This document shows, piece after piece, positions 1 to 64,000 of a DNA stretch of 64,000 nt (positions are counted from its first letter, which is position 1; the number at the start of each line of letters is the position of its first letter). The position numbers were made by a program, and so were the translations under genes. Source of the stretch: Octopus sinensis. Lineage: Eukaryota. The stretch covers positions 26,908,001 through 26,972,000 of the forward strand of contig NC_042998.1 of assembly GCF_006345805.1 (NCBI RefSeq), given 5' to 3'. The notes under the pieces were generated by a model that was not told where the DNA came from, searched no databases, and was given only the letters and a program-made list of their open reading frames with translations.

Positions 1-305
1 TACATAAATATATACCCACCTCTGTATGCATATAAATACGATATATATATTATATATATATATATATAATTATAACTCGTTTCAACTTTAAAGCTGTGGT
101 CATGCTGGAGCACCATGTGTGTGCGTATATACAGATATGCATATGGACATAAATGCTATACATGCACACACACAAAGGAATACATATATATATGAATATA
201 TATATGCAAGTATAAGTATATATTTTTTATATACCCTAACCCTAATCTGTATAGATACGTTCAATTACATATATTTCTATAAATGTGCGTGTGAGTGTAA
301 ACTTA

Positions 306-597
306 CATATGTACATTACACACACACACACACACACATACATACATACACGCATACATACATACATACATACACGCATACATACACACGCATACATACA
401 TACACACACACGCATACATACATACACACACGCACACATACATACATACATACATACATACATACGCACGCACACATACATACATACATACACACGCATA
501 CATACACACACATACATACATACATACACACAAACATACACACACATACATGCACACATATATACATACACACATACATACATACACACACACACAT
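306..597. repeat. compound (CA)n/(CATA)n microsatellite
   Basis: Read directly; explains the HT/YI/CV-repeat ORFs at 119-676. Confidence 0.95.
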
Positions 598-678
598 TCA
601 GTGTTGCAGCAATGATGTAGCAAGCCTGGAAATGTCCAGGATTTCTAGACTTTCAAGTTTTTTAGAGACAGTGTAAAT

Positions 679-860
679 CAGGGGTTCCCAAACTTTTTAG
701 ACCATCAACCCCTTCAGGGAATCCTGGACTCATCATCAGCTCCCAGGCATGTACAAGAAAATAAATAAATAATAATAATTAAGTAGATGTGCATTTATCA
801 ACCCCTTGAATAGTCCCATAGACCTCCAGGAGTCAATACCGACCACTTTGGAGACCCTTG
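679..860. mobile_element. hAT-type MITE
   Basis: Ends CAGGGGTTCCCAAACT / ACTTTGGAGACCCTTG are imperfect TIRs; 8-bp flanks gtgtaaat (671-678) and gtctaaat (861-868). Confidence 0.7.
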
Positions 861-868
861 GTCTAAAT

Positions 869-1120
869 CGTGGTTCTCACCAGGGTCCACATGAGCTTTG
901 GGGGTCCACTTAAGATTTTGTTGTTAAAATTATTTGTAATAAATTAGTAATACTTCTGCAATAAACAAAATATTTCATCAATTTTTTATACAACTCCTAA
1001 TAATGTTTAATCATAAAAATATTATAGGATTTTTTAAAACAAGGAATGGTTATGAGGGTCCAGTACAGTAAAAGAGGAAGCAAAGGGTTCCATAGCCCAA
1101 AAAGGGGTTGAAAAACATCG
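869..1120. mobile_element. hAT-type MITE (CAGTGGTTCTCAACC-end family)
   Basis: Degenerate TIRs cgtggttctcacc / ggttgaaaaacatcg; internal sequence shared with copies at 50699 and 52552. Confidence 0.6.
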
Positions 1121-1139
1121 GTCATACAAAATAAACTAT

Positions 1140-1615
1140 GGTGTAGGAGCGGCTGTGTGGTAAGAAGCTTGTTTAGCAACCACATGATTCCAGGTTCAGT
1201 CCGACTGCATGGCACCTTGGGCAAGTGTCTTCTACTATAACCTCGGGCCAACCAAAGCCTTGTGAGTGAATTTGGTAGATGGGAATTGAAAGAAGCTCGT
1301 CGTATATATATGTATATATATGTGTGTGTGTATGTTTGTGTCTGTGTTTATCCCACCAAGCCTTGTGAGTCGATTTGGTAGATGGAAACTGAAAGAAGCC
1401 CATCGTATGTGTGTGTGTGTGTTTGTGTTGGTCCCCCCAACATCACTTGACAACCGATGCTGGTGTGTTTACGTCCCCATCACTTAGTGGTTCAGCAAAA
1501 GGGACCCAAAGAATAAGTACTAGGCTTACAAAGAATAAGTCCTGGGGTCGATTTGCTCAACTAAAGGCGGTGCTCCAGCATGGCCACAGTCAAATGACTG
1601 AAATATAAAAGAATA
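1140..1615 (+). mobile_element. tRNA-derived SINE family B (CORE-like), with internal ~100-bp duplication
   Basis: A-box-like tggtaag and B-box-like ggttcagtcc; CORE-like ggcaccttgggcaagtgtctt; internal TA/TG microsatellite; tail gactgaaa-ataaaagaat; the ccaaagccttgtgag module occurs twice (~1252, ~1357). Confidence 0.85.
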
Positions 1616-1624
1616 AGAGAATAT

Positions 1625-2005
1625 AAGGCAGTGAGCAAACAGAATTGCTAGCAGGCTGGGGAAAATGCTTAGCAGCATTTTGTCTGCCCTTACTTACGTT
1701 GTGAGTTCAAATTCTGCCGAGGTCAACTTTGCCTTTCATCTTTTGGGGTCGATACAATAAGAACCTGATGAACACTGGAGTCAATGCAATTGACTTACCC
1801 CATCTCCTGAAATTGCTGGTCTTATGCCAAAAATTTGAAACTACTATTACATATACCATTATATTTTTATGTTCTGCCAAGGTCGACTTTGCTTTCATCC
1901 TTTTGGGGGTCAATAAATTAAGTGCCAGTTACATACTGGGGTCGATGTAATCAACTAGTCCCCTTCCCTCAAATTTCTGGCCTTGTGCTTTTAATAGAAA
2001 GAATT
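1625..2005 (+). mobile_element. two adjacent SINE family A copies with different 3' tails
   Basis: tRNA-like head (gagttcaaattc B box) plus core gtcgactttgcctttcatcctt; the second copy is 5' truncated. Confidence 0.75.
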
Positions 2006-2069
2006 ATACTTAGATATGTTCAGGTATAAATATATCTATATATGGGCATATTCTCATATTCTTTACTTG

Positions 2070-2520
2070 TATTTGTTTCTGTCATTTGATTGTGGCCATG
2101 CTGGAGCACCACCTTTTAGTCGAAGAAATCAACCCCAGGACATATTCTTTGTAAGCCTAGTACTTATTCTATCAAAGGCAGCGAGCTGGCAGAAACGTTA
2201 GCACACCGGGCGAAATGCGTAGCTGTATTTCGTCTGCCGCTACGTTCTGAGTTCAAATTCCGCCGAGGTCGACTTTGCCTTTCATCCTTTCGGGGTTGAT
2301 AAATTAAGTACCAGTTACGCACAGGGGTCGATGTAATCGACTTAATCCGTTTGTCTGTCCTTGTTTGTCCCCCTCTGTGTTTAACCCCTTGTGGGTAGTA
2401 AAGAAATGAGTACTTATTCTATCAATCTCTTGCTAAGGTACAGGGACATAAACACACCAACATCGGTTATCAAGCGGTCGGTGGTGGTGGTTGGAGGGGG
2501 GGAACAAACACAGACACAAA
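2070..2520 (-). mobile_element. partial SINE family B interrupted by SINE A
   Basis: The family B 3' half continues on both sides of the SINE A insertion. Confidence 0.8.
2176..2408 (+). mobile_element. SINE family A, full length, 17-bp TSD
   Basis: Perfect TSD agtacttattctatcaa at 2159-2175 and 2409-2425; tRNA-like head. Confidence 0.92.
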
Positions 2521-2579
2521 GACATATACATTTGTATATAGAGTACCAGTCAAACCTATACATCCGAAAATTTATGTTA

Positions 2580-2754
2580 ACACAATGTTATCAAGTTAAC
2601 CCAAAACAGGTTAAATTCAAAGCAAGCTGAAACGGTATCTATAACATATAAACACAGACAAAATAAGTTTAAGATGAATATATTTTCAAAGTAACACTAG
2701 TTTAGTATTTAATTTGAATTTAACCTGTTTTAAATTACCTTGATAACATTGTGC
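2580..2754. mobile_element. MITE with ~41-bp TIRs, TA flanks (Tc1/mariner-like)
   Basis: cacaatgttatcaagttaacccaaaacaggttaaattcaaa matches the reverse complement of the right end at about 37/41; TA on both sides. Confidence 0.65.
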
Positions 2755-3114
2755 TAGCATAAATTTCCAGACATATTGGTTTAAATGGTATTTTGCGCAT
2801 TTTTTTCGTTTTTTATATCTAAATATATTGACACAACAGAAATAATCATCAGTAACGTATGGTGTAATCGTGAAATAAAGAAGTGATTTTCTGTTCTTAT
2901 TTTCACTGTTATATATTCCGGATTTCTTGAAATTCTACTAAGTAGAATTTGGATTTACTTATACAAGGAATTATTTTGGGTGTTAATTTTATTTGAATTT
3001 ATTGGTATCTGATTGTTTGATGGAGTCAACCAAGTTCATTTAACCAATAGATACTTTCTAGATAGCTACCTAGGTTCATTAGTCCATTTTACCTCATATA
3101 ATATATATATATAT

Positions 3115-3600
3115 ATATTAAGGTATGTAGAAAAATACAACATGGACAAGAAGTATAACTCTTAGAAGACGACACAATAAACATGGACAGGACATTCGAA
3201 CCCCTCAGTCTTCAGTCAAGAACCGGATCATCGTAGTAATTTCGGCTGATTAATCTTGAGATTACTAGATCACGGCCAGCCCTCCAAGAAAAACTAAGCA
3301 ACGAGCATTAGAAAAACTAAGCTGGAAGCGAGATTTCCTGGAAGAAGGATCGAATGCATACGAACACCAGGACAGCAAAAGGGACAGATATAAAAAAACA
3401 AAAAACAATAATGGAATACAGAAACATGAAATACAGAAGCATTAACGGTTGAAAAACAACAAGTGTCTTACGACTGATAACAAGCAAAAAAATTTTTTCT
3501 CTGGCGCATTGGAAGAAGCCTTTATAGCGGCGGACGAAAACAACGATGTTAACACGACGAGGGTCAGGAGCTGAAAGGCAGATTTCGGCCAACAGTCACG
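3115..3600 (+). mobile_element. Penelope-like element remnant (possible GIY-YIG C-terminus)
   Basis: A plus frame near 3500-3570 reads SGALEEAFIAADENNDVNT, resembling the LEAxxI...N motif at the end of PLE endonucleases; adjacent to hammerhead-bearing termini. Confidence 0.35.
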
Positions 3601-3994
3601 TGACAGAGAAGAGGGAAAAGAAAGAAAGAGAAGCAAAGGAAGAGAGAGAGAGACGAGGGACAAAAGCAAACAAGAGAGAGAAGAGAGAGAGAAAGAAGGG
3701 ATCAGAGAGGAGAAGGGATGGGTGTCGAAGAATGACCTGTGAGTGCAGAGCGAGACAAAGAAATAGGAGGTAAAGAGAAGAGAAAAGAGGATGGGTAGAG
3801 AGAAGAGAGAGAGAAGAGAGAGAGAGAGAGGGGGACAGATCAAGTAAAAATGAGAGAGAGAGGGAGACAAAAAGAGAGCGTACCAATTATTAAGAATATG
3901 TGCTCACATTAATGATAAGGTGGGTACGGGGCGCCTGGAATATATGTTAAGGTATGTATATATATATGAAAATAAGCAACAAGAATGACTCCGG

Positions 3995-4087
3995 TAATTT
4001 GGTACAATCGTTTCGTACTACATCATTTTATTAAATGTTGTAAGTATTACAACAGTTTCAAAATGCTGAGCACTCATCAGCCAATTA
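3995..4087 (-). ncRNA. type I hammerhead ribozyme, intact core, extended stem II
   Basis: Minus strand: aattgg-CUGAUGA-GUGC...GUAC-GAAAC-gauu-GUA-ccaaauu; stems I, II and III all pair. Confidence 0.7.
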
Positions 4088-4384
4088 TAGAGGTTTTCCA
4101 TTAATACAAAAATTTTCATATGAAGTGGCAACATTATAGAGAAGGTAGATACATAGACAAAGATGTGGATTTAAATTTTAAGAACATTTGAGGTAGTGGA
4201 GCCCATCAACTGACTGACTAAGATTCAGTTGTTCCAGACTACTGTAAGGTTCTGAGAAGGAAGAACAAATGAGAGGAGACAATAAAGATTTTCTAAATAT
4301 AGAAATATATATATATATTGATAAAAACGGTAAGATAACAAAAGAAAGAGACCTCGATATTATGTAAATAGAGGAATCTATCTG

Positions 4385-4626
4385 TAAATGTAATATGTGA
4401 CAATTATTCAGTAGCCAAGCTAAAACTCTGAATTTTGGATGCCGAGGTGGAAATCCACACCACCTTCAGTTATCCTGCCATCGGAAAAACGCCATCCATT
4501 TTTATCTTAGATAGCGTTTTTCTGATAGCCGGATAACTGAAGAGATGGCAGCATGGATTTCCACCTTGGCACACGAAACTCGGAGTTTTATCTTGGCTAC
4601 CGAATAATTGTCACATATTACATTTA
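4385..4626. repeat. fold-back inverted repeat, ~115-bp arms, 13-nt spacer
   Basis: 4385-4496 matches the reverse complement of 4510-4626 at roughly 85 percent by eye. Confidence 0.9.
4531..4593 (+). ncRNA. type I hammerhead-like motif, intact core, weak stem II
   Basis: gauaa-CUGAAGA(4537-4543)...GAAAC(4575-4579)-ucgga-GUU-uuauc; 5-6 bp stem I; near-palindromic stem III ACUCGGAGU. Confidence 0.55.
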
Positions 4627-4635
4627 TTTATTTAC

Positions 4636-4675
<40 letters not shown>

Positions 4676-4739
4676 GTAAAAGAAAATAGAGATAAATCAA
4701 TTAATAATCATATTTATTAATTACAAAAACAGACATAAT

Positions 4740-4820
4740 CTCTGACAGCTCTTTCGATTCAGGCTTTTAAAAATCAATTAAAATAATTAAATCATTATGA
4801 AGTTGAATCTCTTCAGAGGC
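4740..4820 (-). ncRNA. degenerate hammerhead motif in Penelope-like terminus
   Basis: CUGAAGA-GAUUCA...UGAAUC-GAAAG-agcu-GUC; stem II perfect, pair 15.2-16.2 broken, stem I short; same family as 35755 and 36025. Confidence 0.5.
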
Positions 4821-5117
4821 AGGAAAAAGATATACCATTACATTATGTTTTCGTGTTAAGTGTATGGAGCATTTCAGCTAACTGAGTATAGTTTTATAGA
4901 AAAACTTGGTATAAACCTTATAAAGTGGAGAAAGTTAGTATGTTTAGAGAAAATATAAACCTCAGTTTATTTAATTACCTATTTTTGAATATTAAATCTA
5001 ATATTCAAAATAACTAATAGGTAGGAAATCAGCAAATTCATTGGACATTAATTATTATCCCTTAATGAGGCTTATTTAAACTCTAATTGAACTTGTGTGT
5101 GTGTATATATATATATA

Positions 5118-5333
5118 CGAGGGTTTGCTGAAATGTTCCTTGTTTTGGGTAAAAGAAAATAAAAGAGGATCAGTTAATTATGATTTTATTCAACATATTC
5201 CCCTCTCATATTCACATACTTATTGCAGAAATCCTTCAGTTTTTCTAAGCCCTATAAAAGAACTTGAATGGTTCAGCCTCCAACCAGGCCTTTTATGATA
5301 CCCTTAAAGCCAGGAGTTTTTCTGCACCCCTCA
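5118..5333. mobile_element. mariner-derived MITE
   Basis: TA-CGAGGG...-type TIRs at both ends; same family as 28113, 29135 and 29748. Confidence 0.7.
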
Positions 5334-5440
5334 CATATATATATATATATAAATATACACACATACAGGTAGGGCCAGATTAAGACACATGGAGGCCCTA
5401 AGGACTTAAAAGATTTTGGTACCCTCATATATAAGTAATT

Positions 5441-5570
5441 CAAGACAAAGACAGGTGTATAAAAAACAAGCAGGTGTATTAGTTTGACACTCAGGAAGGT
5501 GAGAAAGTCTTTTATGTTTCGTGCCTATGCTCTTCAACAGAAAGGAACATGAGGAAATAAACAGAGAGAA
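5441..5570 (-). mobile_element. Penelope-like terminus with degenerate minimal hammerhead (5509-5544)
   Basis: cuuu-CUGUUGA-a-gagc-auag-gcac-GAAAC-AUA-aaag; the downstream sequence matches the 34015-34390 repeat unit. Confidence 0.5.
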
Positions 5571-5898
5571 TTTTTAAAAAACTTGTGGATTTAGTAATTT
5601 CAAAAGTTTTTCCTACATTTTTTAATTGCAAAGTTTTTTTTATCAGATCCTCATTATGGCGCCATGAACACTGACGTATTTCCAATCATATAAACCACTT
5701 CAAATATTATTGTATCAAGTTGAAAGTGACTCCATTTGTGCTGCAAACCATTTACCATTTCTGTGGTGCCCTGCTTCCATTGCTGCCCTAAGAACATGCT
5801 TATTTTGCTTAATGGTTAATCCAGTGCTGTATAGAGGATACAAGGGGCTTTTGAGGACACTTATTTATTAATGTATTACTTCTTTCAAACCTTCAAAC

Positions 5899-6270
5899 CA
5901 GGTGCAGGAGTGGCTGTGTGGTAAGTAGCTTGCTTACCAACCACATGATTCTGGGTTCAGTCCCACTGCATGGCACCTTGGGCAAGTGTCTTCTACTATA
6001 GCCTCAGGCCGACCAAAGCCTTGTGAGTGGATTTGGTAGATGGAAACTGAAAGAAGCCCGTCGTATATGTGTGTGTGTTTGTGTGTCTGTGTTGGTCCCC
6101 CCAACATCACTTGACAACCAATGCTGGTGTGTTTGCGTCCCCATAACTTAGCGGTTTGGCAAAAGAGACCAATAGGCTTACAAAGAATAAGTCCTGGGAA
6201 CGATTTGCTCAACTAAAGGCAGTGCTCCAGCATGGCCACAGTCAAATGACTGAAACAAGTAAAATTAAAA
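5899..6270 (+). mobile_element. SINE family B, full length
   Basis: Colinear with the 1140-1615 copy. Confidence 0.88.
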
Positions 6271-6610
6271 AGTTTTTATGCCTTTCAGATCAGCTATGGC
6301 AGTTAAAATCCTAACACAAGAAATGAAAAGATATTCAGTCATTGTTACTGAACAGAGTAATTTCAAAAATGCCATCTAAACATCGGAGGATCATTTGCAT
6401 ACAAAGTTCAGATGGAATTTGGTTGAAATGTTTCAACTAAATCAAAGAGAAAAGAACATTCTAAGCATTTGGACACAATAAAAACAATGCAGTCTATTCA
6501 ATAGGTTCCAAATATTATTGATGACAATGCTGGTAAAAACCAATGAGACCCATCACTAAATAATTTCATGAGTCAGAGCAAAATAATATTCAGAGTGGTA
6601 TACATATGAT

Positions 6611-6844
6611 TAAGGCAGTAAACTGGCAGAATCATTAGCACGCCGGGCGAAATGCTTAGCGGTATTTCGTCTGCTGCTACGTTCTGAGTTCAAATTCTGC
6701 CGAGGTCGACTTTGCCTTTCATCCTTTCGGGGTCGATTAAATAAGTATCAGTTACGCACTGGAGTCGATGTAATCGACTTAATTCGTTTGTCTGTCCTTG
6801 TTTGTCCTCTCTGTGTTTAGCCCCTTGTGGGTAGTAAAGAAATA
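6611..6844 (+). mobile_element. SINE family A with 14-bp TSD
   Basis: ggtatacatatgat (6597-6610) vs ggtatatatatgat (6845-6858). Confidence 0.9.
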
Positions 6845-7369
6845 GGTATATATATGATCAGAAATATAATTTCAAAGTATTCATGGTGTCATAGTGAGGA
6901 TCTGATCAAAGACACACCAACTAAAAAAAAGTAAGAGAAAAGTTTTCAAATGTAGATAAAATATACAAAATATAGATAAAGTATACAAAACTAAACAGTA
7001 TTTCCCATTTTATTGTTAGTTTTGTTTCATTTATGAAAATAGAAATTTATCTTATGGTTTCTAATTATTTATATTATAAATTATGTATACATAGGGACAT
7101 AAAAATCTTTTAAGTGCTCAAGGCCTCTATGGGTATTAAACTACTGGCCCAGCCTATATATGAACTGGAGTTTATGAGGATATTCAGAACAATATCATAT
7201 GTACTGAAGAGAGGCTAATTTCATATCTGCAAAGACATGGGAATAGCATTTGATTCACGCCAAGTGGTTACTTAACAAGATTAAAAATCTCATGAACATG
7301 GTAAGCTTTGGTTTTCTCTAATGAAATCTTTGAACAACATCACAAGTCTAACAGAAGAAATAACAGAGG

Positions 7370-7618
7370 ATCCTTCTAATGTCTTCAGAGCAATGCACAT
7401 CAAGTTTCTAGCAACTGTAATGGTTTTAGGAGATGTGAGTAACAGAGGTCATGCCATGCCAACTGACATTTTTCTGCAGGATCTTAGAATAAATGCTGCT
7501 GGATGCATTGAGGTACTGGAGACTGTTGTTAAGCCTTGGATGGATGAAGTATGCAGGGGAAAGCTATACATGTTTCAACAAAGCTCAGCACCATCTCATA
7601 TAGCCCACATAACCCCAT
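7370..7618 (+). pseudogene. Tc1/mariner (maT/DD37D-like) transposase fragment
   Basis: Peptide KFLATVMVLGDVSN...LETVVKPW...YMFQQSSAPSH matches the central catalytic segment (FQQDSAPxH, Asp lost). Confidence 0.75.
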
Positions 7619-7700
7619 GAATGTATATCAGACAATCTTTACCATATGTAAATATATACATATTTATTCATATATTTATGCACACACACATATATTCATA

Positions 7701-7773
<73 letters not shown>

Positions 7774-7867
7774 ATAAACATGGCAAGTAAACATTATTCC
7801 CTTTCTCTCCTCTCGCTTTAATTATATATATATATATATAATATATTATATATATATTAATAAGAGA

Positions 7868-8812
7868 GAGGTGTGTGAGAAAGTGCCACCATCCCTAGCA
7901 GTTGAGGGAACCCGTGGAAGAGGTAGACCCAGGAAAACCTGGGACGAGGTGGTGAAGCACGACCTTCGGACGTTAGGTCTCACCATGGAATGTGACTAGG
8001 ACCGAGACCTATGGAAGTATGCTGTGCGTGAGAAGACCCGGCAAGACTAGTGAAGCCATAATCCATGGCCCCTACCTGGGACGTAGTCAGTCCACCTGTG
8101 CATACCTTCCTTCTTGTGACACTTGTGAAGACCTGTTGAGGCAAGTGAGAATCGAATCGAATCGTATCAAATCAAATCGAACCAAATCAAAATAGATGAA
8201 CATCAATGGAATTTGTATCCTTGTGGTACCAGTGCCGTGGCACATAAGAAAACCATCCGAACGTGACCGTAGCCAGTACCGCCAATGACTGGCCTCCGTG
8301 CTGAGGGCACGTAACAACCCATCCGAGCGTGGCCGTCCGCCAGCCTCGTCTAGCACCTGTGTCGGTGACACATAAGAAACACCATCCGAGCGTGGCCGTC
8401 TGCCAGCCTCGTCTGGCACCTGTGTCGGTGGCACATAAAAAACACCATCCGAGCGTGGTCCGTCTGCCAGCCTCGTCTGGCACCTGTGTCGGTGGCACAT
8501 AAAAAAACACCATCCGAGCGTGGCCGTCTCCAGCCTCGTCTGGCACCTGTGTCGGTGGCACATAAAAAACACCATCCGAGCGTGGCCGTCTGCCAGCCTC
8601 GTCTGGCACCTGTGTCGTGGCACATAAAATCACCCACTACACTCTCGGAGTGGTTGGCGTTAGGAAGGCATCCAGCTGTAGAAACACTGCCACATCTGAC
8701 TGGCCTGGTGCAGCCTTCGGGCTTCCCAGACCCCAGTTGAACTGTCCAACCCATGCTAGCATGGAAAGCGGACGTTAAACGATGATGATGATGAGATGAT
8801 GATGATATATAT
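7868..8812 (+). mobile_element. RTE-type LINE 3' fragment (ORF C-terminus, 3' UTR with tandem array, (GAT)n tail)
   Basis: GRGRPRKTWDEVVKHDLRTLGLT...DRDLWKYAVREKTRQD* (stop 8048-8050), an RTE C-terminal motif; tail ggcgttaggaaggcatcc...gttaaacgatgatgat. Confidence 0.85.
8232..8640 (+). repeat. tandem array, ~7 units of ~62 bp, within RTE 3' UTR
   Basis: Unit gtgtcggtggcacataaaaaacaccatccgagcgtggccgtctgccagcctcgtctggcacct. Confidence 0.95.
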
Positions 8813-8821
8813 ATCTTGTAC

Positions 8822-8863
<42 letters not shown>

Positions 8864-8933
8864 AATGTGTGTGTGTGTGTGGTGTGGTGTGTGTATAAAC
8901 ATGGCAAGTAAACATTATTCCCTTCTCTCTCGC

Positions 8934-8971
<38 letters not shown>

Positions 8972-8977
8972 ACGTAT

Positions 8978-9037
<60 letters not shown>

Positions 9038-9134
9038 AGGTATTCATACATCTATATATGCATTTTCTTACAATATATTAATTTATTAATATATATATAT
9101 ATATATATATAATATATATATATATTATATATTC

Positions 9135-9510
9135 TTTCATTTGTTTCAGTTGTTTGACTGCAGCCATGCTGAAGCACCATCTTTCGGAGTCGAACAAATC
9201 AACCCCAGGCTCATTCTTTGTAAACCTAGAACTTATTCTATCAGTTCCTTTTGCTTAACCGCTAAGTTATGGGGATGTAGACATGCCAACATTGGTTGTT
9301 AAGCAATGATGGGAGGACAAACACAGGCACACACACACACACACACACATATGACAGGCTTCATTCAATTTCCATCTACCAAATCTACTCACAAGACTTT
9401 GGTCGGCCCGAGGCTATGTAGAAGGCGCTTGTCTAAGGTGCCATGCAGTGGGACTGAACCCAGAACCATGTGGTTGGTAAGCAAGCTACTTACCACAAAG
9501 CCACTCATGT
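9135..9510 (-). mobile_element. SINE family B
   Basis: Reverse complement of the family B sequence. Confidence 0.85.
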
Positions 9511-9613
9511 GCCTATACACACACACACACACATAATAAAAATGAAGTGATCAAATCACTTTGCTAGTTTAGTTTACAATTGTTTCATCATAGGCCAATA
9601 TAATCCATCTTAC

Positions 9614-9721
9614 GTCATTATATAATAATTCCTGCAAGTATTGATTAATTTCCATGTATTCCATAACACATGTTGAAAATGACTCTTCAGAATTGCGTAA
9701 AAAGTAATTTGTAAATGAAAC
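9614..9721 (-). CDS. candidate internal coding exon, product unknown
   Basis: tttcag|GTT...GAC|gtaaga; 108 nt, phase 0-0, open: VSFTNYFLRNSEESFSTCVMEYMEINQYLQELLYND; non-repetitive context; protein not recognised. Confidence 0.3.
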
Positions 9722-10499
9722 CTGAAATCCACTGAACATATACATAGTGAATTGGGCGTGTCATATATACATGATGGAAGCACATGAGTGCCAAGAATCC
9801 AACGGGTTGAGGGAGGGTTACTTTGTTTTGCTGGCATAAGTTTCCATTTTCTCAATTGGTTGTTCAGTGCATTACTAGAATCAGGATTTATGGCTGCTTG
9901 CTTCATTAAATCAAATGTTAAGACATTATGACTCTTTTAGTGGCTTTTATTAAAGACAGTTAAGTAGACTTATTGTCTAGACTTGAAGCCTTGGAGTTTA
10001 TCTATAGCAAGTGACCACTATCAGTTCAGGGCTATAAAATACTTCCTTTTGACCTTTCTTACATCTCTTACTCATATATATATATATATTACTTACAACT
10101 ACATCCACAATAACATACTTTGATTATTACAAAGGTACACACCAACACACACACACAAATAAACGATCACTCATACATACTCACAGACGTCATCATTAGC
10201 TTACTCATACTGTCTTCTATACTAAGCTAATGCTTTTTGCATAAAAAAAAATGAATATATGCACACATATCAAAGACTATGGTTTCTGTATGTACACGGA
10301 GATCTAAGGATACACACGCATATACATTCTAAGTCTCATCAATATCCACAAACGTAATTCAATACAGAAAGAGAAAATTAATGAACTTTATATATATGTA
10401 TATATATATATATACACACACACGTGTATGTACAAATATATCTATATATATACACATACAGCTGCATATATATATATGTGTATATATATATATATAATA

Positions 10500-10536
<37 letters not shown>

Positions 10537-11222
10537 ACATACACACACACACATACACATAAATATATACACACAAATCAATATTTTTCTTTTCACGTTT
10601 CAAGTCTACACTCTTCAACAGAAATAAACAGAGGAGAAAAAATACAAGAGGTGGGAGGAGAAGAAAAAATAAAAAGAAGAGAAAGAAGGAGGAAGAAACA
10701 ATGAGAAATCGGAAGAAAGGGAGAAGAGAAGACAAAAGGGAAAAAGAAAGAGAGAAAGAGAGAGGTGAGGTAAGGTAAGGTGTGTGGATTGAGAGAAACG
10801 ACAATAGGAAAAAGCAGAAAGTACAAAAAAGTTTAGAAAAGTTCAAAAGGTTCAAATGCCATGGTGTATTGGATTGATGCCTCATCAAAGGAAGAGTCTA
10901 GTATAATCCAAGGGTAGGAGAGGTGCAGCCGAAGTGTAGGAGAGTGGAAAAAAGTCCAGGTAGAGAATCCAGGTAGAATAGTCCAAGAAAAGTCCAAAGT
11001 GGAGGTGCAGACAGAATAAAAATTTTATCTATACACACATATATACACCACACACACAGATAGTTACACACACACAAACACATATATATATACATACATA
11101 AAAAAGAATATATATATATATATATATATATAAACACACAAACAAATGTCAACATATATATATATACAAATACACATTTACATATATAGATTCTTTTATT
11201 CTTTTACTTGTTTCAGTCATTT

Positions 11223-11432
11223 CTTTTCTACTCTAGGCACAAGGCCTGAAATTTTAGGTCAGGTAGCCAGTCAATTAGATCGACCCCAGTACGCCACTGA
11301 TACTTAATTTATCGACCCTGAAGGGATGAAGCGCAAAGTCGACCTCAGCAGAATTTGAACTCAGAACATAAAGGTAGACGAAATACCGCTAAGCATTTCA
11401 CCCAGTATGCTAACAATTCGGCCAGTTTGCCA
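11223..11432 (-). mobile_element. SINE family A nested in SINE B
   Basis: Flanked by tttcagtcattt / tttcagacattt (probable TSD). Confidence 0.8.
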
Positions 11433-11483
11433 CATTCATCATTTCAGACATTTGACTGCAGCCATGCTGGAGCACTACTTTAA

Positions 11484-12323
11484 CCCCTTAAAGGATTATC
11501 CTGAGTTTACTCGTGCATCGCAAATGCATCTTTTTAGAACCAAGACGAGTGTACTCGGTCAAAATTAACTTTCAATTTTAGCACTCAAACAAGTTTGTTT
11601 TGTGTCGTTTCATTTATGAGCAATCACGAATTTACTCACGTTGTCGTATGCCTGGCATCACATCTTCTGGCACCATTTCAAAGAATTTATGCTTCTGAGT
11701 TTTGAACTTTTACTTCAGTGCATACTCAGATTCAAGAGGAGGTTGATGTTATTTTAGAACCGTCTCGTTTTGATTCTCTATTATTTATACAAATAAGAGA
11801 ATTATTTACACACGAAGCCATCGATCCCACATCCAACAAGATTTGCCCCAGCTGGTCACTTTCCCATGGAAATACCACCAAGTGATAAGAAAAAGAACCC
11901 TACAAGACAGTGTGCAAAATGCACAGAGAAGAGAGATGCTAAAGAAAAGAAAATTTGAAGAGAAAGCATATACATGTGTGATTTCTGTAAGATAACTTTG
12001 TGTGTAACTCCTTTTTTTAAAAATTATCATTCTAAATAAACTATCTCATTTTTTAAAAAATTTTCTTTGATTTAAAATCAATACATCTTATAAAAAATCG
12101 AAGATAGTTAAGTTAAAAGAATTTTTTCAATGTCTAAATTAACTCGTTTAAATCCAAATGAGTAAAAGTACATTTTAATTTCTATAATAAAAAATAAAGG
12201 AAACAAGATTAAAAAAACTCTTTTTTTTTTGTAATTAACATACAGTATATAATTAAAAAAGGAAATAGAAAAATAAGCTCTGAAAATGAAACGCCAAGTC
12301 AAAATAATTGATCCTTTAAGGGG
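11484..12323 (+). mobile_element. internally deleted piggyBac transposon
   Basis: TTAA on both sides; perfect 13-bp TIR CCCCTTAAAGGAT; ~11820-12040 encodes GHFPMEIP...NPTRQCAKC...I*RESIYMCDFCKITLCVTPFFKNYHSK*, the Cys-rich C-terminal domain of piggyBac transposases. Confidence 0.9.
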
Positions 12324-12829
12324 TTAAGGGGTCTGAGTCAAACAAATTAATCCCAAGACTTACCTTTTGTAAGCCTAGTAGTTATTCTATCGGTCTCTTT
12401 TGCCAAACTGCTAAGTTACAGAGGCATAAACACACCAACATCAGTTGTGAAGTGATGGTGGGAGGACAATCACAGACAGAAACACAGACACAAAGACACA
12501 CACACAGAGATATATAGGACAGGCTTCTTTCAGTTTCCATCTACCAAATTGATACACAAGACTTTGGTCAGCCTGGGGCCATAGTAGAAGACAGTTGGTC
12601 AAGGTGCCAAGCAGTGGGACTGAACCTAGAACCATGTGGTTGGAGAGCAAGCTTCTTACCACAGAGTCACACTTGTGCCTAATGTATAGATATATATTTA
12701 TATTTATATACACTAATGAATATCTAGATATATATGCAAATTAACATTATTTACAGCGCAATGTCACTCCCCCTCAATACTACTCGCCACTCCTAGTGGA
12801 AGGGTTTTTGTCATGCAAGGTATTTTCAT

Positions 12830-13065
12830 GACTGGCGCCAAATGAAAAGCACTTGTGCTGGTACCACATAAAAACTAGTGATGCTGATGCCATGTAAAAA
12901 GTACCCAGTAACCTCTGTATGGTGGTTGGCATCAGGAGAGACAGTCAACTGCAGAAATCATGCCAAAACAGACACTGGAACCTGGTGCAACTTCTGGCCC
13001 TTGCCAGCTCCTGTCAGACCATGCAAACCAAGCCAGCATGAAAAAAAAATGATGTTAAATGATGA
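12830..13065 (+). mobile_element. diverged RTE-type 3' tail fragment
   Basis: Degenerate tail motif ending gttaaatgatgatg; similar old copies at ~24850-25045 and ~48665-48890. Confidence 0.65.
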
Positions 13066-13121
13066 TGTTATACACACAAGTATTTAATTACATATCAATG
13101 TGTGGGCATATGTATACAAAG

Positions 13122-13170
<49 letters not shown>

Positions 13171-13274
13171 TATATATTATTTTACTCATTTCAGTCATTT
13201 GACCGCAGCCATGCTGGAGCACCTCCTTAAAGGTTTTAGTCAAATGAATCAACCACAGAACTTATTCTTTGTAA

Positions 13275-13469
13275 ATTATTTACATTTGACAGATATTTGT
13301 CCTCATCTTGTTTGTTGTTAACACAACGTTTTGGCTGATATACCCTCCAACCTTCATCAGGTGTCTTGGGGGAATTTCAAACCTGTGTACTCATTTCTAA
13401 GGTATTCTTCGATATTATTATTATTGTTATTGTTACACCATGACCATATGGCATAAATATAGAACTGTA
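13275..13469 (-). mobile_element. 195-bp Penelope-like insert with hammerhead motif (13320-13365), 13-bp TSD, inside a SINE B
   Basis: TSD ttattctttgtaa at 13262-13274 and 13470-13482; gacac-CUGAUGA-a-ggUUgg...ucagcc-AAAAC-GUU-guguu (G12 to A). Confidence 0.65.
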
Positions 13470-13650
13470 TTATTCTTTGTAAGCCTAGTACTTATTTTGT
13501 ATTTATTCTATCGCTCACTTTTGTCAAACTGCTGAGTTACAGGAATGTAAACACACACATATTTACAAATTAATACATACATATATGTATTTCGGTGCAA
13601 ACAGGTAAAATAAAACTCAAATTATGAGTATGTATATTTTTATTAATATT

Positions 13651-13749
13651 TAGCAGATATAACAGTGTGACTCAAGGGCTGAGAGTTTTGTGCATTAAGT
13701 GCCAATGTATAAAACTCTTGGACCTTGAGTCACTCTGTTACTTCTGCTA
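13651..13749. mobile_element. ~99-bp TIR-only MITE derivative
   Basis: Imperfect hairpin tagcaga...gtgactcaagg / ccttgagtcac...tctgcta; same ends as 47982-48391. Confidence 0.6.
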
Positions 13750-13769
13750 ATTATTAATTAATAAATAAA

Positions 13770-14300
13770 TCATCATCATCATCATCATCATTTAGCGTCC
13801 GTTTTCCATGCTAGCATGGGTTGGACGGTTTAACTGGGGCCTGTGAAGCCGGAAGGCTTCATCAGGCCCAGTCAGATTTGGCAGTGTTTCTACGGCTGGA
13901 TGCCCTTCCTAACGCCAACCACTCTGCAAGTGTAGTGGGTGTTTTTTACGTGCCACCTGCACAGGTGCCAGACAGAGCTGGCACAACGGCCACGAATGGA
14001 TGGTGCTTTTACATGTCACCGGCACGGTGCCAGGCGATGCTGGCAACGGACACGAACGGATGGTGCTTTTACGTGCCACCGACACGGGGCCAGACAGAGC
14101 TGGCAAACAGCCACGAACGGACGGTGCTTTTACATCTCACTGGCACGGGGGCCAGCCGAGGCTGGCAACGGACACGAACGGATGGTGCTTTTACGTGCCA
14201 CCGACACGGGGGGCCAGACAGAGCTGGCAAACAGCCACGAGCGAATGGTGCTTTTACGTATCACCGACACGGGTGCCAGACGAGACTGGCAGCGGACACG
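13770..14300 (-). mobile_element. RTE-type 3' fragment with ~6-7 unit tandem array
   Basis: (CAT)n tail on the plus strand; array of the same subfamily as 37572-38130. Confidence 0.85.
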
Positions 14301-14514
14301 GATATATGTATACATATATATATATATCTATCTGAGGTGAGCATGTTAGTTAACTTTTTCACAACTACAACTTTAATCTCTCGAATGCCATTGACTGTTC
14401 ACCAACACATGAAGCTGTTCCTTAAAATGGATACATGAAAATTGTCAAATTTAGCCCAGACACACTCTATATACATATGTAGTAGTACATACATTTACAT
14501 AGACATATACAAAT

Positions 14515-14672
14515 ATCTTATAAAAAATCGAAGATAGTAAAGTTATATGTATTTTTTTCAATGTCCGAGTTAACTCGTTTAAATCCAAATGAGTAAATTA
14601 CATTTTAATTTCTATAATAAAAAATAAATGAAACAAGATAAAAAAACTTCTTTTTTTTTCTTCTAATTAACA
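14515..14672 (+). mobile_element. fragment of the piggyBac 3' region
   Basis: Colinear with 12085-12240. Confidence 0.8.
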
Positions 14673-14674
14673 CA

Positions 14675-15273
14675 GTGTAGTTGCCTTAGGCTGAAAATCA
14701 TATCTACTGTGCCTCTACCAGCCCAAAAGCCACACTGAGATTCAGGTGACACTAAGCTGACAAGGGCATCACTTTGTTTAAGATAACCCTTTCAAGGATC
14801 TTCCCAGCAACACACAAAAGGGAGGTACCCCTATGGTTGTCACATTCACATTTCTTGCCTTTGTGCTTATAAAGATGAATAATAGAAGCATCTTTAAACT
14901 CCTGTGGGATTGAACCTGATACCCAGATTAAAGAGAAGCATTCACCTAATTCATTCAGCAGAAAATTGCTAGCACATTTATATATCTCAGCTGGTATGCT
15001 ATCATTCTCAGACAAATTTCCATTTGTGAACTGTTTTATGGCTTATCTATCTCAGCATTTGATGGAGCAACTGACAGCTCTTCAAGGACAGGCTTCTGTG
15101 ATAGGTTATTGATCAGTTCTTTATCAACAGTTGAGTCCATATTCAGAAAATTTGAAAAATGCTCTGCCTAATGTTTCATGATCACCTTTTTTGTCTGTCA
15201 AAAGATGACCCTCAGTTGAAAGTATGGAAGTTGAGCCACCAGTCACAGGTCCCAAAACACCCTTTAAATTCTG
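14675..15273 (-). pseudogene. RTE (BovB-like) reverse transcriptase fragment
   Basis: DSIPAEIYK...IWVSGSIPQEFKDASIIHLYKHKG...NHRGTSLLCVAGKIL and downstream PESQCGF..GRGTVDMIFSLRQL; frameshifted. Confidence 0.92.
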
Positions 15274-15289
15274 ATAGAATATATATATA

Positions 15290-15534
15290 TATCATCATCA
15301 TCATCGTTTAACGTCCGTTTTCCGCGCGAGCACAGGTTGGACGGTTCGACCAGGGTCTGGGAAGCCAGGGGCTGCACCAGGCCCCAGTCTGATCTGGCAG
15401 TGTTTCTACAGCTGGATGCCCTTCCTAACGCCAACCACTCCGCGAGTGTAGTGGGTGCTTTTTACGTGCCACCTGCACAGGTGCCAGGGGAGTCCGGCAT
15501 TGTCCACGATCGGTTGGTGCTTTTAATGTGCCAC

Positions 15535-15535
<1 letters not shown>
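15290..15535 (-). mobile_element. RTE-type 3' tail fragment
   Basis: Tail motif plus (CAT)n. Confidence 0.8.
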
Positions 15536-15571
<36 letters not shown>

Positions 15572-15624
15572 TACATTCATGATATGTAACACAGATATTT
15601 TATATATATATATATATATATATA

Positions 15625-17648
15625 CACCATGTGTTATAGAATGCTAAAGCAAGCACATTGCTAATATTCAAGAAGTATTTCTCAGATACATGAGAACTTA
15701 AATTCAAACCCCTTCATCCAAAGAAGCTGTTTCCAGCTAGAAGGGAAATCATTCTCAAGTGGGATGGAAGGAAAAAGGTCAATGAAAATAAGCAGGCTTA
15801 AAGTATATATTTAAATGGAATTCAAAGAAATAAAAGGAAAGTTGTATCCTAACAGTTGTTCCAGATGACCCATGATTTATGTAATAAGCACACATAAAAT
15901 CGTAGATATGTAAAATATAAAGAATTTTTATAGTGCTATGAGTCTAAATACTATTATCCTCATCAGAAGATTCTGGTTTTTACAAGACCACTGCCATTAA
16001 ATTGCTGCTAAGAGCTTATTACACTTATTTCTTTTTTTTGAACAGCAAATGGTTCATTTACTGATGTACGAAAAAGCTTTGTCAGACTGAAATAAACAAC
16101 ATTTGCTATTCTAACACAAGAGTGACCAGCTCTTAGCTGCCATGAACAATGGTGCTGTATACATAGCTGATGAAAATAATGACACAGAAACACATGCATT
16201 CTGTCGTCTATGATGTCATACAATGTTGGTGGTAATGTTAGCGTTGATACTGTCTATAAGTGGAATTTCTCCTCTCTAGTGCAGTCATTGTCTTAACCAT
16301 GTCTTAATGTACACAAACATGCTTCATATCACTCTCAGCAAGACTATGTATCATTCAATACTGCTAGTCCACATCCAATTACATATATATATATATATAC
16401 GTTTATATATATATATATATACACACATACACACATACACACACAAATGTACACATGTATAAATAATTGTGTATATGATATCTATATCGTATGGGTGTGT
16501 ATAAAAGTTTCTGTATGTTTGTAAATCTATATATTTATACATATATCTATACATACATATACATGTATATATGTGTTAACTATATATATATATATATACG
16601 TATATATATATATAATATATATGCATGTATATATCTACATATGAATGTATATTACACATTTTTAATGTGTATATAAATGTATATGTATGTATATATAATA
16701 TATATATATATATACACCATGTGTTATAGAATGCTAAAGCAAGCACATTGCTAATATTCAAGAAGTATTTCTCAGATACATGAGAACTTAAATTCAAACC
16801 CCTTCATCCAAGAAGCTGTTTCCAGCTAGAAGGGAATCATTCTCAAGTGGGATGGAAGGAAAAAGGTCAATGAAAATAAGCAGGCTTAAAGTATATATTT
16901 AAATGGAATTCAAAGAAATAAAAGGAAAGTTGTATCCTAACCAGTTGGTCCAGATGACCCATGATTTATGTAATAAGCACACATAAATCGTCGTAGATAT
17001 GTAAAATATAAAGAATTTTTATAGTGCTATGAGTCTAAATCCTATTATCCTCATCAGAAGATTCTGGTTTTTACAAGACCACTGCCATTAAATTGCTGCT
17101 AAGAGCTTATTACACTTATTTTTTGAACAGCAAATGGTTCATTTACTGATGTACGAAAAAGCTTTGTCAGACTGAAATAAACATACATTTGCTATTCTAA
17201 CACAAGAGTGACCAGCTCTTAGCTGCCATGAACAATGGTGCTGTATACATAGCTGATGAAACATAATGACACAGAAACACATGCATTCTGTCGTCTAGTG
17301 ATGTCATACAATGTTTGGTGGTAATGTTAGCGTTGATACTGTCTATAAGTGGAATTTCTCCTCTCTAGTGCAGTCATTGTCTTAACCATGTCTTAATGTA
17401 CACAAACATGCTTCATATCACTCTACAGAACTATGTATCATTCAATACTGCTTAGTCCACATCCAATTACATATATATATATATATGTATATACACACAT
17501 AACACCATACACACACATATCACATGTATAAATAATTGTGTATATGTATATCTATACGTATGTGGGTGTGTATAAAAGTTTCTGTATGTTATGTAAATCT
17601 ATATATTTATACATATATCTATACATACATATACATGTATATATGTGT

Positions 17649-17689
<41 letters not shown>

Positions 17690-17760
17690 GCATGTATATA
17701 TCTACATATGAATGTATATTACACATTTTTATATGTGTATATAAATGTATATGTATGTAT
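15625..17760. repeat. tandem duplication, period ~1090 bp (possible assembly artefact)
   Basis: caccatgtgttatagaatgc at 15625 and 16715; the copies differ mostly by 1-3 bp indels. Confidence 0.9.
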
Positions 17761-17883
17761 ATATAAATATATATATGTATATTTATGTGTGTATACACAT
17801 ATTTATAAACATGCACACTTTCAATATATATTTATGCACACATACACACTCCCACAAACACACATGCACTCATACACACACAC

Positions 17884-17927
<44 letters not shown>

Positions 17928-18545
17928 TACACACACATATATATATATACATAACATATATACTAGTATCTGTTCAAACCTGTATTCATTTACATAGTTG
18001 GCCTCTTATCTGAAGTGTCTGCTCTGACGTAAATACTTCAACATCAATATTTGGTAAGGTATAGGAATGTGATAAAAGCAAAGGAATTTATTAACCAAAG
18101 TATGACACAGTATACTGGTTTCTTTCTTGTCAGTGTTTTATTGTTTCCTGAGAATTTTCTTTATTTCCAGCATGTTCAAATAAAACGATAATTTGCTAGT
18201 TGGTTCACCAAAGTGGTTTTGTCGTTGCACATTAAGTTATAAATACATTTATGTAAGTTTTGTAATAGAAACATATTTGATTTTCTTAATGATATTACAC
18301 AAATTAATTTTGTTTTATTATTATTATATTGTAGAAAATATTCATATTTTTACAGTTATTTGCAGGTATGTTTTCTTTGTCGTGTCTTAATTACTAACCA
18401 TTCAAATCCACATACTTTCTTATCTAAGAGCTTGAGAATTTTTCTATATAGATATATATATATGTCCTTTCACAACAAACCCACATGCACGTGAACATCA
18501 TATACATATATGTATATATATATATATAATATATATATTATATAT

Positions 18546-18601
<56 letters not shown>

Positions 18602-18604
18602 TAT

Positions 18605-18725
18605 AGCCGTAGAACACTGCCAGATTTTGACTGGGCCTGATGAAGCCTTCTGGCTTCACAGACCCCGTAGAACCGTCCAACCCATGCTAGCATGGAAAGG
18701 ATGCTAAACGATGATGATGATGATG
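18605..18725 (+). mobile_element. short RTE-type 3' tail
   Basis: ccaacccatgctagcatggaaag...gatgatgat. Confidence 0.75.
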
Positions 18726-18779
18726 ATATATAATATATGAAATTATTGTATACAGTGCTCAAGTGCACCACAACTTGTC

Positions 18780-19170
18780 AAAAGTGCGTATAAAGTATAT
18801 GCAGTATATATATATATATAGATATATATATAAGGTATATGCAGTATATATATATATATACATATAAGGTATATGCAGTATATATATACATATAAAGTAT
18901 ATGCAGTATATATATACATATAAAGTATATGCAGTATATATATATATATATAAAGTATATGCAGTATATATATACATATATATATATATACATATAAAGT
19001 ATATGCAGTATATAAATACATATATATATATATATACATATAAAGTATATGCAGCATATAAATACATATATATATATATACATATAAAGTATATGCAGCA
19101 TATATACATATATATATATATATACATATAAAGTATATGCATCAATATACTATAAGTATATGCAGTAATA
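18780..19170. repeat. minisatellite (TA)n-cat-ataaagtatatgcag, ~11 units
   Basis: Read directly. Confidence 0.9.
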
Positions 19171-20001
19171 TATTATAATATATATATATATATATATTGA
19201 GGTAGGGGGTGTGTATTTGTGTGGGTGTGTGTGTATGCATGATAGAAATCTCAATTTTCTGTTGCTGTATATACAATTTGCTTAAAAAGCACGGAGTTGC
19301 TATTATACATATAAAATGGGAAGTTGCAAGATCGCTCGATATTCTAGATGACTAAGCTACTCCCCAAAACCTCACTTCATTTTTTTAATACTTCTTACCC
19401 TTCTCCTCTTCCATTATTTTTCTTATATATATATATATATTTCCACCCCACCCTCACCCCTACGCCTAATTCCCTTCACCTCATTACTTTCATCTATCAC
19501 TTCTCTTCTCTACTACCTCAGAACTCAAAAGCTTTTCTTCATTTTACTGTCCCTGCCTCTCTCTCTCTCGCTGTCTCTCTCTCATTTCTAGCCTCTTGCT
19601 TTTCTCTATATTCTTTCTATACTTTTATACATTTTCTTTTTACATGTTTTTATTCCTTTCTCTGCAATTTTAGCATGTTCTTCATATATTTCTTTACTTT
19701 CTTATTGCAGTTTATTTATCGGTTTCTTTCTTTTTTTTTTCTCTTTTTTTTTTGTTTTATCCAAACCTCATTCTTACTTACGACTGGGTTTTCTTAGTTA
19801 TGTTTCTGCATTTCCCTTTCTGAGTATATACATACATAGATATATATATATGCGCATTTAAGAGTGTTGATATACACATATATAGAGAGAGAGGAGTATA
19901 TTCACACATATAAATATACACACATTTATATAATATAAATATAACTATCATTTATCTATCAATATATATATAAATAGATACATATACACACACACCATAT
20001 A

Positions 20002-20048
<47 letters not shown>

Positions 20049-20073
20049 AGAGAGAGAGAGAGATAATTATGTG

Positions 20074-20122
<49 letters not shown>

Positions 20123-20164
20123 TGTGTGTTGTGTGTGTATATGTACATCTATATTATATATGCA

Positions 20165-20550
20165 TTCTTTTATTCTTTTACTTGTTTCAGTCATTTGACT
20201 GCGGTCATGCTGGAGCATATCAACCCTAGAACTTATTCTTTGTAAGCCTAATATTTATTCTAACAGACTCTTTTTGTCGAACCACTAAGTTACGGGGACA
20301 TAAACATACCCGCATCAGTTGTCAAGCAATGTTGGGGGGGGGGGGATAAACACAGACACACAAACACATACACACGCATTATATATATACATATACGACA
20401 GGCTTCTTCCAGTTTCCATCTACCAAATCCACTCACAAGGCTTTGGTCAGCCCGAGGCTATAGTAGAAGACACTTGCCCAAAGTGCCATGCAGTAGGACT
20501 GAACCCAGAACCATGTGATTGGTAAGCAAGCTACTTACCACACAGCCACC
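20165..20550 (-). mobile_element. SINE family B
   Basis: Reverse complement of the family B sequence. Confidence 0.85.
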
Positions 20551-20613
20551 CCTGTACAAATATACACACATATATATTATATGTATATATGTGAGTATAT
20601 ATGTGTGTGTGTG

Positions 20614-20645
<32 letters not shown>

Positions 20646-20646
<1 letters not shown>

Positions 20647-21060
20647 CATCATCATCATCATCGTCGTTTAACGTCCGTTCTCCATGCTAGCATGGGTTGG
20701 ACGGTTCGACCGGGGTTCTGGGAAGCCAGAAGGCTGCACCAGGCTCCAGTCTAATTTGGCAATGTTTCTACAGCTGGATGCCCTTCCTAACGCCAACCAC
20801 TCCGTGAGTGTAGTGGGTGCTTTTTACGTGCCACCTGCACAGGTGCCAGGCGGGGCTGGCAACGGCCACGGTCAGATTGGTGTATTTTATGTGCCACCGG
20901 CACGGAAGCCAGTCGAGGCGGTGCTGGCATCGGCCACGAGTCGGATAGTGCTTTTTACGTACCACCAGACCAGGGATCCTGGCTGGTTCAATTCGATTTC
21001 GATTTCGCTTGCCCCAACATGTCTTCACAAGCAAAGGGGGTTGGCAAGGGTGCCTGTCGT
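20646..21060 (-). mobile_element. RTE-type 3' fragment, young subfamily
   Basis: Nearly identical to 61415-61828. Confidence 0.85.
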
Positions 21061-21319
21061 ATATTAGAAAAAACCACCTTTTATCAATTCAAAATGAATA
21101 ATTAAATTACACCATCTAGAAAATTCCATATAATAGAAAAGTTAAAATTAAAATAACAATTAAAAAGTAAAGATTAAGTAAATTACAAAAAAAATATAAT
21201 GTATATAATAGGTAGAAAAACAACACATATTTCGCTGCTATATTTAAGAAATGATTATAGTAGTAGAGAAATCACTTGCATATAAATATAGTCGGTCATC
21301 AGGTTAAAAATAGATGGTA

Positions 21320-21570
21320 CATGGAAACTGGAAGAAGCCTGTCATATATGTACATATGTATGCGTGTGTATGTGTCTGTGTTTGTCCCCCACAACACTGC
21401 TTGACAACTGATGCTGGTGTGTTCATGTCCCCGTAACTTAGCGGTTCGGCAAAAAGCGTCCAATAGAATAAGTATTAGACTTACAAAGAATAAGCTCTAA
21501 GGTCGATTTGCTCAACTAAAGGCAGTGCTCCAGCATGACCACAGTCAAATGACTGAAACAAATAAAAGAA
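21320..21570 (+). mobile_element. 5'-truncated SINE family B
   Basis: 3' two-thirds of the family B sequence. Confidence 0.8.
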
Positions 21571-21966
21571 TAAAAGAATACATATATAATATAGATGTAC
21601 ATATACACACACACATATATATATAAATGTATGTATGTGTGTATACATATATATGTGTGTATATGTGAATGTGTATATTTATACACATTCATACACACAC
21701 AGATATATATACACATATACATGCACAAAAATCATACTCACATACATACACACATATATACACACACAAATACAGGTACACACAGACATATTGCAAATTT
21801 TAGCTGTCACTTCAGTTTCATTTAGTTTACATTTTCTTGTATGCTGAACACAGTGGTTAGCACATCAATAATTAATGATTTAACAGCTAGCAGGGTACTA
21901 TTTATGCAAATCAGATTTCCCTGTTTAGAGGTGTACTTGTTAGTTGTGACAATATTTATAATCTCT

Positions 21967-22205
21967 AGGGCAGCAAGCTGGTAGAATTGTTAGCATGCCG
22001 GGCGAAATGCTTAGCGGTATTTCATCTGCCATTATGTTCTGAGTTCAAATTCCGCCAAGGTCGACTTTGCCTTTCGTCCTTTTGGGGTCGATTAAATAAG
22101 TACCAGTTACATACTGGGGTTGATGAAATTGACTTAATCCCTTTGTCTGTCCTTGTTTGTCCCCTCTACGTTTAGCTCCCCCTCCCCAGGTAGGCAATAA
22201 AGAAG
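21967..22205 (+). mobile_element. SINE family A
   Basis: tRNA-like head plus core. Confidence 0.85.
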
Positions 22206-22616
22206 TAAATATTTATAATCTCTCTCTCTGGATTAACAGATATGTTCAAACATTTGTTTATATTTGTCCAGTGTGCTTGATCATACACTGCCACAGCAAC
22301 TAAGACTTGTGATATGCACCTAGAAAATATCCTATTATACATTAATATTATGCACACATCTCTCTTTCTCTCTCTCTCTCTCTTATAAGGGATGGGGCAG
22401 AGGAGAGGGTCATAGTGCTACTAAGAACAATCACACACAAATACCAGGGCATGCACATATAAGGATACACATCATAGAAGAATAGAATGGAATAAGCAGA
22501 GTAAGAGCACACATGAAGATGAAAAGTGTCACTGAGGAGGTCACAGATGTGTGACGAAAGATTTCCAGACAATGGACATAAGTTAGAATAAGAACCGTAA
22601 TAAGTGAGTGAAGAAC

Positions 22617-22697
<81 letters not shown>

Positions 22698-22771
22698 TGC
22701 ATATACACATTATATATATTATATACATATACACACACATCCCCCATACACACACATACAGAATATCTATT

Positions 22772-22818
<47 letters not shown>

Positions 22819-22819
22819 T

Positions 22820-22980
22820 TTAGTTTCTAACAAAACTGTCTGATGAACAAGAACATGAAACTGGGTGACAGTTTTTGTGATATTTTTGCTGCTTTTTAAT
22901 AAAGCGTATTACTCTACCTCTGGTATCCGAGTACTATTTTTTCCACCTTGCTTCACATTTATGTGCTTACTCTGGTATAT
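22820..22980 (+). mobile_element. Penelope-like terminus with degenerate hammerhead (22832-22875)
   Basis: aaaacugu-CUGAUGA-acaagaacau-GAAAC-ugg-GUG-acaguuuu; perfect 8-bp stem I, stem II lost, H17=G; downstream sequence shared with 48553-48640. Confidence 0.55.
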
Positions 22981-23173
22981 ATATATACACACACACACTC
23001 ACAGATATATATATATTATATATATACATATATTTAGATGGATGGAAGGCTAGACAGACATATATATACACACATACACATAGGTAAATTGAAGATTAAA
23101 AAATTTTAAATCGCAAATAACAAAACAACAAAAGTCAACAGGACATACACATGGAATGTATTAGCTTGACCCT

Positions 23174-23228
<55 letters not shown>

Positions 23229-23575
23229 ATCCAAGAGAGAAGTTGGAAATACGAATAAAAATTTATTAAAACATTGACAAGACCTACAATTGTTTCAATT
23301 CATCGTTTATAGTATAAAATCAATCATATTTGATTTAATTAAATCAATTTGGCTAATTATTATATGCCAGAATATCACCAGAGAAGAACGTACAAAGAAA
23401 TTTATCTATATCATATTGAAAACATAATGAAAACCTTAAATAATCAATGCACCATTAAAATTAATACATACTATAAAAATAATATATATGTGTGTGCCTA
23501 TATTATAAGGTATTCAACCAGTCTAACCTTGGGTATTTCTATCCCTCTGTTTATATATCCTCACTTGTACTTTAA

Positions 23576-23624
<49 letters not shown>

Positions 23625-23761
23625 ATATATTATGGTAGGTAAACCGAGTAAACAATACCAAATATATATGTATAACTAATGTAGGATAAAAATATTTTCG
23701 GGAAAAAAATTTCATCAATGGCCAGCATATCAAAAAATACCTTTAAAGGTTAAATTTATAA

Positions 23762-23944
23762 ATAATTTACAATATAAGGGCAAAAGAGAAATTCTAATGC
23801 CAAATATGCCAAAAAAAAGACAAAAATTGTCAATTAACCATTATAATTTAAATTATAAATTATAATGGTTAATTGACAATTTTTGTCTTTTTTTCGGCAT
23901 ATTTGGCATTAGAATTTTTCTTTTGCCCTTATATTGTAAATTAT
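23762..23944. repeat. inverted repeat, ~89-bp arms, 5-nt spacer, 2 mismatches
   Basis: Arms compared base by base. Confidence 0.95.
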
Positions 23945-23973
23945 ATATATATATATTATGCAGATACATAGAT

Positions 23974-23995
<22 letters not shown>

Positions 23996-24005
<10 letters not shown>

Positions 24006-24173
24006 TATTAGAGACAAAACCACTATTTTGCAAAACAAACAAGGAAAGACTTAATCAATACATAAAATTTTAATAAATAGTCAATTGACTATTTATTAAA
24101 ATTTTATGTATTGATTAAGTCTTTCCTTGTTTGTTTTGCAAAATAGTGGTTTTGTCTCTAATAATATTTTATA
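23996..24173. repeat. perfect 178-bp palindrome, no spacer
   Basis: Centre gtcaa|ttgac between 24084 and 24085; arms identical. Confidence 0.97.
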
Positions 24174-24295
24174 ATATTTTACTATAAAATTGGATTTAAT
24201 CCTAAATCTGATTTTTTCCCTGTAAATTTGGATTTATTCCCTAATATTTATTATTTATATATATATATAATATATATATATATGTGGTGTGTGTG

Positions 24296-24329
<34 letters not shown>

Positions 24330-25454
24330 TTATACATATATATAGATATTATACATATATATTTACACACATATATATATATCTCCACACACATACAGCA
24401 AAGACATAAAATCATTTCTATTTTAACGATAAAAAAAAATATGGTTCAATTTGTTTTTTTTTTCTTTTGCAGACCCATAGGATGAATACAACGATTACAA
24501 TGGAGTGTGTAGCATTGGTTATCTTTTGAATCCATGGGAAAAAAGTACAATGAAATGAGAAATATGTTTGAGAGGAAATTCAGTAAAGCAGGACTAACAG
24601 ATAAGTCATTGTGTGTAAAGCAGAAAACAAATCTAAATGAACTGTGTCTGTACATGACGAAAGGAGAAGTAGATGTCCAAGTATATCAGATTGTAATATG
24701 AATTCCATAAATTCTATCATTAAAGAAAATCCATATATACGCTTCATTGCATGGTAGCATGTAATCTCTATTTCCCAAAGACATTCTTTTACTTGTCTCA
24801 CTCATTGGACAGTGGCCATGTTGGGGCATGTCTGTGACAGTTAAGGGTCGTATCTATGCTAGTGCCATATAAAAAACACCTGTAGTGGTGCCATGTTAAA
24901 GTACTGGTGCAGGTGCTCTGTAAAATCACCAAGTACATTCTGTAAAGTGGTTGGTGTTAGGAATGGCACCCAGCTGTAGAAATCATGTCAAAACAGACAA
25001 TTGGAGCCTGGTGCAGCTCTCTGGCTTGTCAGCTCTTGTCAGACCAGCTTTACATTCTGAGTTCAAATTCTGGTGAGGCCAACTTTGCTGTTTATCTTTT
25101 CAGGGTCGATAGAGAACATTATCAATTGAGCATGTAACTAACTTCCCCTCCCCTCAAAATTGCTGGCCTTGTGCCAGCATGGAAAATGGAAATTAACTAA
25201 TGATGAGGAGGAAGAGGATGCTACAAAAAAGAGCTACCATTTACAGATGTTATATGATTCCTGAGATAATTAATACTACATGACCTTCTGAATGTCTCCT
25301 AAACATGTACAAGAAAATGGAAAATAAAACATAAATTGGGCCATTTATGTAACTTTTATGTTCATCCTGTACAAGCATTTTTCTGTTTTTCCTGTTTCTG
25401 ATGAACTGCTATGCTTGAAACATAAAGCAACAACTCTCGTGTTTCACCGAGTGT

Positions 25455-25865
25455 CATCTATAACAAATCATAATTGTTCAGAAACTAATATCAAAACTAT
25501 ATCTATAGCAGTAAGAATTGTTAGCACTCCAAGGAAAATGTCAAGTGGCATTTCATCCGACTTCATGTTCTAAGCTCAAATTCCGCCAAGAACAACTTTG
25601 CCTTTTATTCTTTCAGGGTTGATAAAATAACAATGGAGTTGATGTGATCAGCTTACCCCTCCCTCTAAATTGCTGGCCTTGTGCCAAACTTTTGAAATCA
25701 AGATTAAAACTATATGTATCTGCATATTAAGTGGTGCACAGCAGATAATTTTCTCCAAAACGTCAAAGCAATTGTACAAATCATGCTGAAAAAACATTAT
25801 ATTTGCTTGTGCCATGTCCTCACATTTGTTTGTTTTTTTTCTTCTCTTTTTTCCTCTGTGTTTTG

Positions 25866-25907
<42 letters not shown>

Positions 25908-27377
25908 CAGAGAAAGAAAGGAAATGTGATTTGGTAAAAATTGAATCAAAATATTCCCGGAACAATTTAATTCTATAAATAACTACCTTTTTACACAAGT
26001 TACACGAATTGTTGTTGAGTTAGTGAGAAATAAATCTACATCCTGGATGAGGTACTAGTTATGCACAAGTAACTTTCACGTAAGGGTCTGACACCTATTT
26101 GTCCATCTACATAAATATACCAATGGCTGTGTCTGTATGACTCAAACTGTTAGAACGTAAGTCAAATCTCCTGCAAATTACAGCTCACAATGAAGGCTGT
26201 GGCTAGCAGAACCATCTGTAGCATTCTATCCATCTTTATATATCCTGAGTTCAAATTACATCTTAAGGTCTTAAAAAAAAAAGTGGCAGAGGACACAGAT
26301 ATTCCAGTAAAAGATACCACCCTACACAAACACACACACACATACAGAGAAAAAGACAAGATGGTTACAGCTGGAAGGCTTTTGATCACAAGCCTACTTG
26401 ATCAAGGTTGACTGGAGACTAAACAACAACCACCACAACTATTGCAGCAATAAATTAAGTAGTAGTAGTAGTAGTAGAAGCAGCAGCAGCAGTAGTAAAT
26501 CTTATCAACACTGTGTGTTTGAATTGATTTAAGAGAATTAAGAAGCTTAGTAACACGAAACAATTTCAGTGAAAAAAAAAGCATTTGATAGAAAAACAGA
26601 CATGATTTGATATTAAAACAATCCAAGAACAATTATCTTTAGAAGATCTTGTCAATTTAGAGTAACAAAGAGAAAAAAAAATGCTGAAATGCTCTCTCAA
26701 GAAATATGTCAGTGAGAAGGAAAGTAAAATAAATAAATGTAAATGAAACGTTATCAGTTACAAGAGAACTCATACTGTGTTACAATTGTAATTAAATCGT
26801 TGGTTGGTGCATTAACGAATTTCTGTGCTAAAATATAGCACATGTAGTTTCACAAATTATTGAAGACATACTAGTAAATTAATTTACAAATGATTGACAT
26901 GGTAATATTTGAGAAATTATCATAGGTTTAACGAAAGGCTTTAGCTATTTTGGTTAAGATAAAAATGAAAAAACAAAAAAAAATCAAGTCATCGCGGAAA
27001 ACAAGAATTTTGCTGTGAACAATCTACATCTATAACAAATCATAATTGTTCAGAAACTAATATCAAAACTATATCTATAGCAGTAAGAATTGTTAGCACT
27101 CCAAGGAAAATGTCAAGTGGCATTTCATCCGACTTCATGTTCTGAGCTCAAATTCCGCCAAGAACAACTTTGCCTTTTATTCTTTCAGGGTTGATAAAAT
27201 AACAATGGAGTTGATGTGATCAGCTTACCCCTCCCTCTAAATTGCTGGCCTTGTGCCAAACTTTTGAAAACAAGATTAAAACTATATGTATCTGCATATT
27301 AAGTGGTGCACAGCAGATAATTTTCTCCAAAACGTCGAAGCAATTGTACAAATCATGCTGAAAAAACATTATATTTG
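25455..27377. repeat. 351-bp near-identical direct repeat pair (25455-25805, 27027-27377)
   Basis: About 3 differences; each copy includes an old SINE A plus unique flanks. Confidence 0.92.
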
Positions 27378-28112
27378 ACAATAACTTTTTGCTTTAATCA
27401 TATTTTAAATTTAATCACTCATAAACACTGTACTTTGTATGATATAGAAGTACAGATGGTGAAATGAAAATTATATCAATGCTCAAAACAAAAACAAAAA
27501 CAAAAAAAAAGAAGTTTGTAGCTTCATAATTGCTAGGATAAATCTACAATAACAAAGTTATTCAACTAAACAGAAACAGATAATAAACAAAATGATAATA
27601 AATTAATTTAACATAATAACTGGCTTTTAAAGAAACAAAGTTATGAATATTTCAAAATTAAGTTCCCATGCCCAAACAAAAGCTATGAAAAGAGTATTTT
27701 ATAAACTTGCACGTTTACCAGTGTTTTCCTATCACAAAAGCATAAAAAAGTTAATCTATACATTTAATCTTATTCAAGCTAAAAAAATAATGAATGTTGA
27801 TTATATTATTTTAACAAAAGGTATGAATTCATAATCAGAGATTGTGAACTTATTTATAGTTATGCTTATGCTAAGTGTTGTAGCTAGTACAACCAGTTTG
27901 CGTGAAATTTTGTTTCAATACAGAAATGGTTTAGTTTCAGGAAATAATAACCAAATTTACAAACAGGAATCCATTTAAAATTGATTAAAAATGAATCAAT
28001 CAGAATTAAAATTTCCCTCAGTAAATAAAGTCATTATCAATCATCTATTTAAATGCCATTTTCCAGCAAATCAAGACAGAGGTAGTAGACATATCTCTTA
28101 AAATTGCTAGAT

Positions 28113-28298
28113 TACTGTGAGGGGATGCTAAAAAGTTCCTGGCTTTAAGGGCATCATAAAAGGCCTAGCTGGGGACCCAACCTTCTGAGTTCTTTTAAGG
28201 GATTAGAAAAACTGATGGACTGCTGCAATAAATGTGTGAATCTCAGAAGGGAATATGATGAATAAAATCATAATTAACTGATCCTTCTGTATTATTTA
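28113..28298. mobile_element. mariner-derived MITE, truncated
   Basis: Reverse-orientation relative of 5118-5333. Confidence 0.65.
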
Positions 28299-28300
28299 TA

Positions 28301-28863
28301 CTGGGTCGTCTGGAAAGTTTGTGCCAATTTTTAAAGGAAAGAAAAAGGTCAATAAATACTTGCCATTACATTCTTAATCAACCAAATATGAACCATTTTG
28401 TTGCACAATGCGTCTCCATATTTCCTTTAACTTGAAAATACCCTCTTCCCAGAATTGAGGTGGTTTCATCGCAAAGAATTCATCAAGGTATCTTTTTACG
28501 TCATCCAAGCAATTCAAATTTTTACCATTAAGACTATTCTGCAGAGACCTGAATAAGTAGAAATCCTAAGGAGCAATATCTGGTGAATATGGAGAGTGGG
28601 GTAACACATCCCAGCCGAGCTGCAGCAATTTTTGTCTGGTTCCCAAAGCATCAAGTGCCAAAAATGAACTTTCTTATCCATTTTAAAGGGTTACAGAATT
28701 AACACAGGTTATAGGAACATAAACCTTCTTACACAAAAAGTTAGCTTAAACTGTGCTCTAAATGGAGGTGTAGTCAAATCCTATTTTATGGACTCAACCA
28801 TGTTCTAAAATAAGTCGAAAGGTAAGCTACTATAAATCGGCACAAACTTTCCAGACAACCCAA
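28301..28863 (-). mobile_element. internally deleted mariner (DD34D)
   Basis: TA flanks; TIR (C/T)TGGGT(C/T)GTCTGGAAAGTTTGTGCC; C-terminal LGWDVLPHSPYSPDIAP*DFYLFRSLQNS...QQNGSYLVD*. Confidence 0.88.
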
Positions 28864-29219
28864 TAATAATACAAATGTCAACCATTTTTTTATCTATGGA
28901 CCCCTTTTATACCTATTTTACTCAAGTGGACTCTCATAGCCATTTGATGTTTGAAAAATTAAATATTATTAGAAATTTTATTTAAAAAATGTTTAATATT
29001 TTGTGCATTGTAGACATACAACTAGTTTATTGCACATAAGTTTTAACTGCAAAATCTTATATAGACCCCTAAACAGAAGTAAAGCAAGACATTAGAAAGT
29101 GATACAAATAAGAATGAATGTGGTTTTACAGACTTGGAAATATACAAGGGAATGCTGGAAAGTTCCTAACTTTAAGGGTATTGTGAAAGTTTCTTCACAG
29201 AAGTGCTGTCCATCTAAGG

Positions 29220-29457
29220 CAGGGGTGGGCAAACTTTTTTGATTGCGGGCCGCACAGTGCGTCTTTGGAATCTTGGCAGGCCTCATTTATAAAAATCAAG
29301 TGAAAATATTGTGAATTACCGTACAGTTACGAAGTATCTGCATAGAAGTTGGGATTCATAAAAGCTCTCGGCGGGCCGCATGAAAACCTATGGCGGGCCG
29401 CATGAAAACCTATGGCGGGCCGCATGCGGCCCGCGGGCCGTAGTTTGCCCACCCCTG
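29220..29457. mobile_element. hAT (Charlie-like) MITE
   Basis: TIR CAGGGGTGGGCAAACT; perfect 8-bp TSD atctaagg (29212-29219, 29458-29465); internal 22-bp tandem repeat. Confidence 0.93.
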
Positions 29458-29747
29458 ATCTAAGGGAATCCTGTATTGATAAGCATTTATAGACAACTCT
29501 TCTGCTCTTCAGAGATATACAATTTAAATTTTGTATAATATGTTGAATGGTAGTTTTTTGGAAAATTTGAAGTAATACTATAAAATGGTGTTTGTTTGAA
29601 ATATAAATTAAAAATTAAAAATTACTGCTTTTGATTTTGGTAAGTACACTTTAGTATGAGAGTCTTTAAATCCATAAATACTTCTTTGGTTAGTCTTCTG
29701 TAATAATCCATAATAGCTATGTGTAAAATCCACAAGACAATATAATA

Positions 29748-30200
29748 CATGCAAGGGGGAACTAAAAAGTTCCTGGTTTTAAGGGTGTCATAATCTTCTA
29801 AGTTCTTTCACAGGGTATAGAAACAGTGAAGGATGCTGCTATAAGTGTGAATCTGAAAAGGGAATATCATCATTATCATCATCATCATTGTCGTCGTTTA
29901 ACATCCACTTTCCATGCTAGCATGGGTTGGATGATTTGACTGAGGTCTGGCGAACCAGATGGCTGCACCAGGCTCCATTTTGATCTGGCAGAGTTTCTAC
30001 AGTTGGATGCCCTTTCTAACGCCAACCACTTCAAGAGTGTAGTGGGTGCTTTTACGTGCCACCGGCACGAGGGCCAGTCAGACGGTACTGGCAACGGCCA
30101 CGCTCAAATGGTGCTTTTTGAATGTGTTGAATAAAATCACAACTGATTGGCCTCTATTTTCTCTGACCCAAAGCTAGGAACATGTCAGCACCCCCTCATA
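29748..30200. mobile_element. mariner MITE interrupted by an RTE 3' tail (29868-30119, minus)
   Basis: MITE halves are colinear across the insert; flanks gaatat / gaatgt. Confidence 0.7.
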
Positions 30201-30769
30201 CATATTTAAGAAAGAAGGAAGTATTCTGTACTTAAATCAGTTTGTAACTTATTTTCCTATTGTAGTCATAAATTTGAGAATAATGTTCAGAATTAATTAA
30301 TCAAATTAATTAATTAATAAAGATTTACAAAGATTGCATACCGCACAAAATATTGTTCTTACTGTTCTATTATGAGTAACTGGTTACTAAGAACAGGTGC
30401 TCACATCAGAAACAGCTGCTTGCTTTTCATTCGGAGTACATGAAGTACATTCTTATGCACCTAGGGAATCTTCAAGAATACCGATTCACAATCACTAACT
30501 TATAATTGTTGTAAAGATAGAAACATTTAAACACAATAAAGTAAAATAAAGGAAAATAAAATTGATAGAGATTAATATCTATGACTTGAAAGTTCCATCA
30601 TTGAGAAGAGATTGAAAAAGGATGTTTTCAAGCTTGAAATACCGGCTATTGAATTTTAATGCAAAAGTCATTAGCACAGAACACACTAATTATGAAGTGT
30701 GTTTGAAAAAGGAAGTATATGTAAGATTATGTGAATAACATTCTTGATATACAGTGCATTAAATGTATT

Positions 30770-31260
30770 AAATGTGTGTGTGGTGTGTGTGTGCGTTTGT
30801 GCATGCATGTGTGTGTGTTTGTGCATGCATGTGTGTGTGTGTGTGTGTATGTAAGTGTGTATATGTGTGTGTGTGTATGTAAGTGTGTATATGTGTGTGT
30901 GAGTGTGCATATGTGTGTGTTTGTGCATGAATGTGTGTGTGCATGCATGTGCGTGTATGCTTGAATGTGTATGCATGTGTGTGCATGTATGTTTGTGAGT
31001 GAATGTGTGTGTGCATATGTGTATGTGTTTGTGAGTGTGTGCATGTGAGACAGAGAATGTGTGTGTGAGTGTGTGTGCATGTGTGTTTGTGAGTGTGGTG
31101 TGTGTGTGTGTGTGTGTGTGCATGAGTATGTGTGGGTGGGTGTGCATATGTGTGTGTGTGTGTGTGTGCATGAGTATGTGTGGGTGGGTGTGCATATGTG
31201 TGTGTGTGGGACAGAGAATGTATGTGTGTATGTGTGTGTATGTATGTGTGAATGAGCACA
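30770..31260. repeat. compound (TG)n/(TGCA) microsatellite
   Basis: Read directly; source of the HT/CV ORFs. Confidence 0.95.
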
Positions 31261-31732
31261 TGTTAAAAATACTGAATGAGTGCAAATGGATTGTGAGTGG
31301 GTGCTTGCATCTGTTTGCTTTTATAATATGCACAAAGAATTTAAACTAACTTTATTCCTGCTATTTTAAGTGTTATTAGAACAACCTATTTCCCTGTTAT
31401 TATCAATATGGTGACCTTTTACCACTTAGTATTTTTAAATGTCAATTAAAAAAGATTAAGGTACAATTTCTATGAAGTATAAAAATGTTTGACAGTAGAC
31501 TTTTTTCTTTTATTCTCTTCATTATTTTTTAAATATTTTTTTCATTCATTTTTTGTGGGGGTATTATTATTCTAAATACATGTCACACCTGTTTGATAAC
31601 TATTTTAACATTTTTTTCCTTTTTTTTTTTGTGCTTAAATCAACATTCTTTTCTTTACCTTTGTGAAAAATAACAACCCACATGAAATGTATCAGTAGAA
31701 AATAATTTGTTTTCAATATCTTTCAAATCCTA

Positions 31733-32340
31733 GGGTGGCGAGCTGGCAGAACTGTTAGCATGCTGGGCAAAAATGCTTAGCGGCATTTTGTCTGTTTTTA
31801 CGTTCTGAGTTCAAATACTGCCAAGGTCAACTTTGCCTTTCATCCTTTCAGGGTCAATTAAATAAGTACCAGTTATGCACTGGAGTCGATGTAATCAACT
31901 TAATCCCTTTGTTTGTCCCTCTATGTTTAGCCCCCTGTGGGCAATAAAGAAATAAATATTTTCAAATCCTAAGGTAGTGAGCTGGCAGAAACCTTAGCAT
32001 GCCAGGTGAAATGCTTAGTGCTATTTTGTCTGTCTTTACGTTCTGAGTTCAAATTCTGCTGACATCGACTTTCGTCCTTTCGGGGTCAATAAATTAAGTA
32101 CCAGTTGCATACTGGTGTCGATCTAATTGACTGGCCCCACCTCCCCCAAAATTTCAGGCATTGTGTCTAGAGAAGAAAAGAATATTTTTAATCCTTATAA
32201 GGTGGGGAGCTGGCAGAGTCCTCTGCCTGTCATCCCTTTTGGGGGGTCGAGAAAATAAATACTAGCAGAATACTGGGGTCAATGTAATCGACTTATCCTT
32301 GCCCCTGAAATTGCTGGCTTCATGCCAACATTTGGAATCA
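31733..32340 (+). mobile_element. three head-to-tail SINE family A copies
   Basis: Heads at ~31733, ~31971 and ~32198; three different tails; shared spacer aatattttcaaatcct. Confidence 0.85.
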
Positions 32341-32354
32341 ATATTTTCTAATCT

Positions 32355-32760
32355 TTCCTTTTATCTTTTACTTGTTTCAATCATTTGACTGTGGCCATGC
32401 TTGGGCACCGCCTTGAAAAGTTTTAGGTGAACAAATTGACCCCAGGACTTGGGGCTTATGTTTTTAAACCCTAGTACTTATTCTATCAGTTTCTTTGGCC
32501 AAACCACTAAGTTACAGGGATGTAAACACACCAACACCAGTTCTCAATCAATGGTGGAGGACAAACACAAGCACAAAGACACACATACATAGATATATAC
32601 ATATATACAACAGGTTTCTTTCAGTTTCCGTCTACCAAATCCACTCACAAAGCTTTGGTCAGCCCAAGACTACAGTAGAAGACACTTGCCTAAGGTGCCA
32701 CACAGTGGGACTGAACCCAAAACTATGTGTTTGGGAAGCAAGCTTCCTACCACACAGCCC
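32355..32760 (-). mobile_element. SINE family B
   Basis: Reverse complement of the family B sequence. Confidence 0.85.
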
Positions 32761-34014
32761 ACTTCACAATCTCTTCATCTCTTTGCCAGCAATCTATAAC
32801 ACTTTTTGTTCAGCTAGATTTCTATTCTTAAACAGAATAAGTTTGTATAATATGTTATTAGAATAATTTTGGTACCAACCTGGCTGAAGCCACCCCAGGT
32901 CCCATGAAACAAACCTCTGGTTTCAAAACAATCAAAGTTAAAATCATCTACCAAAATTTCAGATTAATCTATGTTTTAATAAGTTAAAATGTTCCACCAA
33001 AATTTCAGGTTAATCTGTATTCTAAACACCAGTATTTAAACTGGCCATATACAGTCCAAACATTCTACATATTTTACATTCAAACTGACCATATCTAGCT
33101 TCTCACACCTAACCTACATTGACATTCTAAAAATAAACAATCACATCATTGAAATCTCAAAGCTATAAGATAACGCATGATTAATTCAAAATAATTTGAG
33201 TGAAAAAGCATTACAATTAACAGAGTTATCTGAACATTAAAAGGTAGTGACAGTTATTTGTGTCAAATTTTCATTATTTTAAAAATTGATTGAAACAAAG
33301 TTGGTATATTACAATAGAAATATGGTAACGAAACGACTAATGTTATTAGAATATGTTTGTACTTAACGTTCTAATCAAAAGTTTGAGTAAATAGTTATCA
33401 CCAGTCATTAAAAATTCTTGACTTGTATATTTTTAAGACATAAAAGATTAAAAACAAAACACAATAAATATCCACAGTTCAAGAGTGCCTAGTCTACAAG
33501 ATGCCAGGGTTAAAAAAAAATATATCTTAAATAAAAAAAAAAACTAACCACACTATAGAATGTGATATCATTGTAATCAGCTTGGGTCTAAAGTCTTCTG
33601 AAAATATCCATTTATATATATTAGTAGTTCTAGGTTCATTAATTCATAAATAAATATAATACATGAATAAACACATTAATTTTTTTTTTCTTTAGAGTCA
33701 ATGAATTCATCTGAAATAAAAAGATTGCTTTGTTCGTTATTTCAATAAATCTAGTATATTATTCAAAGACTTTATAATAGCATCCAGTATACTGACAGAG
33801 TGATTATCATACATAAGAAAACAAAGTAACCAGTAAGCAATTTAAAATTTTTAACATCATTTTAAATAGCATTCAGTCATTATTCCTGGTGGTACTCTGA
33901 AGTCTTTAAATAGAATGTAATAAAATAAAGCGAAAGATATTGAAATTTAGAAAAGAAAATTTCCTATATACTGTATAATGTGTATGTGGTTATCTGCTGT
34001 ATATATATATATAT

Positions 34015-34100
34015 ACAGCGAGCATCAAGCTAATATAACTGCTTGTTATTTATACACCTGTCTTCATCTTTTGTTTTTCTATAAATTTCAACTATATATA

Positions 34101-34153
<53 letters not shown>

Positions 34154-34231
34154 CATACATACAGCGTCAAGCTAATACACCTGTTTGTTGTTCATACACC
34201 TGTCTTCATCTTTTGTTTTTCTATAAATTTC

Positions 34232-34272
<41 letters not shown>

Positions 34273-34390
34273 CATACATACATACATACATAATACATAC
34301 ATACATACAGCGTCAAGCTAATACACCTGTTTGTTGTTCATACACCTGTCTTCATCTTTTGTTTTTCTACAAATTTTAACTATATATATA
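34015..34390 (+). repeat. three tandem copies of a Penelope-like terminal segment separated by (TA)n/(CATA)n
   Basis: Unit cagcgtcaagctaatacacctgtttgttgttcatacacctgtcttcatc...; matches the minus strand of 5441-5500. Confidence 0.85.
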
Positions 34391-35674
34391 CGAGGGGCGT
34401 TCAATAAGTAATGCCCCTGACCCACTTCCCATAGCAGTAGAGCAACGAAACTTGGAACAGTTATTAGTCTTTTTCTACATAGGAACCACCCAGAGTTACG
34501 CATTTCTCCCATCGTTTGTTGCAGCTCTGAAGACCGTTTTTGTAGAAGACCCCAGCTTGGTCCTCCAACCACGACGTGACTTCAGAAATCAAGGCTGCAT
34601 CATCTGGGAAACGCTTTCCTTTCAAAAACAACTTCATGGCTGGGAAGAGGTGAAAATCAGAGGGTGCAAGGTCAGGAGAGTAGGGGGATGGGGGATGAGT
34701 TCATAGCCGCACGCCTGTGCTTCTGATCTGGCAACACGCGAGTTGTGGATCGGAGCGTTGTCCTGCAGGAGGAGGATGCCTTTGCTGATCTTGCCCCGCC
34801 TCTTGATTTTGATAGCTTCTCTTAATTTCCTCAAAAGTGAAGCATAATAGACTCCTGTAATTGTGGCACCCTTTGCCAGGAAATCTGTCTTCACTACTCC
34901 GTCCTGGTCCCAGAAGACTGTAAGCATGACCTTGCCAGCGGAGGGCTGCACCCTTGCCTTCTTTGGAGGAGGTGAGTCACGGTGCTTCCACTGCATTGAC
35001 TGGGCTTTGGTCTCTGGATCATAGTGATGGACCCAGGTTTTATCCTATGCCATCAGTATTTTGAAAAATTTTGACTCATCTTCTTGGCACATCTCCAAAT
35101 TCATCCTCGAGCAATCGAAGCGTTCTTGCTTCTGGAAAGGTGTGAGCAACCTGGGAATCCATCTGGCAGACACCTTTTGCATATGCAAATGGTCATGAAT
35201 GATAGTTTCCACAGACCCAGTACTAATCTTGACCTCATGAGCTATTTGGCGAATAGTTATGCGTCGATCTTTCAAAATGGCAGCCTCAACTTGACAGACA
35301 GATGCCTCATCAATGGCAGAAGGGGGCGACCAGATCTGGGAGCTGTTTCCACAGAGTTCCGACCATCTTTGAATTCACGATGCCAGCGTTTTACAAGGTC
35401 ATATGATGGGGCATCATCACCATAAGTTACTTTCATTTCATCAAAAGTCTCCCGTGGTGTGCGTCCTTTCAAATACAAAAACCGGATCACTGCTCAACAT
35501 GCTCCATTTCACACTTGACTCAGTTCAAACACCTGTAAATCGGAAACCACAATTAGTTCAGAGCTGTAATTTGCCACTTAATCTATAGAGATATAAATAA
35601 TTGCACATACAAAATTTCAGCTAGATCAAATAACTACAAGTGGGTCAGGAGCATTACTTATTGAACGCCCCTCG
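34391..35674 (-). mobile_element. full-length mariner transposon (1284 bp)
   Basis: ~37-bp TIRs CGAGGGGCGTTCAATAAGTAATGC(C/T)CCTGACCCACTT with one mismatch; TA TSD within TA runs. Confidence 0.97.
34464..35507 (-). pseudogene. DD34D mariner transposase, disrupted
   Basis: HTH region, WIPRLL, *DKTWVHHYDPETK, QDNAPIH, YSPDLAPSDFHLF; three frameshifts and one TAG. Confidence 0.95.
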
Positions 35675-35694
35675 TATATATATATATATATATA

Positions 35695-36169
35695 TGAGAA
35701 AATAGAGAAGGAATTAATAAATTATTATTTATTAATTAAAAAACTGACAAACATCCCTTACAGCCGTTTCAATTCCAGACCTTCAGAAAATTAATTAATT
35801 AAATTAAAAATTATTTGAAAGTTGAATCTCTTCAGAGGTAGTTTAAGATATACAACATAGGTGTTCAATTCCTGCATGGTGAGTAAACAGCTGCAAAGTT
35901 TCTGAAAATAGCTATCACCAGAGTCATTAAAAATTCTTGCTTTGCATATTTTTAAGAATAAAAGATTAAAAAGGAAACGCAATATAAATATCTACAATAC
36001 ACGAGTGCCTAGTTTGTAAGATGCCCTCTGAAGAGATTCAACTCTCAAATAATTTTTAATTCAATTAATTAATTTCCTTGAGGCCTGAAATTGAAACAGC
36101 TGAAAGAGATGTTTGTCAATTTTTTAATTAATAAATAATAATTTATTAATTACCTCTCTATTTTCTCAT
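35695..36169. mobile_element. Penelope-like element with inverted ~145-bp termini, each carrying a hammerhead motif
   Basis: 35695-35838 matches the reverse complement of 36025-36169; the spacer is also seen at ~33390-33500. Confidence 0.7.
35755..35838 (-). ncRNA. type I hammerhead, near-intact
   Basis: ccu-CUGAAGA-gauuca...uggaauu-GAAAC-ggcu-GUA-agg; G10.1.U11.1 wobble, 3-bp stem I, self-complementary stem III. Confidence 0.55.
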
Positions 36170-36365
36170 CTTATTATAATAAATAAATATATATAAACCA
36201 CAGTTTATATAGTTACCTGGCAGTTGAGTATTAACTATAATGTTCGACATTCTTTAAGTAACTAACCAGCACTTTCATAGGATTTTGCTATCCCTAAATG
36301 AGGTTTTGTAAGCTTTACTTATGCTTGAGTGTATGTGTGGTGTGTGTATATATATATGTGTGTGT

Positions 36366-36630
36366 GGTGAATAAACTGTCATCTAAATTACAGAAAAATG
36401 AAAATAACACTGGCATCTCAATTTAACAGATGTATTTACCAAAATTGCATAAAAATATCTTGAAATACTAAAGAATAAATTTATTCAATAAAATCGCCAT
36501 TGGCTTCAACCATAGCCTCCAGACAACTTTGGAATTTCCTTGTTTAAGTTAGTGAATGCTGCCATAATCCTTGCCTTCAGTTCATCTTTGATGTGCAGTT
36601 GAACGAGAGACTAAGAAAACTCCTTGCAGA
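36366..36630 (-). mobile_element. 3' end of maT-like Tc1/mariner element
   Basis: Minus-strand KDELKARIMAAFTNLNKE..., then degenerate EAMVEANGDFIE* and terminal sequence. Confidence 0.65.
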
Positions 36631-36939
36631 ATCCTCATACGTCACCTAATGATGGGAGAGTCCATGATATATATAGACCATAAAAAAAAGTCAAGGGTTA
36701 AGAGAGATGACTGTATTTACACAACCACTTGATATCCATAGGATGATGGCTGTTCTGCAGCCTTCATCATGAAATAATAATTTCTGTGTATAATAGATTA
36801 TTTTGAATGTCTGCACCAATACGCATGCTACATATTGCACAGTACTATTGTGCATTTACAAATCAATGCAGATCTAGAAAGCTTATTCTTCAGATCAACT
36901 GAACATCATGGTTGCACCAATACACATATAGACACACGT

Positions 36940-36989
<50 letters not shown>

Positions 36990-37039
36990 TATATACATAT
37001 TCCAAAATGTAACCACATGTAGACTGTTGGCAATGTTTT

Positions 37040-37200
37040 TCCTTTGTCTTCCTTTTCTCTTGGACTTTCCTCTGTCTCCTGTTTCTGAAAAAGGGCTTTG
37101 CTCGAAACATAAAACACGTTTTCTTTCCTTCTCTTAGCATGTTATTAATACTTTCCATGTACCACATCCTCGTGTTGTTGTTTTTTTTTGTTGTCCTTTC
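37040..37200 (+). mobile_element. Penelope-like terminus with degenerate minimal hammerhead (37080-37116)
   Basis: uguuu-CUGAAAA-a-gggc-uuu-gcuc-GAAAC-AUA-aaaca; G8 to A and G16.2 to A. Confidence 0.55.
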
Positions 37201-37493
37201 TTCTGTTTTTTTTATTAATGATATATATATAATCACTACAGATATAGGGTGAAAGATTATTAATTTAATAAAATCAACAAATTTCACCTAGTAGTTTTTC
37301 GGTATGGAAAAGGACCATATTCGATAAAAACTTATACAAAAAGGTTTTTTTTTATAAATAATTATAGCAATAAGGGTTTAGCAACAAGTTGCTTGACCAC
37401 ATACCGAAAATTTTAGAAATAGCAGCCAAAGACTATTTCCTTTTCTACAAAAATATGTCTCCACAGACAACAATATTTGTAACTCACACATGG

Positions 37494-37528
<35 letters not shown>

Positions 37529-37571
37529 ACAATCAAAATCAAATCATATATCAGAAAGCAGGGGTTAAATG

Positions 37572-38295
37572 ACCCATCCGTTCGTGTCCGCTGTCAGCCT
37601 CATCTGGCACCCGTGTCGGTGATACGTAAAAGCTCCATTCGCTCATGGCCGTTTGCCAGCTCTGCCTGGCCCCCGTGTCGGTGGCACGTAAAAGCACCAT
37701 CCGTTCGTGTTCGTTGCCAGCCTCGCCTGGGCCTGTGCCGGTGACACGTAAAAGCACCGTCCGTTCGTGGCCGTTTGCCAGCTCTGTCTGGCCCCGTGTC
37801 GGTGGCACGTAAAAGCACCATCCATTCGTGGCTGTTTGCCAGCTCTGTCTGGCCCCGTGTCGGTGGCACGTAAAAGCACCATCCGTTCGTGTCCGTTGCC
37901 AGCCTCGGCTGGCCCCCGTGCCGGTGACACGTAAAAAGCACCGTCCGTTCGTGGCCGTTTGCCAGCTCTGTCTGGCAACCGTGTCGGTGGCACGTAAAAG
38001 CACCATCCGTTCGTGTCCGTTGCCAGCATCGCCTGGCCCCGTGCCGGTGACACGTAAAAGCACCATCTGTTCGTGGCCGTTCACCAGCTCTGTCTGGCAC
38101 CTGTGCAGGTGGCACGTAAAAAACACCCACTACACTCGCGGAGTGGTTGGCGTTAGGAAGGGCATCCAGCCGTAGAAACACTGCCAGATCAGACTGGGCC
38201 TGACGAAGCCTTCCAGCTTCACAGACCCCAGTTGACCCGTCCAACCCATGCTAGCATGGAAAGCGGACGCTAAATGATGATGATGATGATGATGA
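37572..38295 (+). mobile_element. RTE-type 3' fragment with 9-unit ~60-bp tandem array (37572-38130)
   Basis: Nine gtg(c/t)cggtg(g/a)cacgtaaaagcacc-type units, then tail motif and (GAT)n. Confidence 0.9.
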
Positions 38296-38917
38296 TATAT
38301 ATATATATTTAAGCCACAATATATGGATTCAACTAATCTGGTGGTACTCATAAAAAGAGCTACTTAATGTATCATTCTACACCACATATACAATATAGTA
38401 TGATACAAAAGAAAAAAATAACTTTTATCATAGTATATTTCTCTATTTATAATCTTTGTGTATGTGTGTGTGCACGCGCATGTATTAGTCATTGGCTAAT
38501 ATTGTCTTTGTGACATTTATTCCTCATCACATAATTATCTCTGATTGTTCCTGCATTAAATATCTTAACACAGATTTCACAGACAGACAGAAAATTCTTT
38601 CATTTTCTAAGACTTAGTTCCACACAAATGTATCCTTTCAGCAATTCATTTTTCATCTACTTTTTTTCTCTAATCACTAAACCAGCAACAATTTAAAGTG
38701 TACCTATCTCCTCGAGTTACTTACTTATCCCAGTCTGAGACACCTTACATAGTTAATAGCAATTAAGAAATTGCAAATGGAAAAATTTGCCTCTTCATCA
38801 AATATAGAATATCATTTCTTGAACAACTCAATACTCTGACACCATTAATAAAAACGCAAAAACAAGAATAACTGTGCAGGAAGCATGTTTCATTATAAGC
38901 CTTGTTTTTATCACTGA

Positions 38918-39306
38918 CTAGCAGTATCGCCCGGCATTGCTCGGGTTTGTTTCGACCCTTTAGAATCGGAATTTTTGAAAAGTAAAAATTTTGCATTATG
39001 TAGCTTATTCTCTTTAGGTGAGCCTTTTTCTGGTTGAAATACACCAAAAAATGGCAACACGGCAATAAAAAAATCGTAAAAAATAGGGATTTTCATAGAA
39101 AAAAGGCACCTTTTTGATGTAAATAATTTTTGGTCTTAACATGGTCCGATTTGAATTTTTTCTGCTACGGAAGGAAGAGCAAGCCTTCTTCTGTCATACT
39201 CTCAATTTTGGTCAACTTGCGCAGCAGGGTCTCGGAGGAGATAGTGTTAGTTGAAGGCTATCAAACCTGCCATACACAAACAACTTCAGCTTTATATATA
39301 TAGAGA
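38918..39306 (-). mobile_element. non-autonomous Helitron-type element
   Basis: Minus strand starts A|TC and ends CTAG|T, with GC hairpin cccgagcaatgccggg about 10 nt before CTAG; no TSD. Confidence 0.72.
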
Positions 39307-39987
39307 TAAAAATACCCTGATTTGAAACAAGTTTAAGATGAGAATCAAAGGAATCATTTCTTTATATTTCACTTCTTATTCTCGTTAATCCCTTCAACAA
39401 CATAACAGAAAAGAGATAATCTCTGTTAGAGACACCTTTATCATGCAAGTATGTTTTCCTTTTATCTTTTACTCACTTCATTCATTGGACTGCATCCAGT
39501 ATAATCTTGCTGGATTTTAACCAAGCAGATTCCCCCACCCCATGTAGTCAGGTACTTATTCTGTTAGACTCGTCTGCTAAAACCACCAAGATATAGGAGA
39601 TGTAAACAAACCAACACCAGACATTAAGCAAGGTGGTGGTAAGGAGACAGATACAAATACACACATGCATATACACATGCATGCACACATACATACACAT
39701 ACATAGAGCTTCTACACAGTTTCTATCAACCAAATTCACTCACAAGACTTTGGTCGGCTAGAGGCAATAGTAAAAGACGCTTGTCCGAGGTACTGCACAG
39801 TGGGATTGAACCCAAAGCATGTGGTTGCAAAGCAAGCTTCTGAACCACACAGCCACTTATGTTTTTCAGTTTTTCTAAATTTGTTGTATCTTCAAATTAA
39901 TTTCAAATTAATGTGAAACTATTTTTACCAAGGATATTCCAAACCTCACTTCTCATCATCATCATCACCTATTTTTAAAAGCATTAA

Positions 39988-40199
39988 CACTTTACCATTT
40001 AAACTGACCATATCTGGTTCAAATATTCCACTTGTTTTATCCTCAAACAGGCCAAATCTGGCCTCTCGAACCTACCCTACCACATTATTTGAAAAACAAA
40101 CAACCACATCATCAAAAATCTCAAAGCAATGAGATAGTGCATGATTAATTCAAAACATTGTGAATAAATAAGCATTACATTTGAGAGAATGCTAAAGTG
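39988..40199. mobile_element. piggyBac-type MITE
   Basis: TTAA on both sides; TIR CACTTTA(C/G)CATT; relatives at ~33030, ~51655, ~54980, 59106 and ~61180. Confidence 0.85.
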
Positions 40200-42062
40200 T
40201 TAAACGTAGTGTCAGATAAAATACTGTGCAGTATTTTATCAGTTCAAATCTCAAGATTGATTTTTTGCCTTACAACTCTACAGCATAAGTACATGTGATG
40301 TAGTGGAACTGACACAAATTCCTATACCCTCTCCCCTCTCTAATTTATAGTCTTATTTGTGCCTGTAAGAGCTTTTACTATTATTTAAACTTATCAAGCA
40401 ATTTGATAGAAGTTGATTTCATATAAATAACCCAATTTTCAACTTAATGTATTGCCATCATTATGACACATAAATCCTATAAGTTCATCTTATCATGTAT
40501 CATATATATATATATATAATATATATATATATACGTGAATGTGTGTGTGCGTGTGTGCATATACAAGCAATAAATTTCTTATTTTTAGCTTTAGCAGTAC
40601 ATATTCTTCTGCCTGTAAGTTATGGCAAGTAAATCACCAACTCTCATAGTTAAGTTATTTCCTCTGGTGGCATTTTTATGCAATTAAAATGTCTATTACT
40701 ATCTGAAATGTATACCTGTTCTGGGCCACAAATGAATGCAAAATATATGTCAACTTACACCTAATTTATTTTATCAATATTTCTATAAACATCATTATAC
40801 ATTAGAACACTGATGTTTTTTCTCGTTTAGAATCAAGCATCAAAGAGAGAGAGACCATAAATATGAAATTATAATTGAAAAAAAATGCTTCATAAGAAGC
40901 GGAAAAAAATTGCATTAGATAGATCCTAATCATACCTTACCAAAATCAATTTTGCTTTAAACAATTCTATTTGGCAGTAACTTTGAGGTTGGATTTTTTT
41001 TTCTTTCTTTTTTCTTTTTCTATGTTCATATAATATTATAGAGTCACATCCTATCCTAATATTTCATAAAATGTCACTCCACTTTACTATACACCACACC
41101 TCAACTAGTTTTCTGAAAAGAAATGGGCACAATAAAATATATATTGTAATTTTAAAATTTTAAAGGGAAAATAAATTGAAAAGAACTTGAGTTGGGAGCG
41201 ATAAAGAATTAAATCTTTTGATAGAAAATGTGTTTTAGAAGAAGTGGAATAATGGTATGAAATATGACAGCAATGTAGGTATAATAGGAAAGAGAGAAGG
41301 AAATTAAGAGAGAAGAGAAGAGTAGGTCAATGATCAGTGTGACAACTGAATAAGGTCATAAGTAGACAGTTGTAGTGAGAGATAAAAAAGATTTTTATGT
41401 AGAAAACGCTTGCAGCTATGTTAAAAATATCACTTTATATTTCCTAACTGAAGACTTTGAGTAACATAAACAATTTATTTTCAGTTTGCAAATTAAATGC
41501 AATTAGTTCAAGACATTAAGTTAAATGTTAGATGCAGAGTATCAGTTACTAATCAGTGAGTATCCAAATGTATTTAAATTTAGAAAACTAATTATGCCAA
41601 GTAAATATACATGGTAATTTTATTTGGCTAGAAGAGTTAGCTTGAAAACAGTCAGCAGAATCGACACAACTCTAATTAAATCACAAATTAGAAATATTTT
41701 TTTTTCTTTTTTAATATTCGAAGATTAATTTATAAAATACACACATGCACACTAAATATATCTATATGATTTTCATTCTGTATGGTGTACTACTATATCA
41801 GTATTGAACTGTTGGTTGTCAATTGATGGGCTTATATAATAATAAAAGTATGAGATATAAATTAAATGTTTAAAATCTAAAGATGAATAATGGTTCCAGG
41901 GATGTAAAAGATACTGTCCTGAAATTAAAACAGCCTGCATATGTACAGATATGTGCATGCATGCATAAGACACATGGTTTTAAAAAATCCACCAATTAAC
42001 TTCTAATCTTACTTCAAATATAATACAGGTTTTATGTTTCCAAAACAAATTATTTTAACCAA

Positions 42063-42228
42063 TAGGTGCAGGTGTGGTCGTGTGGTAAGAAGCTTGCTTC
42101 TCAACCACATGGCTCTAGGTTCAGTCCCACTGTGTGGAACCTTGGGCAAGTATCTTCCATAGCCTCGGGACAACCAAAGCCTTGTGAGTGGATTTGGTAG
42201 ACAGAAACTGAAAGAAGCCTATTGTATG

Positions 42229-42282
<54 letters not shown>

Positions 42283-42520
42283 ATGTGTGTGTATGTATGT
42301 ATGTATGTATGTATTTGTGTATCTGTCTTTGTACCCCCACCATTGCTTGACAACTGATTTTGGGTGTGTTTACATACCCATAAATGGTTTGGCAAAAAAG
42401 ACTGATAAAATAAGTACTAAGCTTACAAAGAATAAGTCCTGGGGTCGATTTGCTCAACTAAAGGCGGTGCTCCAGCATGACCGCAGTCAAATGATTGAAA
42501 CAAGTAAAAGAATAAAAGAA
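42063..42520 (+). mobile_element. SINE family B, full length
   Basis: Colinear with other copies. Confidence 0.88.
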
Positions 42521-44563
42521 TAAAGTGAATGCGGGAAAAACAAAGCAGGAATTTTGAAAGAAGTATCTATAAAACTAGTTTTTAAACATCAAATGGTTAT
42601 GTTGGTCCACCAGAATAAAACACTAATCAAAGGTGTCCATACATAAAAGAAACGGTTGAGAACCAGTGGTCCAACAACTGACATGCTTCTGTCTTATTTA
42701 AACCAGCTTCACTGATGCTTAGAAAAAGTTCACCATGAAAGGATTTCTTTCCCCCCACCTAACCCCAGTAGAACTTCAGGTGTTGATTAAGTATTCCTTT
42801 TTCTGCATGCTATGTCACTTTCTCAGTGCACTTGCTGTCAATGTTGAAGCTCAAAGACTTTATATTTAGTTTTCTCATATAATTCTTGCTCTGTTTCTTA
42901 CCGAATATAGATTCTTTTCTTCGGTCACGCACATCATACAAATTACTTGTCATATCTAAATAATTTCTCTCTCAATTTTTCTTCTTCCCAACTAGTTGAA
43001 TTTCAGAAACCTTATATTCCTTCAAAACAGATTATCTAAGGGCCAGTTTATTGCAGTGACTGTGAACCATAAAAGTGGAATAGGTCATTTGTTTATAAGG
43101 TCCAGTCTTGTTTCCCCTGTCTGGATTTAAGAATCAACTCTTATTTCCATTAGAAATATTTTCATATATTTTCTTGCATCTTAATTGTTTGTTTTTGATG
43201 CCATAGCCGTGATATTCAAGAAAAATATTTTTGTCTCTATTTTAGAATGTTTATAACAATCTAAGGAGTAAAATACAGGAAATCCAGTCCAGTAAATTTC
43301 TTTCCACATATCTTCCAGTGTTTAGTGCTGCCACCAAAATCCTTTTCCCCTATACATATTTGTCATACAGTTTTTAAAATATCCATACAAATTTCTAGTA
43401 ATTTATCAACCTTTTGAAAACCCAGAATAGCACAGGAATTGAATACAATAAAGATGAGATAAGGGGTGTGATATAGATGTATCTTGAAGGAAAAAAAACT
43501 ATAGTGAGTGTAAGGTTCTTTCAAGATTAGATAGAAAAAAAAAACTTGTACGTAACATGAATATGATGGCTTCCAAGAATTTGGTGATGATTGCAGATAT
43601 TTTGTAAACATCAAGTGATTTCGAAGTCCAAGAATGGAAACATTTAGAAGAAACACATCAATGCAATATTTACTTAGCAGCATTTAGTAAAATAGTTCTC
43701 AAGAGCCATTCTATTGACTAACCAAATATACTCACATTCTTCTTATTCAGTAACCTTTCTGCTCTTAGAGAAAATTTACAAAAATTTGCTATGTAAGAAT
43801 GGATATTCCAAGTTGAGGAAAGACAAGTAATTGATTTACCATTAGGTTTTGCAGTGCTCATACTTTACAAGAAGAAAAATGTTTTCTAGTGAAATCCTTA
43901 AATGTCTGTTAGTCAAGACATAATCAAAGTCAATCTTATATATAAATTAAAGTTTTCTAGTGATTTCATTTAGTTTATTTAACTTTTCTACAAGAAAATT
44001 TACATTAACTGTGATGAAAGTAATCTTGTATGGCTTATAATTCGATAGTTCAAAGTTTTCCTTCTTTTGCTTCTCTCTTGTTCAATTTCTCAAACAAAAT
44101 AATATTAATAATGATAATAAAAGAAATGAATAGAAACACATGCTGAATATCTTCAAATCTTAATTACTGTAAATTCAAACTGCAATCTACGAAAAGATAC
44201 TCTGATGAGAAGTTTTGTTCTGAAATTATTTGGAAAAAGGATGAAAATTAAAATTTAAATTAAAAGCAAAAATCTGTAATTGGATAATGGTACATTAACT
44301 CCAACACTATCTCTAGAAAGGAGTCACTACATTCTGACTTGCTAGAAACAGCAGTTGCATCTATCTAAAAACATATTACAATATTAATACAAAGGGCACA
44401 CAGGGTAACAGATTTCAAGGTTCACTCTGCTTGGAAAAGAAAAAATACCTTCAATCTCCTAGTCAGCTTGAACAGGGCCAAACTGGGGTCAAACAACAAC
44501 ATGAAGATATTATGTACACACACACACATACATACATATGTATGTATATCCTATTTATGTGAA

Positions 44564-44788
44564 TTAAGGCGGCGAACTGGCAGAAACGTTAGCACGCCAG
44601 GCGAAATGCGTAGCAGTATTTCGTCTACCGTTACGTTCTGGGTTCAAATTCCGCCGAGGTCGACTTTGCCTTTCATCCTTTTGGGGTCGATAAACTAAGT
44701 ACCAGTTACGCACTGGGGTCAATGTAATCGACTTAATCCGTTTGTTTGTCCCCTCTGTGTTTAGCCCCTTGTGGGTAGTAAAGAAATA
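44564..44788 (+). mobile_element. SINE family A with 12-bp TSD
   Basis: tatttatgtgaa at 44552-44563 and 44789-44800. Confidence 0.92.
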
Positions 44789-45594
44789 TATTTATGTGAA
44801 CTGAAAACTGTCATTCAAGTTTCATGTTTCCAGTCTTCAGACAGCAATGAATATTGGAGCAAGTACAACCAGTGTGTGTGTGTGTGTGTGTGAGTGAGAA
44901 CGTGTGTGTGATAGCTTCTACCTTTAAAAAAAAATGTGAAATTGTTTGAATATAGTGCTAGATGCTGAGGGGAAACATCATATTCTGGTATTTCGTATAT
45001 GAGAGTTTGAGTATATATTACAATTTACTTTGTAGTTAAAGTGCATCTGAACATAAAAAAAAAAGAAAGAATGTAATGTCTTCCTTTATCTTACGAAAAC
45101 ATACATATAATAAAATTATATATAGTATTACATACATATTTTTTTTTTATCAGATAAGATTTTTTTCTTTTTTTTTATGTTCATATGCACTTTAACAACA
45201 AAGGGAAAATATATTAACAACAAATAAAAACGCTCATATGCAAAATACAAGAATTCAGTAGTGCCACACCTGCATCCAAACAGCACCCTGTATTTACATT
45301 ATATTTATTTTATTTCATGGAAAGAAGTTACAGAAGCTGGTTGTTCTCGCACTAAAATTTACTGTCATCTGAAGATGAAATTTGGAGTAACAGGTCATTA
45401 AATTTTCAGTTTACAATAAACAGGAGAAAATTCCTCAATGTGTACTGAATATTTTTTCCTTCTTCATGCAACTTTTTGCTCCATTATAATTGATTTAATT
45501 TTTTTTACTTGTTTCAGTTATTAGACTGGCCATGCTGGGGCGCCACTTTCAAGAATTTTAATCAAATAAAATAACTCCAGTACTTTTTTGTCAC

Positions 45595-46100
45595 TTGTGC
45601 CCGTGCGAGTAGGGTGCCAAGAGCACCATCCGAGCATGATCATTACCAGAGCAGCCAACTGGCTTCTGTGCTGGTGGCACGTAAAAGGGCACCATTCGAG
45701 CATGATCATTACCAACGTCGCCTTACTGGTACCTGTACCAGTGGCATGTGTAAAAAGATTCAAGCGAGGTCATTGCCAGTACCACCTGACTGGCCCCTGT
45801 GCTGTGGCACGTAAAAGGGCACCATTTGAGCGTGATTGTTACCAATGTCGCCTTACTGGCACCTGTGCCGGTAGCATGTGTAAAAAGATTCGAGCAAAGA
45901 TTTTTACATGTAGTGGCATGTAAAAAGCACCCACTACACTCTCGGAGTGGTTGGTGTTAGGAAGGGCATCCAGCTGTAGAAACTCTGCCAGATCAAGATT
46001 GGAGCCTGGTGCAGCCATCTGATTCGCCAGCCCTCAGTCAAAATCATCCAACCCATGCTAGCATGGAAAGCGGACGTTAAACGATGACAATGATGATGAT
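45595..46100 (+). mobile_element. RTE-type 3' fragment with diverged tandem units, nested in a SINE B (45500-46380, minus)
   Basis: About 5 units with the ggcacgtaaaagggcacc core; (GAT)n tail. Confidence 0.8.
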
Positions 46101-47341
46101 ACTCTTTTGCCAAACTGTTTGTTTCATTATGGGGATGTAAACACACCAACACCAGTTGTCAAGCAGTGGTGGGGGGCAAACACATACACACAGATACATG
46201 CACGCACAGAAACACACACACGACAGGCTTCTTTTAGTTTCCGTCTACCAAATCAACTCACAAGGCTTTGGTCAACCCCAAGGCTATTGTAGAAGACACT
46301 TGCCCAAAGTGCCACATAGTTGGACTGAACCCGGAACCATGTGGTTGGGAAGCAAGCTTCTTACCACACAGCCACGCCTGCACCTATAAGGAAAGCTAAT
46401 GCTTTAACACCAGTGCTTTGCCTTCATTGAAAACTGACAATGTTATAACATAGTATAAAGTTTTATAACTCAAGGATGTGTGGTAATCTTGCTTTTCCCC
46501 ATACAAAATGTTAGTAATATTATACAAATGATCTTGTTATTCATCTTGTCACATGTTACCACAGTAACATAGATGCTCTTGCATTCTCTCTCTCTCTCTC
46601 CCTCCCTCTTTCTCTCTTACCCCCCTCTCTCTCTCTCATTCTGCATTCACACACATACACTGCATAACTGAAGGTCTGCAGCTATTCAAATTCCTTTGTT
46701 GACCAAAATTGTATTTATTGTTGCCTAAAAGCATCATATTCAGCCAGTCTTTAGAGTATTTGAAAGTAACTAATTGCAAAATGTAAATATTCAATGACAT
46801 CAGCAGACTGATATGGTATTTGAGGAACAAGGACATGCTTTGCAAAGATTCATTCGGTGGAAACTCAAGACAAATCTGATTAGAAATTTATCTTCATTTC
46901 ATTAAATATTCATGATGAATGTCACATTGTGAATACACCAAGAAAATCTCTGTTGATAGTTCAAATGTTACTTTATAAATGAAAGTGAGATTAAAGCATG
47001 TCTAGGTTTGTGCATACATATATGTAAAACATGTAAACAGCTCAGTAGGTGGCATCTACCAAAATATTTCTAAGCATGTTTAACAATTGCTGCTATTGAC
47101 GTACTGTCAGCATGAAGATATGAATTTCTAAACAGGTACAATTTCTTTGTATATAATTTCTTCTAAGCAATGAAACAAATGTTTGAAGAGGCTGTAGGAA
47201 ACCATGTATCTTGAAAAAAAATATACATGACTTTTAAATGTGTCTATATAGTTTGTTATATTTTATAATGAACAGGTTTGGCAACAATTCTGAGATAAAA
47301 TTATCTTCAAGCAATTATAAGTAATTGATTCGATGATTTCA

Positions 47342-47344
<3 letters not shown>

Positions 47345-47383
<39 letters not shown>

Positions 47384-47611
47384 GGACCTTTTGAGTGGGA
47401 TGGGTTACTCAACCAGAAGAAAATTCTAACTAGGCCCCTCCTGCAAGGTCATGCACTGTTTATCTTGATATGAGATCACCATGTCACGCACATATGGTTG
47501 TGATGCATGTGCCTGGTGTACCCTTATCAGACGGGTAGTCATGATGGGTATACTGGGCTTCATATATTTTACCCCAGTGTCACTTTGATGGCATGCACTG
47601 CTCTCTCACTC

Positions 47612-47648
<37 letters not shown>

Positions 47649-47655
47649 GTAATAA
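47345..47655 (+). mobile_element. interspersed-repeat-like segment with (AAT)n at both ends
   Basis: ~230-bp mid-GC segment ending ctctctcactc-(AAT)n; family not recognised. Confidence 0.35.
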
Positions 47656-47981
47656 TAATAATCATGGTTTCATGATAGTGGGGAAAAACAGACACACATA
47701 CATAGACACACACAAACACAGACACACACAAACGCACACACACACAGACACACACAAACGCACACACTCACAGACACATATATACATACATACATGATAG
47801 GCTTCTTACAGTTTCTATCTACCAAATCCACTCACAAGGCTTTGTTCAACCCAAGGCTATAGTAGAAGACACTTGCCCAATGTGTCACACAGTGAGACTG
47901 AACTCAGGACCATGTGATTAGGAAGCCAGCTTCTTAGCTCACTACCATGTATAACCATTTGTCTATTCATACTCGGCATCA

Positions 47982-48391
47982 GCAGAAGTTACAAAGTAGC
48001 TCAACAGCTGAGAGCTTTGTGCATTGGGAACTTATCAAACTGGTTTTAAATTAAGGAGTCATGAATTTATAAACCAGTGATAATAGTATTTCCTTGGATT
48101 GTTCTGGAACAAATCCTAAAAACAATACACTATATCAAATGGTTAATGCATATTTCCGAAATGGCTTGCATGTTACACTGTTCAATCAATTAATCAATCA
48201 AGCAAGAAAGAAAGAAAGAAAAAGGAAGGAAATAAGGAAAATTTAAAGAAACATGCATTCTTATGCACACATAAACAAATAAGGGAGTCATTACCACAGG
48301 TATATAGACATATGACCCTTTGATCTGAAACCAATTTGATAACTGCCAACATATGAAACTCTTGGCCCTTGAGTCACTCAATGACTTCTGC
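47982..48391. mobile_element. MITE, same TIRs as 13651-13749
   Basis: gcagaagttacaaagtagctcaa... / ...ccttgagtcactcaatgacttctgc. Confidence 0.55.
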
Positions 48392-48518
48392 CAACTAGTA
48401 ATGAAAAAAATATTTATATACTCATGCTTTGAATTTTATTTTCCTGTTTGAATAACCAAACCTTTATTTATATATATATATATACACACACACATACATA
48501 TATATATACACACACACA

Positions 48519-48574
48519 CTTTATTAATAAAGCTGCAAAGTTTTTGCGATGTCTTTGCAGCTTTATTAATAAAG
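48519..48574. repeat. perfect 22-bp inverted repeat at the truncated end of a Penelope-like terminus
   Basis: ctttattaataaagctgcaaag, 12-nt spacer, reverse complement. Confidence 0.9.
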
Positions 48575-50265
48575 CATATTACTCTACCTCTGGTATTTGA
48601 GTACTATTTGTCCCATCGATTCACATTTATGTGCTTACTTTGGTGTGTGAGTGTAAGTGTGTGTGTAAAGCACTAGTGCTGGTGCCATGTAGAAAGCACT
48701 GGTGATGGTGCCACATAAAAAGCACCCAGAACACACTGTAAAATGGTTGGCGTTAGGAAGGACATCGAGCAATAGAAACCAAACTATAACAGACTATGGA
48801 ATCTGGTGTAGTCCCTGGCCTTGCCAGCTCCTGTCAAACCATCTAATCCATGCCAGCATGGAAAATGGACATTAAATGATGATGATGGTATATACTTATA
48901 TGTAATAAAGTTGAAATAACTGTGATCAAATTTGACAGTCTCCAATGAAAACCCTCATCCCATTTATTGAATATCAATTACAACAGGGAAGAGCAGAAAG
49001 AAAAGACCAGTCCTTGGTAATTTTTCTCTCTTTTTTAAACAGGCGGATATGAGTGGTATGCTTTATCTAACCTCAGCCCTCTAATTTCACTGATTGGCTG
49101 ATATCACTGCCTTGAGCAGAAAGGATTTTTATGGTCTCGAAGTGCTTTATCTTTCATGTGACGTTATATGTTTGTCTATTTTAGGTGGCTTGGTTAATTT
49201 TATCTTACTTTTCACATATATCATTTTATAATACATTCTATGTGTATGTAATAAATACGTGTGTGTGTATATATATTCTATAAACAACACATTCCAAACT
49301 TTAATATTTTCCTGGTTGTGTTTTGGTTTTTTTTTTTTTTTGCTTTCTCTACTTGACTTAGTGGTTTATAAAAATTATTATGATCATTGAGTAATATAAA
49401 GGAAAAAATTGAACAAAAAAAAACCCAGATCCTTTACTATTCAAAGAACAACAATGACGATTTATGCATTGACTTTTCTGCATGACTCATAATAAAAAAA
49501 GTAGATATGGTGCTTTATTTATTATTTGTGTTTCTAGTGACTGGTAAAGTCATTCCTCTCTCCTTTACCTAGCTGAATTATTAGAAATTAAAGAATATCA
49601 ACTAAATATAAGATAAAATATTTAATTTATAGCCCTTTTTTTTCCAACCCTGGCAAGGTATATATATATATACATATATATATATAAAAAGAAGTCTTTA
49701 ACATGATATGGCTTATATGAAGTTAAATCAATTTTTCAAAACAAAATGAGGCTGTATATGAACAGACATGTACATTTGTAATGAATAAACTGCAATAACA
49801 TAACGGAAATTTTCAATAATGTTTTCGTGAAATGTTAAAAGAATTTATATTCTTAATTCATTCTGTAAACATGAATGTCTGCCTCTTAATGTGTGTCAAA
49901 AGTAGTATCCTGCATTCAGGAATTTCAAGCTGTATTCAGAGAAAATAAATTTACACCTAATTTCTGACCAATCCCATACTTTCAAGTCAAAGAAAACATC
50001 AATCAATTACAATAATTGGGGTGAACAGAAAGAAATTCTTTGAAAAAGGTACAGATATTATATTAAAAATATTAAGCTGGAATTGCTATCATTTTACAAT
50101 GTTTATATATATATACATTTTATTCATTATTTTGCACATTACTTAATCATTGTTATATGTTTTATCTTATATTTAATCTTTCTATAATATGTACTTTTTC
50201 TAAATGGTATAATTTAATTTTTCATTATTGAATTGATAAAAAGGTGTTTTTTTTTTCGAATTTAC

Positions 50266-50321
<56 letters not shown>

Positions 50322-50698
50322 TTTGTGAAATTTGATTTAGTATTTCAAATTTGAATTTTTGCCTGTAAGTTTGGAATAATATTCCCTCATATTATTATAT
50401 ATATACATATATATGTATGCATCACTAAATTTGAATGAAAATCTTCAGTGTTCAAGATGGAAATAAAAACTGTCTTTAATATCAAATATGAAACAAACTT
50501 CACAATAAGTAAAATTCGATATATTTTTGGCTAGGAAACAATTTTACAGTTGCAATTTTCATTAAATATTAGGACATAATAACTAAAGGAAAATATAAGC
50601 ATTATAGAAAGACAATACTGAAATTCTTTTTAATACTAGAAAGAATTATAATACCTAGAACTGTGTTTAAAACTTCTTAAATAATTTAGCCTCTAACC

Positions 50699-50950
50699 CA
50701 ATGTTTTGCAACCATTTCTTGCCTATGGACCCCTTGATTCCTATTTTGCTCTACTGGGCCTCCATAGACATATACTGTATATATTAAAAATTTATTGTAT
50801 TTTCATTATTAAATATTAGTTAGAATTGTATTTAAAAAATTAATATTTTGTGTATTGTACAAGTATAAGCAATTTATTGCACATAAGTTTTAACAACAAA
50901 ATCTGATACGAACCCCCAAGGGCCATGTAAAACCCAGTTGAGAACCACTG
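50699..50950. mobile_element. hAT-type MITE
   Basis: TIR ...GTTGAGAACCACTG; flanks ctctaacc / ctctaaac. Confidence 0.75.
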
Positions 50951-51110
50951 CTCTAAACCATGTCAAGATTGTTTTAGTTGTTGTTGTGTAACTCCAAGTC
51001 AACTGTAATCTAGCAGATCCATAGAGAAAGATGTTCCAATAGTGACTGACTTCACTGTCACCAAGACATAATATATCTATACCTAGTGAGTCAATTAGTT
51101 CATTTTGTAG

Positions 51111-51272
51111 GACAGTGGGATGTAATTTGGAGATTTTTGGTGTTATTTCCAGCAGCTTCAGTGTCAGAAAGAAGCTTCCTAAATTTAGTGCCATGGTGAT
51201 ACCATATGTGAAAACAGGGCAATGGTATGGATATTTTGAACCTGGTTGTGGAAATCTGCAGAGGTATACATA
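51111..51272 (+). CDS. candidate internal coding exon, product unknown
   Basis: ttcattttgtag|G...TA|gtaagt; 162 nt, phase 2-2, open: TVGCNLEIFGVISSSFSVRKKLPKFSAMVIPYVKTGQWYGYFEPGCGNLQRYT; the antisense frame is also open with plausible sites (51083-51289). Confidence 0.35.
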
Positions 51273-51917
51273 GTAAGTTTTCTCAGCACCTGGAACAAGG
51301 AGCAGGGGCAAAGACACTTTTACTGTCCTTATATTAAAATTAACGAGCATGAATGACTAGAGGAAATTTTGTGTCCCCTTATCTGAGCCCTAAGGAGGCA
51401 CCTTCCTCCCTCTCCTCTACACTTCTGAGCCCACAAACAACCCATTAGTTATACACAAAATAGTTCTGCTTACAGTATATTTTACCTTGTTATTTATTAC
51501 AAGTCATTTGAGCCTGAAGACATAAAGCATCATGCCACACACAGAGTAAAGCATCAGTGATCTCGCATGAATTAACACTCATACAGCTCATATTCAAATG
51601 CCCTAAAACTCAACCAGCTGTGATATTTAAATCAAAACCTGGAGGTTGAATGGATTAACTCCTTAACACTCAGATTACTCTGTCCAATTTAATACTTATT
51701 TATTCTCATTGTATTGAATTAATCGTGCCTTATCTTGTAGCTTTGAGATTTCAATGATGTAATTGTATATTTTTAGAATGACATTATAGAGTAGGTAGGA
51801 GAGGCCAGATCTGGACAATTGGAAGATAAAACAAATCAAACATTTGAGCCAGATATGGTTGGTTTAAATCTAAAGAGAGATAGCAGTCAAGGAACAAGAT
51901 TTATTACTGAAGTTATA

Positions 51918-52430
51918 CAAGGTGTTCAAAAAGTCTCTCTGCAGTGAAACGGAAATCAACCTAGGAAGTGCTCACATGGCAGTAAAAAAGAAATTAAATT
52001 TCTTTCCAAAGTGCTGGCCATTCAAGAATTGAAGACTACGGATCATGCTAAAAGGCTTCATTATTGTTATTGGTTCCAAAACTTTGTTGCCGAGAAAGGC
52101 ATAGAAGTGCTGGATGGGTGTTTTTACACTGATGAGGCTTGGTATCATCTGTCAGGACACATAAATTCGCAAAACACAAGGTTATGGAGCATTGAGAATC
52201 CACACATGACACATGAGCAACCTCTGCATCCCAATAGCAATTTTGAGAAAGCGTATTGTGGGACCGCTATTTTTTGAAGACACCATCAACACTGAGAGAT
52301 ATTGCTCAAATATTGTCTATCCATTGCTAGGCCAACTCACTGAAAGTGAAAGTAATAATGCATACTTTCAGCAAGATGGAGCTACAGCTCATACTTCGTG
52401 CATCACCATGTAGAGAGTTATCAAAGGAGA
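51918..52430 (+). mobile_element. truncated Tc1/mariner (rosa/DD41D-like) element
   Basis: TA-CAAGGTGTTCAAAAAG end; FYTDEAWYHLSGHINSQNTRLWSIENPH and GPLFF...YFQQDGATAHT. Confidence 0.8.
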
Positions 52431-52551
52431 TATTCATAAAAACCATTGTAGACTATCAGATTGAAGAATTCATAAAGGCAAAAACATCAATATTTGGAAA
52501 CAATACTATTTTCTTTTTAAGCAAAATGGTTTCTGTCTGAATACTATAGGA

Positions 52552-53338
52552 CAGTAGTTTTCAGTCAGGTTCCATATGGCCTTTGGAGGGGGCCACATAA
52601 GATTCCATTGTTAAAATTTATCTGCAATAAATTGGCTATACTTCACAATACACAAAACGTTCTAGCATTTTGTTTTATACAATTTCTTATAATATTTAAT
52701 TACAAAAATATCTTTCCTTTTATCTTCTACTTGTTTCAGTCATTAGACTGCAGCCATACTGGGGCACTGCCTTACAGAATTTTTTAGTCAAATGAATCAA
52801 TCCCAAGACTTGTTTATTTATGTATTTAATTTTTTTTTTTTAAAGCTTGGAACTTATCCTATTGTCTCTTTTGCAGGACTGCTAGGATATGAGGCATAAA
52901 CACACACTAATACCAGTCGTCAAGTGTTGATGGGGGACAAATACACACACACACACACACACACACACAATGGGCTTCTTTCAGTTTCTGTCAACCAGAT
53001 CTACTCACAACGCTTTGGTTGGCCTGAGGCTATATTAGATGACACTTGCCCAAGGTGCCGTGCAGAACCATGTGGTTCCATGTGGTTGAGAAACAAGCTT
53101 CTTACCACACAGCCACACCTGTGCCTAAAAGGAAAAAAAAAGAAAATATGGAATGCTTCATGAATTTGTGTGTTGTCCATGTGCAGGGGCCATGCTAGTC
53201 TTCTCAATATCATTTCAATTTTAACATATGTATTGCCAAAGCAATAGGATCTTTTAAATATTAAATGGCTACGAGGGTCCACCTGAGTAAAACAGGAACG
53301 AAAGGGGTCCATAGGAAAAAAATGGTTGAGAACCAGTG
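52552..53338. mobile_element. hAT-type MITE with nested SINE B (~52720-53125, minus)
   Basis: Ends cagtagttttcagtc / ggttgagaaccagtg; flanks ctatagga / ccaaagga. Confidence 0.65.
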
Positions 53339-54249
53339 CCAAAGGACAATTTTTACAAAAAGAACTCACAGCAATATTTTAGGATCAGTACTTCATAAAT
53401 ATACTTCCATCATATTCAAAGTGTAAATTAGATATATTCTATATTCTTATTTTGTTTTTTTTTTATTATTTTACTTTATTTAGAAAAAATATAAATCAAA
53501 TAGAATTTAAAAATAAAAGCATGATATAATTGGTAAAAATGTCACGCTGCAAAACCGGAAAACTAGTTTACTTTTCTTATGTGCTTCTGATAGTTAATAC
53601 ATAAATACCATTTAAATTCTTTATTGAATTAATATCTTAACTGAAGGTATGTGTTAAGCTTTTTAGGGCGAGACTATAAATTTATATGTTGCTTCCTAAA
53701 AAATGTAAAGAATATTTGATGAGAATCTGTGTTTTTAATAATATTAATGTTGTTCTAATTCGGACATCAAAAAATGTCTTGTTTATGGTTTGTTTCATAT
53801 ACAAAAAAAATCAACTGGTAAATAGATATAGTTCAGATTCTTTCTGTATTTTCTACATAAATTACAAAATATTTAGTGTTCAGAATAATGTTATTTTAAA
53901 TTTACAGATATTGACAGCAATAAACAAAACTGGGCCCCAAGCACTCACAAAATGTTTCTGTGATGTAAATTGAATATATACATATAAATTTACTCCATAT
54001 TTTTATGTGAAATAAATTTTGTAAAACTAAATTTCAATATCAGTTAAGTTATTCTAGAGAAATAGTAAGGTCTCACATGTGTAATACAGTGGGTTGAGAA
54101 ACTTGAATTAACTTAGATTATCCAAGCAATAAATAGACAGAAACTTCCTTCTAGGGTGTTGGAAATCTAAAAATCAAGCAAAGGTAATAACCCCAATAAC
54201 ATATGTTGATCACACACATATATATATATATATATATATGCGCCTGGTA

Positions 54250-54570
54250 CTTATTCTGGCATAGAGGCACATGGTTAGAGCAGTAGACTTGCAGTCGAGG
54301 GATCGTGGGTTCGAATCTCAGATATGGTGATGTGTGTGTTTATGAGTGAAACACCTAAGATCCAGGTGGCTCCGGCAGAAGGTAATGGTGAACTTCCGCT
54401 GACTCTATCGCCACAACTTTCTCTCACTCTTCCCTCCTGCATCTTGAAGCTCACCTGCGACAGACCGGCGTCCCATCCAGGTGGGGAAACCTATACACCA
54501 AGGAAACCAGGAAACCGGCCCTTATGAGCCAGGTGTGGCTCGAGAAGGAACAAACAACAACCTATTCTGA
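54250..54570 (+). mobile_element. tRNA-derived SINE family C, V-domain-like
   Basis: A box tggttagagc, B box gggttcgaatc; ctgcgacagaccggcgtcccatccagg resembles the V-SINE core; (AAC)n tail. Confidence 0.55.
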
Positions 54571-55439
54571 CAGCTTCTTTTGTTGAACCACTAATTTTCA
54601 AGGATGTAAACAAACCAACACCAGTTATCAGTGGTGGTGTGGTCAGATACAAAGACACACACATATTCATGTGCAATGGTCTTCTTTCACTTTATATCTA
54701 CCAAATTCACTCAAAAGGCTTTGGTAAGCATAGGGCTATAGTTGAAGATTCTTGCCCAATGTTCCACACAGTGAGACTGAAACCAAGGTCAATGGTTGGG
54801 AAGAAGCTTCTTGACCACACAGACATGCCTCTGTGTGTGTGTAAATTGAAGGAGTGTAATGGTGCTGATTTTGAATATCAACACAATATGGCTAAGTTAA
54901 AATATCTCTGAGGTGTGTTCGCATATTAAATATACATACAACAGCATCTTAGATACATGATACGATGACATACAGACAGATTAACCCTTCGACATTGAAA
55001 CCAGCCATATCCAGCCAAAATATTATGTTTGTCTTATGTTCAAACTGGCTAAATACAGTCTCTCTTTTGCAGACCTCATAATGTCATACTAAAAGTAAAC
55101 AGTCCCATAATTGAAGTCTCAAAGCTACAAGATAATGGATGATTAAGTCAAAGCAATGCGAATGAATAAGCGAGGGTTAATTGAGATTATCCAAGTAATT
55201 AGAAAGCAAAAGTGCTCTCTCTCTCTCTCTAGTGGGTAAGACACTGGCATTAGGAAGGACATCCAGTGCGATTCCTGTCAAACTGTCCAACCCGTGCCAG
55301 CTTGGGAAGCAGACATTAAATGATGATGATGATGATTGATGATGATGATGATGATAATGATGATGGTGATGCAACATTCTCCTCGTTATTTTCTCTCTGT
55401 CATAGAATTGGTATTCAGAATGAGTGTAACTACATTGCT

Positions 55440-55650
55440 TCAATATATTGGCTTTGATTTTCGACACAAGACCAGTAATTTCAGGAGAGCAGTTAAGCTG
55501 TAAATTGACCCCAGTATTCAACTGGTATTTATTATATCGACCACAAAAGGATGAAGAGCAAAGCCGACCTCAGCAGAATTTGAACTCAGAACATAAAGAG
55601 GGACGAAATGCATTTTACCTGGCATGCTAACCATTCTGCCAACTTGCCAC
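55440..55650 (-). mobile_element. SINE family A
   Basis: Reverse complement of head plus core. Confidence 0.8.
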
Positions 55651-56510
55651 CCTATTGGTCCTATATTTTTCTCTCGTTTTGTCAACTGAATAGAATATTC
55701 TCTGCTGAGAAGATCTGATATCTCCCAAAATCTCCCAAAATGTTGATTCCATCAATTAGCTTTAAAAACCAGATTCTCTCCAAAATATTTCAACCAACTG
55801 ATGCCATTAGAATTATTTCCCTTGTTTATTGTTTTTAGATTACCAACAATTTCAGAAGGAGTTTTTATCTATAAATCAATTAATTACCTTTCCAACTGTT
55901 AATCTCAGTTGATTACTTTATCAACAAATTACATATGTGAGAGTATACCATATATTTAGTATGCGAAATAACTTCCCTGAGACATTTTCCCTCGGCTATA
56001 TTGTTAGTATTCTGCTATTTCACATATAAAATACTTAAATATATACATGGTAAACAAGTGAAAAAAAATAATTATGCTATTACAGTTTGACTTTTCATAC
56101 ATTAGTTCCAGTAAGATATTAAGGTCAATACAGCGAGTTATGCACTTTCCTTTTTACATCTACAAAAGCAATCTTTTGTTATAGCTTTACAGAGAATACA
56201 TTGATAAGGTGTAATAACTCTACCTTTACCAGGTACATTTCGTAGCAAAAATTGATTTGAATTTTCAAACCTTTTTGCATATAACTGGGTTGTGTTATTA
56301 CAAGTGACTGCTTCTTTATAATAAGCTAATACAAACATGAGTGTGACTCGGGCCCCTACACGCATGAATAATGCAGATTGCTGTTTTTCAGCTTGCATCA
56401 AGCTGTTTCTTTTCAAGTATGTCTGCCCTATCTTTTTGATCAAGTCCACTTTGAGAAATATCCCTTTGACAAAGATGACCAGGCAGTCTTTGTTTGACAA
56501 CTACTCCAGA

Positions 56511-56541
<31 letters not shown>

Positions 56542-56989
56542 TAATTAGGGTAGCAAGCTGACAGAATCTTTAGCACGGCAGGCAAAATGAGTAGTGGCAT
56601 TTTGCCCATCCTTACATTTAAGGATATTTAAGAATCAAATGACTAAGGATAGATATTTAAGTCACCAATGAAGCCCTTATCATCCTAAGTACCACAGAAA
56701 ATGCAGAAGTTTGCTAGTAAACACCTCATCCAATGGTTTTTTATCTATGGTGTTGGCATACCCTTAGCAGGGAGGGAGCCTAAAAGGAGGTGGAAAATCA
56801 AGCGGGTTCACGAGGGGAGACTGGGTGTTGAGAAAAACTAATTTTTACAGAAATTTAATAATTCAACCAGACATTTTCAAAACAAAAAATATCTTTGTAG
56901 GTATTAAAATATGAATAGAACACAGTATTATCAGTGAATAGAAAATATGATTGATGATGCGTCAAAGTCCAGTATAATTTCATTATATA

Positions 56990-57360
56990 TTTATCCTTTT
57001 ATTTGTTTCACTCATTTGACTGTGGCCATGCTGGAGCACCACCTTTAGTAGAACAAATCGCCCCCGGGACTTATTCTTTGTAAGCCTAGTACTTATTCTA
57101 TCACTCTCTTTTACCAAACCGCTAAGTTACAGCGATGTAAATACACCAGCATCAGTTGTCAAGCGATGTTGGAGGGGAACACACACACACATATATACGA
57201 CAGGCTTCTTTCAGTTTCCGTCTACCAAATCCACTCACAAGGCTTTGGTCGGCCCAACGCTATAGCAGAAGACACTTACCCAAGGTGCCATGCAGTGGGA
57301 CTGAACCCAGAACCATGTGGTTGGTAAGCAAGCTACTTACCACACAGCCACTCCTATGCC
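56990..57360 (-). mobile_element. SINE family B, full length
   Basis: Reverse complement of the family B sequence. Confidence 0.88.
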
Positions 57361-58379
57361 TATTTCTTCATATTTTTTTTTAAATAATTTCCACAAAAAG
57401 TTAATGTGGGGGAGCATCAGTTCAGGCAAACATCTAGAAAGAGGCACACGATGGATGGGATAGTACGAAAAAATGTGAATAATAAACCATTGCACAAAAT
57501 TAGCTTCTGCCTCATTAAAATAACAGTTTTTTTTTATTTTGCCTGTGTTTGCCTCTATCAAAACCTTCCATGAGAGAGCTTTGTAAAATGCCACTCAGTT
57601 GAAAGGAACAAGGGAGCTGCAAGGAAAGGAAGATGGAAGTAGAGATAGCTACTGAGCTATGAAAGGTTGAGACCCACTGGAAAATGAGCAAATCATTAAG
57701 CACGGGGGAAATAAAAGCAACTTTAATTTCATCAACAAGTTTGAGCAAGGAGAGAGTACTTGCTCAAAACTAAAAACAAGATTTCCTGATACTCTCTCTC
57801 TCTTTCTCTCTCTATCTCTCTCTCTCAATAGCAACTGGTATCATTATCTTACAAATGTATTTATTGTGTATACATGTATATACTTCTGAAAATCTCATAT
57901 TCATATTTATTTTTCTATTTATGAAATCATCATACTTTATACTCATGTTTCTTTGTTTTTATTTTATTTTTGTTTTGTTTTGTTTTTTTTATATCTTTGT
58001 TATGATTATCTTTTGTTTATTTACTTATTTATGTATTTATTTATATGCCTTGCAGCTATTGTTATACAGCTTAAAAACAAAAATCAATATTTGTATCAAA
58101 ATAATAATGATGAAAAATTCTCTATTGAATCATTTAATGATTTATGAAACTGTAACCAAGAAGCAAACAGACCAGAGACTAAAGGGAATTCTGAATAAAT
58201 TGCTGACTTATTTAATCACCAAGAGAAAATAATAATATTCAAGTAAATAACAGAAGATAAGCGAGTTGTTAATAGCAAAAAATGCAAATCTTTAACAAGC
58301 AGAATTGATAAATTGAAGAGAATTTTACAAGGAACAAACAATATGAAATAGCTTCTCTAAATTACTATAATAATAATAA

Positions 58380-58778
58380 TAATGGTTTCAAATTTTGGCA
58401 CAAAGCTAGTAATATCAGGGGAAAGGTAAATCAATCACATCAACCCCAGTGATCAGCTGCTTCTTATTTTATCAACCCTGAGAGGATGAAAAGCAAAATC
58501 AACCTCAACGGAATTTTGAAATCAGAATGTAAAGATTGACGAAATGCTGTTAAGCATTTTGCCAGCTCACCGCCATATAATAATCCTTTCTACTAAAGGC
58601 ACAAGGATTGGAATTTGGGGAAGGGGGTTCGATTACTCAACTGGTACTTAATTTATCAATCCCAAAAGAATGAAAGGCAAAGTCAACCTCGGCGGAATTT
58701 GAGCTCAGAACATAGCGACTGCCAAAATATGACTAAGCATTTCGCCCAGTGGGTGAACAATTCTGCCAGCTTGCTGCC
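58380..58778 (-). mobile_element. two tandem SINE family A copies with different tails
   Basis: Two heads at ~58575 and ~58778. Confidence 0.75.
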
Positions 58779-59105
58779 TTCACTGCTAGAATAGAATGCT
58801 AAAAGTGGAGACAAGTAAAAGCAGAAAGTTTCTGAAAAAGTTTGAAACATTAAAATTGTGTTGACAATATAAAAAAACAACATAGTATTTTATCTTCAAC
58901 ATTTTAAAGGGGATGGAATCAAATCTAGATACTTAAGCACAGTGGTTCTAGAGCTTTTTTTAACTCGATCCCCACCCTTATCACTGAATACCATTAAGAC
59001 TTCAGAAAGGTACAGCGATATGCCAAAGGGTACTATGAGGGTTCTGCATGCTTAAAAGGTTGTAATTTTTTTTGTTTTTTTTGGGGGGGGGGATAACATA
59101 TTTAA

Positions 59106-59326
59106 CCATTTAGCATTTAAACTGGCCATATCTGGCCAAAATATTCTGCCTGTTTTATGCTAAAACTGGCCAGATTGGGCTTCTCACACCCACCCTATAA
59201 TGTCAGCCTAAAAAATAAACAAACACATCATCAAAGTTTCAAAGCTATGACATAATGCATGATTAATTCAAAACAATGTGAATAAATAATCAGAACATTT
59301 GACACAATAATTCAAATGCTAAAAGA
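59106..59326. mobile_element. piggyBac-type MITE
   Basis: TTAA at 59102-59105 and 59327-59330; colinear with 39988-40199. Confidence 0.8.
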
Positions 59327-59349
59327 TTAAATCAGATGCATTACCTATA

Positions 59350-59892
59350 TTGAAACAGGATGGGTAGAGGTAGACCCAGGAAGACATGGGATGAAGTGGT
59401 CAAGCATGACCTTCAAATGTTGGGCCTCACAGAAGCAATGACAAAAGACCGAGACCTCTGGAGATATGCTGTGACTGCGAAAACCCGACAAATGAAGTGA
59501 GTTCATGGCTCGCAAGACAGCCTGCTGTGCTTACCTTGGATTGTAGGGTGACCTGCTGTGCTTGAGGAGACCTACTGAGTCAAGTACATCAACAACAAAA
59601 TAAAAATCAAATGGAAACTGTAGTTGTGGTACCCGTGCCAGTGGCATGTAAAAAGCACCATCCAAACGTGGCTGATGCCAGCGCCACCTTGACTGGCTTC
59701 TGTATTGGTGGCACGTAAAAAGCACCCACTACACTCAGAGCAGTTGGCATTAGGAAAGGCATTCAGCTGTAGAAACACTGCCAGATCAGACTGGAGCCTA
59801 GTGCAGCCTCCTGGCTTCCCAGACCCCGGTCAAACTGTCCAATCTATGCTAGCATGGAAAACGGATGTTAAACGATGATGATGATGATGATG
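59350..59892 (+). mobile_element. RTE-type LINE 3' fragment
   Basis: GRGRPRKTWDEVVKHDLQMLGLTEAMTKDRDLWRYAVTAKTRQMK* (59363-59500); two repeat units; (GAT)n tail. Confidence 0.88.
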
Positions 59893-59997
59893 AAATCTTT
59901 GCCAAGCTTAAAATACAAACAAGAAAGAAATTTGTTTATTAATGAGCAGAAACATGACTGATGATAAATTTCCCCAAGGTGCAATATAATTTCATAA

Positions 59998-60560
59998 GCA
60001 CAGGAGTGATTGTGTGGTAAGAAGCTCGCTTCCCAACCACATGATTCTGGGTTCAGTCCCACTGCTTAACACCTTGGGCGTCTTCTACTATAGCCCAGAG
60101 GTGGACCAAAGCTTTGTGAGTGAATTTAGTAGACAGAAGCTGAAAGAAGCCCGTCGTATATATATATATGTGTGTAAATATAAATATATATATATATATG
60201 GCGTTAGGAAGGGCATCCAGCTGTAGAAACACTGCCAGATCTGACTGGCCTGGTGCAGCCTTCGGGCTTCCTAGACCCCAGTTGAACCGTCCAACCCATG
60301 CTAGCATGGAAAGCGGACGTTAAACAATGATGATGATGATGATGATGATATGTGTATGTATTTGTGTGTCTGTGTTTGTCCCCCACTGTCTGAAGTTGGT
60401 GCGTTTATGTCCCTGTAACTTAGCGGTTCGGCAAAAGAGACCGATAGAATAAGTATTAGGCTTACAAAGAATAAGTCCTGGGGTCGATTTGTTCAACTAA
60501 AGGCGGTGCTCCAGTATGGCCACAGTCAAATGACTGAAACAAATAAAAGATAAAAGAATA
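59998..60560 (+). mobile_element. SINE family B with nested RTE tail (60197-60350)
   Basis: RTE tail sits in the internal microsatellite of the SINE. Confidence 0.8.
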
Positions 60561-60919
60561 TATCCCCTCATCATCTTTAGTAACTTCTAGAAAATTCTAA
60601 CATAGGCATCACTGATCCACACAAATATTTAAAAGAAAAATATTGGATGGTTGAGGACAAGAAAATATGGAGCAATGAGAAGACAATATTTGTAAAATGG
60701 CATTCAGTGACAACAGGGGTGACGATCGAGTTACAAAAAAGCTCAAGAACCACTGTGCTTATGTATTGTGTCTAAATTTGATTGCATCCCCTTTAAAATG
60801 TGGAAGATAAAATACTACGCTGTTTGAAATTCAAATTTATATGTATATGAATATGTTTCACACACATCACACAGGCACATAGACACACACACACACATAT
60901 ATGTATATATATATATATA

Positions 60920-61172
60920 TGCGCTGGTGGCACGTAAAAAGCACCAACCGATCGTGGCCATTGCCAGCCTCCCCTGGCACCTGTGCTGGTGGTACGTAAA
61001 AAGCACCCACTACACTCACGGAGTGGTTGGTGTTAAGAAGGGCATCCAGCTGTAGAAACACTGCCAGATCAGACTGGAGCCTGGTACAGCCTTCCTGGCT
61101 TCCCAAACCCCGGTTGAACCATCCAACCCATGCTAGCATGGAAAACGGACGTTAAACGATGATGATGATGAT
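60920..61172 (+). mobile_element. RTE-type 3' tail with two repeat units
   Basis: Tail motif plus (GAT)n. Confidence 0.8.
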
Positions 61173-61414
61173 ATATATATATATTCCTTTAGCACTTAAT
61201 CTGGCTATATCTGTCCCAAATATTCTCTCTGGTTTTTGTTGAAACTAGTCAGATCTGGCCTCTCACACCTACTTTGCAATATCATTCTTAAAAAAAAAGC
61301 AATCACAACATCGAAATCTCAAAGCTATGAGATAATGCGTGATTAATTCAAAATAACACAAACAAAAGGCATTACATTTGACATAATTTCAATGCTAACA
61401 GGATATACATATAT

Positions 61415-62220
61415 CATCATCGTCATCATCGTCGTTTAACGTCCGTTCTCCATGCTAGCATGGGTTGGACGGTTCGACCGGGGTTCTGGGAAGCCAGAAG
61501 GCTGCACCAGGCTCCAGTCTAATTTGGCAATGTTTCTACAGCTGGATGCCCTTCCTAACGCCAACCACTCCGTGAGTGTAGTGGGTGCTTTTTACGTGCC
61601 ACCTGCACAGGTGCCAGGCGGGGCTGGCAACGGCCACGGTCAGATTGGTGTATTTTATGTGCCACCGCACGGAAGCCAGTCGAGGCGTGGTGCTGGCATC
61701 GGCCACGAGTCGGATAGTGCTTTTTACGTACCACCAGACCAGGGATCCTGGCTGGTTCAATTCGATTTCGATTTCGCTTGCCCCAACATGTCTTCACAAG
61801 CAAAGGGGGTTGGCATGGGTGCCTGTCGTACGGTCGCATTGGAGTATTTTACGTGCCACGGCCACGAGTCGGATAGTGCTTTTTACGTACCACCAGACCA
61901 GGGATCCTGGCTGGTTCAATTCGATTTCGATTTCGCTGCCCCAACATGTCTTCACAAGCAAGGGGGTGGCATGGGTGCCTGTCGTACGGTCGCATTGGAG
62001 TATTTTACGTGCCACGGCCACGAGTCGGATAGTGCTTTTTACGTACCACCAGGCCAGAGATCCTGGCTGGTTCAATTCGGTTTCGATTTCGATTTCGCTT
62101 GCCCCAACATGTCTTCGCAAGCATGGGGGGTTGGCATGGGTGTCTGTCGTCGGATGAGGTTCTATATCGACTTCGCTTGCCTCAGCCGGTCTTTGTGTCC
62201 AAGGGAGGAAAGGCATTCAT
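61415..62220 (-). mobile_element. RTE-type 3' fragment with three ~158-bp units, flanked by a 55-bp duplication
   Basis: gccacgagtcgg at 61702, 61861 and 62017; flanks 61353-61407 and 62235-62289. Confidence 0.88.
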
Positions 62221-62315
62221 ATATATATATATATATAACACAAACAAAAGGCATTACATTTGACATAACTTCAATGCTAACAGGATATATATATACATAT
62301 ATATATATATATACA

Positions 62316-63822
62316 CACTGTAAAAACCCATGTAATTTATGCACTTTTTTTGCCAAAACAAAACTAAACTTTAGAGAGTGTGTAAATTACATGAATAGAT
62401 CATATCCAGAATTTTTTTAGAAACTTTTTTTGTTGAAAAATGATGCACAAATGTAAACATTCATATAGGAAGTTGACTCATTTAATGTCAGAATAAGTTT
62501 TAACAGAAAAAATATAATGAAGTTGAAATTTATTTATGCTGGACGGTATAATGCTTACTTTATCTATATAAATTTACTAAAACCATTAAATGGTTAACTA
62601 CTTTTTGACGTTCCTGCTGGTAATCTCAGTCCAGACCATATTTTACATTACTTGGAGTTTCTACCTATCACAATGAAGCCCAGCAATTTCCTTAAATAGA
62701 TCAGTTTTTCCCCATTTAAGAAGTCTAGCATGTATTGGCCTCCAGGAAGCTATTGCTCACTTTCTCCGCATTAGGACAATGAAATTCATCACTGCCAACA
62801 TCGCCAAAAACAACAATATAATTCATCCTTGCGCATGTAAACTCACTAAGTGAATATGACTTAGCATTCCTACAGGAAACTTCATTTACCTTACACGATG
62901 TTTAATGTCATTTCGCATTCATGTTGAATTATGCAGCAATCTTATGTTCTCTTCATAGAACACTTGTAATGTATGTATTACCAGTTCTTTTGGTAGAGTA
63001 GATTTTTGCTGTTCTTGTTTATGTCTCCTCACAGACGTGTATATTCTAACAAGTCGCTTCTTAAGTTTCGCACCTCTCTTGTTCAATAAACACTGAGTTA
63101 AACTTGCAAAGCTGTTTATTTTTTCCTTTCAATTTTTAATGTTTATTTCAGCAGCTTACCAGACTATCGTTTTGGTCTCCAGGTCAAAACAGTAATGACA
63201 AATTTTTAAGTTTGCTTGACATTTTATAAATGTGAAAGAGATTAATATTTCGATGCTCCGTATCAAAGGTTCCAACAAGAATAGGCAGAAAATCAGAGCT
63301 TGAGACAAGAAGACACTTTCGAATTCTGTGTCGGTTGAGTCAAGTGTCATCCAAGCTGATGTTTATTGGTAATTAAACTTATTTTGCAACACTTGTGCAT
63401 ATTCATCAGCTTTTGTTTTTTTCTTGTTGATAAGCAGTATCAACAACTTTCCCTGTGATTGTGATTTGAGAAGACATGCAGAAGTATGCTAATGATCAGA
63501 CATAATCTCTTGTGGGCAAGAAATGTAAAATAAAGTTTATTATAAACAACACAAACACCTTGTAATTTAATACCTTTCAATGTGATACCTGTTAAACAGA
63601 AATTATTCTTATTTAAGGAAAATATATTAAACTCTAATCATAAGTAAAATTATGCTAAATACAACTAAATTGAAAACCTTTTTCCCCAGGCCATATTGAC
63701 AATTCTGAAAACTTTTGGGTGCAAATTTTACACAAGTAGAAGCATTTTTTTAACAACTTTTATCCTGAAAATCACCTGTGCAAAATTACACAGGTGTGCA
63801 AATTACATGAGTTTTTACAGTG
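62316..63822. mobile_element. CACTA/EnSpm-like (CMC) DNA transposon, degenerate
   Basis: ~30-bp TIRs CACTGTAAAAAC(C/T)CATGTAATTT..GCAC; subterminal GTG(C/T)AAA(T)TTAC repeats at both ends; internal coding not recognised. Confidence 0.6.
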
Positions 63823-64000
63823 TATACATACATATATATATATGTATAAGTGTTAATGAAAATGAGTGCTCAACACCACTTTGGTGGATATGTTTCATTG
63901 GATATGTGTGTGTGTGAGTGTGTGTATATATATTCTTTGAGCCTGTTGTCTTTAAAAATTAAAGTATGTCACAAAATAAAATAGTCAATACTGAACTAAG

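What the first reader, a model, noticed from the sequence alone, without database searches (positions are those of the whole stretch)
8232..8640. RTE 3' UTR tandem units each fit a compact H-type pseudoknot plus two hairpins
Seen: the array follows an RTE ORF stop (8050) and precedes the (GAT)n tail, so it lies in the 3' UTR. The conserved core of most units reads GUGC-N-GGUG-GCAC-(G/A)UAAAA(A)(G)-CACC. This gives stem 1 GUGC/GCAC, a 1-nt loop, stem 2 GGUG/CACC stacked with no linker, and an A-rich loop 3 (example 38103-38127). The 1-nt loop is C, A (38107) or U (45672). Stem 1 varies as C-G, U.G or U-A (8359-8371), with G.U at 60983-60995. Linkers carry CC(G/A)-NNCG-UGG and GCCAG/CUGGC hairpins with variable loops. 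Counter-evidence: some units have a C.A mismatch (gtgc/acac) and the 20940 and 61720 units lose stem 1. Known: this geometry is the classic H-type pseudoknot, and tobamovirus 3' UTRs use consecutive pseudoknots in place of a poly(A) tail. Inference: these LINEs, which end in (GAT)n, may use a copy-number-variable pseudoknot array for RNA stability, translation or RT recognition. I do not know of this being described.
Basis: partly seen in the sequence, partly recalled or inferred. Interest (0 to 1): 0.75.

Follow-up and report, generated by a model that had tools for sequence, protein, structure and literature searches.

The report
Repeated motif in octopus LINE tail
A 63-base unit repeated about seven times near the end of an octopus jumping gene carries a short, strongly conserved motif that can be drawn as a tiny RNA pseudoknot, but the sequences I could reach support only a simple hairpin, so the pseudoknot remains an untested idea.

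Summary
The array is real. TRF gives period 63, 4.9 copies at 95% identity, and two degenerate units lie upstream. It sits in the 3' UTR of a 5'-truncated RTE-like LINE copy (7871-8806). The core GUGY-N-GGUG-RCAC-RUAAAA-CACC occurs 32 times in the window against 0.05 expected by chance.

Unit number varies from 1 to 13 between copies, so the array is a variable-number tandem repeat inside the element. The core looks selected. A LINE lineage whose ORF is only 71% identical keeps four near-identical cores between unalignable linkers. Cnidarian relatives have no long 3' UTR at all, only the terminal hairpin plus (GAT)n.

Only 59 of 117 units, and 4 of 7 in this array, have all eight proposed pairs.
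- **Stem 1:** modest support, including an extra closing pair that varies C-G, U.G and U-A.
- **Stem 2 (GGUG:CACC):** this is the stem that makes the fold a pseudoknot. It shows no compensatory change, and every variant is one-sided.
- **Energy:** the pseudoknot is favoured or disfavoured depending on the parameter set.

Verdict: a conserved multi-copy 3' UTR element. The hairpin is supported. The pseudoknot is possible but not shown. Function is unknown, and it is probably not the primary reverse-transcriptase entry site.

The parts
7871..8050 (+). C-terminal remnant of the LINE ORF (GRGRPRKTWDEVVKHDL...), stop at 8048-8050, internal stop at 7997. The copy is 5'-truncated at a (TA)n run.
   Evidence: Homologues of this peptide lie at the extreme C-terminus of Exo_endo_phos + RVT_1 proteins.
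8051..8148 (+). Unique post-stop segment of the 3' UTR.
   Evidence: Partly shared with the copies at 20991-21031 and 61760-62121.
8149..8191 (+). (AATCR)n microsatellite inside the 3' UTR.
   Evidence: TRF 8149-8191; also present in L029.
8232..8254 (+). Core of unit 1, the 'first-unit' type: GTGCC-GTG-GCAC-ATAAGAAA-ACC. One G of GGUG is missing and AACC replaces CACC.
   Evidence: The same first-unit type with GAACC occurs in L024 10299, L023 10459, L025 3044 and L029 7448.
8298..8320 (+). Core of unit 2, degenerate (GTGCTGAGGGCACGTAACAACCC).
8319..8629 (+). Regular tandem array, period 63, 4.9 copies, 95% identity.
8359..8383 (+). Core of unit 3: GTGTC GGTG ACAC ATAAGAAA CACC (U4-A10).
8422..8446 (+). 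Core of unit 4: GTGTCGGTGGCACATAAAAAACACC (U4.G10; all eight pairs possible).
8486..8511 (+). Core of unit 5, as unit 4 with one more A.
8549..8573 (+). Core of unit 6, as unit 4.
8612..8634 (+). Core of terminal unit 7: GTGTC-GTG-GCAC-ATAAAAT-CACC, with a 1-nt deletion in GGUG.
8635..8780 (+). Unique tail shared by all family members. It includes the widely conserved block GGTTGGCGTTAGGAAGGCATCCAGC at about 8652-8678.
8744..8773 (+). Terminal stem-loop GUCC..CCAUG-CUAG-CAUGG..GGAC just before the 3' repeat. It is the probable reverse-transcriptase entry site.
   Evidence: all pairs kept in 15 families; nearly identical in Hydractinia L031 and in L032.
8781..8806 (+). (GAT)n 3' terminal repeat, followed by (AT)n of the target.

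Best explanation
The array is a copy-number-variable tandem duplication. It has 7 units here and 1 to 13 in other copies. It lies inside the unusually long 3' UTR of an octopus RTE-like LINE family (RT + PHD-finger ORF, (GAT)n end) and of that family's short non-autonomous derivatives.

Each unit carries a core of about 25 nt that is kept by selection in the active elements. The fold that the sequences support is a stem-loop of 5-6 bp: Y(-1)-GUGY paired with RCAC-R(14). It presents N-GGUG in its loop and is followed by an A-rich tract and CACC. Pairing of GGUG with CACC, which would make the H-type pseudoknot, is possible but not shown.

I infer that the cores act as a multivalent cis-acting RNA site. 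They would bind the element's own protein or a host RNA-binding protein and help the transcript through RNP assembly, stability or translation. I infer that they are not the primary reverse-transcriptase entry site. That site is the terminal hairpin plus (GAT)n.

I also infer that arrays grow and shrink by template switching or slippage during reverse transcription, or by unequal recombination between units, and that the exact number of units is not critical.

Shown: anatomy, copy-number variation, conservation, and the partial pairing statistics. Inferred: the RNA-level function, the binding partner and the mechanism of expansion.
For: Anatomy and copy number:
- TRF array. At least 14 copies of the tail lie in 64 kb, with 1-9 units upstream. 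O. vulgaris loci have 2-13 units.
- Two independent insertions of one subfamily carry the same A/B unit order but 9 versus 6 units (37574-38121 and 13944-14300).
- Tandem periods of 26, 62, 124 and 156 nt all occur in this UTR.

Host element:
- L029 has an RVT_1 ORF, a 590-nt UTR with 4 units and the tail.
- Homologues of the C-terminal peptide end proteins that carry EN + RT domains.

Selection on the core:
- L027 and the octopus copy L029 are 70.8% identical over 1297 nt of ORF (68-71% at the amino-acid level). In the 3' UTR only the cores and the tail align, and L027 has four cores GTGT(A/G)GGTG(G/A)CAC(G/A)TAAAA(A/T)CACC.
- The terminal core is as conserved as the tail across families.
- CpG decay is asymmetric and spares the conserved words. 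N5G6 reads TG 30 times against CA 7. Positions (-1,1) read TG 37 against CA 7. Positions (13,14) read CA 22 against TG 10.

Stem-loop:
- RNAalifold on 56 units predicts stem 1 plus the -1:14 pair, with loop NGGUG.
- Pair -1:14 reads CG 32, UG 20, UA 16, other 14. Fisher p = 0.002 on distinct sequences. This is stronger than the association with an unpaired control CpG.
- Double-decayed units are TG/CA 19, against TG/TG 3, CA/TG 2 and CA/CA 2.

Not the primary RT site:
- Hydractinia L031 and L032, at about 50% protein identity, keep GTCCAACCCATGCTAGCATGGAAAACGGACGTTAA plus (GAT)n. Their ORF stop lies inside or next to it, and they have no units.
Against: - No experiment and no transcript data were available, so an RNA-level function is an inference.
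- The units are related by descent (tandem copies, subfamilies). The Fisher and shuffle numbers therefore overstate independence. At the level of lineages the -1:14 signal is only suggestive.
- That signal could partly arise if G1 and C13 are constrained as sequence while the flanking CpG partners decay freely.
- The 4:10 pair shows no association (U-A 4, U.G 14, C.A 9, C-G 58; p = 0.46).
- L027 comes from a metagenome contig of unknown host. Tail exchange between LINE lineages could make the 3' module younger than the ORF divergence suggests.
- Internal units with C.A mismatches and first units with AACC were present in active elements. Not every unit is therefore constrained.
Confidence: 0.55

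Rival explanations
1. Each unit folds into a compact H-type pseudoknot: S1 GUGY/RCAC, L1 of 1 nt, S2 GGUG/CACC, and an A-rich L3 lying in the S1 minor groove. The array of pseudoknots works like a poly(A) substitute or a protective or recognition module.
For: - Both arms of S2 are among the best conserved positions. GGUG and CACC are each intact in about 85-90% of units. They are kept in all four L027 cores.
- The alternative upstream partner CACC is not conserved. Its A:U pair is present in only 36 of 82 units.
- RNAalifold on terminal unit plus tail picks GUG:CAC.
- In the 26-nt-unit families position 10 is C. S2 can then extend to GGUGC:GCACC while S1 shrinks.
- G6 is protected from CpG decay: TG 30 against CA 7.
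- Loop and stem lengths pass the usual steric rules (PMC2853144).
- With DP09 parameters the pseudoknot scores -9.1 to -9.5 kcal/mol. Nested folds score -5.3 to -9.0 (parameters from PMC5886407).
Against: - S2 has no genuine compensatory change. G6>A (8 units) always faces C. AACC, GACC, CTCC and GGAG are all mismatches. The rest are wobble transitions.
- Paired cells are 86.9% against 85.8% after shuffling.
- With Dirks-Pierce parameters the pseudoknot scores only -1.4 to -1.8 kcal/mol, worse than the hairpin.
- Only 59 of 117 units have all 8 pairs.
- In 79 of 89 non-terminal units N5 is a pyrimidine that can pair with G9, which competes with S2.
- First units carry AACC in several independent insertions.
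- Units are separated by 36-nt linkers and lie about 150 nt or more from the 3' end, unlike a terminal protective structure.
Confidence: 0.22
2. A neutral minisatellite. A stretch of 3' UTR that happens to be rich in short inverted words (GCACC/GGUGC) was duplicated by slippage. The cores look conserved only because the copies are young, are homogenised within arrays, or were exchanged between LINE lineages together with the tail.
For: - Copy number varies freely from 1 to 13.
- Arrays with different periods exist in the same UTR.
- Mismatched units were propagated as A/B dimers.
- Deletions between the two TGGCAC direct repeats remove GUGC-N-GGUG in some copies (L024 10186, L025 20165).
- Cnidarian relatives do without any of it.
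Against: - The cores are kept and the linkers lost between lineages with 29% ORF divergence.
- The core is retained in families with 71-80% tail identity and different unit lengths.
- CpG decay is asymmetric and spares the conserved words.
- The terminal unit is present in nearly every family.
Confidence: 0.15
3. The core acts as a sequence motif rather than through a fold of its own. One example is the palindromic GTG(G/C)CAC word or the GUAAAAAG tract as a binding site for a protein. An A-tract binding factor such as PABP is one candidate, acting on RNA or on DNA.
For: - UAAAA is nearly invariant although it is unpaired in every model.
- Position 10 switches G/C between families, which keeps the 7-mer GTGSCAC palindromic.
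- No covariation is needed to explain the conservation.
Against: - The -1:14 and 4:10 variants (C-G, U.G, U-A) are easier to explain by a helix.
- No candidate protein was tested, and nothing in the tools bears on binding.
Confidence: 0.08

Closest known systems
Stringent-type LINE/SINE 3' recognition modules (eel UnaL2/UnaSINE1 type: conserved stem-loop plus short 3' repeat). Recalled from my own knowledge; reviewed in PMC3747384.
   Same: The LINE and its short derivatives share a 3' module that ends in a conserved stem-loop and a short tandem repeat. Here that is CCAUG-CUAG-CAUGG plus (GAT)n.
   Different: That role fits the terminal hairpin at 8744-8773, not the array. The array lies about 150 nt or more upstream, is repeated, and is absent from distant relatives.
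R2 retrotransposon 3' UTR pseudoknotted RNA bound by the R2 protein (PMC12222951, PMC11601368; listed).
   Same: A non-LTR retrotransposon 3' UTR in which a pseudoknot-containing fold is recognised by the element's own protein.
   Different: R2 has one complex, experimentally solved fold. Here there is a repeated 25-nt motif with no structural data, no sequence similarity and no Rfam match.
Tobamovirus upstream pseudoknot domain: consecutive small pseudoknots before the 3' tRNA-like end (named in PMC2853144).
   Same: Several small H-type pseudoknot candidates in a row in the 3' UTR of an RNA that lacks poly(A).
   Different: Those pseudoknots abut each other and the terminal structure, are fixed in number and are experimentally supported. 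These units are spaced by 36-nt linkers, vary in number and are unproven. The resemblance is by analogy only.
Tandem repeats inside retroelements (SVA VNTR; repeat-rich RTE 3' UTRs). RTE-2_OV of Octopus vulgaris was reported to have a 3' UTR of about 600 nt, most of it 'a microsatellite' (PMC9115989).
   Same: A repeat array inside the 3' part of a retrotransposon, with variable copy number. The L029 UTR length of about 590 nt matches the RTE-2_OV description.
   Different: The published description gives no unit sequence or motif. No paper in the searched library prints the core or the tail strings.
Minimal luteovirus-type H-type pseudoknots with an A-rich loop 3 in the stem 1 minor groove (BWYV; cited in PMC2853144).
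   Same: Stems of 3-5 bp, a very short L1, no interhelix loop and an A-rich L3 of 6-8 nt.
   Different: Those are frameshift signals inside ORFs with solved structures. Here the context is a UTR, and L1 = 1 nt over a 4-bp stem 2 is at the tight end of what is known. That last point is my own judgement.

Membership tests
H-type RNA pseudoknot | Two helices of at least 3 bp with crossing topology can be drawn. | tested here: met
   S1 1-4:10-13 and S2 6-9:CACC. Both are complete in 59 of 117 units, S1 in 74 and S2 in 82. In this array both are complete in 4 of 7 units.
H-type RNA pseudoknot | Loop lengths are sterically allowed (L1 at least 1 nt, L3 at least 2 nt, L2 may be 0). | tested here: met
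   L1 = 1, L2 = 0, L3 = 6-8 nt. Criteria as used by DotKnot (PMC2853144). L1 = 1 nt over a 4-bp stem is tight; that is my own judgement.
H-type RNA pseudoknot | Covariation supports stem 1. | tested here: inconclusive
   Pair 4:10 reads CG 46, UG 13, UA 4, unpaired 17, with no association (p = 0.46). The extra pair -1:14 reads CG 32, UG 20, UA 16 with p = 0.002 on non-independent sequences.
H-type RNA pseudoknot | Covariation supports stem 2, the pseudoknot-forming stem. | tested here: not met
   No genuine double change was seen. All variants are one-sided, either wobble or mismatch. L026 and L027 add none. Power is low because both arms are almost invariant.
H-type RNA pseudoknot | The pseudoknot is more stable than the competing nested folds. 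| tested here: inconclusive
   DP09 gives -9.1 to -9.5 kcal/mol and Dirks-Pierce gives -1.4 to -1.8. Nested minimum free energy is -5.3 to -9.0.
H-type RNA pseudoknot | Structure probing or mutate-and-rescue evidence exists. | not testable with these tools
   No experimental data were available.
RTE-clade LINE (3' UTR of) | A single ORF with APE-type endonuclease and reverse transcriptase lies upstream. | tested here: inconclusive
   The window copy keeps only the last 60 codons or so. The related octopus copy L029 has an RVT_1 ORF directly upstream of the same UTR. Homologues of the C-terminal peptide end proteins with Exo_endo_phos + RVT_1 (P0112), or with RVT_1 alone or RVT_1 + PHD.
RTE-clade LINE (3' UTR of) | The 3' end is made of a short tandem repeat, not poly(A). 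| tested here: met
   (GAT)n ends all copies.
RTE-clade LINE (3' UTR of) | The 3' UTR is very short. This feature of the clade is recalled from Malik and Eickbush 1998, which is cited in PMC9115989. | tested here: not met
   The octopus UTR is about 590-750 nt. The feature is met in relatives L031 and L032, where the ORF runs into the terminal hairpin.
RTE-clade LINE (3' UTR of) | The RT domain is placed inside the RTE clade by phylogeny. | not tested
No reference RT set was available.
Variable-number tandem repeat inside a transposable element | Copies lie head to tail, and copy number differs between insertions of one subfamily. | tested here: met
   TRF. The same A/B subfamily has 9 versus 6 units. 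The range is 1-13 units across loci.
Tobamovirus-like upstream pseudoknot domain | Consecutive pseudoknots abut each other and the 3' terminal structure, and they substitute for poly(A). | tested here: not met
   Units are separated by 36-nt linkers and by about 150 nt or more from the 3' end. Function cannot be tested here, and there is no homology.

The most novel reading that the evidence does not exclude
A cephalopod branch of an ancient RTE-like LINE family inserted a module between its ORF and its terminal RT-recognition hairpin. The module is made of repeated minimal H-type pseudoknots: 4+4 bp, a 1-nt L1 and an A-rich L3. The number of pseudoknots is free to vary. Together they act as a multivalent element that replaces a poly(A) tail in stability, translation or RNP assembly. 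This would be a tobamovirus-like solution arising independently in an animal retrotransposon.
Probability: 0.18. Interest if true: 0.7.

Novelty: new variant of a known kind. Interest (0 to 1): 0.4.

Why it matters
RTE-type LINEs and their SINE-like derivatives make up a large share of octopus genomes, and some are expressed in the octopus brain (PMC9115989, PMC13282606). How LINEs without poly(A) keep their RNA stable, translated and bound in cis is poorly understood.

Here a short element is kept in several copies across LINE lineages that differ by 30% in their ORF. It is missing from cnidarian relatives, which make do with a 45-nt terminal hairpin. That makes it a defined and easily mutated candidate for such a function. 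If the pseudoknot fold were confirmed, it would be an unusual example of a copy-number-variable RNA structure array. If not, the finding is an ordinary repeat array inside a transposable element, with a conserved hairpin motif.

Tried and rejected
- **Rfam and tRNA scans:** Rfam at gathering thresholds over the whole window, and at E up to 10 over 7870-8810, found nothing in the element. ARAGORN found no tRNA-like part.
- **Collection scans with the tail pattern:** the viral contig scan gave 0 hits. The metagenome scan gave 22 contigs that share only the 25-nt block GTTGGCGTTAGGAAGGGCATCCAGC, none with the core upstream.
- **The 842-aa product next to an element in L025:** it is not an RT, with no Pfam hit. 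No RT ORF exists in the window or in L023-L025.
- **Other look-ups:** P0218 is not on record. L028 has a different 3' UTR and L030 has none.
- **Alternative upstream hairpin CACC:GGUG:** rejected as a conserved feature. 76% of cells pair, and its A:U pair is present in only 36 of 82 units. It is the minimum-free-energy fold of terminal units with N5 = A.
- **The two linker hairpins, GCCAG:CUGGC and UGGC:GCCA:** they exclude each other, yet both score 92-95% paired with no excess over shuffles. High pair percentages therefore do not discriminate between folds here.
- **z-scores:** folding energies of single units are not better than shuffles (z from -1.65 to +1.3). The whole array has z = -2.3, as expected for any tandem repeat with inverted words.
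- **Literature search for the exact core and tail strings:** no paper prints them.
- **CpG decay as an explanation of the -1:14 association:** partly controlled with a third CpG. Not fully excluded.
Full report
**What is at the coordinates.**
- The window is AT-rich eukaryotic DNA full of (TA)n runs.
- A 5'-truncated LINE copy lies at 7871-8806. It starts at a (TA)n run with the last 60 codons or so of an ORF (...GRGRPRKTWDEVVKHDL...REKTRQD). The stop is at 8048-8050, and there is an internal stop at 7997.
- Then come a unique segment, an (AATCR)n microsatellite (8149-8191) and seven units of 61-66 nt.
- After the units come a unique tail of about 150 nt (8635-8780) and (GAT)n (8781-8806).
- TRF reports the regular part of the array as 8319-8629: period 63, 4.9 copies, 95% matches. 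Two older, degenerate units lie at 8232-8318.
It is separated from (GAT)n by a unique tail.

**Is it more than chance?**
- The pattern GTGYNGGTGRCACRTAAAA with up to 2 mismatches occurs 32 times in the window. Dinucleotide shuffles give 0.05.
- The unique tail occurs at least 14 times in the 64 kb, with 1 to 9 units upstream.
- A search with an antisense ORF across the array found only Octopus vulgaris 'hypothetical proteins'.
- Three 20-kb stretches of that genome (L023-L025) hold 19 more tails. Their arrays have 2 to 13 units.
- The window therefore comes from an octopus or a close relative. I did not identify the species.

**What the host element is.**
- Neither the window nor L023-L025 contains an RT ORF.
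- A full HMMER scan with the intact 46-aa C-terminus from 59360-59497 gave 256 hits. Many lie at the very end of longer proteins.
- Those longer proteins carry Exo_endo_phos + RVT_1 (P0112), RVT_1 alone (P0136) or RVT_1 + PHD (P0070).
- A search with one such fragment (P0008) led to O. vulgaris locus L029. There RVT_1-coding frames (5249-7240) are followed by a 3' UTR of about 590 nt with the (AATCR)n run, four units, the tail and (GAT)n.
- This fits the published description of RTE-2_OV: a 3' UTR of about 600 nt, 'most of it a microsatellite' (PMC9115989). Identity with RTE-2_OV could not be tested.
- I did not do an RT phylogeny. 'RTE-like' rests on the 3' short repeat, the C-terminal motif and the domain content.

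**The array is a variable-number repeat.**
- Two insertions with different flanks and different 5' truncation points (37574-38296 and 13769-14300) belong to one subfamily. They share the same order of unit types: a first unit with GAUAC, then alternating A (GUGUC..GGCAC) and B (GUGCC..GACAC) units. One has 9 units and the other 6.
- L025 16169-16936 has 13 units. The copy at 59635-59720, which still has the ORF end, has two.
- The same UTR also shows a 124-nt dimer period and a 156-nt higher-order repeat that includes the post-stop segment (61700-62150). Related families have 26-nt units.
- Tandem duplication is thus a general habit of this UTR.

**The core is conserved beyond neutral expectation.**
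- L027 is a metagenome contig of unknown host. It carries a related LINE whose ORF is 70.8% identical in DNA over 1297 nt, and 68-71% in protein, to the octopus copy L029.
- In the 3' UTR only the cores and the terminal unit plus tail align.
- L027 nevertheless has four cores, GTGT(A/G)GGTG(G/A)CAC(G/A)TAAAA(A/T)CACC, separated by linkers unrelated to the octopus ones.
- Within the octopus families the terminal core is as conserved as the tail, about 90% per column. Linker loops and N5 are not.
- CpG decay is asymmetric in a way that spares the conserved words. N5G6 became TG 30 times and CA 7 times. The CpG at (-1,1) became TG 37 times and CA 7 times. The CpG at (13,14) became CA 22 times and TG 10 times.
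- A pure strand bias would favour the same kind of change at all three sites.

**What the array is probably not.**
- Relatives at about 50% protein identity have no long 3' UTR. These are Hydractinia symbiolongicarpus (L031) and another contig (L032).
- Their ORF runs into GTCCAACCCATGCTAGCATGGAAAACGGACGTTAA followed by (GAT)n.
- That is almost letter for letter the terminal hairpin of the octopus element (8744-8773). All pairs of this hairpin are kept across 15 octopus family representatives.
- This hairpin plus the repeat is therefore the ancient module and the likely RT entry site. That matches stringent-type LINEs, which I recall from my own knowledge (review PMC3747384).
- The units are a lineage-specific addition upstream of it.

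**Testing the pseudoknot: counts.**
- I aligned 83 distinct cores (A1) and counted the proposed pairs. 86.9% of cells pair, against 85.8% after shuffling. There are 11 double-changed cells against 5.9 expected.
- The excess is small. The tool's own caveat is that related sequences can give such values without any structure.
- **Stem 2.** This is the stem that makes the fold a pseudoknot, and none of its double changes is genuine. They come from misaligned or degenerate rows.
  - Real stem 2 variants are all one-sided.
  - G6>A occurs in 8 units and always faces C.
  - The first-unit type has AACC in several independent insertions.
  - GACC, CUCC and GGAG are mismatches.
  - CACU and UACC are wobble transitions.
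  - The share of single changes that keep pairing is about one third, which is what transitions alone would give.
- **Stem 1.**
  - The variable pair 4:10 reads C-G 58, U.G 14, C.A 9, U-A 4, with no association (p = 0.46).
  - The B units with C.A were part of active arrays.
  - T(-1) and A14 are associated (Fisher p = 0.002 on distinct sequences). The association is stronger than with an unpaired control CpG. It recurs in L026, L027 and L029.
  - Units in which both CpGs decayed are TG/CA 19 times. The other three combinations occur 2-3 times each.
  - The sequences are not independent, so I call this modest support for stem 1.
- **Predicted consensus folds.**
  - RNAalifold on 56 full units predicts exactly this 5-bp stem with the loop N-GGUG.
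  - On terminal unit plus tail it instead picks GUG:CAC of stem 2 next to CCACU:AGUGG. Its covariation term there is zero.
- **Rival partners.**
  - The upstream CACC is not conserved.
  - N5 is a pyrimidine in 79 of 89 non-terminal units. It can extend stem 1 to G9 and so compete with stem 2.
  - In L027 and in most terminal units N5 is a purine.

**Testing the pseudoknot: energy and sterics.**
- Stems of 4+4 bp with L1 = 1, L2 = 0 and L3 = 6-8 pass the usual rules (PMC2853144).
- I used pseudoknot parameters from PMC5886407, Table 1. The pseudoknot scores -9.1 to -9.5 kcal/mol (DP09) or -1.4 to -1.8 (Dirks-Pierce).
- The best nested fold of the same 30-mers scores -5.3 to -9.0.
- The choice of parameter set decides the outcome, so energy does not settle it.

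**Conclusion.**
- The pseudoknot itself is neither supported nor excluded. The part with some support is a stem-loop presenting GGUG, followed by an A-rich tract and CACC.
- My best explanation is a selected, multi-copy cis-acting RNA element in a lineage-specific expansion of the 3' UTR. Its copy number drifts by slippage or template switching. It works upstream of, and in addition to, the ancient terminal hairpin.
- The pseudoknot reading gets about 0.2.
- Nothing like this array is printed in the searched literature. Repeat-rich RTE 3' UTRs and pseudoknotted LINE 3' UTRs (R2) are both known, so I file it as a new variant of a known kind.

Noticed in passing
window 53142-53247 (-): A full-length U6 spliceosomal RNA gene (Rfam RF00026, 78.6 bits, E = 2.8e-18).
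   Followed up: no
window 8652-8678, 38143-38170 and the other tails; L001-L022: The block GTTGGCGTTAGGAAGGGCATCCAGC(T/C)GTA(G)AAA of the tail also occurs in 22 metagenome contigs with otherwise unrelated flanks. It looks like a widely shared SINE/LINE conserved domain. I could not match it to a named domain (Ceph, Nin-DC, CORE).
   Followed up: partly
window 8744-8806; L031 3876-3940; L032 2470-2530: The terminal hairpin GUCCAACCCAUG-CUAG-CAUGGAAARCGGAC plus (GAT)n is almost identical between octopus copies and LINE relatives from Hydractinia symbiolongicarpus and another contig. Those relatives are at about 50% protein identity, and their ORF stop lies inside or next to the hairpin. This points to deep conservation or horizontal transfer of this LINE family.
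   Followed up: partly
window 7910-7930 and 59363-59385 (ORF C-terminus); insertion flanks: The C-terminal GRGRPRK motif scores as an AT-hook (Pfam 18.0 bits, cutoff 17.4). In 7 of 32 insertions (GAT)n is followed directly by (TA)n of 4 or more repeats, against 13% of random 80-nt windows. This may reflect a target preference for TA repeats, or microsatellite seeding by the element.
   Followed up: partly
window 61700-62150 (-): A 156-bp higher-order tandem repeat (2.8 copies, 94%). It is made of the post-stop UTR segment, (AATCG)n, a head unit without stem 1 (GGUCUGGUGGUAC) and a partial unit.
   Followed up: partly
window 12853-12899, 24856-24925, 48667-48725: Related short elements have 26-nt units (GCACU-N-GUGM-U-GGUGCCAC-AUAAAAA). 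Position 10 is C, so stem 1 loses a pair and GGUGC:GCACC gains one. Their tails are only about 71-75% identical to the main family.
   Followed up: partly
L024 10186-10253 (-), L025 20165-20232 (-), L026 about 215-235: Some copies have lost GUGC-N-GGUG of the terminal unit. The loss looks like a deletion between the two TGGCAC direct repeats.
   Followed up: no
window 1467-1484 (-); L023 2348 and 11757; L024 13885; L025 5158 and 7806: Another abundant repeat carries AAGTGACGGGGACGTAAACACACCAGCATCGG. Its GACGTAAACACACC resembles the 3' half of the core.
   Followed up: no
window 29370-29426: A perfect 22-bp tandem repeat, GGCGGGCCGCATGAAAACCTAT, 2.6 copies, next to an element tail at 29875-30048.
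   Followed up: no
L028 1080-1140: A related LINE (P0008, 73% identical to the window's C-terminal peptide) has a different 3' UTR. Its motif is GUGUCGGUGUGUCACGACACAUUAAAAUAACC: the same start as the core but with an inserted UGUCAC and AACC.
   Followed up: no
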